Shown here: positions 1 to 59,667 of the stretch, in pieces
How positions within the stretch are numbered: the first letter of the stretch is position 1
Layout of the letters: the number at the start of each line of letters is the position of its first letter
Source of the DNA: a bacterium
GTDB lineage: Bacteria > Acidobacteriota > Blastocatellia > HR10
Assembly: GCA_041640655.1 (NCBI GenBank)
Contig: JBEPZV010000012.1
Coordinates: 1-59,667 of the forward strand
Direction: 5' to 3'
DNA length: 59,667 nt
Translations under genes and position numbers: made by a program
Notes under the pieces: model-generated
Told to the model about the DNA's origin: nothing
Databases searched by the model: none
The model's input: the letters and a program-made list of their open reading frames with translations, nothing else

Positions 1-163
1 TCTCTCCGGCGTTCTGCCCCCCCACGCCATCGGCGACGGCGAAGAGCCCCGCTTCCTCCACGATCAGGAAACTGTCCTCGTTCACCGGGCGACGAGGATT
101 CAATCCCCGATCCGAGACGAAGCCGTAACTTCCCCACGCGAATCGTCTGGTCTCCGCGCTCAC
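1..163 (-). CDS. PP2C-family Ser/Thr protein phosphatase, N-terminal part (runs off window edge)
   Basis: Manual translation from GTG at 163: [54 protein letters not shown], containing the PP2C motifs SDxG..R..NED and AVADGxGG. Not in the ORF track. Confidence 0.85.
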
Positions 164-413
164 TTCATCCCCCGCGCCTGGCCGCCCGCCGCCTCACGGA
201 CGAATCTTTCGCACTGCGATCCCCTTCCCTATCGAGTTGGGCCGAGCCTCATGCCTCCTTCGTCGGTGGCCTCCAAGAGCCACGCCCGCACTTCCGACGT
301 CGGAGATGTAAATTGTAATCCTCGCCCCACCGGGCAGCAACCGAGAGCGCGGAGAGGAGGTGACGGTCTCCCCTTCTGGGAAAGCGCTCACGGGCGCACG
401 CCGACATGAGCGC

Positions 414-827
414 TCACTCGCCGAGGACCTTGATCACGACGCGCTTGCGCCGGCGTCCGTCGAACTCCGCGTAGAAGATGCGCTGCCACGTCCCCAGGTC
501 CAGCTTCCCGTTGGTCACCGGGACGATGACCTGATGATGAATGAGCAGGCACTTCAGATGCGCATCCCCGTTGTCCTCGCCCGTCGCATGATGGCGATAG
601 GGCGCGCCGTAGGGCGCGATCTTCTCCAGCATCTCATCGAGATCGCGAAGCAGACCATCCTCATCGTCGTTGATGTACACGCCGGCCGTCGTGTGAAGGG
701 CCGAGACCACGACCACACCCTCGCGAATCCCACTCCTTTGGACGGCGCGTTCGACCTCGCGCGTGATGTTGATGTATTCGCGCCGCGTCTTCGTGTGGAA
801 TTCCAGATACTCGGTGTGCGCCCTCAT
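414..827 (-). CDS. yjbQ: YjbQ/UPF0047 family protein
   Basis: [17 protein letters not shown] and [14 protein letters not shown] motifs; 137 aa. Confidence 0.9.
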
Positions 828-863
828 CGTTCTCCCCCTTCCCGCCGCCGATGCGCGTCCGCA

Positions 864-3065
864 TCAGCCGCGCTTCAGGACGATGACCGCCAGTGGAGGC
901 AATGTCAATTGCACCGAATAGGGGCGACCGGACCAGGGAATGGGCTCAGCCCAAATGGATTCGGGGTTGCCGAGACCGCTCCCCCCATATTCCGGCCGGT
1001 CGCTGTTGAAGACCTCTCGATACGCCCCGGGCTCTGGGACGCCGAGGCGATACCCCAAGCGCGGCACCGGCGTGAAGTTGCAGACGAAGATGAGGAACGG
1101 AGCCGCGCGACGCGCTCGCCGCAGGAAGGCGATGATGCTCTGCTCCCAATCGTGACAATCAATCCACTCGAATCCGCTCGGCTCGAAATCGCACTCGTAA
1201 AGCGCCGGCTCCGCGAGATAGAAGTGATTCAGATCGCGAACGTACCGATGGAGCTGGCGATGCGGCTCCTCCTCAAGGAGATGCCAATCGAGGCTCGTCC
1301 CCACGTCCCATTCGCGCCACTGCCCGAATTCTCCCCCCATGAAGAGCAGCTTCTTGCCCGGATGGCCGAACATATATCCGTAAAGGAGGCGCAGGTTGGC
1401 GAACTTCTGCCAGCGATCGCCGGGCATCTTCTCCAGAAGCGATCGTTTCCCGTGTACGACCTCGTCGTGCGAGAGTGGCAGGATATAGTTCTCCGAGAAG
1501 GCGTACATGAGCGAGAACGTCAGCTCATGGTGGTGATACTTGCGGTAGATCGGATCCCGGGTCATATAGCGCAGCGTGTCGTTCATCCACCCCATGTTCC
1601 ATTTGAACGTGAAGCCCAAGCCGCCGAGATACGTCGGGCGGGAGACCATAGGCCAGGCCGTGGATTCTTCGGCGATCGTCACCGCGCCGGGATAGAGTCC
1701 GTGCACCCATTCGTTGAACCGCTGCAAGAACGCGATCGCCTCTAAATTCTCGTTCCCCCCGTATGGATTCGGCACCCATTCGCCCGGGCGCCGGGAATAA
1801 TCGAGGTAGAGCATCGAGGCGACGGCGTCCACGCGCAATCCATCGGCGTGATAGCGATCCAACCAAAAGAGCGCGCTCCCCAACAGGAAGTTCCGCACCT
1901 CATGGCGCCCATAGTTGAAGATGAGTGTCCCCCAATCCGGGTGCTCCCCGCGGCGCGGATCGGCATGCTCGTAGAGATGCGTGCCATCGAAGAAGGCGAG
2001 CCCGTGGGCGTCCTTGGGGAAATGCGCGGGCACCCAATCGAGGATCACGCCGATCCTGTGCTCGTGCAGGTAGTTGACGAAGTACGCGAAATCCTCGGGC
2101 GAACCGTATCGGCTCGTCGGCGCGTAGTAGCCGAGGGCTTGATACCCCCAGGAGCCATCGAAGGGATGTTCCAAGATCGGCAGCAGCTCCACGTGCGTGT
2201 ACCCCATCTCCCGCACATATGCGGCCAACTGATGCGCGGCCTCCCGATACGTGAGCGGCCGATGCCCTTGCTCCGGCACACGCCGCCATGATCCGAGATG
2301 CACCTCGTAGATGTTCATGGGCGCATCGAGCGCCTGACGACGCGCGCGCTCCTCCAGCCATTCGCGATCCGAGAACCGACAGCGCGAGAGATCGAAGACG
2401 ATCGCCGCCGTCTTCGGTGGGCGCTCGAAGAAGACCCCATAGGGATCGCTCTTCAGAAGCAACCGGTCGCCGTGCCGCGATTTGATCTCAAACTTGTAGA
2501 GCGTCCCTTCGGGGAGCTCGGGGATGAAGAGCTCCCAGATGCCGCTCTGTCCCCGCACGCGCATGGGATGGCGGCGCCCATCCCACGCGTTGAAGTCGCC
2601 GACGACGCTGACGCGCCGCGCATTCGGCGCCCAGACGGCGAAATGGACGCCACGCACCCCCTCGACCTCGCGCACGTGCGCCCCCAGTTTCTCGAAGATT
2701 CGCTGATGCGTCCCCTCGCCGATGAGGTGGAGATCGAAATCCGTGAGCACAGGGGGGAAACTGTAAGGGTCGAGGCATTCTCGAACGCCGCCGCGGTCCA
2801 CCACGCGCAGGCGATACGGAAAGGTCTCCGTCACGCCCCAGAAGACGACCTCGTAGAACCCCTCCGGATGCACGCGCTCCATCGGATGCGCGTGACCGGA
2901 GCGCGCATCCACGACGAACGCCTCCTGGGCGTCCGGCAGGAACGCGCGAATGGCGAAGCCCGAGACCCCCTCGCGCGCCACCGGATGCCGTCCCAGGACA
3001 TGAAACGGATCGGCATGCTCGGCGCGAACGATCAACTCGATCTCCACCGGCGATGCTGTGCTCAT
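864..3065 (-). CDS. glgB: 1,4-alpha-glucan branching enzyme (GH13)
   Basis: [37 protein letters not shown] and [10 protein letters not shown] motifs. Confidence 0.97.
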
Positions 3066-3137
3066 GCTGGCGCGCTCGCGAGCGACCCGAATATAATGCT
3101 CGTCTCATCGGCTCGGCCTCGGCGATCGGAAGGAACG

Positions 3138-3635
3138 ATGCGACCGAGCGCGCACATTTTAATCGGGCTTCCCGGGTCGGGCAAGAGCACGCTCGCGCGA
3201 CGTCTGGCCGAGCTCTACACTCCGGCTTCGATCGTCAGCTCCGATGAGATCCGCAAGCATCTCTACGGCGATGAGGCCATCCAGGGAGAGGCCGCGCGCG
3301 TCTTCCGCTTCGCCCGCTCGAATTTGCTGGCCGCCGTGCGCGCCGGCCGCAACGTCATCTACGACGCCACGAACATCAATCCTCGATTTCGTCGTCTGAC
3401 CCTTCACGAGCTACGCGAGAACGGAGCGCGATGGATCATCGGCTACTGGCTCGACGTGCCGCTCCCGATCTGCCAACAGCGCAATCGCGACCGTCATCGC
3501 ATCGTCCCCGACGCCGTCCTCCTCCGCATGGTGGAAGAGTTGCGCCGATCCCCACCCTCCTTCCACGAGGGGTTCGATGAGCTGGTGATCACCGGGGAAG
3601 CCGTTCAGATCTGCGTGGATGTGGAGGGGAGATGA
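3138..3635 (+). CDS. AAA_33 / polynucleotide-kinase-like P-loop kinase
   Basis: ATG at 3138 after GGAAGG. Walker A GLPGSGKST, SSDEIR and YDATN motifs, R..R lid. The upstream part of ORF 2298..3635 is glgB antisense. Confidence 0.85.
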   Translation: MRPSAHILIGLPGSGKSTLARRLAELYTPASIVSSDEIRKHLYGDEAIQGEAARVFRFARSNLLAAVRAGRNVIYDATNINPRFRRLTLHELRENGARWIIGYWLDVPLPICQQRNRDRHRIVPDAVLLRMVEELRRSPPSFHEGFDELVITGEAVQICVDVEGR

Positions 3636-3650
3636 AAGCCCCCGCCACGC

Positions 3651-5051
3651 TCACGCCATCCACTGCAGCAGCAGGGTCGCCAGGCCGAGCATGATCGTCA
3701 CGCTCACGACATCCTGAAAGGCCGTCTCGAACGGACCGGCCGTGATCGCGGGATCAAAGCCCAGGCGCTTGGAAATCATCGGGATGATCGTCCCCACAAA
3801 CCCCGAGAGATTGATGGCCACGAACATCGAGAAGCCGACGACGAATCCGAACACCGGATCGAACCATGTCCCGCGCTCGGCCATGCGCTGCCATCCATGC
3901 CACAGCCCGCCGACGAAGAAGATGAGCGTGCCCAAGATCCCCCCCAAGATGAGCGTCGTCCGCAACTGCCGCGCCACAGGCCGCCACCAATCCTTCAGGC
4001 TGATATGTCCTGTCGCCAACCCCCGCACCACGATCGTCGCCGATTGCAAGCCCGTGTTCCCGGAGATGGCTTGAATGACCGGCATGAACGACGCCAACAG
4101 AATGACCGTCCCCAACGTATCATCGAACCGGTGGATGACCGCCCCGGCGATCAATTCGATGACAACGGTGATGAGGAGCCAGGGCAGGCGCAGCCGCGCG
4201 ATCTCCGCCGGCGTCCGCCGCTCCAGCTCCGCCGCGTCCGATCCCACCATGCGGAAGTAATCCTCGGTCAGCTCCTCTTGCAAGACGTCAATCACATCGT
4301 CCACGGTCACGATCCCGACGAGCCGGTTCTCGTCATCCACCACGGGGACGGCCATGAGGTCGTACTTGGAGACGACGCGCGCGACCTCCTCCTGATCCGT
4401 GCTCGTGTGCACGCTGATGACATCCGTGGACATGATCTTGCGCAGCGGCGTGCTCGGGGGATTGAGCAGAAGCTGGCGCAAGCTCACGACGCCGACCAAA
4501 TGATGCCGATCGTCCACGACGTAGAGGTAGAAGACCATCTCCAGCTCATCGCTCTTACGCTGCAAGGTGGAGATGGCCTCGCCGACGGTCATGTCCTCGT
4601 GCAGCGCGAAGACGTGCGGGTTCATGATGCGGCCGGCCGTGTTCTCCTCGAACTGCAACTGATCCACCACATCCACCGACCGCGCCACGTGCATCAATTC
4701 GAGCACGCGCTCGACCAACTCCGGTGGGAGCTTGGAGGTGATCTGCGTGGCATCATCCACGGGGATCTTCTGCAGGAGATCGGCGATCGTCTCCGGCTCC
4801 AGATGCGCCAGAAGCGAGGCCGCTTCCTCGGGCGGCATCTCGCTCAAGGCCGAGGCTACGAAATCCCCATCTTGCTTGAGGAGGGACCGGAGGGCGAACA
4901 GCCGTTCCCCATCGGTGAGGTTCCCGAAGATGACGGCGACGTCGGCCGGACGCATCTTTCGCAGCAAGTTAACGAGATTGGTGCTCGCCCCAATACGCGC
5001 CAACTTGCGCGCCGACTCGATGGCCAAGTCGAGTTTTCGCAGGTACGCCAT
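3651..5051 (-). CDS. mgtE: Magnesium transporter MgtE
   Basis: MgtE_N, a CBS pair (YLYVVD; VPVVD..LVGIVTVDD), TM region RLPWL, GNTGLQS and DPA..GPFETAFQD. Confidence 0.95.
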   Translation of the reverse strand: MAYLRKLDLAIESARKLARIGASTNLVNLLRKMRPADVAVIFGNLTDGERLFALRSLLKQDGDFVASALSEMPPEEAASLLAHLEPETIADLLQKIPVDDATQITSKLPPELVERVLELMHVARSVDVVDQLQFEENTAGRIMNPHVFALHEDMTVGEAISTLQRKSDELEMVFYLYVVDDRHHLVGVVSLRQLLLNPPSTPLRKIMSTDVISVHTSTDQEEVARVVSKYDLMAVPVVDDENRLVGIVTVDDVIDVLQEELTEDYFRMVGSDAAELERRTPAEIARLRLPWLLITVVIELIAGAVIHRFDDTLGTVILLASFMPVIQAISGNTGLQSATIVVRGLATGHISLKDWWRPVARQLRTTLILGGILGTLIFFVGGLWHGWQRMAERGTWFDPVFGFVVGFSMFVAINLSGFVGTIIPMISKRLGFDPAITAGPFETAFQDVVSVTIMLGLATLLLQWMA

Positions 5052-5120
5052 CCTCAGTTGTGCGTCCCCGTCCCGTCATCTTCGCCAAACACCTAAGCAT
5101 GGCAAATCTCCGGCCATTTT

Positions 5121-5504
5121 TCAACGTGAATGCCGGCAGGCGGGGATTTCCCCGAGAGGAGAGTGCCGGGGGCGCCACCGGTGCGCTTCGATGGCCACCT
5201 GATCCTCGCGGAGAAAGACGACGCCCTCCGACTCCAACAGATCGCGCTGCAGCTGTTGCAACCAGAGCGCGCGCCGCCCGATGCTCAAGCGCCCCTCACG
5301 ATCGACCACGCGATGCCAGGGGACGTCGGGCGGACATGCGGCGAGCGCCCACCCCACGACGCGCGCCGAGACGTTCGACCGGCACAGCGCCGCGATCTGA
5401 CCGTATGATGCTACACGCCCGCGCGGGATGCGCCGCACAATGCGATAGATCTCGGCAAAACATCGGCCTCGAGTCTCCTCCCGTGCTCGTCGGGATCGCT
5501 TCAT
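5121..5504 (-). CDS. Alkyltransferase-like protein (ATL; MGMT family DNA-binding domain)
   Basis: IPRGRVASYGQIA HTH; PWHRVV (Trp in place of the MGMT active Cys). Confidence 0.88.
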   Translation of the reverse strand: MKRSRRAREETRGRCFAEIYRIVRRIPRGRVASYGQIAALCRSNVSARVVGWALAACPPDVPWHRVVDREGRLSIGRRALWLQQLQRDLLESEGVVFLREDQVAIEAHRWRPRHSPLGEIPACRHSR

Positions 5505-6591
5505 AGAAATCGCGGCAGGAGACTGTCGGCTTCAGCCGACAGAGGAATGCCGCTCTTGACACCTCCTTCCTCTCGATGCGTAAGGTTCAGTGGGTTGAAA
5601 GAGCTATACGACTGACGGCGATCGTCAAATTGATGCCTGATGAGGCTCAGGCGAAAGCCTTGAGAGACACCATTCGCGCCTGCAACTACGCCGCCACAGT
5701 AGCCCGGGAGCGGAAGGGGTTTAACCGAAAGGCGCTTCACCGGCTCGTCTATCGGGGCATCAGAGACCGCTTCGGACTGCCAGCGCAACTCGCCGTCCAC
5801 GTGATCAGCAAGGTGGTGGAGAGCTACGCGGACAGGCGGAATCGGAACGAACGCCGTGCCTTCAAGGAGCTTGGTGCCGTTCGCTACGATAGCCGTATTC
5901 TCAGCTTGAAATTGAGCCAACGTTTGGTCTCCATCGCCACGCTCCAAGGTCGCCTCAAGATCCCATTCACGGCAGGAGAACGGCAGTTCCGACCCCTCGA
6001 ACGCCCGGTTCGCGAGCTGACCTCCTGGCTGTTCATCCGCAAGGAAGAGTTCTACTTGGCCGTTGTTTGCGAAGTGGACGACCCTGAAACCATAAACCCC
6101 GAAGGCATTCTCGGGGTTGACGTGGGGCAGGTCAACTTGGCCACCGAGAGCACCGGCGAGTGCTTCTCCGGCGAAGCCCTCACGCGGGTCCGTCTGCGCT
6201 ATGCCCAACTCCGGAGACGCCTCCAGAAGCGTGGCACGCAGTCTGCCAAACGTCACCTGCGGAAACTGTCCCGCAAGGAACGAAACTTCACGACGACGAC
6301 CAACCACACCATCGCCCGGCGGCTGGTGGAGAAAGCCCAAAGGCACCGCGCCGCGATTGCCCTCGAAAACCTTAAAGGCATCAGGGCGCGGACAACGGTT
6401 CAAAAGGGAAGGAACAGGAGGTCTCAGTCCGAATTCGTTTGCCGGTCGTGTGGATGCTCCGACCACGCCGACCGGGTGGCGGCGGTGAATATCGCCGCCA
6501 GGGCTGCCGTCAACCAGCCTATTGTCGGGTGGGGTGCGCATCACAACACCTCGCTACGGCAAGCTGTCGGCTTCGGCCGATAGCGGTTGAC
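5505..6591 (+). mobile_element. IS200/IS605-family tnpB-only (IS1341-like) non-autonomous element
   Basis: Related subterminal hairpins CTGTCGGC-TTCA-GCCGACAG (5523-5542) and GCTGTCGGC-TTCG-GCCGATAGC (6563-6584). Left flank TTCAT, right end TTGAC. Guide tetranucleotides GAGA and CAAG fit the IS608-type pairing rule. No tnpA inside. Confidence 0.88.
5576..6583 (+). CDS. tnpB: TnpB RNA-guided endonuclease homolog with an internal in-frame deletion (possibly defective)
   Basis: RuvC motifs GVDVG, ALENL and HADRVAAVNI are present, but only one CxxC. The usual SW.F.QL...VDP..TS.TCxxCG segment is missing between TTVQKG and RNRRSQ. Confidence 0.9.
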   Translation: MRKVQWVERAIRLTAIVKLMPDEAQAKALRDTIRACNYAATVARERKGFNRKALHRLVYRGIRDRFGLPAQLAVHVISKVVESYADRRNRNERRAFKELGAVRYDSRILSLKLSQRLVSIATLQGRLKIPFTAGERQFRPLERPVRELTSWLFIRKEEFYLAVVCEVDDPETINPEGILGVDVGQVNLATESTGECFSGEALTRVRLRYAQLRRRLQKRGTQSAKRHLRKLSRKERNFTTTTNHTIARRLVEKAQRHRAAIALENLKGIRARTTVQKGRNRRSQSEFVCRSCGCSDHADRVAAVNIAARAAVNQPIVGWGAHHNTSLRQAVGFGR

Positions 6592-6611
6592 CTCATGCTC
6601 CGGAACGATGC
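6430..6611 (+). ncRNA. Putative omegaRNA (scaffold over tnpB 3' end and right end, plus about 20-nt guide from the flank)
   Basis: Inferred from established TnpB biology. The right end at 6591 is visible and the guide would be CTCATGCTCCGGAACGATGC (6592-6611). The 5' boundary is a guess. Confidence 0.5.
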
Positions 6612-7078
6612 AAGGATTGCGCGAGCGCGACGATGACATATACCAAGATCACCGCCTCGATGGCATCGAGCGCGCCAATCACAGCCAGAGCCATGCGCGC
6701 CCGCTCCCGAAAGGAAGGTCCGGGCATGGGCTGCCGACGCAAGTGAGCGACTGCGCGCGAGGTCGTGCACGTCAGCTCGTTGGCCATCCACCCGAGCCAA
6801 TGATAGAGGACGACGAGGGCGACGGGCCACAGCGCGAGCACGCCCCGATACAGGAGCGCATAAAGCAGGAGCACCGTGAAATACGCCGCCTCCAGGCGGA
6901 TCAGCCCGGTCAACTGGCCGAGACCGGCGATCTCGCGGGCCGAGAGCGTCGCTTGCGCTCCCGAAGCCAATCGCGCCAGCGCGCGCAGCCGAATCCATCC
7001 GAGCGCGTTCGCGCCCAGACACGCGAGGGTCAGCACGAGCATCACAACCGTCGCTTCTTGAAACACGCCTCTCGCCAT
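6593..7078 (-). CDS. Hypothetical membrane protein (about 4 TM helices)
   Basis: Several hydrophobic segments; ATG at 7078 chosen from ORF 6593..7123. Confidence 0.7.
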   Translation of the reverse strand: MARGVFQEATVVMLVLTLACLGANALGWIRLRALARLASGAQATLSAREIAGLGQLTGLIRLEAAYFTVLLLYALLYRGVLALWPVALVVLYHWLGWMANELTCTTSRAVAHLRRQPMPGPSFRERARMALAVIGALDAIEAVILVYVIVALAQSLHRSGA

Positions 7079-7167
7079 AGGCCAAGTATCATGCCCGAAG
7101 GGATCGGCTGCGGCAAGCTCCAAACGTGCTGCTCTCTTCAGGACCTGAAGAGATTCGGCCCCTACGC

Positions 7168-7197
7168 TTGACGCGAACGTTCGCCGACCACTATAAC
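7168..7197 (+). promoter_or_regulatory. Sigma70-type promoter for the dienelactone hydrolase gene
   Basis: TTGACG-N18-TATAAC. Confidence 0.6.
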
Positions 7198-7241
7198 TTC
7201 ACTTTCGCTGGATGATCCTGGACTCGCGGGAGGGAGTAACG

Positions 7242-7919
7242 ATGGCGGGACACATGGTTGAGTTCACGGCGAATGGGAAGACGGCATCGGGCTATCTCGC
7301 GCTCCCTGCAGGGAAAGGCCCGGGCGTCGTCGTCATCCAAGAGTGGTGGGGTCTTGTGGATCACATCAAGGATGTCTGCGATCGCTTCGCGGCGGCCGGA
7401 TATGTCGCTCTGGCACCGGATCTCTATCACGGGCAGACGACGAAGTCCCCAGATGAGGCGGGTAAGCTCATGATGGCCCTTCGAATTGATGAGGCCGAGA
7501 AGGAGCTGCGCGGCGCGATCCACTACCTGCTCGCCCACCCCTCGGTGGAACCGAAGAAGGTCGGCACGATCGGTTTCTGCATGGGCGGCGCGCTCTCGCT
7601 CTACGCGGCGTGCGAGAATCCGCAGGTGAGCGCGTGCGTCGTCTTCTACGGCGGGCATCCGAACGTGAAGCCGAACCTGGAGAAGCTGCAAGCTCCCGTG
7701 CTCGGCATCTACGCCGAACGGGATCAATTCGTGACGCCGGAGTCGGTGCGCCAGCTGGAAGCACAATTGAAACACCTGGGGAAGACGGCCGAGATCCACA
7801 TCTATCCGGGCGCAGACCATGCCTTCTTCAACGACACGCGCCCGGAAGTGTACAACCGTGAAGCTGCGGAAGACGCGTGGCGGCGCACCCTGGACTTCTT
7901 CAGCAAATATCTCCGCTGA
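7242..7919 (+). CDS. Dienelactone hydrolase family protein
   Basis: IQEWWGL, APDLY, GFCMGG nucleophile and HAFFN motifs; GGAGGGAG RBS. Confidence 0.92.
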   Translation: MAGHMVEFTANGKTASGYLALPAGKGPGVVVIQEWWGLVDHIKDVCDRFAAAGYVALAPDLYHGQTTKSPDEAGKLMMALRIDEAEKELRGAIHYLLAHPSVEPKKVGTIGFCMGGALSLYAACENPQVSACVVFYGGHPNVKPNLEKLQAPVLGIYAERDQFVTPESVRQLEAQLKHLGKTAEIHIYPGADHAFFNDTRPEVYNREAAEDAWRRTLDFFSKYLR

Positions 7920-8048
7920 TCCGACCGGAGCGGGCCGAGGGTGCGGCTCTCTGGCCCGCATCGTTCGAGACGTCGAGACGACGGCTTCTGACGAAGTGAC
8001 GCCGAGCACGCCCCTCGGAGATCGTCCGCAGCGGAGCGCACGTCGTGC

Positions 8049-8843
8049 TCACCCTTCACCGGGAGATTCCGCCATGGTCATCCCCATGACGTGATACCCA
8101 CCGTCCACGAAGAGAACTTCGCCCGTGATGCCCCGCGAGAGAGGGCTCACGAAGAAGAGCGCCGCATCGGCGACTTCAGCCGGATCGGTATTCCGTCGCA
8201 ACGGCGATGTCTGCGCCACGTGCTTCAGCATCCGGGAGAAGCCGGGAACACCGCTGGCAGCGAGCGTCTTGATCGGGCCGGGGGAGAGCGCGTTGACGCG
8301 GATCCCCTTCGGTCCGAGCTCCGCCGCGAGGTATTTCACCGTGGATTCGAGCGCGGCCTTGGCGACTCCCATGACGTTGTACCCCGGCATCACGCGCTCG
8401 CTCCCCAAGTACGTCAACGTGACGATGCTCCCGCCCTGCTCCGCCATGAGCGGAGCCGCGCGGCGCGCCAGCGCGATGAGCGAATAGACGCTCACCTCGT
8501 GGGCGATACGATACCCCTCGCGCGAGGTGTTGAGAAAAGCCCCTTCCAAATCCTCGCGCGGTGCGAACGCGATCGAGTGGATGAGGAAGTCAAGGCGCTG
8601 GAATTCGCGAGCGAGCGTCTCGAAGACGGCCTCGATCTGGCTCTCCTCGGTCACATCGCAGGGGAGAACCAGAGGAGGATGCCGCAAGGTCGCCGCCAAT
8701 TCGCGCACGTTCTCCCCGAGCCGTTCGTTCTGATACGTCAATGCGAGCCGAGCGCCCGCCTCATCGAAGCGTTGAGCGATCGCCCAGGCGATGCTCCGTT
8801 TGTTCGCGATGCCGAAGATGATCCCCGTTCGCCCCTCCAACAT
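8049..8843 (-). CDS. fabI: Enoyl-ACP reductase
   Basis: GIANKRSIAW, HSIAFA, YNVMGVAKAALE and GPIKTLAA motifs. Confidence 0.95.
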   Translation of the reverse strand: MLEGRTGIIFGIANKRSIAWAIAQRFDEAGARLALTYQNERLGENVRELAATLRHPPLVLPCDVTEESQIEAVFETLAREFQRLDFLIHSIAFAPREDLEGAFLNTSREGYRIAHEVSVYSLIALARRAAPLMAEQGGSIVTLTYLGSERVMPGYNVMGVAKAALESTVKYLAAELGPKGIRVNALSPGPIKTLAASGVPGFSRMLKHVAQTSPLRRNTDPAEVADAALFFVSPLSRGITGEVLFVDGGYHVMGMTMAESPGEG

Positions 8844-8962
8844 AGGCCCAAACGATACCCAACCCGAGTCGAAGACGTCAACTCCTCCCCGATTTTTGAC
8901 AGCCCTGGCGCGAGCGGCTAAAATTCGCACTTTCGCGCATTGCGCCATCGGGAGTGGAGATC

Positions 8963-9637
8963 ATGCTCGGCGGCGTACTGGAGGCGATCAAGAATGCCCT
9001 TCTCGAACTCGGCCCCATGGGGATGATCCTCATCGCCACGCTCGACTCCTCGCTCCTCTCGATCCCGGAGATCAACGACGTGCTCGTCGTCACGCGCGTC
9101 CTTCACCGCCCGGCGGAAGTGTTCTACTGGCCGCTGTTGGCCGCGACGGGATCCGTCCTCGGATGCTTGCTCCTTTACACGCTCGCCCGGAAAGGCGGCG
9201 AGGTTTTCCTGCGTCGGCGCTTCTCCGCCGAGCGTCTCGCTCGAGTCGAACGGTTCTACGCGCGATACGGCGTCTTCGCCCTGCTCATTCCGGCGCTCTG
9301 TCCACCGCCCACCCCCTTCAAGATCTTCGTCGCGACGGCTGGAGCGCTGCGGTACCCCCGCGCGAAATTCATGCTCACCATCCTGCTGGCGCGATCCACG
9401 CGCTATTACGTCGAGGGGGTCCTCGCCCTCCTCTACGGTCGCGCGGTCCTGCAGTACATGCGGGAACACGGGCTGACGCTCGCGCTCGGGATCGGCGCTC
9501 TGATCGTGATCGGTTACGGAGTCGCGCGGGTGTGCTCCATCCGACGCCGCGCGCGGCGCCGGATCAGAAGCTCCGCATCGAACCTCTCCCCGGCGCCTCC
9601 TCTCCACCCCATGGATCGCGAGCGCCAACGCGCATGA
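8963..9637 (+). CDS. YqaA/DedA (VTT-domain) membrane protein
   Basis: LDSS..PEIND, GSVLG...Y..ARKGG and PPPTPFK motifs. Confidence 0.85.
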   Translation: MLGGVLEAIKNALLELGPMGMILIATLDSSLLSIPEINDVLVVTRVLHRPAEVFYWPLLAATGSVLGCLLLYTLARKGGEVFLRRRFSAERLARVERFYARYGVFALLIPALCPPPTPFKIFVATAGALRYPRAKFMLTILLARSTRYYVEGVLALLYGRAVLQYMREHGLTLALGIGALIVIGYGVARVCSIRRRARRRIRSSASNLSPAPPLHPMDRERQRA

Positions 9638-10206
9638 GCTCGGTGCGGGAGACCCTCCTCACCCTTGGTCCACTGGGACTCTTCACGATCGCCCTGCTCG
9701 ATTCGGCGATGGTGCCGCTGGCCGGAGGCCCAGACGGCATGGTGATGCTCCTGTCGGCGTGGAACCCATCCCGCACTCCCATCTACGCCGGCATCGCGAC
9801 GATCGGTTCCACGCTCGGCTGCCTCATCCTCTACACCATCGCGCGACACGCGGGTGAGCGCATGCTCTCGCGCTTCCCGACATCCCGACGGAAACGATGG
9901 CGCCAATGGCTCGATCAGTATGACTTGCTGGCCATGGCCCTGGCCGTCTTTCTCCCCCCTCCATTCCCGGCCAAGCCGGTGGTCGCGCTGGCCGGAGTCC
10001 TCGCCATGCCGCGCGGACGATTCCTGGCGGGCGTCTTCCTGGGGCGTTTGGCGCGATATGGCCTCGAGGGCTATCTCGGCGCGCGATTCGGATCAGCAGC
10101 TATGTCTATACTCCGGCACGCCTCGCCGTGGCTCCTGCTCGGTGGAGCCGCACTTGTCGCGATCGCGCTTCTTTTCAGGAAGAAGTGGCGCTCCTCCTCC
10201 AGATGA
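9634..10206 (+). CDS. YqaA/DedA (VTT-domain) membrane protein, tandem paralog
   Basis: ATGA overlap with the previous gene; LDSAMVPL.GGPD, GSTLG and PPPFPAK motifs. Confidence 0.82.
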   Translation: MSSVRETLLTLGPLGLFTIALLDSAMVPLAGGPDGMVMLLSAWNPSRTPIYAGIATIGSTLGCLILYTIARHAGERMLSRFPTSRRKRWRQWLDQYDLLAMALAVFLPPPFPAKPVVALAGVLAMPRGRFLAGVFLGRLARYGLEGYLGARFGSAAMSILRHASPWLLLGGAALVAIALLFRKKWRSSSR

Positions 10207-10231
10207 CCCGCGCGTCGTCTCCTCTCTTCGC

Positions 10232-10714
10232 TCAGGACGCGGCCGCGCTCGCCCGATGCGTCGCGCGATAGATCTTCGCGAGCAGCTCCTTGGTGATGTG
10301 AGCGATACTCATCTCGGCCCGATGCCGAAGGATGCGCACCTCCTGTTCCACCTGAATGCCGCGCTCCCGCATGAAGTCCACACAGCTCGGCATAATGTAC
10401 TCCTGCAACTCGCGCGCGAGCCACTCCGCGACGAACCGGCGGAACGACTCGACCTCCTCCGTTCGCGCCAAATGAGCCTGCGCCTCGGGATGCCGCAGGA
10501 CATGATCCACGACGTCGTGCCCGAAGCGCCGCGTCTCCTCGAGCCAGACTTGACACGCCTCCCAGAGCACCCCGGGGTGGACGAGTCGAAATTCGCCCTC
10601 GACCGTGAGCCGCTTGCGAACGGGAAGGACACGCGCTTCGGCCTGTTCCCTCCTCCGGGGCTGCTCCTGCTCAATATACGTACGAGCTAACTCCACCAGC
10701 CGCGATGCGCTCAT
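10232..10714 (-). CDS. Hypothetical soluble, helical-looking protein
   Basis: GGAGG RBS; coding-like composition; downstream of the M20 gene on the same strand. Confidence 0.65.
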   Translation of the reverse strand: MSASRLVELARTYIEQEQPRRREQAEARVLPVRKRLTVEGEFRLVHPGVLWEACQVWLEETRRFGHDVVDHVLRHPEAQAHLARTEEVESFRRFVAEWLARELQEYIMPSCVDFMRERGIQVEQEVRILRHRAEMSIAHITKELLAKIYRATHRASAAAS

Positions 10715-10738
10715 CACGCCTCCTCGTCCTTGGGCCTC

Positions 10739-12088
<1,350 letters not shown>

Positions 12089-12285
12089 CGTTTCCCCCCG
12101 ATACGACCTATCAAAGGGCGTATTCTATGCACAAGGGCCAAGCAGAATCAAGCGAGCGCTCGACGCGCGGGCCTCCCCCTGGGGAAGATCGAGCGATGCC
12201 GAAGCGAGCACACCACAGAGTGAAGCCCGAGACCGCGAGGAAGAGCCCCTGGGAGCCCCAGCCGCATGAACCTCTCGCCTCCCCC

Positions 12286-12313
12286 TTGACAAAGACGGGC
12301 GGGCGAGTACAAT
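12286..12313 (+). promoter_or_regulatory. Sigma70 promoter of tRNA-Gly
   Basis: TTGACA-N16-TACAAT. Confidence 0.7.
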
Positions 12314-12334
12314 AGTTCGTGAGCATAGTGACGA

Positions 12335-12409
<75 letters not shown>

Positions 12410-12420
12410 CGGACTTATAG

Positions 12421-12511
12421 AATCGGCGAAGGCTGACTGTCAGAACTCGGGTCCTGACTCGGCCGCCTGAGGCTCGGAATGGGCGGTTGAAAATTTGAGC
12501 CTTCGCCGATT
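12421..12511. repeat. 14-bp perfect inverted repeat in the tRNA-Gly/tRNA-Cys spacer
   Basis: AATCGGCGAAGGCT (12421-12434) and AGCCTTCGCCGATT (12498-12511). Confidence 0.85.
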
Positions 12512-12516
12512 ATAAT
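12487..12516 (+). promoter_or_regulatory. Sigma70 promoter of tRNA-Cys
   Basis: TTGAAA-N18-TATAAT. Confidence 0.6.
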
Positions 12517-12532
12517 TTTGGCCAGAGAAAGA

Positions 12533-12607
12533 GGCGGCGTAGCCAAGTGGTAAGGCGGAGGTCTGCAAAACCTCGATACCTGGGTTCGAATCCCAGCGCC
12601 GCCTCCA
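12533..12607 (+). tRNA. tRNA-Cys (GCA)
   Basis: Anticodon arm GAGGT-CTGCAAA-ACCTC; T-arm CTGGG-TTCGAAT-CCCAG; CCA end. Confidence 0.96.
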
Positions 12608-12659
12608 CTGCAGACTCAGCCCATTCCCCGCCAGCTCGCTCCCCCATGGCGTCACCCTT

Positions 12660-12930
12660 CTGAATGGGTTTCGCGGCCACAAGCCGATCCACCGCTTCCT
12701 GTTCGTCTGCGAAATGGACATATCCCCCCCGGTCATGCGGATCGTGGGGTGGGCCGAGCAGCGTCTTGATGGCCGCTAGGGGAACGCCGCTCTGGGCCAA
12801 CCGCGAAGCGAACGTGTGGCGCAGATCGTGCGGGGTCAGGTCCTCGACCCCCGCCCTCTGGCAGAGTCCCAGAAACGCATGGTGGAAGGCCAAGTAGGAG
12901 ATCGAATGGCCCCCTGAGTCCGCGAATTCC
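12660..12930 (-). pseudogene. Tyrosine integrase C-terminal remnant
   Basis: HDLRHTFAS...LLG, then H-P-T-I-R-M-T in a shifted frame, then YVH; no N-terminal domains; points toward tRNA-Cys. Confidence 0.8.
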
Positions 12931-12944
12931 CGCAATCCAGGACC

Positions 12945-13049
12945 ACGCAGAAATCCCTGATTCCAACTCGACGACAACACCTGATGGCCACTCTGGCGTA
13001 GCCGTTTCACACTAAGACGATCCACCCCTTCATCGGCCGGAATCTTCGC
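12945..13049 (-). pseudogene. DUF5615-like PIN-domain N-terminal fragment
   Basis: KIPADEGVDRLSVKRLRQSGHQVL, then after a frameshift VELESGISA, resembling the family start MxFLADExVD...LR..GH.V...E..PGISD (recalled consensus). Confidence 0.55.
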
Positions 13050-13264
13050 AATGTAATCAGGCGGCAGAATCCGTGTCCGGCCTCTACCTTCACCACCCAT
13101 ACCATCTCGTTCCCCGACCGTCACAGAGGAGCCAATGTTCCATCATGCTGGACGAGCACTCTGCTCCCCAGAAGACCGCTCAAATACAGCGCCAAAGACC
13201 CGGTCATCGGTATAACTGCGCTCCCCATGCTCTTCGGCATCGAGGTGGAGTTCGTCCTCCAGCT

Positions 13265-13600
13265 GTCAGCGCAAAGCACAGCACCTCCTTCGGCTCCGCC
13301 AGTTGCAAGAGCACGGGCGAATGCGTTGCCATGAAAACTTGCCCGTCATAAACGGACGAAAGCGATCCGAGCGACACATTCCCCTCAGGCATGCGCGTCA
13401 CGACTTTCCGCCAGCCAGCGGGTGCACGCTGCTTCGGTTCCTTCACAATCGTTTTGGGCGCTGGCCGTTCCTCCGGAAAAAGCGTCCGCTGCGCATTGGC
13501 TCTTCTTTCCTGCCCCTCGCTCTTCTGTGCCTCCAGCCAAAAGGAGAAAAGCCGGTCGAAGCCCAACTCACGCGGGGCACAAAACGACTGAGTCTCGGCC
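13265..13600 (-). pseudogene. ABC/AAA_21-type ATPase fragment (defence-system-like)
   Basis: SLSSVYDGQVFMATHSPVLL...VLCFA H-loop segment with no Walker A or Walker B; appears internally deleted. Confidence 0.55.
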
Positions 13601-13757
13601 GAAACCGGTGGCCCCATCCTCTCCTGCCCGTGCCGCACACGAGCACAGCGCCGCATGGCGGTGGGAGCCGAAAGAGATCGAATCTGCTCCGGGGGATTCG
13701 ACTTCCGCAGCGTGGAGAACTCGTCAGGGATCCAACGCCCCCTCGTCGCGAGTCTGA

Positions 13758-14999
13758 TCAGGATCCCCGGCCTGATGAGGAAATGACGATGGCCCCCAAT
13801 CGTTGGGCGGCCTCCCGAGCTGAAGGGTGGATGACGAACCCAAACAAGACGATCACAGGCGCTCCCACAACATAGGGCCGCAGTTCCTGCACCCGACGGA
13901 CGACGGCTTCAACATCTCGTCCATAAATCCGACTTCGAACCTCCCCGATCACGACGACCTGCTCACCATCGCGCCATCCCTCCCCATAGAGATCAACTTC
14001 GATCTCCTCACCTTCGATCGTGAAGAATCGTCGCTCCAACTCCTTCACGTGAATCCCATAATGGTGCGCCAAATAAGCTGGCGTGACCTCACGAGCTAAG
14101 TCCTCCAGGGTGAACCCGACCACTTCACTCAATCGCCCGACTTGTTGACTCAGCTGGCCGACTTGTTGCACCAAGGAGCGCATGACCTCTTGCATATGGA
14201 CGTACGCTTGGGTCAGCTCTTCCGCACGAGCCTCCATTCGCGCCTGCGCCTCCGTCAATTGCGCCATCGCCTCTTCCAATCGCCCCATTCGCTCATCCGC
14301 CCGCGCCTGCGCTTCCGATAGCCGTGCCATCGCCTCCTCCAGCCGCCCCACCCGTTCCTCCAGCTGCCCCACTCGTTCCTCCGTCCGCGCTTGTGCTTCT
14401 GCCAGCCGTGTCATCGCCTCTTCCAATCGCCCCACCCGCTCCTCCAACCGCCCCACTCGCTCCTCCGTCCGCGCCTGCGCCTCCGCCAGCCGTGCCATCG
14501 CCTCTTCCAATCGCCCCACCCGCTCCTCCAGCTGCCCCACTCGTTCCTCCGTCCGCGCCTGCGCCTCCGCCAGTCGTGCCATCGCCTCTTCCAATCGCCC
14601 CACCCGCTCCTCCAGCTGCCCCACTCGTTCCTCCGTCCGCGCCTGCGCCTCCGCCAGTCGCGCCATCGCCTCTTCCAATCGCCCTACCCGCTCCTCCAAC
14701 CGCCCCACTCGCTCCTCCGTCCGCGCCTGCGCCTCCGCCAGTCGCGCCATCGCCTCTTCCAATCGCCCTACCCGCTCCTCCAACCGCCCCACTCGCTCCT
14801 CCGTCCGCGCCTGTGCCTCCGCCAGGTGCTGAACAGCCTTGGCGATCCTGTCAAGCGAGGCTATGATCTCCTTGACCATTGTCATCAAGCGCTCGAACTC
14901 CCCAGGGAGCGCCAGTAACTCCTCCGTCAGGAGATAGCGGCGCACCTCCTCACGGAACGCCTGATCTGTCCGCAAGAGCTGTAAGAATTCCTCTCTCAT
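13758..14999 (-). CDS. Coiled-coil repeat protein with C-terminal PD-(D/E)xK-like domain (DUF3782-like)
   Basis: N-terminal LLRTDQAFREEVRRYLL, heptad repeats, C-terminal EIEVDLYG...IGEVRS. Confidence 0.8.
   Translation of the reverse strand: MREEFLQLLRTDQAFREEVRRYLLTEELLALPGEFERLMTMVKEIIASLDRIAKAVQHLAEAQARTEERVGRLEERVGRLEEAMARLAEAQARTEERVGRLEERVGRLEEAMARLAEAQARTEERVGQLEERVGRLEEAMARLAEAQARTEERVGQLEERVGRLEEAMARLAEAQARTEERVGRLEERVGRLEEAMTRLAEAQARTEERVGQLEERVGRLEEAMARLSEAQARADERMGRLEEAMAQLTEAQARMEARAEELTQAYVHMQEVMRSLVQQVGQLSQQVGRLSEVVGFTLEDLAREVTPAYLAHHYGIHVKELERRFFTIEGEEIEVDLYGEGWRDGEQVVVIGEVRSRIYGRDVEAVVRRVQELRPYVVGAPVIVLFGFVIHPSAREAAQRLGAIVISSSGRGS
14322..14825 (-). repeat. Six tandem 84-bp in-frame repeats (28 aa, four heptads each)
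   Basis: LAEAQARTEERVG(R/Q)LEERVGRLEEAM(A/T)R six times, followed by degenerate copies. Confidence 0.93.
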
Positions 15000-15072
15000 C
15001 TTCACCGTGATCCCAAACTGGCTCAATTATGGCATGGTGCTCGCATGGTGGGCAATCCCCCCTCGCGTTCGC

Positions 15073-16083
15073 TCAACAGGCGGAAGCATCACCCATCAGC
15101 GGAGCGCCCGCCAATTCGCGCAGGGCGCGCTGAGTGAAGACCGAGGCCATCTTCTTGCGATAGAGATGGAGAAAATCCGTGTTATTGAGTGGTCGGACCG
15201 AGCGAGCGACGACGTGCGCTACGGCCGCAATGACATCCGGCTCAAGCCGATTCCCCTGCAGAAGCGCTTCGGCTTCCCGGATTCGCTTCGGGCATGATCC
15301 CACGGCCCCGAGGACGATGCGGGCCTCGCGACACCATCCCGACTCCATGCGCAGGGCGACGGCGACGCCCAGAACGGGAAAATCGATGGATCCCCGCCGA
15401 CGCAGTTTCCAATACGTACTCCTCCAATCCTCCCGAGGAGGGAGCAAGACCTCCACAAGGATCTCCTCGGGCCCCTTATCCAAGTACCGGATCCCGTCAT
15501 CGCGATAGAACTCCTCAGCAGCGATCGTGCGCTCCCCACGCGGGCCGACGAGTCGAAGCCGAGCGCCTAAGGCGATCATCACCGGAGCGCCGTCAGAGGA
15601 GGAGACAGCCCAACAGCGCGTTCCTCCAGGAGCGACGGGACAGATCGTTCCATCCTTTTTCAGGCAAAATCCGATCGCCTCGCGCCAGAAGAAGGTTTGA
15701 TCGTAGTAGGTGCAGCGCGTATCCACGCAGAGATTCCCCCCGACTGTGCCCATGGAACGGATCGGCGGATGAGCGACCATCGCGAAGGCTCGCGCGAGAG
15801 CCGGATAAGCGAGGACCAGCTCGTCCTGCGCGAGCACGCGCGCGAGCGTGAGACCCGCGCCGAGCGCCACGCCCTCGCGTCCGATCCCCGCCAGACGAGT
15901 CAGCTCAGGAATGTGCCGCACGCTGACGAGAACGGCGGGTTCGATCTGCCGCCGCTTCATCTTCGGATAGAGATCCGTCCCTCCGGCGACGATCCGAGCC
16001 CGCGGGCCGTGATCGCTCAAGATGCGAAGCGCCTCCTCCAGCGATCGCGGAGCATAGTATCGAAATGGCGGAAGTCGAAGCAT
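15073..16083 (-). CDS. Xanthine-dehydrogenase-family FAD subunit with Cys-rich insertion (HcrB-like)
   Basis: AGGTDL, GTVGGNLC; insertion C..Y...W...C....G..C........C typical of the 4Fe-4S-bearing HcrB. Confidence 0.88.
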   Translation of the reverse strand: MLRLPPFRYYAPRSLEEALRILSDHGPRARIVAGGTDLYPKMKRRQIEPAVLVSVRHIPELTRLAGIGREGVALGAGLTLARVLAQDELVLAYPALARAFAMVAHPPIRSMGTVGGNLCVDTRCTYYDQTFFWREAIGFCLKKDGTICPVAPGGTRCWAVSSSDGAPVMIALGARLRLVGPRGERTIAAEEFYRDDGIRYLDKGPEEILVEVLLPPREDWRSTYWKLRRRGSIDFPVLGVAVALRMESGWCREARIVLGAVGSCPKRIREAEALLQGNRLEPDVIAAVAHVVARSVRPLNNTDFLHLYRKKMASVFTQRALRELAGAPLMGDASAC

Positions 16084-16095
16084 TGTGCCCCTCCT

Positions 16096-18486
16096 TCACG
16101 TGAGATCACCAGGCGATCGCCATTCCGGCGGCGGCTCGACGCGAATCGGCTCCGGCCACGCGAGCAAGGGGATGGAGGTCGGGCCGACGCGTCCAGATCC
16201 GCCGCGCGCCTTATCCTCTAAGCCCTTGAGCACCTTCTCCGGCGTGATGGGCAGCTCATCAATCCGCACTCCGACGGCGTCATAGACGGCATTGGCGATG
16301 GCCGGCGGGACGGGGAGCAAAGGGCCTTGTCCGGCTTCCTTCGCTCCGAATGGACCATGGGGATCATCGGTCTCAATCAGAAAACACTCCACCTCCGGCA
16401 TCTCCCATGTCGTCGGGCTCTTGTAGTCGAGCATCGAAGGCGCCGTGTGCACTCCAAGACGCGGGCGGAAAGTCTGTTCCTCCATGAGCGCTTCGCCCAG
16501 GCCCATATAGACGCTGCCGTGAATCTGCCCTTCGACCAGGCGGGGATTGATCGCGCGCCCGATGTCATGAGCGATCCAGATTTTCTCGACCCGAACGAAT
16601 CCGGTCTCCGGATCCACGGACACCTGAGCGACGCACGCCGAATAGCTATAGGACGGCGAGGGTCCCACACCCGCCCCCTTATATCGCCCCAGCGGCTTCG
16701 GCGGCTTATAGCTGCCGACAGCCCCCAACGTACCGAATCGCGCTTCCGCGAGCTGAGCGGCTTCAGCGAAATCCAGTCCCCGATCCGGATCAGCACGATC
16801 GAAGATGCGCCGCCCACGCGCCAGGAGTTGATCCTCGGGGACATCGAGGCGCTCGGCCGCCGCGCGCAAGAGCAAGCGCCGCAGTCGCTCGGCTGCCTCC
16901 ACAGCCGCATTTCCCGCCATGACGGTCACGCGGCTCGAATAGCTCCCCAAATCTACCGGCGTCAGGTCCGTATCCGCCGTCACGACGCGAACATCTTCTG
17001 GGAGAATCCCGAGGACCTCGGCGACGATGTAAGCGAGGATGGAATCCGATCCCTGTCCGATGTCCGCGCTCCCGCAGAAGACGGTCACACCGCCCCCTCG
17101 ATCAATTTTGATCTGAACCCCGGAATGCGGCATGTCGTTCCAATAGATCGGCAATCCCGCTCCGCTCAAATATGCGCTGCACGCGAACCCCACTCCTTGC
17201 CCGAACGGCAAGCGCCGGAACTTCTCGCGAAATCCTGAGGCTTCGACGACGCGATCAATGCACGCTCGGAGCCCGCAACTGGAGATGCGCAACCAGTTCA
17301 CCGTGAGCGATGGAGCTTCGACGATCTGACGTCGCCGCATCTCGACGGGATCGAGCCCTAAGTCTTCGGCGATCTTGTCCAGATGCACCTCCAGGGCGAA
17401 GCGCGGCTGCGGGGTCCCGTGCCCGCGTTTGGGACCGCACGGCGGCTTGTTCGTGAAGACGCGCACGCCCTCGAACTTGTAGCGCGGGATCTTATAGGTG
17501 ACCGTCTGCAACGCTCCCGTATAGTATGTCGTCGCAACGCCATAGCTGCCATATGCCCCTCCGTCGAGGAAAGATCGAACGTGCATGGCCGTGATCGTCC
17601 CATCGCGCCGAATGCCCGTCTTGATCCACACCAGCACGGGATGCCGTCCCCGATGCACATAGAACACTTCCTCGCGCGTGAGCGTGATCTTCACCGGGCG
17701 ACCGGTCAGCATGGCGAGCTTCGCGACGACGATCTCGTGCGAGAACGGATCGCTCTTGCCGCCGAACCCCCCGCCGACGGGCGTGGCGATCACGCGAATG
17801 CGATGGGGGGGGAGGCCGAGCACCTTCACGAGCGCGCGATGCACATAGTGGGGCGTTTGCGTGCTGCTCCAGAGCGTGAGCCGACCATCGGGCCCGTAGT
17901 GCGCTACCGCGGCATGCTGCTCCAGAGGCAGGTGCGTGCTCCCGGCGTAGAAGAAGATGTCCTCCCGCACAGCGTCCGCCTGCGCGAACCCCTCGGCCAC
18001 ATCGCCGAATTCCAGCGAGACCAGCTTGTGGATATTCGGCCCATCTCCGTACTCGTGAATGCGCACGGAGGACTCAGCCAGCGCCTGCTCCATGGTCAAG
18101 AGCGCGGGCAGCGGTTCGTATTCGACCTCGATGAGTCGGAGCGCTTCCTCGGCCGTCCATTCATCAACGGCGGCGACGGCGGCCACCGGATCGCCCACGA
18201 ACCGCACTTTCTCCACGCAGAGCGCCTCCTCATCCTGGCTGACCGGGAGAATCCCGAAGCGCGTCGGCAGATCCCGCCCGGTGAGGACGGCGTGGACCCC
18301 GGGCATGGCCTGCGCGCGGCTCACGTCTATTCGCCGAATCCGCGCATGAGCGTGCGGACTGCGAAGGATCTTCGCGTAGAGCATGCGCGGCAAGTGAAGA
18401 TCATCCGCATAGCGCGTCTCTCCCGTACACTTCGGTAACGCGTCCACCTTGGGCCACGGCTTACCGATCACGTTGAGGTCACTCAT
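16096..18486 (-). CDS. Xanthine-dehydrogenase-family molybdopterin subunit (HcrA-like)
   Basis: RSPHAHARI, QTPH, GGGFGGK, RGHG, DIGQG, SYSSR and GAKEAGQ motifs. Confidence 0.92.
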   Translation of the reverse strand: MSDLNVIGKPWPKVDALPKCTGETRYADDLHLPRMLYAKILRSPHAHARIRRIDVSRAQAMPGVHAVLTGRDLPTRFGILPVSQDEEALCVEKVRFVGDPVAAVAAVDEWTAEEALRLIEVEYEPLPALLTMEQALAESSVRIHEYGDGPNIHKLVSLEFGDVAEGFAQADAVREDIFFYAGSTHLPLEQHAAVAHYGPDGRLTLWSSTQTPHYVHRALVKVLGLPPHRIRVIATPVGGGFGGKSDPFSHEIVVAKLAMLTGRPVKITLTREEVFYVHRGRHPVLVWIKTGIRRDGTITAMHVRSFLDGGAYGSYGVATTYYTGALQTVTYKIPRYKFEGVRVFTNKPPCGPKRGHGTPQPRFALEVHLDKIAEDLGLDPVEMRRRQIVEAPSLTVNWLRISSCGLRACIDRVVEASGFREKFRRLPFGQGVGFACSAYLSGAGLPIYWNDMPHSGVQIKIDRGGGVTVFCGSADIGQGSDSILAYIVAEVLGILPEDVRVVTADTDLTPVDLGSYSSRVTVMAGNAAVEAAERLRRLLLRAAAERLDVPEDQLLARGRRIFDRADPDRGLDFAEAAQLAEARFGTLGAVGSYKPPKPLGRYKGAGVGPSPSYSYSACVAQVSVDPETGFVRVEKIWIAHDIGRAINPRLVEGQIHGSVYMGLGEALMEEQTFRPRLGVHTAPSMLDYKSPTTWEMPEVECFLIETDDPHGPFGAKEAGQGPLLPVPPAIANAVYDAVGVRIDELPITPEKVLKGLEDKARGGSGRVGPTSIPLLAWPEPIRVEPPPEWRSPGDLT

Positions 18487-18503
18487 CGCCCGCCTCCTCA
18501 CGC

Positions 18504-19004
18504 TCAGCGACCATCGGTCGCCGCCGAACGCACATCCCGCATCTGCGCGGCCGCGCGCTCGACCGCCTCCAGGATTTGGATGTACCCCGTGCACCGACAG
18601 AGATTCCCAGAGAGCGCCTCCGCGATCTCCTGCCGCGTCGGGGTCGGATTTCGGTCAAGCAGAGCCTTCGCCGAGAGCACAACGCCCGGCGTGCAATATC
18701 CGCACTGCGCTGCCCCCATCTCGGCGAAGGCTTGCTGCAAAGGATGCGGACGTCCGCGCTCCATGAGTCCCTCGATGGTGAGGATCTCCCGCCCCTGCAG
18801 CTCGATCGGCAGCACCAGGCACGAGAGCACCGGCTCTCCATCCACGAGGACCGTGCACGCGCCGCATTCCCCAAGTTCGCACCCATGCTTCGTCCCGGTC
18901 AAGTTCAGATCCTCACGCAGGACCTCCAGAAGCGTCTTGAACACAGGCACGGCGAGCGTGTGCAGCTCTCCATTGACCTTCAGCGTGATGAGATGTTTCT
19001 CCAT
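18504..19004 (-). CDS. 2x[2Fe-2S] subunit (HcrC/CoxS-like)
   Basis: GCELGECGACT, QCGYCTPG and CRCTGY motifs. Confidence 0.95.
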   Translation of the reverse strand: MEKHLITLKVNGELHTLAVPVFKTLLEVLREDLNLTGTKHGCELGECGACTVLVDGEPVLSCLVLPIELQGREILTIEGLMERGRPHPLQQAFAEMGAAQCGYCTPGVVLSAKALLDRNPTPTRQEIAEALSGNLCRCTGYIQILEAVERAAAQMRDVRSAATDGR

Positions 19005-19013
19005 CCCTTCCTC

Positions 19014-19637
19014 CTACTTCGCAGTCCCGGTCTCGTGAGCTTTCAAGCCCCGGACCAAATAATCGGCGAAGACCTCACCGATCTCCTGCGCCGACCGAGG
19101 GCCATGCGGGGAGAACCACCGGACCGTCCAATTGATCGCTCCCAGGATAGCGAACGCCATGAGCTTCGAATCCCCCTCCCGAAAGATCCCTTGCTCCATG
19201 CCCTCCCGGATGAGCTCTCGCACACCGCGTTCATACCGATCGCGCTTCTCAATGATCTTCCGCAGCCGACGTGGGGAGAGCATATGGAAATCGGCGTGCA
19301 TGGCCGAGGCGTTCAACTCATCCAAGATGATGCCCACCTGTTCTCGGATCAGCCGATGCAGTTGCTCATCGGGAGGAGCCCCACTCCGTCGGATCTCCTC
19401 CAGCCGAGCGAGCAGCAGATCGAGCGAATAGTCCTGGCAGAAGTAGAGGATCTCCTCCTTGCTCCGAAAATAGTAGTAGAGATTCCCCTTGGTCATGTGC
19501 AGCCGCCGCGCGATCTCCTCCATCGTCGTCGCCGAGACTCCCCGTTGCCGGAACGCCTCGGCAGCGCACCGCAAGATCTCGAGCTTCGTCCGCTCGACCC
19601 TCTGCTTCCGCCTGAGGTCTCTTGACCGTTTGTTCAA
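19014..19637 (-). CDS. TetR-family transcriptional regulator
   Basis: HTH TMEEIARRLHMTKGNLYYYFRSKEEIL; TTG start 9 nt after GGAGG. Confidence 0.9.
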   Translation of the reverse strand: MNKRSRDLRRKQRVERTKLEILRCAAEAFRQRGVSATTMEEIARRLHMTKGNLYYYFRSKEEILYFCQDYSLDLLLARLEEIRRSGAPPDEQLHRLIREQVGIILDELNASAMHADFHMLSPRRLRKIIEKRDRYERGVRELIREGMEQGIFREGDSKLMAFAILGAINWTVRWFSPHGPRSAQEIGEVFADYLVRGLKAHETGTAK

Positions 19638-19699
19638 TTTTCCGATCCTCCGGTCAAAAGTTCGATGAAATGGTACGCGAACGGGTCGAGGATCGTCAA
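19622..19699 (-). promoter_or_regulatory. Promoter and palindromic operator for the tetR-Mo enzyme operon
   Basis: Minus strand TTGACG-N18-TACCAT; imperfect palindrome TTGAACAAACGGTCAA (19622-19637) overlapping the TTG start. Confidence 0.65.
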
Positions 19700-19819
19700 C
19701 GGGTGAAGGGCGCGGGGACTCGAAGCGCCTCTCGCCCCGTCCCCGGCCCTCAAGGCCGCATGATCGGGCGAAATGGCACGAGGCCTTCTGCGTCCCTGCG
19801 CGGGCGCGGACGTCGGTTC

Positions 19820-19849
19820 TTGACAATCCCGCCAAGCCCTGGCTATAGT
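19820..19849 (+). promoter_or_regulatory. Sigma70 promoter of tRNA-Gln
   Basis: TTGACA-N18-TATAGT. Confidence 0.65.
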
Positions 19850-19865
19850 GAGAAATCGAACGAGC

Positions 19866-19940
19866 TGGGAGCTCGTCCAACTGGCAGGACAGCGGACTCT
19901 GGATCCGCGAATCGGGGTTCGAATCCCTGGCTCCCAGCCA
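19866..19940 (+). tRNA. tRNA-Gln (CTG)
   Basis: TGGGAGC acceptor stem; anticodon arm GCGGA-CTCTGGA-TCCGC; T-loop TTCGAAT; CCA. Confidence 0.96.
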
Positions 19941-19965
19941 TTTTCGTTATCGGCGCGTCGTGAAG

Positions 19966-21255
19966 ATGGACGGAGCTCGCTCATCCCGGCTCTTTTCGCC
20001 CTCCACGCGCGAAACGCTCGCGGCGATACGGCGTCCCGGGTTCTCCAGCGTCTTTCGGAACCGCGGGTTTCGCACCCTCTGGCTCGCGCAAGCCGTGAGC
20101 GGGATGGGGAGTTGGCTCGTGATGTTCGCTCTCCTGAATCTGGGAGGCTTCCGATTCCGGCTCTCGGCCGGAGCACTCGGTGGAATGGCCGCGCTCTTCT
20201 TCCTGACGCTCGCTCTGATCTTCCCACTGGCGGGGGCGTTCGTGGATCGGGCGAGCCCCCGACGGGTGATGATCGTGGCCGATGGTCTCCGCGCTGGCTT
20301 GATGGCCCTGCTCTGGTTCGCTTGGGAGCCGTCGCTCGTCTATCCGGTCGTTCTTCTGGCCGGATGCATAGCGTGTTTCTTCCTCTCGGCGCAGATGACC
20401 CTGCTCCCGTCGGTGGTGGAGCGGGAGGAGTTGCTCGTCGCCAATGCTGTGAGCGTTCAGACGCAACACGTGAACGGTATACTGGCTCCGCTTCTGGCTG
20501 GTGCGCTCATCGCGCGTTTGGGCGAGCGCCTGTGTTTCGCTCTGAACGGGTTGAGCTTTCTCTTCTCCGCTCTCTGCCTCTCTCGCCTCGCGCCGCGCCA
20601 TGAGGTCCACATCGCGCGCATTGAGCGCCGGTCAGATCGCCCGCGGGCATTCCCGCGCGATCTTCGGAGCGCCCTTGGTCTATTCCTGCGCGATCGCCTA
20701 CTCATCTCGGTGATGGGATTGGCCATGCTGCTGATCGTGGCGGCGAGCGCCGTCAATGTGTTCGGGGTCATCTACGTGCGCGACGTCTTGCGCGCCGGTC
20801 CGCATGCTTTCGGATCGCTCCTCTGCGCCCTCGGCGCCGGCATGGCGATCGGGATCGGGCTGGTGGGGAGATACGCCTACCTTGTCCCGCGCATCGTCCT
20901 CATTCGCGCGAGTGCGGTGGCGATCGGCCTCGGCTTGATCAGCGTGACGTGGTTCACTCGTGTGCTCGATGCCCTCATTGGCGCCTTCCTCATGGGCATG
21001 GCGGCGGCGGCCTTCCTCATCCCAGCGCAGACGCTCGTTCAAGAGCGCACGCCCGCGCAGTTTCTCGGACGCATGAGCGGCCTCCTGTGGTCGCTTGTGT
21101 TCGCCACCCAAGCCCTCTCGGTCACGCTCGTCGGCGGCTTGGCCTCGGTGCTGACGCTGCCGTCCCTCTACCGCGTGCTGGGGATGGGGCTATTGGTTTT
21201 CACGGGCCTCACGACGCTCTATGCGCAGGAACCCCGACGCCTCGCCTCGGCGTGA
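19966..21255 (+). CDS. MFS transporter (MFS_3/EntS-like)
   Basis: About 12 TM segments; FRTLWLAQAVS, AGAFVDR..RRVM..AD and QERTP..LGR motifs. Confidence 0.88.
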   Translation: MDGARSSRLFSPSTRETLAAIRRPGFSSVFRNRGFRTLWLAQAVSGMGSWLVMFALLNLGGFRFRLSAGALGGMAALFFLTLALIFPLAGAFVDRASPRRVMIVADGLRAGLMALLWFAWEPSLVYPVVLLAGCIACFFLSAQMTLLPSVVEREELLVANAVSVQTQHVNGILAPLLAGALIARLGERLCFALNGLSFLFSALCLSRLAPRHEVHIARIERRSDRPRAFPRDLRSALGLFLRDRLLISVMGLAMLLIVAASAVNVFGVIYVRDVLRAGPHAFGSLLCALGAGMAIGIGLVGRYAYLVPRIVLIRASAVAIGLGLISVTWFTRVLDALIGAFLMGMAAAAFLIPAQTLVQERTPAQFLGRMSGLLWSLVFATQALSVTLVGGLASVLTLPSLYRVLGMGLLVFTGLTTLYAQEPRRLASA

Positions 21256-21356
21256 ACACGGTCTCCCCCGCTGCTTCTGGACGTGGCGTGGAGGCGAGCC
21301 TTGTTACGGTCGCACGGGCGACGTACAATTGATCTCCCAATCCTGAGGAGACGACG

Positions 21357-22496
21357 ATGAAGGAGCTGCAGGACATTTTGCGAGCGCTCGGCGAAGGCCA
21401 TGCTATGGGAGGACCGATGGCCTTGGCCACGGTCGTTCATGTCGAGGGATCGGCCTATCGGCGCGAGGGAGCGAAGCTGCTACTCTCCCCCAAGGGTGAG
21501 ATGGTGGGCAGCATCAGCGCTGGATGCTTGGAGGGGGATGTCCTGGAGTGGACGCGCCGCGTCCTCGAAAGCGGAACGCCGATATTGCGGCACTATGATC
21601 TCACGAGTGAAGACGAGCTGGTGTGGGGATTCGGCATGGGCTGCAATGGCCGGATTGAAGTGTGGATCGAGCCGCTCGCGCTAGCGCAGCCATATCTGGA
21701 GCGCGCGCGCGAGGTCTTCGAGCGCGAGCGAGCCGTGGCTGTGGCGACGCTCATCGGCGTCTCGGAAGGTTCGACGTTGAAACCCGGGTCGAAGCTCCTG
21801 ATCCCCGCCGACGGGAGCCCCTCGGGCACGCTCGGCGACGTCGCTTTGGATGCCGCCGTCGAGCGCGATGCGCGCGCGCTTCTGGAAACCGGGCGATCGA
21901 AGACCGTAGCCTATGAGTCCACCCGCCTCGGGAGCGCGGCCTGGGTGGGAGAAGCACGCGTGTTCATTGACTGTTTCCCCCCCCCTCCGCACCTGGTCGT
22001 CTTCGGAGCGGGGGCCGATGCGGTCCCTTTGGTCCGATTTGCGAAAGAAGCGGGGTTCCGCATCACGGTCGTGGACCATCGGCCGCGGTTCGTCACGCCG
22101 GACCGTTTCCCCTGGGCGGATCGTCTGATCCTGGCCCATCCGGAGGAAGCGTCGGATCGGCTCGCGCTCACCCGAGGGATGTATGTCGTCTTGCTGACGC
22201 ACAACTTCCACGTGGATGCGAAGCTGTTGGCGTGGTTGCTCGCGAGTCCGGTGGAGTATATCGGTCTGCTCGGCCCACGGGAGCGACGCGAGCTGCTGCT
22301 GCGCAACCTGCGCGAGCAGGGGATCGAACTGTCTCCAGAAGGCATGCGGAAGCTCTATGCTCCAGTCGGCTTGGACATCGGCGCGGAGGGACCGGAGCAG
22401 ATCGCCCTCTCGATCGTGAGCGAAATCCTGGCCGTGAAGAACCGGCGTGCGGGGACCTTTCTGCGCGAGCGTCAGAAGCCCATTCACGCCGATTGA
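21357..22496 (+). CDS. xdhC: XdhC/CoxI-family molybdenum-cofactor chaperone
   Basis: GSAYRREGA, SAGCLE, GMGCNG, YIGLLGP and PVGLDIG motifs; upstream promoter TTGTTA-N17-TACAAT (21301-21329). Confidence 0.92.
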   Translation: MKELQDILRALGEGHAMGGPMALATVVHVEGSAYRREGAKLLLSPKGEMVGSISAGCLEGDVLEWTRRVLESGTPILRHYDLTSEDELVWGFGMGCNGRIEVWIEPLALAQPYLERAREVFERERAVAVATLIGVSEGSTLKPGSKLLIPADGSPSGTLGDVALDAAVERDARALLETGRSKTVAYESTRLGSAAWVGEARVFIDCFPPPPHLVVFGAGADAVPLVRFAKEAGFRITVVDHRPRFVTPDRFPWADRLILAHPEEASDRLALTRGMYVVLLTHNFHVDAKLLAWLLASPVEYIGLLGPRERRELLLRNLREQGIELSPEGMRKLYAPVGLDIGAEGPEQIALSIVSEILAVKNRRAGTFLRERQKPIHAD

Positions 22497-22507
22497 GCGC
22501 ATGAGGC

Positions 22508-23398
22508 TCATCCGGAGGAGTCCCGCGCGCCGATCCCCGGCGATGCGAGCACGCAGTCGGCGATCATCTGCCGATATGCGGCGTAGAGCTGCCGAAAGAC
22601 CGGACCTGGGACTCCACTCCCTATCAACTCCCCGTCCACGGCGATGACGGCCAGAAGTTCCGTGACCGTGCCCGCGATGAGCACCTCGCGCGCCGATCTC
22701 AACTCCGCGAGCGGAAGGTCGCGCTCCTCCGTGCGATATCCCAACTGCTGAGCCAACCGCAGGACGAAGCCTCGCGTGATGCCCGCCAGAATGCGATGAT
22801 CGGCGATGGGCGTCACCAGCGCTTCGCCCGTCCAGGCGAAGACGTTGCTGCTGGTCCCCTCCATCACCAACCCATCGCGCACGAAGAGGGCCTCGAAGGC
22901 TCCCGCGCGATGCGCGCGCTCTTTGGCCAGGACGTTCGGGAGCAGGCAGATGGATTTGATGTCGCAGCGCGCCCATCGCTCATCCGGCACGGTGAGCGCG
23001 CGAACCCCGTGCTCGCGCAGCTCCGGCGGGATGAGGCGGACCGACCGCACCGTCATCACGAGCGTCGGGCGCGCGTCCTCGGGGAAGAGGTGATTGCGGC
23101 GGGCCGCGCCGCGCGTGACCTGAATATACAGCTCGGCCTCGGCGATCCCCGCGCGCGCGACGAGCTCTTCGGCCACTACTGCCAGCTCTCCGAGTGAGAG
23201 CGGGAGCGACAGCTCGATCTCCCGCGCGCTGCGCTGCAGGCGCTCCAGATGCTCCGCGAGCGCGAAAGGCCTCCCGCCATAAACGCGCACGACCTCGTAA
23301 ACCCCATCGCCGAACTGAAACCCGCGATCTTCGACGGAGACTTTCGCCGAGGCGAAATCGAGAATCTCTCCGTTGAGCCAGACCAATCCGTCCGACAT
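22508..23398 (-). CDS. dat: D-amino-acid aminotransferase (PLP fold IV)
   Basis: DRGFQFGDGVYEV, RW.RCDIKS..LL, EGTSSN and ILAGITR motifs. Confidence 0.85.
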   Translation of the reverse strand: MSDGLVWLNGEILDFASAKVSVEDRGFQFGDGVYEVVRVYGGRPFALAEHLERLQRSAREIELSLPLSLGELAVVAEELVARAGIAEAELYIQVTRGAARRNHLFPEDARPTLVMTVRSVRLIPPELREHGVRALTVPDERWARCDIKSICLLPNVLAKERAHRAGAFEALFVRDGLVMEGTSSNVFAWTGEALVTPIADHRILAGITRGFVLRLAQQLGYRTEERDLPLAELRSAREVLIAGTVTELLAVIAVDGELIGSGVPGPVFRQLYAAYRQMIADCVLASPGIGARDSSG

Positions 23399-23441
23399 AT
23401 GTCCGTCCTCCCTCCTCGCTCTCAGCTCCTTCGGCTTCGCT

Positions 23442-24434
23442 TCAGAAGGCCGCCACGAATCGCATCGGGATGTCCATCACCGTTCGCAACCCGGGCGGCG
23501 CCTGCATCACCAGGGGGATGGCGTTCACGACGACGGCGGCCGTCGCCAAATCGCCGGGCGTGCCCCCGGGAATCTGCAGGCCGATCTCCGGCGTCCCGAA
23601 GAGTCGGATCTCGTCCACGGGGTTCTTCGCCCCCACATACATGTGCAGATCGAGATGGATGCGCTCCTCGCCGCGCGCAATTCCCCGAGCGATCTGGCGC
23701 ACGCCAGCCACGTGTCCCTTCCGCACCCGGAGGTACTCGGTCGTCACGTCCTCCTCGGCGAGGATCGGCTCGATGGTTTCCGAGATCGCCTCCACCTCCA
23801 TCCCCAATCCCTCGGCGATCAGCGCGACCGATTCCGGCAAGCCGACGTGCCGGATGCGCCCAGCATCCACCGCCTCGCGGAACTCTTCGACGGTCATTCC
23901 AGCCCCGATCTTCCGCTGCAGCGGGAGACGGCGTTGCGAAGCGTCCACGATGCGACGCACAAAGACGCGCTCAATGCGCTGGCAGACAGCCGCTAGCGTC
24001 AGCACCAACTTATCCATCACGAACCCCGGATTCACTCCCGCCCCGAGCACGGCGACGCCAGCCGCCTTCGCCGCTTCGTCCAAACGACGGGAGAGCTCGG
24101 GATATTTGCGGAAAGGATACGCCAACTCCTCGCACGTCGAGACGACATGCGAGCCCGCGCGCACGCAGGCGAGCACCTGATCGAAGACCTGTTCGAAGGA
24201 TGAGGACGTGGAATGCACGACGACATCAGCTCTTTGGGCGAGCACCTCGTCCGCGCGATCGGAGATCGTGATCCCCAGGGGGCGACCGCCGACGACTTCG
24301 CCGAGATCCCGCCCGACCTTCTCCGCCGCAATATCAATGGCGCCGATGATCACAGCGCCCGCTCGCTCCAGGAGCGCGCGCACGATGGCGCTACCGATCG
24401 GTCCCACGCCGTATTGAATGATCCGCACAGGCAT
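23442..24434 (-). CDS. 2,4-diaminopentanoate dehydrogenase-like / NAD(P)H-dependent amine dehydrogenase family
   Basis: YGVGPIG Rossmann fold, STCEEL, GVNPGF.MD, HVGLPES and GDLATAA motifs. Confidence 0.8.
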   Translation of the reverse strand: MPVRIIQYGVGPIGSAIVRALLERAGAVIIGAIDIAAEKVGRDLGEVVGGRPLGITISDRADEVLAQRADVVVHSTSSSFEQVFDQVLACVRAGSHVVSTCEELAYPFRKYPELSRRLDEAAKAAGVAVLGAGVNPGFVMDKLVLTLAAVCQRIERVFVRRIVDASQRRLPLQRKIGAGMTVEEFREAVDAGRIRHVGLPESVALIAEGLGMEVEAISETIEPILAEEDVTTEYLRVRKGHVAGVRQIARGIARGEERIHLDLHMYVGAKNPVDEIRLFGTPEIGLQIPGGTPGDLATAAVVVNAIPLVMQAPPGLRTVMDIPMRFVAAF

Positions 24435-24498
24435 AAGCTCCTCCTCTGAAAGGCTTCCACTTCAACTCCTCTCGATCATGACGACAGTCGGGAGATGC

Positions 24499-25485
24499 TC
24501 ACGGGAGGGCCATCGCGGCGACGGCATCGCGGGCGAGCATGGCGGCGCCGATGATGCCGGCGTCCTGCCCGAGCGCGCTGCTGGTGAAGCGACACCGCTC
24601 GAAGATCACGCGCAGCGTGTGCTTGCGCGCTTCCTTCCGAACGGCGTCGAGCAAGATCTCGCCAGCCAGCATGACCGGTCCGCCCAAGCAGACCATCTCG
24701 ACATCGAGCAGGTTCAGGACGTTCGCGATCGCCATCCCGAAATATCGTCCCGTCTCCCGAAGCACGGTGCGCGCCAACTCATCACCGTCGAGCGCCGCTT
24801 GGACGATCAGCGGGACAGTCAAGGTCCCTTCCATTTGCGCGGCCAGGGGTGAGAGGGAGAACGCGGGATCGGAGAAGAGTCGCTCGCGCACGCGCCGCAC
24901 GATATTGGGGCCGGACGCGATCGTCTCCAAGCAGCCGCGCCCTCCGCAGCCGCACTCGATCCCCCCCGGCTCGACTTTCACATGTCCGAACTCCCCGGCG
25001 AACCCATGCGCCCCCCGCTGCAGGCGCCCGTCGAGGATGAGCGCCGCTCCGATGCCGGTTCCGATCGTCACGTAGAAGACGTCCCGAAGTCCCCGCGCGA
25101 CGCCACAAGTCCATTCACCGTAAGCCGCGGCATTGGCCTCGTTCTCGAAAACGAGCGGCACCCCGAGCGCCGCCCGAACCTCCCCATAGACATCGCATCC
25201 CGTCACCTCCACCAGGTGCGATGCCAGCTCGATGCGCTGCGTCTGCCGGCCGACCAATCCCGGCCATCCGATCCCGATGGCCGCGATCCTCCCCCGCGCG
25301 ATCTCGGAATCGCGCAGCGCGCGGAGCACGGCGATCACTTGCGCGAGGAACGCGCGCGGATCGTTCCGCTCGGCCACGATGCGGCTCTGCAGCCACACGC
25401 GCCCGGTCTCATCCACGAGGGCGGCGCGAATCGTCCGCCCGATATCCACCCCGATGAAGAACGGCGATTCCGACACGCTGCTCAC
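24499..25485 (-). CDS. ROK family sugar kinase (glucokinase-like)
   Basis: IGVDIG, ENEANAAA, GTGIG, AGEFGH and CGCG..GCLE motifs; GTG start assumed. Confidence 0.9.
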   Translation of the reverse strand: MSSVSESPFFIGVDIGRTIRAALVDETGRVWLQSRIVAERNDPRAFLAQVIAVLRALRDSEIARGRIAAIGIGWPGLVGRQTQRIELASHLVEVTGCDVYGEVRAALGVPLVFENEANAAAYGEWTCGVARGLRDVFYVTIGTGIGAALILDGRLQRGAHGFAGEFGHVKVEPGGIECGCGGRGCLETIASGPNIVRRVRERLFSDPAFSLSPLAAQMEGTLTVPLIVQAALDGDELARTVLRETGRYFGMAIANVLNLLDVEMVCLGGPVMLAGEILLDAVRKEARKHTLRVIFERCRFTSSALGQDAGIIGAAMLARDAVAAMALP

Positions 25486-25513
25486 CGTCCACGACGATCG
25501 CCCGGGATCACCG

Positions 25514-27571
25514 TCACGGCACCGATGACGATTCCGTGCGATCCCCATCCTCCGGCGCGGGAGGACACGGAGCGGGGGCTTCAGGTGGATGCCGCCGTCG
25601 GATGCGCGCCAGCGCCCATCGCGCTTGAGCCCGCACGCCTTCGTCCTCGTCCCGCAAGCACTCCTGAAGCGCGGCATGCGCCCGCGCATCCGCGATCTGT
25701 CCCAAGGCGGAGACCACCGCGAAGCGCACATTCCGATCCTCGATCGCGAGCATCTCCAAAAGTCGCGGCACGGCCTCTCGATCACGCAGCCGACCGAGCG
25801 CTAGTGCGATCTCGGCGACGACGAACCGATCCTCGCTCGCCAACAGCTCGCGCAACACCGGAGCGATCGTCCCGTCGCCGATCAAGCCGAGCGTCTTCGC
25901 TGCGAAGCGCGCCGTCACGACATCGCCGGCATCGAGCGCTTCCGTCAACCGCTCGATCGTCGGACCGACGGCTGCACTCCCCTTGCGCACGAGCGCCTCT
26001 GAGGCCGCGGCTTTGACCCCGAGACTGGGATCCGCCAGCGCCTCCACGAGCGCGGGGATCGCGCGCGGATCGCGCGAGAACGCGAGCATGCGCACGGCGT
26101 CCATGCGAACGGCCTCGTCTTCGTCACGCACCAACTCCAGCGGATTGACCGGCACCGCTCCGGCCGCCAAGCCCTCGATCACCTTCTGCGAGATGCGATC
26201 CTGAAGCGCGAGGACATCCTCCAGGCGAGAATCAATCTTCTCGCTCCAGAGGATGTCGCCGCTGCGCGCGTCCAGCAGTTGCGCCGTCACCCGCAAGCGT
26301 TCGCCCGATCGGAAGAAGGCCCCCGTCAGCACGGCATCCACCTGGAGCTGTCTCCCAATGCGGCGCGGATCGCCGAGACGATCTCCCTCCCCCCCCAACA
26401 AGCTCGCCGGACGCACCGTCACCGTTTTGAATTTCGCCAGCTCGGTCGTCAGATGCTCCGCCAGAGAGCGTCCGTAGACCTCATCCTCAGGATGGCCACT
26501 CAAGTTGCGGAAGGGGAGGATGGCGAGCGCGCGCCGAGGCCCCTCAATGAGCGAGAAGTCCATGCTCGCCGAAGCGCGCGCTTCGCCGGAGAGGGTCCGC
26601 TCCCGACGACCCAGGCCGACGAAGGCTCGCATCTTCCGCCACACGGCCCGAAGACGCGCGGGCCGACTCGCCGGGATGAACGGCGTCATCACGCCGTCAG
26701 GCACGCGCGCGATGAGTCCGACATCGGCGGCCACCTGTTTCAACTCCGCGAGCAGATCGGTCATGGTCTGGTACCGATCGCTCGGATCCTTCTCGATCGC
26801 GCGCTCAATGAGGGCTGCCAGACGAGGGGGGATGCGCGGATTCAGATCGCGAACGGGTCGCGCGCGGTCGTGAATGACGGCGTGCATCGTCTCGACGCGG
26901 CTCTCGCCCTTGAAGGGCACGCGCCCGGTCGCCATCTCATAGAGCACCACGCCGAAGGAGAAGATGTCGCTCCGATGATCCACGCGCTCGCCCCGCGCCT
27001 GCTCGGGCGACATGTAGGAGGGTGTCCCTAACGTCGCGCCGGCCTGCGTCAGGTCCCCCGCTTCCGCCGCGCGCGATCTCTCGACAAGCTTCGCCAACCC
27101 GAAATCGAGCACCTTGACCTGCCCGCGCTCTGTCACCATGATGTTGGCCGATTTGATGTCCCGATGGATGATGCCCCGCGCATGAGCCGTCGCCACCGCA
27201 TCCGCCGCCTGCAGGGCGATGGAGAGCAACCCCTCCAGCCGAAGGGGACGCCCGTTAATGATCCGCTTCAACGTCTTCCCCTCGACGTACTGCATCACGA
27301 TGAACGAATACCCATCGGCCTCCTCGATCCCGTAGATCGTGCAGATATTCGGGTGATCCAAGGCCGAGGCCAAGCGCGCTTCGCGCCAGAAGCGGCGCCG
27401 AGCGTCCGCATCCGCCATGAGGTCGGGCGAGAGGACTTTCACCACGACGGTCCGATCCAACGCCAGGTCGCGCGCCTTGTAGACCGTCCCCATGCCGCCA
27501 TGTCCGAGCTCCTCCAGGAGCTTATAATGCCCCATTGTCCTTCCGATCATCCCCCTCACAGCGCTCCGCAT
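25514..27571 (-). CDS. Hanks-type Ser/Thr kinase with TolB-N-like domain and HEAT repeats
   Basis: [18 protein letters not shown] and YMSPEQ; then [10 protein letters not shown]; then HEAT-like repeats. Confidence 0.9.
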
Positions 27572-27692
27572 CCTCCCGCCTAATTGTAGGGGGGGCGCCC
27601 GAGGATGAGCAACTTCTGAGCAAGGGATTCCTTGCCCCCCGCGCGCGCCGATCTTAAGATTCTCACGGATCGCTCGCACGAGGAGGGAGATC

Positions 27693-28595
27693 ATGCGCGA
27701 CATCGGCTTCATCGGTCTGGGCATCATGGGGCGTCCGATGGCCGAACGGCTCTTGGACGCCGGATATGCGCTGACGGTCTTCAATCGCACGCCGCAGAAA
27801 GCGGAACCGCTGCGCGCCCGAGGAGCCCGGTGGGCGGACTCCCCCAAAGAGGTCGCGCATCGGAGCGAACTCCTCATCACGATGATCGCCGATTCCGAAG
27901 CCCTGGAGGAGATCGCGCGCGGCCCAGATGGCATCCTGCGGGGGATTCGCCCAGCCGCGATTCACGTGGATATGAGCACGGTCTCGCCGGAGACGACCGA
28001 ACGCTTGGAGCGCGCCTATCGCGAGCGCGAGGCAGCCTTCCTCCATGCGCCGGTGTTGGGGAATTGGCGACATGCGGCCGAAGGAAAGCTCCTGATCTTC
28101 GTCGGCGGAGATCCCCAGGCCTACCAGCGGTGCGAGCCCGTCTTGCGCGTGCTCGGACATCGGATCTGGTACTTCGAACGGATCGCGCAGGCGACGCACA
28201 TGAAGCTCATCGCCAATTCGTTCATCGCCGGCATGATCCTCACGCTCGCTCAAGCGTTCGTCTTCGGCCGCCGCGTCGGCCTCTCGCCCGACTGCATCCT
28301 CGAAATCTTGGAGGCTTCGGCCTTAAACGCCCCGATGTATCAATCGAAGGGGCGAACGATGCGGGAGCGGGACTTTCGCCCGAATTTCTACGCGCGGCAC
28401 ATGCTGAAGGACGTGGACCTGGCGCTCGAAGCCGCTCGGCGCGCGAATGTCCCGCTGCCCGTCCTGAGCGTCATCCGCGAGCTCTTCATCACCACGGTGG
28501 CCCGAGGCTTCGGCGAGGAGGATTACTCGGCCGTCCTCAAGGTTCTCGAAGAGATGGCCGGCGTGACGCCGCAAGAGCAAACGCTCCAGGGATGA
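27693..28595 (+). CDS. Beta-hydroxyacid dehydrogenase (GarR/MmsB family)
   Basis: GFIGLGIMG, DMSTVSP, APVLG and catalytic Lys in MKLIAN. Confidence 0.9.
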   Translation: MRDIGFIGLGIMGRPMAERLLDAGYALTVFNRTPQKAEPLRARGARWADSPKEVAHRSELLITMIADSEALEEIARGPDGILRGIRPAAIHVDMSTVSPETTERLERAYREREAAFLHAPVLGNWRHAAEGKLLIFVGGDPQAYQRCEPVLRVLGHRIWYFERIAQATHMKLIANSFIAGMILTLAQAFVFGRRVGLSPDCILEILEASALNAPMYQSKGRTMRERDFRPNFYARHMLKDVDLALEAARRANVPLPVLSVIRELFITTVARGFGEEDYSAVLKVLEEMAGVTPQEQTLQG

Positions 28596-29536
28596 GCTCG
28601 CCTATGGCGCGCACATGTGCCGTGTGCGGAGATGACCACTTCACGCCGTTCCTGGAGAAGAACGGGTACACGATCGTGCGCTGCTCCGTTTGCTCCTTCC
28701 TCTTCGTTCATCCGCCACCGACGCCGGATGTCCTTCGGGCGCTCTACACCGATCCCTCGTATTTTCGCGGGGCCGGACCTTTCGGCTACGCGGACTACGC
28801 GGCCTTGCGCCCTGTGTGGGAAGCACAAGCGCGCGAGCGGCTGGCGATGATCGAACGCTACGCGGAGCCAGGTGCGCTCCTTGATGTCGGATGCGCGACC
28901 GGCATCTTCCTCCGGATCGCGCAAGAGCGTGGGTGGGTCGTCTCGGGCATCGAGATCGCACCGGAGGCGGCGCGCGAAGCCGAACGCCTCACGGGGCGAC
29001 CGATCCTCGCCTCGCTCGCTCCCCTTCTCCGCGAAGGACGCACGTTCGACGTCATCACCTTGTGGGAATATCTCGAACACATCCCCGATCCGCGCGCCGA
29101 GCTGCGACGGCTGAACCGGCTCCTGCGTCCGGGTGGACTCCTGGCGCTCTCGACGCCGAACGCCGGACATCGCGTCGTCTCTCGCGCTCCAGCCCGCTGG
29201 ACGGAATTCAAACCGCCGGAACACGTGAGCTTCTTCACCGCGCGGACGCTCACGCGCTTGCTCGCCGCGTGCGGGTTCCACGTGCTGCGCGTGCGCCCGA
29301 TCGCCCCCGACTATCGCGCGCCGGACCATATCGAGCGCGGACTCGCGCATCTGCGCGAGCGCTTGGGGGATCGCCACGATCGGCGAACGCCGCTGTGGTT
29401 CCTCTTCTCGATCGCCCGACGCCTCGTGCGCTGGACGCTCATCGCCCACCACAAGCTCTTCCTCTCGCCGCTGGACTACGCCGAGGGCCTTGAGGTCTAC
29501 GCGCGCAAGGCGCGCGAGCTGACCGAAGAATATTGA
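28592..29536 (+). CDS. Class I SAM-dependent methyltransferase with N-terminal Zn ribbon
   Basis: CxxC...CxxC, LLDVGCATG, LEHIPDP and PPEH motifs. Confidence 0.88.
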   Translation: MSSPMARTCAVCGDDHFTPFLEKNGYTIVRCSVCSFLFVHPPPTPDVLRALYTDPSYFRGAGPFGYADYAALRPVWEAQARERLAMIERYAEPGALLDVGCATGIFLRIAQERGWVVSGIEIAPEAAREAERLTGRPILASLAPLLREGRTFDVITLWEYLEHIPDPRAELRRLNRLLRPGGLLALSTPNAGHRVVSRAPARWTEFKPPEHVSFFTARTLTRLLAACGFHVLRVRPIAPDYRAPDHIERGLAHLRERLGDRHDRRTPLWFLFSIARRLVRWTLIAHHKLFLSPLDYAEGLEVYARKARELTEEY

Positions 29537-30711
29537 CGTCTCGCGAGGCAACGGCCTCGCGCACCATGGGGGGACAAGAGCGAACGCCGAAGCTCATGTA
29601 CATCCTGGAGAGCCGCAGCTGGGGCGGCGCGGAAGCCTACGTGCGCCATCTCATCGAGGGCTTGGAGCGCGAGGCGTGGGCCGTGAGCCTGGTCTGCCCG
29701 CAAACGGAGGCGTTGGCTCCGCTCCTGGAGTGGGCGCGCCGCGTCGGAGTGCGCCTGCACCGGTTGCCCGGCGAGCGCCCGCAGCACGTGCCCGCCCTCG
29801 TCCGGTTCTTCCGACACCATCGGCCGGATCTCGTCCACTTCAATCTACATCACCCGTTCGCCTGTCGGTACGTCATCCTGGCGGCCGCGCTGGCGGGCGT
29901 TCCCGCGCGAATCGCGACCAATCATCTGCCCACGCTTGCTCCGAGCGCCTACACGTGGAAAGGACGTCTCGCCCTCCGACTCGCCTATCGGTGTGTGCAC
30001 CGCATGCTCGTGGATTCGGAGGCGAATCGGTGGCGAGCGCTCGCTCAGTATCCCATCGCACCGGAGAAGCTCTCAGTCGTCCCGCACGGTGTTCGCCTCG
30101 AGGACTTCCCCCTTGAGGGGACGCGCGCCTCGGTCGCGGAGGAATTCGGATTGAACATCCGCGCGCCTATTGTGGGGACGGTGGGCCGGCTCTCACCGCA
30201 GAAAGCGACGGAGGATTTCATCGAGGCGGCAGTGAGTGTGCGTCGGCGCTTTCCCGAGGCGCAGTTTCTCATCGTCGGCGATGGAGAGCGTCGCGCCGCG
30301 CTGGAACGCCTGGTCGAAGCGCGGGGGCTGTGCGCGAGCGTGCGCTTCACCGGATACCGAGAGGACGTGCCGCGCCTTCTGGCGGCCATGGACGTCTTCG
30401 TCCTCTCGTCCCTTTACGAAGGGATGCCGTTCTCGGTCCTGGAGGCGATGGCGGCCGCACGCCCGGTCGTGGCCACGCGCGTGGACGGCGTACCGGAAGT
30501 GGTCGTGGAGGGAGAGACCGGCTTCTTGGTCCCCCCGCGCGCGCCTGAGCAACTGGCCGAGGCTATCGCCGTCCTCCTCGCTCACCCCGAGCGCGCCCGT
30601 GAGATGGGGCGACGGGGCCGCGAGCGCGTGCGCCGGCACTTCTCTCGCGAGCGCATGGTCGAGGCGATCACGAACCTCTATCGCGCGATGGTCGCGCAAA
30701 GGATCGGGTGA
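29533..30711 (+). CDS. GT4 glycosyltransferase
   Basis: GGAE, GRLSPQK and [12 protein letters not shown] motifs. Confidence 0.92.
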
Positions 30712-30740
30712 CCACCCCGCAGCGCCCGCTCCCGACCTGT

Positions 30741-30770
30741 TTGCGCGCCTTCTGAGCGACCGAATATAAT
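30741..30770 (+). promoter_or_regulatory. Promoter of the priming sugar transferase (possibly leaderless)
   Basis: TTGCGC-N18-TATAAT ending 7 nt before GTG at 30778. Confidence 0.55.
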
Positions 30771-30777
30771 CACGCTC

Positions 30778-32373
30778 GTGACCGGCATCGCGCAGGCTCC
30801 ACACACGAGATCATCTGAGAAGCGGCGGTCGGAACGCGCCGTCTCGCGACTCGCGCTCCTGCCGCTGGCCCAAGGACTGCTGGGACTGACCGATGCCGTG
30901 CTCGCCTGGGGGACGTTCCTCATCGCCTACCGGCTGCGCTACATCTCGTGGCCGCCGTCGGTGAGTGACCTTCTCGCTCTCCTGCATCCGCGCGAGCTGG
31001 CGGGGACGCTCATGCTCGAAGCGTTTCGCCCCTATCTGGAATTGTGCGCGCTCGCTCCGGTCCCGCTGATCCTCTGGCTGCGATCGGCGCGGCTCTACGC
31101 GCTCAAAGGAGAGTTCTCGTGGCTCGACGACGTCTTCGGCGTCTTGCGAGCGACAACGATGACTTCGCTCGTCCTCATCGTCATCGCCTTCATGTACCGG
31201 GGCATCTTCGAATTCCGCGAGTTCTCGTACTCGCGCGGCATCTTCCTCCTGCACTGGGGATTGCTCACGCTCGCCGTACTCGGCGTGCGCGGGATCGTGC
31301 GCCGCACGCAAATCCTCGCGCGACGACGTGGCCGCAATCTCATCCCGGCGGTGATCGTGGGCGAGGGCGAGCTGACTGATCTTTGCCTCTCCGAGATGCG
31401 CGCGAAGCCGCAGCTCGGGTATCACATCGTGGGAGTGCTCTCGACGGCCTCGCGCGCGGAGCGCGCATCTGCGCCTTCTCCCCCGTGCCTGGGGCACGTC
31501 GAGGACCTGCCGGAGATCGTCCGCCGATTCCGCATCGAGCAGGTCTTCATCACCGACCCGAAGATGAACCCGGACGTGCTCTTTGAGACGATCCTGCACT
31601 GCTGGCGCGTGAGTCGCGTCGCCTTCAGCCTCGTGCCCGATCTCCTGAGTTGCCTCCCCCGCAAGACTGAGCTGGAGCAGATCGGCGCGCTCCCTATGAT
31701 CAAGCTCTTTCAGGACCCCTTGCGGGGTCCGAACCGCTATCTCAAACGCGCCTTCGATGTGACCCTCTCGCTGTTGGCGCTGATCCTCCTGAGCCCCGTG
31801 CTCCTGCTCATCGCGGCGCTCATCAAGCTCGATTCGCGCGGCCCCGTCCTCTTTCGCCAGGAGCGCGTCGGCATGGACGGGCGCTTGTTCACCCTCTACA
31901 AATTCCGCACGATGCGCGCCGATGCTGATGAGCAGCCGCATCGGGAGATCATGGCGCACCTGATTCGCGGCGCGCTTCAGGTGACGGGACCCCGAACGGG
32001 ACGGGAGCTCTCTTCACCCCTCTACGGAAAAGTCCCGAATGATCGGCGGATCACGCGCCTGGGGCGATGGCTGCGCCGCTGGAGCCTCGATGAACTGCCG
32101 CAGCTCTTCAACGTCCTCAAGGGGGAGATGAGCCTGGTCGGACCGCGTCCGCCTATTCCCTACGAGGTCGAACACTACTCGAATTGGCACCGGAAGCGGC
32201 TCGACGTGAAGCCGGGGATCACCGGACTCTGGCAAGTGAGCGGGCGCAATCGCCTCCCCTTCGAGCGCATGGTGGAGCTGGACCTCTACTACATCGAGCA
32301 CTGGTCGCTCTGGCTCGATGTGAAGATTCTCCTCAAAACGATCCCCGCCATTCTTCGGGGCGAGACGGAATGA
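30778..32373 (+). CDS. Polyprenyl glycosylphosphotransferase (WcaJ/WbaP-like priming transferase)
   Basis: N-terminal TM segments; [32 protein letters not shown] and [10 protein letters not shown] motifs. Confidence 0.93.
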
Positions 32374-32504
32374 TCCTCCCCACGAGATGCCCCGGCCGAG
32401 CTGATGGAGCGACCGGCGCGTCAAACTGAGGCGCGCGGAGAGACGTCGCTGCGCATGAACACACAGCTGATCACTCCCTTCCTGTGCTATCATTACCCGG
32501 TGCG

Positions 32505-32582
32505 CTCGACGCGGATTTCGACCGCACGGCGCGCGGGCGGATGACGCCGGAGCAAGCGCTGGAGCACCTCGCGGGAGGATGA
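32505..32582 (+). pseudogene. Possible C-terminal remnant of a PIN/VapC-type gene
   Basis: LDADFDRTARGRMTPEQALEHLAGG* resembles PIN C-termini of the form SFDxDFDRT.RGR.TP (recalled); no upstream part. Confidence 0.4.
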
Positions 32583-32649
32583 ACAGAGCCTGCCCCATAG
32601 TGTCTCCTGAAGGCGAAGAGGCGTCTCATCCCCGCGTGCGCGAACTCGC

Positions 32650-35049
32650 TCAATACAGCAGATACCGCTGCCGGATCTGTCGAAATCGCTCCAGCTCAGC
32701 CTGCCACGCGCGCTCGATGGTCTCGGCATCGGCGCCACTTTTGAGCAACTCGAGCGTGCGGCGATGGGCGAGCAAGCGCCCGAACGCATCCACCTGCCAG
32801 GTTTCCGGATAGAGCCGATGCAGGACGACGGCGATCTCGATCCCCAGACGCACGGGGCGCACGGCTGCGCGCTCGGTGACGACGATGGCCACTCCCCCAC
32901 ATTCCTCTCCGGCGAACGGGCTCGCGCGGGGGGTGAAGCGAATGGGAACGAAGCGCACGCCGGGGATATCGCGCCGATTCAACTCCTCGGCCACACGCCG
33001 CCCGTCCATCCACGGTGCGCCGAACAGCTCGAAGGGCCGATCCGTCCCGCGTCCGACCGAAACGTTGGTCGTCTCCAGAAGGGCGATCCCCGGATAGAGC
33101 GTCGCCGCCGTCAAGCTCCGCATATTGGGCGACGGGTTCACCCACTCCTGATTCGTCTGATCGAACCAATACTCGCGCTTCCATCCCTCCATCTTCACGA
33201 CATGGAGATCGGCTCCGATCTTTCGCTCGGCGTTGAACAGCAGGGCCAGCTCGCCGATCGTCATCCCATGTCGGATGGGGATCGGATGGTACGCCGTGAA
33301 GGAGAGGGCGTCGGGATCGGCCACCGGCCCCTCCACGTCGCGTCCGGTGATCGGATTGGGACGGTCGAGCACAATGAAGCGGATCCCCTGCGCGGCGGCC
33401 TCCTCCATGGCGTATCCCATCGTCGTGATGTAGGTGTAGAATCGCGCCCCGATGTCTTGAATATCGAAGACGAGCGTATCCAGACCGCGCAACATCTCGG
33501 CCGTCGGTCGCCGTCGTGGTCCGTAGAGGCTGTAGATGGGGAGTCCCGTCTTCTCGTCCACCGCATCGCCGACGGGCCCATCGGCTTGTCCGCGCAACCC
33601 ATGCTCGGGACTGAAGAGCGCCACGAGCGTCACCTTCGGGGCGCGCGCGAGCAGATCAATGGTGCTCGTTCCATCGCGCGCGCGCCCCGTATGATTTGTG
33701 ATCACCCCGACGCGCCGACCTTCGAGCAGCCGAAATTCATCGCGGCGCAAGACGTCAATGCCGTTGAGCACGGAGGCCGTCTCCACATGCGCGCGCGTGT
33801 GGAGACGCTCGACGTGGGGTGAGATCGCCCAGGGAGAAGGCCACAGCTCCGGCAGTGGTGGTCGAAGGATCGCCGCCGCGACGACCGAAGCCACGCGTCC
33901 GCGCAGCGACGTCACATCGCCACGACCGTCCGGATGCACGCGATTGCTCAGGAAGATGACGAAGGTCCGGCTCGCCGGATCAATCCAGAGCGAGGTGCCC
34001 GTGAACCCCGTGTGCCCGAACGAACCGATCGGGAAGAGATCGCCGCGATTGGAGGAATATCCCGTATGGACATCCCAGCCGAGCCCGCGCATCTCGCCCG
34101 GCGGCAGATGGCGCACCTCGATCATGCGCCGCACGCTCAAAGGGCTGAGGATGCGCACCCCGCGAAATGTCCCCCCGTTGAGGAGCATCTGGCAGTAGAT
34201 GGCCAGATCGCGCGCCGTCGAGAAGAGACCGGCGTGACCGGCGACGCCGCCGAGCGCATACGCGCGCGGATCGTGGACTTCGCCAATCATCCACCGCCCC
34301 TCGCGCCGTTCGGTCGGGGCGCAGCGCTCGCGCAGCGCTCCGGTGGGCGCGAACGTCGTCTCCGTCATGCCGAGCGGCCGGAAGATGTTCTCGCGGGCGA
34401 AGTCATCCAGGCGTTGCCCCGAGACTCGGCGCACGAGTTCCCCGAGCACGATGTACCCGACGTCGCTGTAGATGAAGCGCGTGCCCGGTTCGGCCACCGT
34501 CCCCAAGGCGTAGATCCGCTCCAGGGCCTTCTCCGGTCCGTCCCGATAGTCGGCCAGATCGTTATCAGCGATAAGCCCCCCGCGATGCTGAAGCAATTGC
34601 TCGATCGTGATCCGCTCTTTTCCGTTCTGCCCGAATTCTGGGATGTAACGGGCGACCGGATCCCCCAGGCGAATCTTTCCCCGCTCGACCAGGATCATCA
34701 CCGAAGTCGCCGTCGCCACGACCTTCGTCAACGAAGCGAGGTCGAAGACGGTATCGCGCGTCATCGGCAGGCGCGTCGGCTCCAGGGCGCGATGTCCGAA
34801 CGCCCGCCAGTAGACGATGCGCCCCTGGCGTCCGACGAGGATGACGGCGCCGGGCAACTCCCGACGTGCGATCGCCGCCTGAACGATCTCATCAATATGC
34901 GCCAGATGTCGAGACGACATCCCGACCGCTTCCGGCGCGACGATGGGCAGCGGCGCCCCACCTCGACGCGGCGGCGCCGCGGACACACCGCCCGCACTGC
35001 TGATGCCGATGATCAAACTCAACCCGATGCCTCGCGTCCACCCCCTCAT
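32650..35049 (-). CDS. Secreted serine hydrolase (beta-lactamase fold) fused to DUF1343/NamZ exo-beta-N-acetylmuramidase
   Basis: Signal peptide; SLTK, YSD and HTGFTG; then TNHTG, FSPEHG, DIQDIGARFYTY, LDRPNP and PSPNM. Confidence 0.9.
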   Translation of the reverse strand: MRGWTRGIGLSLIIGISSAGGVSAAPPRRGGAPLPIVAPEAVGMSSRHLAHIDEIVQAAIARRELPGAVILVGRQGRIVYWRAFGHRALEPTRLPMTRDTVFDLASLTKVVATATSVMILVERGKIRLGDPVARYIPEFGQNGKERITIEQLLQHRGGLIADNDLADYRDGPEKALERIYALGTVAEPGTRFIYSDVGYIVLGELVRRVSGQRLDDFARENIFRPLGMTETTFAPTGALRERCAPTERREGRWMIGEVHDPRAYALGGVAGHAGLFSTARDLAIYCQMLLNGGTFRGVRILSPLSVRRMIEVRHLPPGEMRGLGWDVHTGYSSNRGDLFPIGSFGHTGFTGTSLWIDPASRTFVIFLSNRVHPDGRGDVTSLRGRVASVVAAAILRPPLPELWPSPWAISPHVERLHTRAHVETASVLNGIDVLRRDEFRLLEGRRVGVITNHTGRARDGTSTIDLLARAPKVTLVALFSPEHGLRGQADGPVGDAVDEKTGLPIYSLYGPRRRPTAEMLRGLDTLVFDIQDIGARFYTYITTMGYAMEEAAAQGIRFIVLDRPNPITGRDVEGPVADPDALSFTAYHPIPIRHGMTIGELALLFNAERKIGADLHVVKMEGWKREYWFDQTNQEWVNPSPNMRSLTAATLYPGIALLETTNVSVGRGTDRPFELFGAPWMDGRRVAEELNRRDIPGVRFVPIRFTPRASPFAGEECGGVAIVVTERAAVRPVRLGIEIAVVLHRLYPETWQVDAFGRLLAHRRTLELLKSGADAETIERAWQAELERFRQIRQRYLLY

Positions 35050-35203
35050 GGTCCGCTCCTCCCGAGGATGTGCTGAGGGTCTCGAAGGCGGGAGGATACC
35101 GGATCGGCCTCACCGCGCGCAATGCCGCCTCCTCTTCTCCTCAGGGGCCACGCGCAGGGAGCCTTTCTTGCCGTCCTCCAAGCGGTTTGATACCCTTCTG
35201 CCG

Positions 35204-36232
35204 ATGGACGAAGCGCCGGTGGCCGTCGAAGTCACGCGCGGTGCTCTCGTGGAATCGCGCCATCGCGCGATGATCGTCGCCTGCGATCCGCGTGGGCGCG
35301 TGCGCTTCGGCCTGGGGAACCCCCGCTGGATGACTTACTTGCGGTCTGCGGCGAAGCCGATTCAGGCGCTGCCACTTGTCGCCAGCGGCGCCGCACGCTC
35401 CTTCGAGATCACGCCGAAAGAGCTGGCCATCATCTGCGGTTCGCACAGCGGTGAAGTCGCGCATACGGAGACGGTCGCGCGACTTCTGCAGAAGATCGGC
35501 TTGCGGGAGGCGGCGCTTCGCTGCGGTCTTCATCCCCCGCTGGATGCGGAGATGGCGCGTCGCGTGGGCCCCGAGGGCGTGACGGTGTTGCACAATGCGT
35601 GCTCGGGCAAGCATGCGGGGATGCTCGCCCTGGCCCGCTTCCTCGGCGCCGATGTGGACACCTATCTCGATCCCGAGCATCCCGTTCAGCAACAGATCCT
35701 CGACGTGCTCGCCCATCTGAGCGATCTCCCATCCTCGGCGATCGGCATCGGCGTGGATGGATGCGGTGTGCCCACGTTCGCGATTCCGCTGGAGCGGATA
35801 GCCCTCGCCTATGCGCGATTGGTGAATCCCGAGGGCCTGGAGGAGCCGCTGCGCGCCGCCATCATCGAGGTCACGCGCGCCATGCGCGAGCATCCGGAGA
35901 TGGTAGGAGGGACGCGCCGCCGTCTGGATACGGACCTCATTCGGGTGAGCGAGGGGCGAATCCTCGCGAAAGCGGGCGCTGAAGGGGTCCACGCGCTCGG
36001 CATCTTCCCCAATGCGCGTTTCCCCGAAGGGCTCGGCATCGCCATTAAGATCGAAGATGGGGACGAACGGCGCGCTCGCAACCTCGTCGTCCTGGAGGTC
36101 CTGCACCAGCTCGGGTTGCTCGATCGCCCCGCCCTTGATAAGCTTTCCGCCTATCACAGGCCGGAGGTGAAGAGCCATCGGGGCATGGTGGTCGGGCACG
36201 TCCGACCATGCTTTCGACTCGAGGGGACATGA
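35204..36232 (+). CDS. Rhizobium-type (class 3) L-asparaginase
   Basis: RSAAKP, SHSGE, NACSGKH, DGCG.P and AKAGAEG motifs. Confidence 0.88.
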   Translation: MDEAPVAVEVTRGALVESRHRAMIVACDPRGRVRFGLGNPRWMTYLRSAAKPIQALPLVASGAARSFEITPKELAIICGSHSGEVAHTETVARLLQKIGLREAALRCGLHPPLDAEMARRVGPEGVTVLHNACSGKHAGMLALARFLGADVDTYLDPEHPVQQQILDVLAHLSDLPSSAIGIGVDGCGVPTFAIPLERIALAYARLVNPEGLEEPLRAAIIEVTRAMREHPEMVGGTRRRLDTDLIRVSEGRILAKAGAEGVHALGIFPNARFPEGLGIAIKIEDGDERRARNLVVLEVLHQLGLLDRPALDKLSAYHRPEVKSHRGMVVGHVRPCFRLEGT

Positions 36233-37362
36233 ACGACACCATTCGGCAACTCTTCCCGATCACGGAGCGCTACATCTACATGAACCACGCCGCCGTCTCC
36301 CCCCTGCCGCGACCGGCGGTCGAAGCGATGACGCGTCAGGCCGACGCCGTCATGCGACATGGGACGACGAAGCTCGCCGAATGGTGGGCAGCCATCGAAC
36401 ACACGCGCCAGAAGGTGGCGCGCCTGGTGAATGCCCGCCCGGAGGAGATCGCGTTCGTGCGGAATACCTCGGACGGGCTCTCGCTCATCGCCAACGGGCT
36501 GCGATGGCGAGAGGGGGATAACGTCGTCACGGCCGGATGCGAGTTCCCGGCCAATGTCTACCCCTGGATGCGCCTGCAGGCGCGGGGCGTTCACCTCCGC
36601 ATGGCCCCCGAGCGCGAAGGGCGCATCCAGATTGAGGACCTGCTCGCGCTCGTGGATCGGCGCACGCGCGTGCTGGCCATCAGCTTCGTCCAATTCGCCA
36701 GTGGATTCCGCATGGATCTGGAGCGGCTGGGCGAATTTTGCCGGAAGCGCGGCATCCTCCTGGTCGTGGACGCCATTCAGGGACTGGGCGCCCTCTCGTT
36801 CGATGTCGAACGCTTCCATGTGGATGCGTTCGCGGCCGATGGCCACAAATGGCTGCTGGGGCCAGAAGGCACCGGCGTCCTCTATATCTCCTCCCGCGCG
36901 CTGGAGCATCTGGAGCCGACGCTCGTCGGCTGGATGTCAGTGCGAAATTGGAAGGACTCGATCCTCGCCGAGGAGCTGACCTATGATCTCACCTATCGCG
37001 AGGGCGCGCTCCGCTTCGAGTCGGGTACGCTCAATGTCTGCGGCCTCTGTGGCCTCGGCGCCTCGGTGGAGCTGTTGCTACAGGTGGGCATCTCGACGAT
37101 CGAGGAGCACCTCACCGCCCTCGGACGAGAACTGTGCGAACGGCTGCAGGCGAAAGGGTATCACGTGATCAGCTCGCGGCGTCCCGGCGAGACCTCGGGC
37201 ATCTTCTGCTTCATGCATCCGCGTTATTCGGCGCATGCGCTCGTCGAGCGGCTCCAGGAGCGGGGGATCATCGTCTCGGCGCGCCTGGGACGCCTGCGCA
37301 TCTCCCCGCATCTCTACAACACGTGGGAGGAGGTTGTCGAAGTCGCCGCGCACTTGCCATGA
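36229..37362 (+). CDS. Class V PLP aminotransferase (cysteine-desulfurase-like)
   Basis: YMNHAAVSP, EFPAN, VDAIQ, GHKWLLGP and RISPHLYN motifs. Confidence 0.88.
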   Translation: MNDTIRQLFPITERYIYMNHAAVSPLPRPAVEAMTRQADAVMRHGTTKLAEWWAAIEHTRQKVARLVNARPEEIAFVRNTSDGLSLIANGLRWREGDNVVTAGCEFPANVYPWMRLQARGVHLRMAPEREGRIQIEDLLALVDRRTRVLAISFVQFASGFRMDLERLGEFCRKRGILLVVDAIQGLGALSFDVERFHVDAFAADGHKWLLGPEGTGVLYISSRALEHLEPTLVGWMSVRNWKDSILAEELTYDLTYREGALRFESGTLNVCGLCGLGASVELLLQVGISTIEEHLTALGRELCERLQAKGYHVISSRRPGETSGIFCFMHPRYSAHALVERLQERGIIVSARLGRLRISPHLYNTWEEVVEVAAHLP

Positions 37363-39260
37363 GCACTGCCGTCATGCGTCCTGAAGCCTCCTCACGCTTG
37401 CGATCCGAGGGAGCCCCCGCGGTTCCCCCATCGGGCTCGCGCCGATGGGAGGAGTTCCGCCGACTCCTCGGCTATGTGCGCCCGTACTGGGGGACATTCC
37501 TCCTGGCGCTCATCTTGATGAATATCGTCGCTGTACTGGAAGGCGCCCTGCGCAGCCTCCTCGTTCCGATCTCCGATGGCCTGCTGGCCTCCAGCGGCGT
37601 CGTCGCCTCGGCCCCGCGCGCCAAGAATCTTCTGGACTTTCATCGCTATCTCCCGCTGGAGGACGAGCGGAGCTGGTACCTGCTGGCCGCCCTGATGATC
37701 CTGATCACGATCGGGAAGGGAGCGGCCGAATTCTTCTCCAACTACCTCATGGCGCGCATCGGGCAACGCGCCGTCTTCGATCTCCGCTGCGCCCTCTACG
37801 ATCACCTGCTCCGACAATCGGCCCCTTTCTTCTCCCGCTATCCGACGAATGTGCTCGCGTCGCATCTGGTCAACGATGTCGAGAAGATCGAGATGGCTGT
37901 CTCGCGCACGCTCACGGACGCGCTGCGCGAATCCTTCACGCTCATCGTCTTCCTGGTCATCGTCTTCAAGCTGAACTGGAAGCTGGCGCTGTTGGCGCTG
38001 GGGCTGGGACCGCTCGTCTACCAGGCGACGGTCTATTTCGGTCGCCATCTGCGACGAACGGGGCGGCGCGTGCAGGAGGGGTATGAGCAGATCTTGAACG
38101 TCGCGCAGGAGACGCTCTCGGGCAACCTCGTGGTGAAGGCCTTCGGGACGGAGGCCTGGGAATCCGAACGCTTTCGCCGCGCCGCGCATGCCGTCATGCG
38201 CTCGGTCCTGAAGGCGGCGCGCACGGCCGCGCTCTCGCCGCCGATCATCGAGCTGATCGGGATCGTCGCGGCCTCCGGCTTCATCCTCTACGCCCAGCGC
38301 ATCATCGCCCGGCGCGAGATGACGCCCGGGGAATTCTTCGTCTTCCTCTTCTTCCTCTTCAGCCTCTACGATCCGGTGCGCAAGCTCAGCCGCATTCAGA
38401 ACGCGATGCAGCATGCGCTGGCCGCCTGCCAGCGGGTCTTCACCCTGCTCGATACGCACACGGAGCTGGTGGATCGGCCGCAGGCCGTCGCGCTCACGAC
38501 CTTCCGCGAGAAGATCGAATTCCGCGACGTCTCCTTCCGCTATCCCGACGCGGAGGAGTACGTCCTGCGAAACGTGAATCTCACGATTCGCGCCGGCGAG
38601 ATGGTCGCCATCGTCGGAATGAGCGGCGTCGGGAAGACGACGCTCGTGAAGCTGTTGCCTCGCTTCTACGACGTCACCGAGGGGGCCATCTTCATTGATG
38701 GCGTGGACATCCGCGATGTGCGTGTGGATTCATTGCGGCGCTTGATCGCCGTCGTCACGCAAGAGGTCATCCTCTTCAACGATACCGTGCGCCACAATAT
38801 CGCCTATGGCCGACCGCAGGCGACGCCGGAGGAGATCGAGCGAGCCGCGCGCGCGGCGCTCGCGCACGAATTCATCCGGGAGTTGCCCCGACAGTACGAG
38901 ACGGTGATCGGCGAGCGGGGGATTCGCCTCTCCGGTGGCGAGCGCCAGCGAATCGCCATCGCGCGAGCCATTCTCAAGGACGCCCCCATCTTGATCCTGG
39001 ACGAAGCGACCTCGGCGCTCGATGCGGAATCCGAGCACGGCGTGCAGCAGGCGTTGCTCAATCTGATGGCCGGACGGACGGTCATCGTCATCGCGCATCG
39101 GCTCTCGACCATCCGCCGCGCGGATCGCATCGTGGTCCTGGACGGCGGGACGATCGTCGAAGAGGGGACGCACGCCGAGCTGTTGCGCCGAGGGGGCGTG
39201 TACAGTCGTCTCTACGAACGGCAATTCGCCGATCAAGTGTCCGCAGTCCTCTCCGAATGA
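37359..39260 (+). CDS. msbA: ABC exporter, MsbA-like fused TMD-NBD
   Basis: TM domain followed by GMSGVGKT, LSGGERQR, ILDEATSALD and AHRLST. Confidence 0.8.
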   Translation: MSTAVMRPEASSRLRSEGAPAVPPSGSRRWEEFRRLLGYVRPYWGTFLLALILMNIVAVLEGALRSLLVPISDGLLASSGVVASAPRAKNLLDFHRYLPLEDERSWYLLAALMILITIGKGAAEFFSNYLMARIGQRAVFDLRCALYDHLLRQSAPFFSRYPTNVLASHLVNDVEKIEMAVSRTLTDALRESFTLIVFLVIVFKLNWKLALLALGLGPLVYQATVYFGRHLRRTGRRVQEGYEQILNVAQETLSGNLVVKAFGTEAWESERFRRAAHAVMRSVLKAARTAALSPPIIELIGIVAASGFILYAQRIIARREMTPGEFFVFLFFLFSLYDPVRKLSRIQNAMQHALAACQRVFTLLDTHTELVDRPQAVALTTFREKIEFRDVSFRYPDAEEYVLRNVNLTIRAGEMVAIVGMSGVGKTTLVKLLPRFYDVTEGAIFIDGVDIRDVRVDSLRRLIAVVTQEVILFNDTVRHNIAYGRPQATPEEIERAARAALAHEFIRELPRQYETVIGERGIRLSGGERQRIAIARAILKDAPILILDEATSALDAESEHGVQQALLNLMAGRTVIVIAHRLSTIRRADRIVVLDGGTIVEEGTHAELLRRGGVYSRLYERQFADQVSAVLSE

Positions 39261-39267
39261 GGGCGCT

Positions 39268-40146
39268 ATGGTGCGCAGCATGACCGGTTACGGCAGCGCC
39301 GCCTATGAGGGCGAGGAGTTCTCGCTGCGAGCGAGCGTCTCCAGCGTGAACCACCGGTTTCTGGAGATCCACGTGCGCCTCCCTGAGGCGCTCGGCGCCT
39401 GGGAGCCCATTGTGCGGCGGAAGATCCAGGAGCGCTTCGAGCGCGGGCGCATCGTCTTCGCGCTCGACTTCATCCCGATGATCCCCACCTGGCTCACCTA
39501 TGAGCTGAATCGTCCGCTGGTGATGGCCTACGTGACGGCGCTGCGCCAGATTCGAGAGGAGTTCGGCGTCTCGGGAGAAGTGGACGTGAACGCGCTCTTG
39601 CACGTGCGCGATCTGGTGCAGCCGCGCCCGCTCGCGGAGATCCCACCCGCACTGGCCGAGAAGCTCGAGGAGGTCACCGAGAGCGCCCTGCGCGCGCTCG
39701 CCGAGATGCGCGCGACTGAAGGCGCGCACCTTCGCGACGATCTGCTCGGGCGGTTGGAGCGCATCGCCGGCCACCTGCGCGCCATCGAGCGAGAAGCCGC
39801 GACCCTCCCGGAGCTGTACCGGCAGAAGCTCCTGGAGCGCGCGAGCGAATGGATGCGCGAGTTGTCCCTGGATCCCGCGCGCCTCGCGCAAGAGGTCCTC
39901 TATTTCGTGAATCGCGCCGACATCAGCGAGGAGATCACGCGACTGCGTGGCCATCTCGCGCAGTGCCGCGCGCTGCTGGACGCGCGCGAGGCCGTGGGCA
40001 AGCGCCTCGACTTCCTCTTCCAGGAGATGCAGCGCGAGATCAACACGATCTTGGCGAAAGCGGGGAATCTGGCGCTCGCGACGGAAGCGCTCGCCATCAA
40101 AGCCGAGATCGAGAAACTACGGGAGCAGGTGCAGAATGTCGAGTAA
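39268..40146 (+). CDS. yicC: YicC/YloC family endoribonuclease
   Basis: SMTGYG, VNHRFL, DISEE..RL, GKRLDFL.QEM.RE.NT and REQVQNVE motifs. Confidence 0.93.
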   Translation: MVRSMTGYGSAAYEGEEFSLRASVSSVNHRFLEIHVRLPEALGAWEPIVRRKIQERFERGRIVFALDFIPMIPTWLTYELNRPLVMAYVTALRQIREEFGVSGEVDVNALLHVRDLVQPRPLAEIPPALAEKLEEVTESALRALAEMRATEGAHLRDDLLGRLERIAGHLRAIEREAATLPELYRQKLLERASEWMRELSLDPARLAQEVLYFVNRADISEEITRLRGHLAQCRALLDAREAVGKRLDFLFQEMQREINTILAKAGNLALATEALAIKAEIEKLREQVQNVE

Positions 40147-40789
40147 GCGCGGCCTGCTCTTCATCGTCTCGGGCCCCTCGGGCGTGGGGAAATCCACGCT
40201 CGTCGCGCGCGTGATCGCGCGCGTGCCCGATCTCGTCTACTCGGTGTCCTATACGACGCGCCCGCAGCGTCCGACGGAGATCGAGGGACGCGATTACCAC
40301 TTCGTCTCGCGCCGCGAATTCGAGCGCATGCGCGAGGCCGGGGAGCTGATCGAATGGGCGGAGGTCTACGGGCACCTCTACGGGCGCTCGCACGCGGCGC
40401 TGGAGCGAGAGTTGGCTGCCGGACGCGATGTGATCCTGAGCATTGACGTGCAGGGGGCCGCCGCCTTCCGACGATTGCCGCTGGAATCGGTGAGCATCTT
40501 CGTCCTCCCCCCCTCGTTCGAGGTCCTGGCTGAGCGGCTGCGCGCGCGGGCGACCGAACTCTCGCGGAGCTTGGAGCAGCGCCTGGCCATCGCCCGCGAG
40601 GAGGTCCAGCACTATCGCGACTTCGACTACGTGATCATCAACGATCGGTTGGAGGAAGCGCTCGCGCTCCTGGAAGCGATCATTCTGGCCGAGCGCCATC
40701 GCCGACATCGCGTGGAAGAAGAGGTTCACGCCGTCCTGCGCACCTTCGCCTCGACGGCCGAGGCGCGAGATCGCACGGAGTCGGTATGA
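40136..40789 (+). CDS. gmk: Guanylate kinase
   Basis: SGPSGVGKST, SYTTR..R..E..G.DY.F and IDVQGA motifs. Confidence 0.95.
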   Translation: MSSKRGLLFIVSGPSGVGKSTLVARVIARVPDLVYSVSYTTRPQRPTEIEGRDYHFVSRREFERMREAGELIEWAEVYGHLYGRSHAALERELAAGRDVILSIDVQGAAAFRRLPLESVSIFVLPPSFEVLAERLRARATELSRSLEQRLAIAREEVQHYRDFDYVIINDRLEEALALLEAIILAERHRRHRVEEEVHAVLRTFASTAEARDRTESV

Positions 40790-42036
40790 GCGAACGTCCG
40801 TACCACGTCGTCCTCGGCATCACCGGCGGGATCGCGGCGTACAAGGCACCGGAGATCCTGCGGCAACTGCAGCAACGGGGCGCTGAGGTGCGCGTCGTCC
40901 TGACGCGCGCGGCGACCCGCTTCATCGGGCGCGTGACGCTGGAGGCACTCTCGCGCCATCCGGTCGTCGTCGAGATGTTCGAGCCGAACGTGAACGTCGC
41001 CGTCCGACACGTGGAGATGGCGCGCTGGGCGGATTTGCTCTTGGTCGCCCCGGCGACAGCACACACCTTGGCGCGCTTCGCGCATGGACTGGCCGATGAC
41101 TTCCTCACGACGCTCTATCTCTCGACGCGCTGCCCAGTGCTCGTCGCCCCGGCCATGGACGCCGAGATGTGGGAGAACGCGGCGACGCAGGAGAACCTCG
41201 CGCGACTGCGGCAGCGCGGCGTCGCCGTCATCCCCCCCGAGCGGGGATATCTCGCCTCGGGGATCGAGGGCGAGGGTCGCCTGGCCGATCCCGAGCAGAT
41301 CGTCGCGCGCGCCCTGGTGATCCTGGCCGCGCGGCCGTACGCCCGTGACTTCGACGGAGAGCATGTCCTCATCACCGCCGGTCCGACCTGCGAGGACCTC
41401 GACCCGATCCGCTATCTGACCAATCGTTCGACGGGCAAAATGGGCTACGCCCTCGCTCACGCGGCGCTGGCGCGCGGCGCGCAGGTGACGCTCATCAGCG
41501 GTCCCACGACGCTCGCTCCCCCTCCCGATGCCCAGGTGATCGTCGTGCGCCGTGCCGAGGAGATGTATCGCGCCGTCCTCGCGCACATGGAGGCGGCCAC
41601 GGTCATCATCAAAGCGGCCGCCGTCGCCGATTATCGTCCCAAGGTGTTCTCCCCCACGAAGCTCAAGAAGACCGACGCCGATCTCACGCTCGCGCTCGAA
41701 CGCACGCCCGATATCCTGGCCGAGGTGGGGCGCCGAAAGGGGGCGCGCCTGCTCGTCGGATTCGCCGCGGAGACCGAAGCCCATCTCGAACACGGGCGAC
41801 AGAAGCTCCTTCAGAAGAATCTCGATCTCATCTTCATCAACGACGCCACGAGCGCGGAGACGGGATTCGCGGCCGACGAGAATGCCGGCTTCCTCATGGA
41901 TCGCGAGGGCGACGTCGTAGAGGTGCCGAAGATGTCCAAGTACGAGCTGGCCATGCGTCTGCTCGATCGCGTGCGCGAGCTGCTCGCCCGGCGCCGCGTG
42001 GACGCTGATCGCGAGCGCGCGGAGGAACGGCGATGA
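40786..42036 (+). CDS. coaBC: Phosphopantothenoylcysteine decarboxylase/synthetase
   Basis: GGIAAYK, APAM, TAGPT.E..D..R..TN.STGKMG, AAVADY and GFAAET motifs. Confidence 0.95.
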   Translation: MSERPYHVVLGITGGIAAYKAPEILRQLQQRGAEVRVVLTRAATRFIGRVTLEALSRHPVVVEMFEPNVNVAVRHVEMARWADLLLVAPATAHTLARFAHGLADDFLTTLYLSTRCPVLVAPAMDAEMWENAATQENLARLRQRGVAVIPPERGYLASGIEGEGRLADPEQIVARALVILAARPYARDFDGEHVLITAGPTCEDLDPIRYLTNRSTGKMGYALAHAALARGAQVTLISGPTTLAPPPDAQVIVVRRAEEMYRAVLAHMEAATVIIKAAAVADYRPKVFSPTKLKKTDADLTLALERTPDILAEVGRRKGARLLVGFAAETEAHLEHGRQKLLQKNLDLIFINDATSAETGFAADENAGFLMDREGDVVEVPKMSKYELAMRLLDRVRELLARRRVDADRERAEERR

Positions 42037-42971
42037 ACGATGTCCGCGAGGAGGTCCGGTCCCGCCTGCTCGAGCTGATTCGAGACGTCCGCGAGCATCT
42101 CCGGTATCTCGGGGAGCTGGGCGTGACGCACTGGGAGGACCTTCCGGCCGCGGACGATCTTCACGAAGATGTCTGCGCGCCCGCGGTCTTGGAGAAGATT
42201 GGCGAGCAGCTCTCCGAATCGCGCGCCGAAGCGGCGCGCGTTCAGGACGCGCCCGATGAAGAGACCCGCAAGGAGGGAGAACCCATGACGAGCAAGCGAC
42301 GCTCAGCGCGTTCGGCCGCCGCATCGTCCGAACGCGCGTCGGAACAACCGGCGCTCTTTGGCGACCTCCCCCTGCTCCGGACAGTGCCGATGACCGAAGA
42401 TCGCACGCTGGAGGAGATTCGCGCCGATGTGGGCGACTGCACGCGCTGCAAACTGCATCGGTCGCGCACGACGATCGTCTTCGGCGAAGGCGATCCGCGC
42501 GCGCGCATCATGTTCGTCGGCGAGGGGCCGGGAGCGGAAGAGGATGCTCAGGGACGCCCCTTCGTCGGCCGCGCGGGACAGTTGCTCAACCGCATGATCG
42601 AAGCCATGGGATTTCGGCGCGAGGAGGTCTATATCACCAACGTCGTCATGTGCCGCCCGCCGAACAATCGCACGCCCGAACCTGATGAGATCGCGACCTG
42701 CGAACCGTTCCTCTTCCGGAAGATCCGCGTGATCCGACCCGATGTCGTCGTCGCCCTTGGGGCGATCGCCGCGCAGTCGCTGCTGGGGACGAAAGCCCCC
42801 ATCGGACAGATCCGCGGACGATTCTTCGAGGCGCACGGGACGAAGGTCATGCCCACCTTCCATCCCGCCTTCCTGCTGCGCGCGCCCGAGAGGAAACGCG
42901 AGGCGTGGGAGGACTTGCGCAAGGTGCGGGATTACGTCCTGAGCCTCTCGCGGGAGAGAGCGTCGCGGTGA
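42033..42971 (+). CDS. Family 4 uracil-DNA glycosylase with N-terminal extension
   Basis: CTRCKL, GEGPG.EED..G.PFVG, CRPP.NR and HPA motifs. Confidence 0.92.
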   Translation: MNDVREEVRSRLLELIRDVREHLRYLGELGVTHWEDLPAADDLHEDVCAPAVLEKIGEQLSESRAEAARVQDAPDEETRKEGEPMTSKRRSARSAAASSERASEQPALFGDLPLLRTVPMTEDRTLEEIRADVGDCTRCKLHRSRTTIVFGEGDPRARIMFVGEGPGAEEDAQGRPFVGRAGQLLNRMIEAMGFRREEVYITNVVMCRPPNNRTPEPDEIATCEPFLFRKIRVIRPDVVVALGAIAAQSLLGTKAPIGQIRGRFFEAHGTKVMPTFHPAFLLRAPERKREAWEDLRKVRDYVLSLSRERASR

Positions 42972-42987
42972 GTCTGGGCTTGCGCCC

Positions 42988-43854
42988 TCACCGCGTAGCG
43001 GCTTCGATCTCTCGCACCAGATCGAGCGCCGTCCATTCGTTGCCGCGAAGGACCGCTTGCAATTTCCCATCGGGGCGAATCACGGCCGTCGCGAGATTGT
43101 GAGTGATCGTCCCCCCCTCGGTCCAGAATGAGAGCCCGAAGCTCGCACCGAACCGTGCCATCTCGATCGCCGGACTCGTGGCGAACGTCCAATGCCGGAA
43201 GTCGGCGTTCCACCGCTCCCCATAGGCTTTGAGCACGGTCGGCGTATCATATTCGGGGTCGAAGCTGAGCGTCAGGAACCGCACGCGATCCTGCTGGAGC
43301 CACTCTGCCCGCCGCTTCCACAAGGCCTCCTGCGCTTCGACGAATCGGCGAGTCATCAACGGACAGTAGTTCGGGAATGGGCACCGCGTGAAGATGAAGG
43401 TGAGGGCGATCGTCTTCCCGCGCCATTCGCTGAGCCGAAACGCGCGCCCATCTTGATCCGTGAGCGCGATGTCCGGAACATCGTCGCCCGGATTGAGCAG
43501 ATATTCGATCGGGAGGGCCTTGGACCGATCCCAGGTGGGCGGCTCGCCCTTCTTCACCACGCGCAGGCGAGAGATCCACCCCTCCTCCTCGGTGACGACC
43601 AGTTCCCCCTCGACCTCATCGCCCGGCTCGATGCCTTCGAGCACGCGTGGATCTTTGACGGGAAACGGCATCGTCATCGCCTTCATGTAACCGGGGATCT
43701 CCTCATGCGCGAGCGTGACCGATTGCCGATTGGCGGCCACGGCGACGACGCGCCCCCGGATGGCATACGTTCGCTCGGACGCGCGCTCCCGACATCCGGG
43801 AAGCGAGGTGAGCAGAAACAGCAGGGTCGCACCAATACTCCACCTCCGCCGCAT
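42988..43854 (-). CDS. SCO-family lipoprotein with N-terminal CusF-like copper-binding domain
   Basis: Lipobox-like LPGC; HEEIPGYM.AMTMPF; FTRCPFPNYCP; HNL.T. Confidence 0.88.
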   Translation of the reverse strand: MRRRWSIGATLLFLLTSLPGCRERASERTYAIRGRVVAVAANRQSVTLAHEEIPGYMKAMTMPFPVKDPRVLEGIEPGDEVEGELVVTEEEGWISRLRVVKKGEPPTWDRSKALPIEYLLNPGDDVPDIALTDQDGRAFRLSEWRGKTIALTFIFTRCPFPNYCPLMTRRFVEAQEALWKRRAEWLQQDRVRFLTLSFDPEYDTPTVLKAYGERWNADFRHWTFATSPAIEMARFGASFGLSFWTEGGTITHNLATAVIRPDGKLQAVLRGNEWTALDLVREIEAATR

Positions 43855-43977
43855 AAGGCATGCATTGTACCGGCCTCCGCGCCATGCGCGCAAATCGCGC
43901 GCGAGCCGCCGCCCCTTGTTCGATGCTGCGCTCCTCAGTACAATGCTCCTTCGAGCGCCCGTAGAAGGAGAGAGAAC

Positions 43978-44820
43978 GTGTCGGAGAAAACGACGCCGCA
44001 ACGTTCGCGGTCGGTCCTGCTCCTGATGCTGCTGGCCTTTCTCTTCATTCTCGTCCCCTTTCTGACCTGGTATCTCACCTGGTTCGGGCGTCCGCTCACG
44101 GATCGCCAGATCGAGCGCTACCTCAACGATGAGGAGAAGCCGCGCCGCGCGCAACACGCGCTCTCGCAAATCGCCGATCGGATCCTGCGCGGCGATCCCT
44201 CGGTCCGGCGCTGGTATCCGAAGATCGTGAGTCTGGCCGAGCATCCGCGCCCGGAGATTCGCCTGATGGCGGCCTGGGTGATGGGGCAAGACAATCAGGC
44301 CGAGGAGTTCCATCGCGCACTCAAACGTTTGTTGGCCGATGCCGTCCCGATGGTTCGACGGAATGCGGCGCTCGCTCTGGTGCGCTTCGGAGATGAGAGC
44401 GGACGGTCGGAGATCCTCCAGATGCTTCGTGTCGAGCCGATCCGGGCGCCGGACGAGGGGACGATCACGCTGAGCGTCTCGGCCGGAGATGACGTGCGGG
44501 CGGAGACGCTGCTGGCGCGCATTCGCCGCGAGGACGGACGTCAGGTGGATGTGCGCGCGCCTTGGCCGGGACGCATCGAGCGCGTGCTCACGACAAGCGG
44601 CGCGCGCGTGCGCACTGGGGAGGAGATCCTCCAGCTGGCGCCCGAGCGTCAACAGGTCTACGAAGCCCTGCGCGCGCTCTATCTCATCGGGCGAGCGGAA
44701 GACCTGCCCGAGGTCGAACGCTACATCAACGCGGGCTCAGAGTGGCCCGAGACCGTGCGCGAACAAGCGCGCCGCACCGCTCACGCCATCCGACAACGGA
44801 CGGCCCAGCCCACTCCTTAG
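43978..44820 (+). CDS. Membrane-anchored HEAT-repeat protein with inserted biotinyl/lipoyl-like domain
   Basis: N-terminal TM segment; HEAT-like VRRNAALAL; IRAP..G...V..GD.V...VRAP..G.I....G hybrid barrel; AAGGAG RBS. Confidence 0.75.
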   Translation: MSEKTTPQRSRSVLLLMLLAFLFILVPFLTWYLTWFGRPLTDRQIERYLNDEEKPRRAQHALSQIADRILRGDPSVRRWYPKIVSLAEHPRPEIRLMAAWVMGQDNQAEEFHRALKRLLADAVPMVRRNAALALVRFGDESGRSEILQMLRVEPIRAPDEGTITLSVSAGDDVRAETLLARIRREDGRQVDVRAPWPGRIERVLTTSGARVRTGEEILQLAPERQQVYEALRALYLIGRAEDLPEVERYINAGSEWPETVREQARRTAHAIRQRTAQPTP

Positions 44821-44968
44821 CCCAACCGCGCTCGCACGGCTGAGCCCGGGAGGCGGCCCCATGGGAATGCTTTCGCTCCCGCGCGCTCGGAGCGGTCTGT
44901 TCACCATCGCGGACATGTGTGGGGGCACGTCTACCTCTGTCTCGCGAGAAGAGTGCAAGAGCTCCCTC

Positions 44969-44998
44969 TTGACACCCGCGCAAGGCGCGACATATATT
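44969..44998 (+). promoter_or_regulatory. Sigma70 promoter of the M24-amidohydrolase-TonB operon
   Basis: TTGACA-N18-TATATT. Confidence 0.6.
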
Positions 44999-45050
44999 CT
45001 CGCTCGCCCGGAAGGAGGGTCAATACTGCTACGATGAGGAGAGGGGGACT

Positions 45051-46445
45051 ATGGGACACATGACGCGACGATCTTTTCTGGCTTCCCTGGGCGTCTCAAC
45101 GGTCCTCGCGCGTCCGCGCGCTCTCTTCGGATCGCGCGAGGGCCACATGGGATCACCGCCGCTTCCCCTCCCTTCGGAGCTGGGGCGCGAGCCGATGGTG
45201 CAGGTGACCCCGCTCTCGCCGCCGTTTCGCCTGCCGGAGAGTTGGTACCGCCAGACGGTGAGGCGGCTGCAAGAGCGGCTGGCCGAACGCGGGCTCGATG
45301 GCATCATCCTGAGAGATCGGTGGAACATCATCTACGTCTCCGGCCTCTTCCACACGACGACGGAACGACCGTTCTGGCTCTTCGTCCCCACGCAGGGGGA
45401 ACCGATCTTCTTCTACCCGGGGCTCGATAAGGACCTCGTCAACACGTGGTGGATCAAGGAGGGCGAATGGTACTTCGATTATCCGCATGCTGGGCCGTTC
45501 AACGCGCTCGCGTATAAGGCGGGGCCGAAGGCCGATCTCTTGCAGTGGATGCTCAAAGGGTTGGCCAAACGCGGATTCGGACGCGCGCGCCTGGGCATTG
45601 AGGAGGAGGTCGGCCCGACGACGATGAAGCGCATGCAAGAGGCGCTGCCCGAAGCTCGGTTCGAGGTGGCCGGCGATGTGCTCCTCCGCCTGCGCATGAT
45701 CAAGACGCCCGAGGAGATCGAGCTGACGCGCAAGGCGATCGCGCTGCACGATCGGATGCTCGCCTTCGCCCGCGACTACATCCTGCAGCGGGGAACCGAC
45801 GCCACCGATTTCGAGGTGCGGCATCGGACGGAGGAATTCGCCACGCACGAGTTGATGAAGCTCATGCAGCCCACCGGGCGTCCCCACCAGGCCGTCGGCG
45901 TGAACCTGCGCTTCAGTTGTCGCGCGGGCGTGGCCACGGCTTACCCCCATCCGAATCAGTTCTTCTACGCGCGTATTCGACGGGGCGATGCCATTCAAAT
46001 CGCCGCCGTCATCACCATTGGCGGCTATGGGGGCGAGGGCTATCGCGCCCTGCATATCGAGCCGATGACCGATCACCAGCGGAAGCTGTGGGACGTGCAC
46101 ACAGAGATGGTCCTCAAGCAACAGGAGCTCAGCCGGGCCGGTGTCCGATGCAACGAAGTCGCCGAGAAAGTCCTGGAGATCGCCGTTCGCGCCGGACTCG
46201 AACGATACATCTACCACCGCCCGGCGCACGGCCAGGGGATGGAGGGGCATCAAGCGCCGTACATCGCTCCGGGCGATGACACCGTCCTCGAAGAGGGGAT
46301 GATGTTCAGCAACGAGCCGGGGCTCTACGATCCCGAAGGTGGCTTCGGCTACAACCATTCCAATTGCGTGCTCGTGACAAAGGATCGAGGTGTGGCTTTG
46401 AACCAAACGCCCCTCACGCGCGAGTGGTGCTGGCTGAAATTGTGA
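45051..46445 (+). CDS. Tat-exported M24 (pita-bread fold) hydrolase, creatinase/Xaa-Pro-like
   Basis: TRRSFL Tat motif; LRMIKTPEEI, HGQGMEGH and NEPGLY motifs. Confidence 0.85.
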   Translation: MGHMTRRSFLASLGVSTVLARPRALFGSREGHMGSPPLPLPSELGREPMVQVTPLSPPFRLPESWYRQTVRRLQERLAERGLDGIILRDRWNIIYVSGLFHTTTERPFWLFVPTQGEPIFFYPGLDKDLVNTWWIKEGEWYFDYPHAGPFNALAYKAGPKADLLQWMLKGLAKRGFGRARLGIEEEVGPTTMKRMQEALPEARFEVAGDVLLRLRMIKTPEEIELTRKAIALHDRMLAFARDYILQRGTDATDFEVRHRTEEFATHELMKLMQPTGRPHQAVGVNLRFSCRAGVATAYPHPNQFFYARIRRGDAIQIAAVITIGGYGGEGYRALHIEPMTDHQRKLWDVHTEMVLKQQELSRAGVRCNEVAEKVLEIAVRAGLERYIYHRPAHGQGMEGHQAPYIAPGDDTVLEEGMMFSNEPGLYDPEGGFGYNHSNCVLVTKDRGVALNQTPLTREWCWLKL

Positions 46446-46482
46446 GGAGCGGTTTTCGAAACATCGCCTACAGGAGGGACCG

Positions 46483-48123
46483 ATGCCACGAATGAAGAGA
46501 AACGCCTGGATGGTGGGAATGGCCCTCGTCCTCGTCGGGATGGGCCTCTCGGCATGGCCGCAGACGCCGCCGCAGGAGCGGCGCAGCATCCCACCGGCGC
46601 CGGATCGGCGGCTGGATGAGGGCGAGGGGCCATTTGAGCGCTTGATCATTCGCGGCGCGACGCTCATTGATGGGACGGGCGCACCGCCCATCGGCCCCGT
46701 GGACATCGTCATCGAGGGGAATCGCATTCGGGAGATCCGAAGTGTCGGATACCCGGGAGTACCCATTCGCGACGCTGGCCGGCCGCAAGGGGCGACGCGC
46801 GAGATTGACGCGCACGGCATGTATGTGCTGCCCGGATTCGTGGACCTGCACGGGCACATCGGCGGCGTCGCACAGGGCACGCCGGCCGAGTACGTCTACA
46901 AGCTCTGGATGGCGCATGGAATCACCACCGTGCGCGATCCGGGGTCGGGCAATGGCGTGGACTGGACACTGCGCGAGCGGGAGCGCAGCGCGAAGAATCA
47001 GATCGTCGCCCCGCGCATCTTCGTCTACGTCCGTCCCGGCATGGGATGGGATCGCGGGCCGATCACCACGCCCGAGTTGGCGCGCGAATACGTCCGATGG
47101 GCGGCGGCCAAAGGCGTGGACGGGCTCAAGCTCACGGCATACGATCCCGAGATCATGGCCGCGCTCATTGACGAAGCGAAGAAGCACGGGCTGGGGACGG
47201 CGGCGCATCTGGCCCAGACGGGCGTCGCCCGGATGAATGCTCTGGACGCCGCGCGCCTGGGGCTCACGACGTTGGAACACTGGTACGGCTTGCCGGAAGC
47301 CCTCTTCGCCGATCGCACGGTTCAGGACTTCCCCTACGACTACAACTACAATGACGAACAGCACCGCTTCGGGCAGGCCGGACGACTGTGGAGACAAGCC
47401 GCACCCCCCGGAAGCCCGAAGTGGAACGCCGTCCTGGAGGAGCTGCTTCGCCTCGGCCTCGTGCTCGATCCGACCTTGAGCATCTACGAAGCGAGTCGCG
47501 ATCTGATGCGCGCGATGCGCGCCGAGTGGCATGACACCTACACGCTCCCATCGCTGTGGGCTTTCTATCAACCCAATCGCGAGGCTCACGGTTCGTTCTT
47601 CTTCTACTGGACGACTCAGGACGAGATCGAGTGGAAGAACAACTACCGCCTGTGGATGACCTTCGTGAACGAATACAAGAATCGCGGCGGGCGCGTCACG
47701 ACCGGATCGGACTCGGGGTTCATCTTCAAGCTCTACGGCTTCGATTACATCCGCGAGTTGGAGCTCCTGCAGGAAGCGGGCTTTCATCCCCTGGAGGTCA
47801 TTCGCTCGGCCACGCTGTGGGGCGCGGAGGCGCTCTTCAAGCCCAAGGGGAAGCCGATCGAATTCGGAATCATTCGCCCGGGCATGCTCGCGGATCTGAT
47901 CCTCGTCGAGGAGAATCCCCTTCAGAACCTGAAGGTCCTCTATGGCACAGGGGCGATGCGACTCAATGATCGAACCCGTCAGGTCGAGCGCGTCGGCGGC
48001 GTGAAGTACACGATCAAAGATGGGATCATCTACGACGCGAAGAAGCTTCTGGCCGATGTCGCGCGCATGGTCGCCGAAGCCAAGCGACGTCAGGTGCCGG
48101 AAGCGAACGCGGCCTCCAGATGA
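46483..48123 (+). CDS. Secreted metal-dependent amidohydrolase
   Basis: Signal peptide; PGFVDLHGH, GITTVRD, TGSDSG and G..ADL motifs. Confidence 0.88.
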   Translation: MPRMKRNAWMVGMALVLVGMGLSAWPQTPPQERRSIPPAPDRRLDEGEGPFERLIIRGATLIDGTGAPPIGPVDIVIEGNRIREIRSVGYPGVPIRDAGRPQGATREIDAHGMYVLPGFVDLHGHIGGVAQGTPAEYVYKLWMAHGITTVRDPGSGNGVDWTLRERERSAKNQIVAPRIFVYVRPGMGWDRGPITTPELAREYVRWAAAKGVDGLKLTAYDPEIMAALIDEAKKHGLGTAAHLAQTGVARMNALDAARLGLTTLEHWYGLPEALFADRTVQDFPYDYNYNDEQHRFGQAGRLWRQAAPPGSPKWNAVLEELLRLGLVLDPTLSIYEASRDLMRAMRAEWHDTYTLPSLWAFYQPNREAHGSFFFYWTTQDEIEWKNNYRLWMTFVNEYKNRGGRVTTGSDSGFIFKLYGFDYIRELELLQEAGFHPLEVIRSATLWGAEALFKPKGKPIEFGIIRPGMLADLILVEENPLQNLKVLYGTGAMRLNDRTRQVERVGGVKYTIKDGIIYDAKKLLADVARMVAEAKRRQVPEANAASR

Positions 48124-48240
48124 GGCCCCATTACGGGCGTCAGGGAGGGATCGAAAACCTGCGATCCCTCCGCGCATCGTGACGTCATTGTCAGCCCCGC
48201 GAACGCGCGGGAGACACCTAACGTGAAGGAGGAGAGGATT

Positions 48241-51141
48241 ATGAGAACGACAGTCGGTACGTGGTCATCGCCATGGCGAGTTCTCGAGACGCGGCCTCAG
48301 GTGGTCGTGTTGATCACTCTCTTCCTCTGGGCCCCGTCATGGATCTTCGCGCAGGTTCAAGTCGGTTCGATCGCGGGGACCGTGAGGGATGCCAGAGGGG
48401 CGGTCCTTCCTGGTGTCACCGTCACCGTGAGCGGACCGGCGCTCATCGGCGGTCCCCGCACGGTGACCACGGATGAGAACGGCTACTACAAGTTCCTCGA
48501 TCTGAAGCCGGGCGAATATACACTCCGCTTCGAGCATCCCGGCTTCAAGACCCTCGTTCGAGAACGGATCGTCGTCACCTCGGCCTTTCAAGCGACGATC
48601 AATGTCCAACTGGATGTGGGGGAGGTGGTGGAGGTCGTCACCGTCAGCGGAGAATCCCCCGTCATTGACACGAGTAACGTCGTGACGCAGACGGTGATCT
48701 CGCAGGACATTCTCGAGCGCATCCCCAATCCCCGCGATCCCTGGGTGCTGGCGCGCATGGTCCCGGGCGTCGCCTCCGGCCGATTCGATGTGGGCGGGAC
48801 GGAAGGGATGCAACAGTACGCGCTGACGATCCACGGCTCGCGCGACAGCGATAAGAAATTCGCCATTGATGGTCTGGAGATCAATTGGCCGGGGAGCACC
48901 GGAGGCGCGACGGCGATCTACTACGATGCCGGCATGTTCAAAGAGGTCAATTACCAAGTGGGGGCGCTGCCGGCCGAGATCTCCCAAGGGGGCGTCTACA
49001 TGAATATGGTGACCAAAGATGGCGGGAACGAGATTCACGGCTCCATCCTCTTCTTCGGCGCCACCGACGCGATGCAGGCCAATAACGTGAGCCCCGAACT
49101 GCGAGAGAAACTGCTGGCGCGCGTGCCCGCACGACTGCGTCAGCGCCCGGATGTGAAGGCGGGGAATCCCATCAAGAACGTCTACGACTTGAACGGCAAC
49201 GTCGGCGGGCCCTTCATCAAGGATAAGCTCTGGTGGTTCGTCTCTGTGCGCCAATGGGGGGTGGATCAACTCGTCTCCGGCGCGTTCAATCCCGATGAGA
49301 CGCAGGCGATTGACGACAACCGCATTCGCAATGCATCGGCCAAGGTGACCTGGCAGGTGAACGCACAGCACCGGCTCTCGTTCATGTACAACCGCAACGA
49401 GAAGAACCGCTTCCATCGGCGCGACACGCCCCCGTTCTTCATCGAGGACAAAGCCTCTTGGCTGCAGGATCAGCCCGGATACAGCGCGCACATCAAATGG
49501 ACCTACGCGCCCTCGGCGAAATGGGTCATTGACTCCGGGATTGCCGGGATGCACATCGTCTTCCCGTTGCGGTATCAGAAGGAGGTGCGACCCACCGACA
49601 TCATGCGGGAGGACATCACGCTCTCGACGCGTAGCAACGCGGCGCTCTACAACTACCTGAACCCCAACTATCGCATCTCCATTGACTCGGCGGCCTCGTA
49701 CGTGACGACGGGGTTGGGCGGAGCGCACAGCTTCAAGTTCGGGATTCAATTCATGCGCAGCCTCTTCCGCCAGATCTATACGATGAACGGCGATCACGGA
49801 TTGATCTTCGATAACGGGCGTCCGGCCTTCGTGCGCGTCTACAACACGCCGATCGAGCAGGCGAACTATCTCCACCAGTTCGCGTGGTTCGTGCAAGACG
49901 CCTGGACCATTGGCGGGCGGCTCACGCTGAATCTGGGCCTGCGCTACGAATATGCGCTGGGCGTGATCCCCCCACAACGCTCGGCGGCCGGAACGTTCGT
50001 CCCCGAGCGGAGTTTCCCGGAGATTCGCAATGTGCCCAACTTCAAGGACTGGGCGCCGCGCCTGGGCCTCTCCTGGGACATCATGGGGACCGGTCGAACG
50101 GTCCTCAAGGCGAGCGCCAGTCGGTATCTGCAAAACGTCGGCATGGCCTACCCGGTGAGCGTGAACCCGCTCGGCCTGAGCGTGGAGACGCGTACGTGGA
50201 CGGATCGCAACGGCGATGGGCTCGCTCAGCGAGATGAGATCGGGCCAGGTCCGGGCTTCGTCGGGGGATTGACGACGCGCATGGATCCGAATCTGGAGCG
50301 GCCCTATTCGTGGGAATACTCGCTCGGCATCCAGCAGCAGATCTATCGCGATCTGGTCGTCTCAGTCATCGCCTGGCATCGCGACAATCGGCGACAGGTC
50401 GGACGCGCGAACATGGCCGTTCCGCCGTCGGCGTACATCCCGGTGCGCCTCACGCTCCCGGCGAATCTCCCCGCGCCTTTCGCCGGACAGACGATCACCG
50501 TCTACAATCAGGACCCGGCGACGCGAGGACGGGTGGACTTCCTCCTCACGAACTTCAAGGAGCTCGATAGCGAATACAACGGCGTGGACATCACCTTCAT
50601 GAAGCGGATGTCGCAGCGATGGCAACTGCTGGGTGGTCTGACCATCGGGCGAGAACGCGGCGCGTTCCGCGGAGATATCGTCAACGGCTTCGACGATCTG
50701 AACAACCCGAACTTCAACATCAACCGGAAGGGCATCGTGGGCAACGACTCCCCCTACATCTTCAAACTCGCCGGGACGTACCAGCTCCCCTGGGGCTTCG
50801 AGGTGAGCGGGAACTTCCAGCATTTCACCGGCTATCCCCTGCGACGCATCTTCACCGTGACGACGGCGCATATCCCGAATCTCACCCAGGTCAGCCAGGC
50901 GATTGATCTGGTCGAGCGCGGCACGGTGCGATTGCCTAATATCAACCTCCTCGATCTCCGCCTCTCGCGCATCTTCGGCATCGGCGAGCGATGGCGGATC
51001 GAGCCAGCGCTCGACATCTTCAACGTGGGGAACGTCGCCACCACGACAGCGGTGATCGAAGCCGTAGGGCCGGCGCTCGATCAGCCGACGGTGATTGTCG
51101 CCCCACGTCTCTTCAAACTGGGCGTGAAGGTGAACTTCTGA
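48241..51141 (+). CDS. TonB-dependent receptor with carboxypeptidase-regulatory-like N-domain (Oar-type)
   Basis: GSIAGTVRD..G.VLPGVTVTV, plug domain, TLNLGLRYE, PRLG.SWD, C-terminal Phe. Confidence 0.92.
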   Translation: MRTTVGTWSSPWRVLETRPQVVVLITLFLWAPSWIFAQVQVGSIAGTVRDARGAVLPGVTVTVSGPALIGGPRTVTTDENGYYKFLDLKPGEYTLRFEHPGFKTLVRERIVVTSAFQATINVQLDVGEVVEVVTVSGESPVIDTSNVVTQTVISQDILERIPNPRDPWVLARMVPGVASGRFDVGGTEGMQQYALTIHGSRDSDKKFAIDGLEINWPGSTGGATAIYYDAGMFKEVNYQVGALPAEISQGGVYMNMVTKDGGNEIHGSILFFGATDAMQANNVSPELREKLLARVPARLRQRPDVKAGNPIKNVYDLNGNVGGPFIKDKLWWFVSVRQWGVDQLVSGAFNPDETQAIDDNRIRNASAKVTWQVNAQHRLSFMYNRNEKNRFHRRDTPPFFIEDKASWLQDQPGYSAHIKWTYAPSAKWVIDSGIAGMHIVFPLRYQKEVRPTDIMREDITLSTRSNAALYNYLNPNYRISIDSAASYVTTGLGGAHSFKFGIQFMRSLFRQIYTMNGDHGLIFDNGRPAFVRVYNTPIEQANYLHQFAWFVQDAWTIGGRLTLNLGLRYEYALGVIPPQRSAAGTFVPERSFPEIRNVPNFKDWAPRLGLSWDIMGTGRTVLKASASRYLQNVGMAYPVSVNPLGLSVETRTWTDRNGDGLAQRDEIGPGPGFVGGLTTRMDPNLERPYSWEYSLGIQQQIYRDLVVSVIAWHRDNRRQVGRANMAVPPSAYIPVRLTLPANLPAPFAGQTITVYNQDPATRGRVDFLLTNFKELDSEYNGVDITFMKRMSQRWQLLGGLTIGRERGAFRGDIVNGFDDLNNPNFNINRKGIVGNDSPYIFKLAGTYQLPWGFEVSGNFQHFTGYPLRRIFTVTTAHIPNLTQVSQAIDLVERGTVRLPNINLLDLRLSRIFGIGERWRIEPALDIFNVGNVATTTAVIEAVGPALDQPTVIVAPRLFKLGVKVNF

Positions 51142-51150
51142 TCTCGCCAA

Positions 51151-51204
51151 GGGCATCGCCCCGAGCGCGGACGGAGCGCCCCTCTCCCGCGCCGGGCGAT
51201 GCCC
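51151..51204. terminator. Hairpin after the TonB receptor gene (terminator or stabiliser)
   Basis: GGGCATCGCCC / GGGCGATGCCC 11-bp stem plus inner GCGCGG/CCGCGC; no clear U-tract. Confidence 0.45.
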
Positions 51205-51472
51205 CAGCTCTCATACGAACAGGCGTCCCCCTCCACATGCGCGGACTCATCGCAGAGCCGCCGGGATGACCTCCGTCCGGGTCCCCTCTTCCCTCGTGGT
51301 GCTCTGCACGGAGAGGAGTCCATCTCGCCCGATTCCGAGAGATGGTTCGCCCCGCCCACACGACTCCCTCCCCGTCAAAAGAGGCCAACGGTTTCCCTTC
51401 ACTTCCGAGAAGGAGAACCACACACCGGGAAGAATGCTTCTCAGGGAGACGACCCCACATTCCTGGGATCGT

Positions 51473-52669
51473 TCAAGCGGTCGGCGCGTATCTTCGAAGA
51501 AAGCGATCGTAGAGGCGGCGGAGCTGCAGGCGCGGATTCGCGAGGAAGTCTTCCGGAGCGATGTCAATCCACGCGAAGTCCGCGTGGGGGGGATGACGCG
51601 GGACGCCGCTCCAGGAGCGGACGACGTCAACGGTGGGTTTAGGCGTGCCGTCGGCGCGCCAGAGGCCGAAGAATCGTTCATGAGGGGCCTCATCAAAGGG
51701 CGGGCGAGCACTGAGCTCCGGCGCATAGTCGCTGTAGCACCAGAGCAAGGCACCGATGAATCCGAAGCGGTGCAGGAGCGCGAGGGCTTCGCCTGTGAAC
51801 CGTGCGGCTTCTTCTTCCTCAAGCAGAGGAATCCGCGAGAGCGGCCTCTCGTGAGCGGGGCGCGTGGGCGCACCGAATTCCTCAAACAGCAGATCGCGAC
51901 CGTCGCCCAGCCAGCGGGTGATGAGGCCGAGAAAAGGGAGGAGCCAGGCGTCCGTCGGCCCGCGCGCCCAATCGGCGTAAACCGGATAGCCGTGCATCGA
52001 GAGCAGATCACAGGCGCGCGCGACTTCAGCCGGCCCCAGGTGCCGATCCTCCTCCAAGTCCTCCATGTGAAGGCCCAGCGTGATCGGATGGGAGGAACTG
52101 GCGGCGCGAATCTCCGCGACCATGCGCTCGAGCCACACCAGGCCGGACTCGCGCGAAGGGGGGATCGCGCAATTTGAGGGTTCGTTCCCCAGGTCCCATC
52201 CCCAGAGGGCGGGATGCCCACAGAGTGCGCTCGCGACATGGCGCGCGAGTTGAGCTTGAGCCTCCATGAGACGCGAATCCCCATACCAGTTCTTCGGACG
52301 AGCCGCGACGACGCGATCACCCGCGATCGTCCGAAAGCGCGAAGGACGATCGCTCGGCTCGCACGCCCACAAGGGCACCCAATTGGCACCGCTCATATGG
52401 CCGGTGAAGAGGGTGGGCAGGAGTTGCAAATGGTGGTGCGCGGCCAGATCGGCAACCACGCGCAGCCGTTCGATCGCCTCCGGTGCGATGCGCCCCGGCG
52501 CGGGCTGAAAGTCCTCCCAGAGGAGGAAGAGGCGAACCAGATCGAATCCGGCTTCTCGAAGGCGGGCGAAGTCGCGCTCGACCTCTTCGGCCTCGAACGC
52601 GCGCCACCAGGACATGGCCCGGCGCGCGGGCCAATAGTTGATGCCGAGTCGAAACGCACCCTCCGTCAT
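51473..52669 (-). CDS. Clan GH-A glycoside hydrolase (GH5-like beta-mannanase/mannosidase)
   Basis: GINYWP, W.DFQP, GHMSG, LGNEP acid/base, HGYP and EEFG nucleophile motifs. Confidence 0.82.
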   Translation of the reverse strand: MTEGAFRLGINYWPARRAMSWWRAFEAEEVERDFARLREAGFDLVRLFLLWEDFQPAPGRIAPEAIERLRVVADLAAHHHLQLLPTLFTGHMSGANWVPLWACEPSDRPSRFRTIAGDRVVAARPKNWYGDSRLMEAQAQLARHVASALCGHPALWGWDLGNEPSNCAIPPSRESGLVWLERMVAEIRAASSSHPITLGLHMEDLEEDRHLGPAEVARACDLLSMHGYPVYADWARGPTDAWLLPFLGLITRWLGDGRDLLFEEFGAPTRPAHERPLSRIPLLEEEEAARFTGEALALLHRFGFIGALLWCYSDYAPELSARPPFDEAPHERFFGLWRADGTPKPTVDVVRSWSGVPRHPPHADFAWIDIAPEDFLANPRLQLRRLYDRFLRRYAPTA

Positions 52670-52679
52670 GGCTGCCGCT

Positions 52680-53699
52680 TCAGCGCGAACCGCGCTGTTG
52701 AAGGATCGCCTCGTAGACGCGCAAGTATTCCTCCACCATGCGATCGCGGCTGAAGTGCTCAGCGACATGCTGGCGAATGCGCGCGCGATCGAGTTCGGGC
52801 ACGCTCCGGACAGCCTCGACAGCGTCTTCGATGGTCTCCACGATGAATCCGGTTTCGCCGTGTCGGACGATCTCCGGGACGGCGCCGCGTCCGCGGGCGA
52901 TCACCGGCGTGCCGCAGGCCATCGCCTCGATCATGCTCAGGCCGAAGGGCTCCTCGAAGTTGATCAGGTGCAGCAGGGCCAGCGCGCGGCCCAGTACTTC
53001 GTCTCGACGATCTGGCCCGACCGAGCCGATGTATTGAATCTGACCCTCGAGCTTCGGCGCGACTTCGCGCTCGAAGTACGCCGGATCCTGGATGATGCCC
53101 GCGATGACCAGCGGCAGACCCGTGCGCCGGGCGACCTCAATGGCTTCGGCCGTGCCCTTCTCATGATGAATGCGGCCGAAGAAGAGCAGGTACTCCCCCT
53201 GCTCGATCCGCAGAGTGAACTCCTCCAGCGGGATGCCGTGGTGGATCGTCGCGATGTAGTCGAGCTGCGGGCGGCGATCGGCTTGGCTGATGGCCACGTA
53301 GTAGGTCCGCCCGTTGTACTTCTCGTAGACGGGCAAGATGCGTTCGGAGGAGAAGCCGTGGATCGTCGTCAGCACGGGGGTGCGCACGAGCCCGCTGTAG
53401 GTGAGGGGGAGGAAGTCGAAGTGATTGTGGATGAGGTCGAACTCGTCGGCGCGCTCGAAGACGGCGGAGATGTGGAGGCATTCCCAGACCTTCGGGTCGA
53501 GCGTGGGATCCTCCGAATACGGGCGCGGGCAGACGGCCACCAGCCGCGCGCGGGTGATCGAATCAGCTGTGGCGAAGAGCGTGACGTCCACGCCGCGTTC
53601 GACCAAGCCCTCGGTCAGCAGTGAGACGACGCGCTCCCACGGGCCGTAATGCCGCGGGGGGACGCGCCAGGAGATGGGGGCGAGCATGGCGATGCGCAT
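52680..53699 (-). CDS. GT4 glycosyltransferase
   Basis: VPPRHYGPWE, GRIHHEKG and EPFGLSMIEAMACG motifs. Confidence 0.92.
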   Translation of the reverse strand: MRIAMLAPISWRVPPRHYGPWERVVSLLTEGLVERGVDVTLFATADSITRARLVAVCPRPYSEDPTLDPKVWECLHISAVFERADEFDLIHNHFDFLPLTYSGLVRTPVLTTIHGFSSERILPVYEKYNGRTYYVAISQADRRPQLDYIATIHHGIPLEEFTLRIEQGEYLLFFGRIHHEKGTAEAIEVARRTGLPLVIAGIIQDPAYFEREVAPKLEGQIQYIGSVGPDRRDEVLGRALALLHLINFEEPFGLSMIEAMACGTPVIARGRGAVPEIVRHGETGFIVETIEDAVEAVRSVPELDRARIRQHVAEHFSRDRMVEEYLRVYEAILQQRGSR

Positions 53700-53701
53700 C
53701 T

Positions 53702-54655
53702 TCAGCCTCCTTTCAAGAGCCAGTCGAGCATCTCGCGCACCTGACCGATGGCGAGGGCGATCGAGGTGTCCGCAGCGCCGTAGTAGAGGCGCAACTCGCC
53801 GGTCTTGGGGTCGAGGATCGCGCCGCACGGGAAGACGACGTCGGCCACATCGCCCACGCGCTCATAGGGCGCGTCAGGGCCGAAGATCCATTCATCGCTG
53901 CGGCGGATGACGCGGCGCGGGTCCTCCAGATCGAGCAGGGCCAGACCGAGGCGGTAGAGACATCCGGCCGGTGTCAGGCGCACCCCGTGATAGATGATGA
54001 GCCAGCCTTCGGGCGTCTCGATCGGTGGGGGCGACAGCCCGATCTTGTTCGCATCCCACCAGGCGCCTTGCCGCGCTTCGAGCAGAACGGCATGATCGCC
54101 CCAATGCTTGAGATCGGGCGAGAACGAGATCCAGATGTTCGCCCGCGTCGTCGGATATGTCGAGATGGGGCGATGGATGAGCGCCCATCGTCCATGGAAC
54201 CGTCGAGGGAAGAGCGCCGCGTCCTTATCCTCCGGCGGCATGATCACCCCTCGACGCTCGAAGACCCGGAAATCGCGCGTGAGGGCCAGCGAGACCAAGG
54301 GCCCGCTCGTCGAGAACGCGGTGTACGTGATGGCGTAGCGCTCCAGCTCCTCAATCCAGGTGATCCGCGGATCCTCAATCCCCCACACCTCCTCGGGATA
54401 GTGCTCCGGATCCGGCAGGAGCGTCGGCTGCGGATCAATCTGCCAGTTCGTGATCCCATCCCGGCTCCGAGCCACAGTCAGGTGTGAGATGCCGCGCCGA
54501 TCCTCGACGCGAACCAAAAGCAACGTCTCGCCGCTTGGCAGAAGCGTCGCTCCGGCGTTGAAGACACTGTTAGCCGGATAGGGCCAATCGGCTGTCGTGA
54601 GAATCGGATTGCCCTCGTAGCGTCGCAGGAGCTCGTGAAATTTGTTCTTCTTCAT
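53702..54655 (-). CDS. GH130 mannoside phosphorylase/glycosidase
   Basis: NPIL, FNAGA, RVED, GIEDPRI, DKDA.LFP, HRP and YYGAADT motifs. Confidence 0.9.
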   Translation of the reverse strand: MKKNKFHELLRRYEGNPILTTADWPYPANSVFNAGATLLPSGETLLLVRVEDRRGISHLTVARSRDGITNWQIDPQPTLLPDPEHYPEEVWGIEDPRITWIEELERYAITYTAFSTSGPLVSLALTRDFRVFERRGVIMPPEDKDAALFPRRFHGRWALIHRPISTYPTTRANIWISFSPDLKHWGDHAVLLEARQGAWWDANKIGLSPPPIETPEGWLIIYHGVRLTPAGCLYRLGLALLDLEDPRRVIRRSDEWIFGPDAPYERVGDVADVVFPCGAILDPKTGELRLYYGAADTSIALAIGQVREMLDWLLKGG

Positions 54656-54765
54656 GAGCGTTCCTCCCTCGCGCGAACGTGAGATGCGCGCACTCGGATG
54701 TGCGACCGATTTAGATGCGAGTGGATGAGGACGCGATGGTCGTCCGGAAAAGGCGACGCGCATAG

Positions 54766-55731
54766 TCAGCAGGGAGCTTCAGGCGGAGTCTCCGAGGGGC
54801 AGCGCTTCAGGTGTTCCAGGACCTCGTCGAGCGCGGCCGTGGCCAGACACACGGTCGTATCCGCGGCGCCGTAGTAGAGGCGCAACAGGCGGGTGGAGCG
54901 TTCGAGGATCGCCCCCGTGGGGAAGACGACGCCGGGGACATCACCTCGGCGCTCGTAGTCCTCATAAGGGGCGAAGACCCACGTCTCGGTCCGGCGGATG
55001 ACCTTCCAGGGATAGTCCAGGTCCAACAGCGCGAGTCCGACGCGATAGAGGCTGCCGGAGGCCGTCACCCGCACGCCGTGATAGATGATGAGCCACCCCT
55101 CGGGCGTTTCGATCGGCGGCGGGCCCAGCCCCACGCGGTGCGCATCCCACCAGCCGGGCCGAGCCGGAATCAGAATCTGATGCTCGCCCCAGTAGCGCAA
55201 ATCGGGCGAGGTGGAGATCCAAATATGCGCCTCACCCCGAATGATCGGCCGATGTAGCAGGACGTATCGGTCCCGGATCATTCGGGGGAAGAGCGATGCA
55301 TCCTTATCCTCCGGAGGCAGAAGCGGGCCGACGCGCCGGAAATCCCGAAAGTCCCGGGTCAGCGCCAGGGAGATGAGCGGCCCACCGCGAGAGAACGAGA
55401 CATAGGTGATGGCGTACTCCTGCCGTTCCGGGAGCCAGACGATGCGGGGGTCTTCGATCCCCCAGCATTCCTCCTTGTAGCGCGCATCAGGTTCGAGCGT
55501 CGGCCGAGGCTCGATCCGCCAGTTGGTCCGTCCGTCTCGACTGCGTGCGAGCGTCAGGTGCGAGAATCCCCGCAGGTCTTCGACGCGGACCAACAGGAGC
55601 GTCTCCCCCTCGTGCTCGATCGCTCCTGGATTGAAGACGGCGTTGGCCGGATAGGGCCAATCCGCCGGGGTGAGGATCGGGTTCCCCTCATAGCGGCGGA
55701 AGAGCAGCGATGGGGCGCGCCATTCCATCAT
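54766..55731 (-). CDS. GH130 mannoside phosphorylase/glycosidase, tandem paralog
   Basis: Same motif set as 53702..54655. Confidence 0.9.
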   Translation of the reverse strand: MMEWRAPSLLFRRYEGNPILTPADWPYPANAVFNPGAIEHEGETLLLVRVEDLRGFSHLTLARSRDGRTNWRIEPRPTLEPDARYKEECWGIEDPRIVWLPERQEYAITYVSFSRGGPLISLALTRDFRDFRRVGPLLPPEDKDASLFPRMIRDRYVLLHRPIIRGEAHIWISTSPDLRYWGEHQILIPARPGWWDAHRVGLGPPPIETPEGWLIIYHGVRVTASGSLYRVGLALLDLDYPWKVIRRTETWVFAPYEDYERRGDVPGVVFPTGAILERSTRLLRLYYGAADTTVCLATAALDEVLEHLKRCPSETPPEAPC

Positions 55732-58098
55732 CTACTCGAACGCGAGCAGGGTCCGTCCCTCCGCATCCGCGGCCGCGGAGAATCGGGTCTCCGTGGATTC
55801 CAACGCGATGGGCGCCATTCGAAGGCCTTCGCTCCGCTGCGCCTCTTGCTGAGCGACCGTGAGGAAGGCGAGCATGCAGCAGATCGCCGACTCCGCCCCC
55901 TGGTTCATGCTCGGGCCTTGAGGCTCCAACCCATCGGCGCACGCGCCCGTGCTCAGATCATAGAGCCGGGCGCCAAGCCGATTCCGCCCGAGCAACCACT
56001 CGGCCGCCGCGCGCGCCAATTCCAGGTAGCGTTGCTCTTGCGTCAACTTGAATGCCGTCAGGCAGGCCTCGGCCGTGTACCCGGCTTCAATCGGCTGCTG
56101 ACTGAAGATCGCGCGTTCGCCCCCGCGCCGATACCACCCCTGGTTCCCGATGAAATCGAAGTAGTCGTTGTGATAGGTCTGTGCGATCAGGAAATCCAGG
56201 GATTCAAGGCCAACGCGTTTGAACTCCTCCTCCCCCGTCGCGCGATAGGCCAGCAAGAGCGCCTGCGGGATCTTCGCGTTCCCGTAAGTCAACGCATCCT
56301 GGAACCAGAGCCAATCCTCCGCCCGATTCTGGACGTAAAGCTCCAGCAGTTGCGTCGCCAACTCCGTCAACCGACGGCGGACTTGCGCCGCGCCATCATA
56401 GCGGAGCAGGAAGTTGTAGAGGCCGCAGATCGCATAAGCGATCGCCCGGGGATGCTTCAGCGCCAGTTGGGGAAACGCGCGTTCGAACATCTCGCGGGCG
56501 AGGGCGCGCATCCCCTCGTTCGGGCTGTAGGCGATGGCCGCGCCCAACCCCCACAGAGCACGCCCGAGCGTATCCTCCGATCCCACGTCATCAGTGAAGC
56601 GGCGCGTGTAGTCCATGAAGTTGTGGAAGCGCCCGTCCGGAAGCTGCGCGTAGTGCAGGAAGCTCAGATATCGCACGGCCAGAGGGAGCGCCGCCTCATC
56701 CCCGAATTGATGATGGTGCAGCAACGTCACGACCAGGGCCCGACCGACATCGTCGGTCGAATAGCCATAGCGCCGATCCGGAATGCCGTAGGTCGCGTGC
56801 TGGATCAATCCGGTATCGTCGGTCAAGCGGATCAGGTGGTCGAGCTTGATCTCCGGCAGCTCATAACCCGCGCTGAAGGCCTTACGGAGCGAGAGCGTGA
56901 TGGCCTTGGCCGGGGCATAGGCCGAGATCTGCTCAAAGAGCGCGAGATATTGCTTGCCGACTTCGGGCCAAATCATCTGCCGTCCGAACTCATAGGCCCG
57001 CTTGCGCATTTGATGACGCAGGGGCTCGTTCTCGATCAGCTCCAAGAGCGCCTGCTGCAGCCCCCTCACGTCCCCGAACTCCACGAGCCGCCCCCGGTTC
57101 TCGGCCAACAGCTCCTCGGCGTAATAGTACGGGGTCGAGATGACGGCCTTCCCCATGCCGATGGCATAGGCGAGCGTCCCGCTCACGACCTGCTCCTTCG
57201 ATTGATACGGCGTGATGTAGATGTCGCACGCGCCGATGAATTCGCACAGCTCGCTCAGCTCCACGTACCGATTGAAGAAGAGGACGTGCTCCTCCAACCC
57301 CAACTGCTGCACGCGCCGCTGGAGGAAGAGGCGATATTCCTCACCTTCCTTCCGCTTCACAACGGGGTGCGTCGCACCGAGCACGATGTAGACGACCTCG
57401 GGATGGCGGGCTACAATCTCCGGCAGCGCCTCCAGCACCATCTCGATCCCCTTGTTACGATTCAAGAGGCCGAAGGTGAGCAGCACCAGTCGTCCCTCGA
57501 CGCCGAACTTATCCTTGTAGTAGTTCGGATCCACGAAGGGGACATTCGGGACGCCATGATGGATGAGGCTGACCTTCTCCTCGCTGACGCCATAGACGTC
57601 CCGAAGGATGGGAATGGCCTTGCTGTTCATCACCACGAGATGATCCGAAGCACGGGCGATCTGCCTCAAGACCTCCCGGTAGCCCGGCGGCGGGTTGAAG
57701 AGGACCGTGTGCAGCGTCGTCACAATCGGTTTGCGCAGCGACTCCAAGAAGTCGAGAACATATCGGCCCTGCTGCCCACCGAAGATCCCGAATTCGTGCT
57801 GGAGGCAGAGGACGTCGGCGCCGGAGAGGTTCGTATACTCCGCCGCCAGCCGATAATCGCTCAGACGATTGTGCCGGATCTCGAAGACGACCTCCGGGGG
57901 ATAATCGTACCCCTCTGGCGTGTCCGTCATCGCGATGACGGATGCCTGCACGCCCGGATGATGCTCGAGGATCGCATGGCAGAGGTCATACGTGAACGTC
58001 GCGATCCCGCATTCGCGCGGCGGATACGTGCCGATGAAGCAGACCTTCAAACGCCGCTTCCCCTTTTTGCGCGTTCTGGCCGTGTGCGCGGAAGCCAT
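55732..58098 (-). CDS. GT4 glycosyltransferase fused to a six-hairpin glycosidase-like C-terminal domain
   Basis: YPPRECGIATF, QHEFGIFGG, SGTLAYA; C-terminal TDDTGLIQHA, Y.TDD..RAL, QQPIEA and NQGAES. Confidence 0.88.
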   Translation of the reverse strand: MASAHTARTRKKGKRRLKVCFIGTYPPRECGIATFTYDLCHAILEHHPGVQASVIAMTDTPEGYDYPPEVVFEIRHNRLSDYRLAAEYTNLSGADVLCLQHEFGIFGGQQGRYVLDFLESLRKPIVTTLHTVLFNPPPGYREVLRQIARASDHLVVMNSKAIPILRDVYGVSEEKVSLIHHGVPNVPFVDPNYYKDKFGVEGRLVLLTFGLLNRNKGIEMVLEALPEIVARHPEVVYIVLGATHPVVKRKEGEEYRLFLQRRVQQLGLEEHVLFFNRYVELSELCEFIGACDIYITPYQSKEQVVSGTLAYAIGMGKAVISTPYYYAEELLAENRGRLVEFGDVRGLQQALLELIENEPLRHQMRKRAYEFGRQMIWPEVGKQYLALFEQISAYAPAKAITLSLRKAFSAGYELPEIKLDHLIRLTDDTGLIQHATYGIPDRRYGYSTDDVGRALVVTLLHHHQFGDEAALPLAVRYLSFLHYAQLPDGRFHNFMDYTRRFTDDVGSEDTLGRALWGLGAAIAYSPNEGMRALAREMFERAFPQLALKHPRAIAYAICGLYNFLLRYDGAAQVRRRLTELATQLLELYVQNRAEDWLWFQDALTYGNAKIPQALLLAYRATGEEEFKRVGLESLDFLIAQTYHNDYFDFIGNQGWYRRGGERAIFSQQPIEAGYTAEACLTAFKLTQEQRYLELARAAAEWLLGRNRLGARLYDLSTGACADGLEPQGPSMNQGAESAICCMLAFLTVAQQEAQRSEGLRMAPIALESTETRFSAAADAEGRTLLAFE

Positions 58099-58163
58099 AG
58101 GAGTGCTCCTTGTAACCGGCGAGATGTCGCATGGGGAATTTTAGCCGGGGGGATGGAGATGGG

Positions 58164-58934
58164 TCAAGACACGGACTCGCTCACCGTCATTTCGCACGGC
58201 ACGGAGGTGACACCGGCCATATCGAGCAGCTCGCGGGCGCGGCGGAAGATCGTCTCGAACATCGGTTCGGTGAGCCTCCCCGTGAAGGTGTTCTGCTGGC
58301 TCGGATGGAATGAGGCGAGCAGCGTCAGCGTCGGTGTCAGTGCCAGCTCCAGTCCGTGCCGGAAGCGTGGACGCGCGCCCGGCCTCTTCGCCTCCGGTGG
58401 ACGCAGAGTGCTGGTCGTGCGAAGCACGGTCAGATACGCGATCTGTCCCAAGGCGACGACGACGCGCACGCTTTTGAGAAGCGCCCACTCGCGCTCGAGG
58501 AAGATGCGGCAGTTCCGCAGCTCCTCAGTCTGCGGCTTATTCTGCGGGGGCGCGCAGCGAAGGGCGGCGGTGATGTAACAGTCGCGAAGTCGGAGACCGT
58601 CCTCGCGATGTCGGGATTCGGGACGATCGGCGAAACCGAAGCGATGGAGCACGCGATAGAGCCATTCTCCGCTCCGATCACCCGTGAACATGCGCCCGGT
58701 GCGATTCGCCCCATGAGCCGCCGGGGCCAATCCCACAATGAGGAGGCGGGCGTGAGGGTCTCCGAATCCGGGGACGGGTTTAGACCAGTACTCCCACTCG
58801 CGATATCGTCGGGGCTTGTGGCGCGCGACCTCTTCTCGCCATGCTACGAGGCGGGGACAGCGGCGACACGCCACGATCTCCGCTTGAAGCTCGGCGAGCT
58901 TCTGCTCCACCAGCGAAGCGCACGCTTCCATCAC
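58164..58934 (-). CDS. udgB: Family 5 uracil-DNA glycosylase
   Basis: CRRCPRL, GLAPAAHGANRTGRMFTGD, CAPP.NKP and HPSQQN motifs. Confidence 0.92.
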   Translation of the reverse strand: MMEACASLVEQKLAELQAEIVACRRCPRLVAWREEVARHKPRRYREWEYWSKPVPGFGDPHARLLIVGLAPAAHGANRTGRMFTGDRSGEWLYRVLHRFGFADRPESRHREDGLRLRDCYITAALRCAPPQNKPQTEELRNCRIFLEREWALLKSVRVVVALGQIAYLTVLRTTSTLRPPEAKRPGARPRFRHGLELALTPTLTLLASFHPSQQNTFTGRLTEPMFETIFRRARELLDMAGVTSVPCEMTVSESVS

Positions 58935-58937
58935 CGT

Positions 58938-59339
58938 TCAGACATACTCGGCCGGAACGACACGCCACTCCGCAGGCGGGCGATCGGGCGTATCGGGCAA
59001 TCTCACGCCGTGGCGGCGCTCCCACTCTTCGGTCGGGACCATGTCAATGGCGTCCCAGGGACAGCCATCCAGGAACGTCCCATCGGGCCCTTTGCTCGTG
59101 CACTTGGCGCAGCCGATGCAGAGCGTCTTGTCCACCTCGATCCGCCCGAAAGGCGGATGCTCTTCATCGGGCACCCAGAACATGCAGGCCTCGACCGGAC
59201 AGTACTCGACGCACACGGGTGTGCCCGCGCATCCGGTGCAGTTCTCATTGATGACGGCCAGGAGTTTCGGCTTCCGCTTCCGCAGATCGGTGCGCCCGTG
59301 CGACATCGGGGCGCGTTTCTCGATGAGGACCGTGCTCAT
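58938..59339 (-). CDS. 2x[4Fe-4S] ferredoxin-like protein
   Basis: CTGC-x5-C-x3-CP and CIGCAKC-x12-CP; AAGGAGGT RBS. Confidence 0.85.
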   Translation of the reverse strand: MSTVLIEKRAPMSHGRTDLRKRKPKLLAVINENCTGCAGTPVCVEYCPVEACMFWVPDEEHPPFGRIEVDKTLCIGCAKCTSKGPDGTFLDGCPWDAIDMVPTEEWERRHGVRLPDTPDRPPAEWRVVPAEYV

Positions 59340-59382
59340 GATCACCTCCTTCTCGAACCCCGCCGCCAGTGCACTGAAGACA

Positions 59383-59667
59383 CTATGGTACGGCATGAGC
59401 GCGCTCTCCCTCAAGCTCGGGGAATAGCCCCGAAGCCTGCAAGATGGCGCGAATCTCCGCGCGCATCTTCTCATCGGGCGCAGGGAGCGGCGAGCGCGGC
59501 GGCCCGCCATAGAATCCGAGCAGGTCCAGAGCCGCTTTCAATCCGCTGATCCCGAACTGCGTGGTGACGGCGCGCGCCACCGGCAGCAGCTTCAGTTGCC
59601 ACGCCGCGGCTTGCGCCGCATCCCCATCGCGCGCCAGGCGCATGATCGTCAAGCACGCCTCCGGAGC
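59383..59667 (-). CDS. Dihydrodipicolinate-synthase-family aldolase, C-terminal part
   Basis: GISGLKAALDLLG..GG.PRSPL C-terminal motif; truncated by the window edge. Confidence 0.75.
   Translation of the reverse strand, partial: APEACLTIMRLARDGDAAQAAAWQLKLLPVARAVTTQFGISGLKAALDLLGFYGGPPRSPLPAPDEKMRAEIRAILQASGLFPELEGERAHAVP

Follow-up and report, generated by a model that had tools for sequence, protein, structure and literature searches.

Can the ends, the target motif and the nominal guide of a tnpB-only element be read from a single copy by the IS608 rule? At the locus considered here, in what is probably a hot-spring acidobacterium, they can, and support for the rule comes in this case from covariation that occurs naturally among relatives in both bacteria and archaea. 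According to our analysis, positions 5505..6591 (+ strand, 1087 bp) of the window, i.e. the whole stretch of 59,667 nt that was analysed, very probably represent a degenerate, non-autonomous member of the IS200/IS605 family with tnpB-only organisation, inserted 3' of TCAT at a point where two co-directional - strand genes lie 1 nt apart. We refer to this organisation as IS1341-type, following ISfinder usage. The element illustrates biology that is already known; no new system is involved, and the window copy itself, a dead representative of an established type of element, is of little significance.

Insertion site and architecture of the ends

The gene on the left (5121..5504, - strand) encodes a protein of 127 aa with an MGMT/ATL-like DNA-binding domain (Pfam DNA_binding_1, 1.8e-21); its matches to the NCBIfam ogt models were weak and all below the cut-off. 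The ATG of this gene, being the complement of 5502-5504, is overlapped by the left TCAT. On the right lies an ORF of 176 aa (6593..7123, - strand), whose stop codon is the complement of 6593-6595 and for which family searches against Pfam and NCBIfam gave no match. The G+C content is ~64%. Inspection by eye revealed that the left flank ends in TTCAT and the right flank begins with CTCATG, so that TCAT recurs at 6593-6596 with an offset of 1 nt and there is no clean duplication; by the same inspection, the first and the last 18 nt of the element are not reverse complements.

The left hairpin (IPL; 5523..5542, + strand; CTGTCGGCTTCAGCCGACAG) consists of an 8-bp stem and a 4-nt loop. The four nucleotides 5' of its foot, GAGA (5519..5522, + strand), constitute the left DNA guide (GL) under the IS608 rule, and the left cleavage or target site (CL) would be TCAT (5501-5504) outside the element, which, preceded by T5500, forms the flank motif TTCAT (5500..5504, + strand) and which we infer to be the TAM. 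Similarly, the right guide (GR), CAAG (6560..6563, + strand), precedes the right hairpin (IPR; 6564..6583, + strand; CTGTCGGCTTCGGCCGATAG), whose 8 bp include one G.T and covary across 48 relatives. The right cleavage site (CR), TGAC (6588..6591, + strand), makes up the final 4 nt of the element and ends 8 nt past the hairpin foot. Both guides and the right site are read directly from the DNA. Re-reading of the sequence located all of these features where the earlier note had placed them; the right hairpin had been given there as 6563-6584, which is the 6564-6583 core extended by one more G-C pair.

The two hairpins share one strand and agree in 18 of their 20 positions. Within the 59.7 kb, a degenerate version of the hairpin 20-mer occurs on the + strand at these two places only, the one further match being the palindromic - strand reading of the left hairpin, and none of 100 shuffled sequences reached at least three matches. 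The left end of the element starts ~100 nt before tnpB and its hairpin stops ~60 nt before the gene. In the minimum-energy fold of the single-stranded DNA, the left hairpin is present (z = -3.9) as part of a larger structure (5512..5554, + strand), in which an outer stem (5512-5517/5549-5554) surrounds a 5x5 internal loop, with GGAGA (5518-5522) opposite AGGAA (5543-5547), and the inner hairpin. In 28 relatives this outer stem is paired at 137 of 168 positions, compared with 57-84 of 168 for shifted partners, and several types of pair occur at every position. For the right end, folding of a 66-nt context gave a competing structure as the energy minimum (z = -1.3), and the right hairpin is therefore without support from energy alone.

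The pairing rule put forward in the earlier note, i.e. guide position 1 with site position 2, guide 2 with site 1 and guide 4 with site 4, agrees with the literature on IS608 of Helicobacter pylori. Like the present element, IS608 has its subterminal hairpins on a single strand and, 5' of each foot, a DNA guide of 4 nt; shared, too, are the crossed 1-2, 2-1, 4-4 pairing, a left site outside and a right site inside the element, and insertion 3' of a tetranucleotide. IS608 combines GL AAAG with CL TTAC and GR GAAT with CR TCAA (including the pairs A+16:T-3 and A+17:T-4), whereas TCAT and TGAC are found here with GAGA and CAAG, and the distances from CL to the hairpin foot and from the foot to CR are 18 and 8 nt here versus 19 and 10 nt in IS608. 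Unlike IS608, the element is devoid of tnpA, and an extra outer stem encloses the left hairpin together with its guide.

At a G+C content of ~64%, we estimated a chance probability of ~0.09 for TCNT in one of nine allowed spacings, of ~0.055 for TGNC in one of three offsets and of ~0.005 for both. As G+C-rich stem-loops beside gene ends, the hairpins might also be viewed as ordinary intergenic structures, such as terminators or REP-like repeats, that happen to surround a tnpB pseudogene. Yet neither hairpin is followed by a T run, and in several phyla as well as in archaea, tnpB is surrounded by hairpins at the same positions with conserved 5' tetranucleotides and covarying stems. We consider an origin as ordinary intergenic structures, which the family comparison contradicts, to be extremely unlikely and treat the hairpins below as transposon ends.

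Guide and site covariation across relatives

The comparison set comprised 80 related loci (81 sequences with the window), the window's own genome not being among them. The ends in relatives were located by motif-anchored searches; a stricter hairpin matcher had matched just 4 of the 81 sequences. The strict left-end motif was present in 28 of the 81 sequences, and in all 28 of these left ends TC[A/T]N sits 13-21 nt upstream of the guide. Guide base 4 is complementary to site base 4 in 26 of the 28 (A:T 14, G:C 11, T:A 1), and in 18 of 19 if only loci with a single candidate site are considered. Permutation gave p < 1e-5 for this covariation at position 4. The two misfits are L039, in which the guide has A and the flank reads TCAC, and L059, for which the register is doubtful. 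Relaxed left-end detection added 13 loci, including L006, L049 and L068, regarded as spurious, and L020 and L041 with ambiguous sites. The third base of the left guide varies among the 28 relatives (A 12, G 10, T 5, C 1); in IS608, an A of each guide inserts into TnpA.

Right ends were called in 60 cases, and the predicted site followed the hairpin in 48 of them, whereas control windows matched in 14 of 240 cases; the fitting relatives comprise 43 in which TGNC comes after CAAG and five in which TTNC comes after AAAG. Most of the 12 misfits are hairpins at implausible distances, and L005 combines GAAG with TTAC, which is compatible by G.T wobble only. Within elements, the combination of GA/TC on the left with CA/TG on the right fits crossed but not parallel pairing. 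On a FastTree tree, the site changed together with the guide in all 4 independent pairs at the right end and, averaged over 200 pairings, in 3.9 of 4 at the left end, with none in the opposite direction; taken singly, neither test is significant (p = 0.125 each).

The closest relative with DNA compared (L001; protein 69% identical) provides a separate view of the boundaries. Alignment with this locus yielded 63 of 70 identical positions directly inside the left boundary versus 19 of 45 directly outside, and 34 of 47 inside the right boundary versus 15 of 33 (plus gaps) outside, such that similarity starts and stops within a base of 5505 and 6591. Its left flank ends in TCTT, consistent with TCNT. 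The boundaries 5505-6591, which the earlier note had derived from the pairing rule, are thus supported at the sequence level by two independent lines, the alignment and the covariation of guides and sites.

A genuine IS200/IS605 element with other boundaries, in which TCAT and TGAC match by chance and cleavage occurs elsewhere, has to be weighed against this reading. Spacing between TAM or TEM and guide is flexible and alternative boundaries are used according to published work; in the relatives, too, the spacing ranges from 13 to 21 nt, and a second TCAT lies just beyond the right end. Against such a shift stand the limits of similarity to the closest relative, the right end in TGAC, found at a fixed offset from the hairpin in 48 relatives, and the fit of the position-4 covariation, and we regard other boundaries as quite unlikely. 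The earlier note had proposed (T)TCAT, of which TCAT, presumably acting as TAM, is supported by the relatives but the leading T is not: among the 28, the base 5' of the site is T in 14, C in eight and A in six, and never G.

The tnpB gene and its putative RNA scaffold

The tnpB ORF (5576..6583, + strand) encodes 335 aa and is decayed. Pfam OrfB_IS605 passes its cut-off (2e-9), whereas the TNB domain is partial and below its own. The NCBIfam model NF040570 gave 101.3 bits (cut-off 100) in two stretches covering profile positions 4-313 of 389, compared with 196.9 bits over positions 4-389 for P0002 (379 aa), which is, together with P0003 (384 aa), one of the closest intact siblings. An ATA is found at 5606-5608, where relatives have their start ATG, the closest relative by DNA included. 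In addition, an in-frame deletion of 48 residues, with its junction near 6409/6410 between E264 and the second CxxC, takes out RuvC core strands and the first CxxC, along with columns whose conservation in the family reaches 90% or more. What the window protein retains are the RuvC residues D182, E264 and D299 and the second CxxC, and it thereby lacks the combination of an intact RuvC fold with D-E-D triad and a CxxC...CxxC zinc finger. The gene is dead or crippled and its product most likely not a nuclease. Since tnpB of the closest relative is independently frameshifted, decay is common in the lineage.

Within its final ~115 nt, the element contains covarying helices of the type seen in omegaRNA scaffolds. 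The helices predicted in the window copy (6477..6560, + strand) comprise a hairpin at 6477-6485/6492-6500, a second one at 6502-6506/6515-6519 and a stem at 6524-6530/6553-6560; every scaffold helix is present. RNAalifold, applied to 48 right ends, predicted 21 pairs, 18 of them with compensatory changes. Scaffold cells were paired at 91.4%, versus 37-45% with slid partners, and the covariation score of 0.635 was reached by 0 of 500 shuffles, controls scoring at most 0.159. In a per-sequence test, the first scaffold hairpin had at least 5 bp in 28 of 47 sequences versus 26 of 185 control positions. These data support a structured, RNA-like scaffold that would span the right end and overlap the 3' end of tnpB. 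The first scaffold hairpin surrounds the N-I codons. A search of Rfam over positions 5000-7200 at E <= 1 matched no family, and over the whole window it returned three tRNAs only.

An omegaRNA reading through the right end would carry the adjoining flank as guide, for which we list 6592..6611 (+ strand), the length of 20 nt being arbitrary. As the tnpB gene is broken in this copy, a point which the earlier note had half acknowledged, the guide read in that note is nominal. Within the window the 20-nt flank is unique at up to three mismatches.

The intact scaffold, an open frame of 335 codons despite the deletion and the retained D182, E264, D299 and second CxxC might also suggest that the shortened protein has been domesticated as a nuclease-dead, RNA-guided DNA binder of regulatory function with conserved scaffold and fixed guide, similar to the published TnpB derivatives of TldR type. 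However, this proposal has to cope with an ancestral start codon now reading ATA, with the loss of strongly conserved columns including the first CxxC, with a flank that has no second match in the window, with independent decay in the nearest sibling and with the restriction of the exact protein to one contig without any mates in a 90% cluster. Moreover, both transposon ends are intact, and such ends are usually lost in domesticated forms. We rate domestication as highly unlikely and continue to view tnpB as a decayed transposon gene.

TnpB of ISDra2 from Deinococcus radiodurans belongs to the same protein family, and its RNA scaffold likewise overlaps the 3' end of tnpB and the right end of the element. 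Differences concern the TAM, TTGAT in ISDra2 as opposed to the predicted TCAT, and the integrity of the gene, which is broken here. In ISGst elements of Geobacillus stearothermophilus, according to the preprint by Meers et al. 2023, the sequence targeted by TnpA also serves as the TAM, the ends are set by TEM and DNA guides, and the empty donor joint is what the nucleases cut; ISGst5 has TTCAT as its wild-type TAM, and the TEM of ISGst2 reads TTCAC. TTCAT is therefore not new as a TAM, ISGst5 being an element that encodes IscB and not TnpB. The ISGst elements are intact and experimentally tested, in contrast to the decayed element of the window, known from its sequence. A literature search of main texts yielded no report joining TnpB, TAM and TCAT; existing TAM catalogues may include TCAT for certain TnpB proteins.

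Mobility and proposed mechanism

Among the 49 window ORFs of at least 90 aa and 60 gap ORFs, none matched PF01797 (Y1 tnpA), and four TnpA proteins from related loci found no match in the window by tblastn at E <= 1e-3. Of the tnpA in trans envisaged by the earlier note, the window is thus devoid, but an adjacent Y1 transposase is present in four relatives (L030, L049, L078 and L080), which indicates that the clade is mobilised by TnpA. The count of 16 loci obtained by tblastn overstates the true tnpA neighbours, as the TnpA ORF of L078 also matched tnpB in antisense in actinobacterial loci. Absence of tnpA from the window fits a non-autonomous, tnpB-only element, and like other IS1341-type elements and PATE-like non-autonomous derivatives, which have no tnpA between their ends, it would need TnpA in trans. 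The ends appear intact and could be moved in this way.

Extrapolating from work on IS608, ISDra2 and ISGst elements, we propose that a Y1 (HUH) TnpA supplied in trans would bind both hairpins in single-stranded DNA of the + (top) strand, where GAGA would pair with TCAT in the flank and CAAG with TGAC at the terminus. Having left as a single-stranded circle, the element would re-insert on the 3' side of a further TCAT. In relatives that are intact, an omegaRNA extending from the 3' end of tnpB through the position equivalent to 6591 would use the adjacent flank as guide, and TnpB, reading the same TCAT motif as TAM, would cleave the empty donor joint (TCAT together with the flank behind it that matches the guide), whereupon recombination would restore the element.

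A TnpB residue that tracks the last TAM base

The practical value of the locus lies in its intact siblings P0002 and P0003 and in the TCAT, TCAC and TCAA subclades, which represent candidate compact nucleases with predictable TAMs and offer a candidate single-residue TAM determinant. Across the clade, residue 55 of TnpB (numbering of the window ORF; motif L-[H/Q]-x-x-x-Y) is His or Gln and tracks the last base of the predicted TAM. In all 19 loci with His55, guide position 4 is A, which corresponds to a predicted TAM with final T; among the loci with Gln55, this position is G in 16 (final TAM base C) and T in two (final TAM base A).

In ISDra2, Y52 and S56 of the REC domain contact the last TAM base, and K76 is found at +24 from Y52. 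The i/i+4 pair Y52/S56 resembles positions 55/59 of the present family, and K76 resembles the near-invariant K79, likewise at +24, a spacing from which residue 55 may be equivalent to Y52. The N-terminal 135 residues had no sequence match to solved TnpB, producing chance hits only (E >= 0.29); full-length P0002 matches solved TnpB/Cas12f chains from about residue 136, i.e. in the C-terminal RuvC/TNB part. It is possible, if rather doubtful, that a single residue of a REC helix, residue 55, acts as a naturally occurring switch that sets the final TAM base, having co-evolved three ways with the DNA guide of TnpA and the target site. Were residue 55 causal, exchange of this one residue between His and Gln would switch the TAM from TCAT to TCAC or back. 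On the tree the residue changes six times, and in all 4 independent pairs it changed in step with the guide; in L039, where the flank disagrees with the guide, residue 55 is the one that the guide predicts.

Ends and insertion site of the element

At the left end of the tnpB-only insertion, all on the + strand, the tetranucleotide TCAT (5501-5504, preceded by T5500) is followed by the guide GAGA (5519-5522) and a hairpin with an 8-bp stem and a 4-nt loop (5523-5542). At the right end, the guide CAAG (6560-6563) precedes a nearly identical hairpin (6564-6583) and the site TGAC (6588-6591). We found every feature listed in the earlier note at the coordinates it gave, the right hairpin being drawn there with one further pair (6563-6584). 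The hairpin 20-mer is confined to the two ends within the window, and its count was reached in 0 of 100 shuffles. The left hairpin forms part of the lowest-energy ssDNA structure (z = -3.9); the right one is outcompeted by another ssDNA fold (z = -1.3).

In IS608, the left cleavage site TTAC lies 19 nt 5' of the hairpin foot and the right site TCAA 10 nt 3' of it; the guides AAAG (left) and GAAT (right) are the 4 nt directly 5' of each foot, with pairs A+16:T-3 and A+17:T-4 (passages on IS608 in He et al. 2011, PMC3201880, and Morero et al. 2018, PMC5934647). The crossed guide-site pairing proposed for the window element is the pattern described in these passages; the site-to-foot spacing is 18 and 8 nt, as against 19 and 10 nt in IS608. 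An outer stem (5512-5517/5549-5554) encloses the left guide and hairpin, leaving a 5x5 internal loop (GGAGA/AGGAA). It covaries in 28 relatives, with 137 of 168 positions paired versus 57-84 of 168 with shifted partners. The same IS608 passages contain no description of such a stem.

The proposed limits, 5505-6591, were borne out by comparison with L001, the closest DNA relative, which stems from a Chloroflexota MAG (69% protein identity to the window TnpB). The alignment spans AGAAA at 5505 through GTTGAC at 6591. Identity is 63/70 immediately inside the left boundary versus 19/45 immediately outside, and 34/47 inside the right boundary versus 15/33 (plus gaps) outside. The left flank of L001 ends in TCTT, compatible with TCNT. 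In its right hairpin, T-A of the window is replaced by C-G, a compensatory change.

Flanking the element are, to its left, the ATG of an MGMT/ATL-like gene (complement 5502-5504) and, to its right, the stop codon of a 176-aa ORF (complement 6593-6595). Without 5505-6591, stop and start would be separated by one base (1-nt gap, - strand), and a GGAG (complement 6598-6601), likely a Shine-Dalgarno sequence, would lie 6 nt ahead of the ATG. With the element in place, this GGAG is about 1.1 kb away from the start of the ATL-like gene; the insertion probably split the gene from its ribosome-binding site. A further TCAT occurs at 6593-6596, beyond the right end.

Covariation of guides and sites

A contig profile scan using a 12-sequence TnpB alignment yielded 80 related loci from Chloroflexota, Deinococcota, Actinomycetota, Planctomycetota, methanogens and others. 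To find left ends, we looked for a GGA-NN-hairpin-AG[G/A]A motif 50-85 nt upstream of tnpB and recovered this architecture from 28 of the 81 sequences formed by the 80 loci and the window. Each of these 28 has a guide that starts with GA, and a TC[A/T]N 13-21 nt upstream. With the site picked as the candidate closest to 15 nt, ignoring its fourth base, guide base 4 complements site base 4 in 26/28 cases (A:T 14, G:C 11, T:A 1), as it does at 18 of the 19 loci with a single candidate site. Permuting the guides gave p < 1e-5 for the left-end covariation, all covariation counts being inflated by relatedness of the loci.

The left-end misfits are L039 and L059. In L039, the GATA guide and a His at residue 55 (see below) both predict TCAT, but the flank has TCAC twice, which may reflect off-target insertion or later mutation of the flank. 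L020 shows a tandem 6-nt duplication between TCAC and the end, giving a spacing of 20 nt, not 14. A closer TCAT exists there but would misfit the guide, and the Gln aligned with residue 55 points to TCAC as the real site.

At the right ends, NAAG followed by a hairpin could be called in 60 of the 81 sequences. The guide-predicted site lies 3-5 nt past the hairpin in 48/60 calls, versus 14/240 control windows (CAAG with TGNC at 43 loci, AAAG with TTNC at five). The 12 misfits are mostly hairpins at implausible distances; L005 has GAAG with TTAC (wobble pairing), and the L024 call is in the wrong register. Per element, left GA/TC and right CA/TG match crossed, not parallel, pairing. On a FastTree tree (79 rows), the site tracks the guide in 3.9 of 4 independent pairs at the left end and in 4 of 4 at the right, with none opposite (p = 0.125 each); by our own reckoning, 8 of 8 pooled pairs agree.

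The right-hairpin stems of L002 and L008 match the left-hairpin stem of the window exactly. Their TnpBs are just ~40-49% identical to the window's family and their left hairpins differ, which suggests that TnpA recognition hairpins are shared or exchanged between diverged tnpB elements.

The predicted TAM and its putative reader

The TAM had been read as (T)TCAT. The base 5' of the left tetranucleotide varies (T 14, C 8, A 6, G 0), so TCAT is supported and the leading T is not. The window element represents standard IS200/IS605 and TnpB biology. In the Meers et al. 2023 preprint, the TAM is equated with the TnpA target, TTCAC is a transposon-end motif, and spacing from motifs to guides is flexible. 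The wild-type TAM of ISGst5 given there is also TTCAT, but ISGst5 carries IscB, whereas the window element encodes TnpB. In the article texts searched, we found no TnpB paired with a TCAT TAM.

Residue 55 of the window ORF (motif L-[H/Q]-x-x-x-Y; codon 5738-5740, +) is His wherever guide base 4 is A, predicting a TAM ending in T (19/19 loci). It is Gln with guide G (TAM ending in C) in 16 loci and with guide T (ending in A) in two; the exception is L009, with Gly. Residue 55 tracks the guide in 4/4 independent tree pairs. In ISDra2, the REC residues Y52 and S56 contact the last TAM base, which makes a reader role plausible for residue 55; it may read this base.

Decay and mobility

ORF 5576-6583 (+) encodes a TnpB (Pfam OrfB_IS605, 2e-9; TNB domain partial; NCBIfam NF040570, 101.3 bits at a cut-off of 100). 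Alignment to P0002 (379 aa, 65% identical) and P0003 (384 aa), both full-length siblings, shows that the gene is decayed: 48 residues are absent between TTVQKG and RNRRSQSEF, taking out the first CxxC and many columns at least 90% conserved. D182, E264, D299 and the second CxxC are retained. ATA at 5606-5608 aligns with the sibling start Met and is ATG in L001, whose own tnpB is frameshifted.

The earlier note called for a trans-acting tnpA. Within the window we detected no Y1 transposase, either by Pfam (49 ORFs and 60 gap ORFs) or by tblastn, for which four TnpAs encoded at related loci served as queries. As tnpA adjoins tnpB in some relatives (L030, L049, L078 and L080), the clade appears TnpA-mobilised and the window copy non-autonomous.

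A putative omegaRNA scaffold

For the final 180 nt of 48 aligned elements, RNAalifold predicted 21 pairs, 18 with compensatory changes. In this structure 91.4% of cells pair, versus 37-45% with partners slid by 1-3 columns, and the covariation score is 0.635, a value reached in 0/500 shuffles, versus at most 0.159 for slid partners. The helices of this putative omegaRNA scaffold map to 6502-6506/6515-6519, 6524-6530/6553-6560 and the right hairpin (6564-6583), all +. A per-sequence test added a hairpin at 6477-6485/6492-6500 (+), with at least 5 bp in 28/47 sequences versus 26/185 control positions. Two scaffold helices fall within conserved codons of tnpB, a common trait of omegaRNAs, and both are downstream of the 48-codon deletion. 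Rfam contained no family matching the right-end RNA (5000-7200 searched).

Host and other features

The IVYWREL fraction is 0.454 over 38 ORFs, a value that by the IVYWREL formula points to a high growth temperature and that high G+C may inflate. The window's CoaBC and its counterpart in 'bacterium HR10' share 96% identity, and HR10 is, in GTDB, a Blastocatellia order that includes the hot-spring GAL08 clade (PMC8787282). From this kinship and the IVYWREL fraction, the earlier description of the host as a probable thermophile is reasonable.

Low third-position G+C marks the ORFs at 12.1-13.9 kb, and 12335-13142 is probably an integrated-element remnant. There, tRNA-Gly and tRNA-Cys adjoin a phage-type integrase fragment (12510-13142, -; Pfam 1.9e-11, covering only profile positions 101-155 of 172). 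A 422-aa ORF (13758-15026, -) has only many weak coiled-coil-type Pfam matches. The window also carries two separate ORFs of the uracil-DNA-glycosylase superfamily (42033-42971, +; 58164-58937, -).
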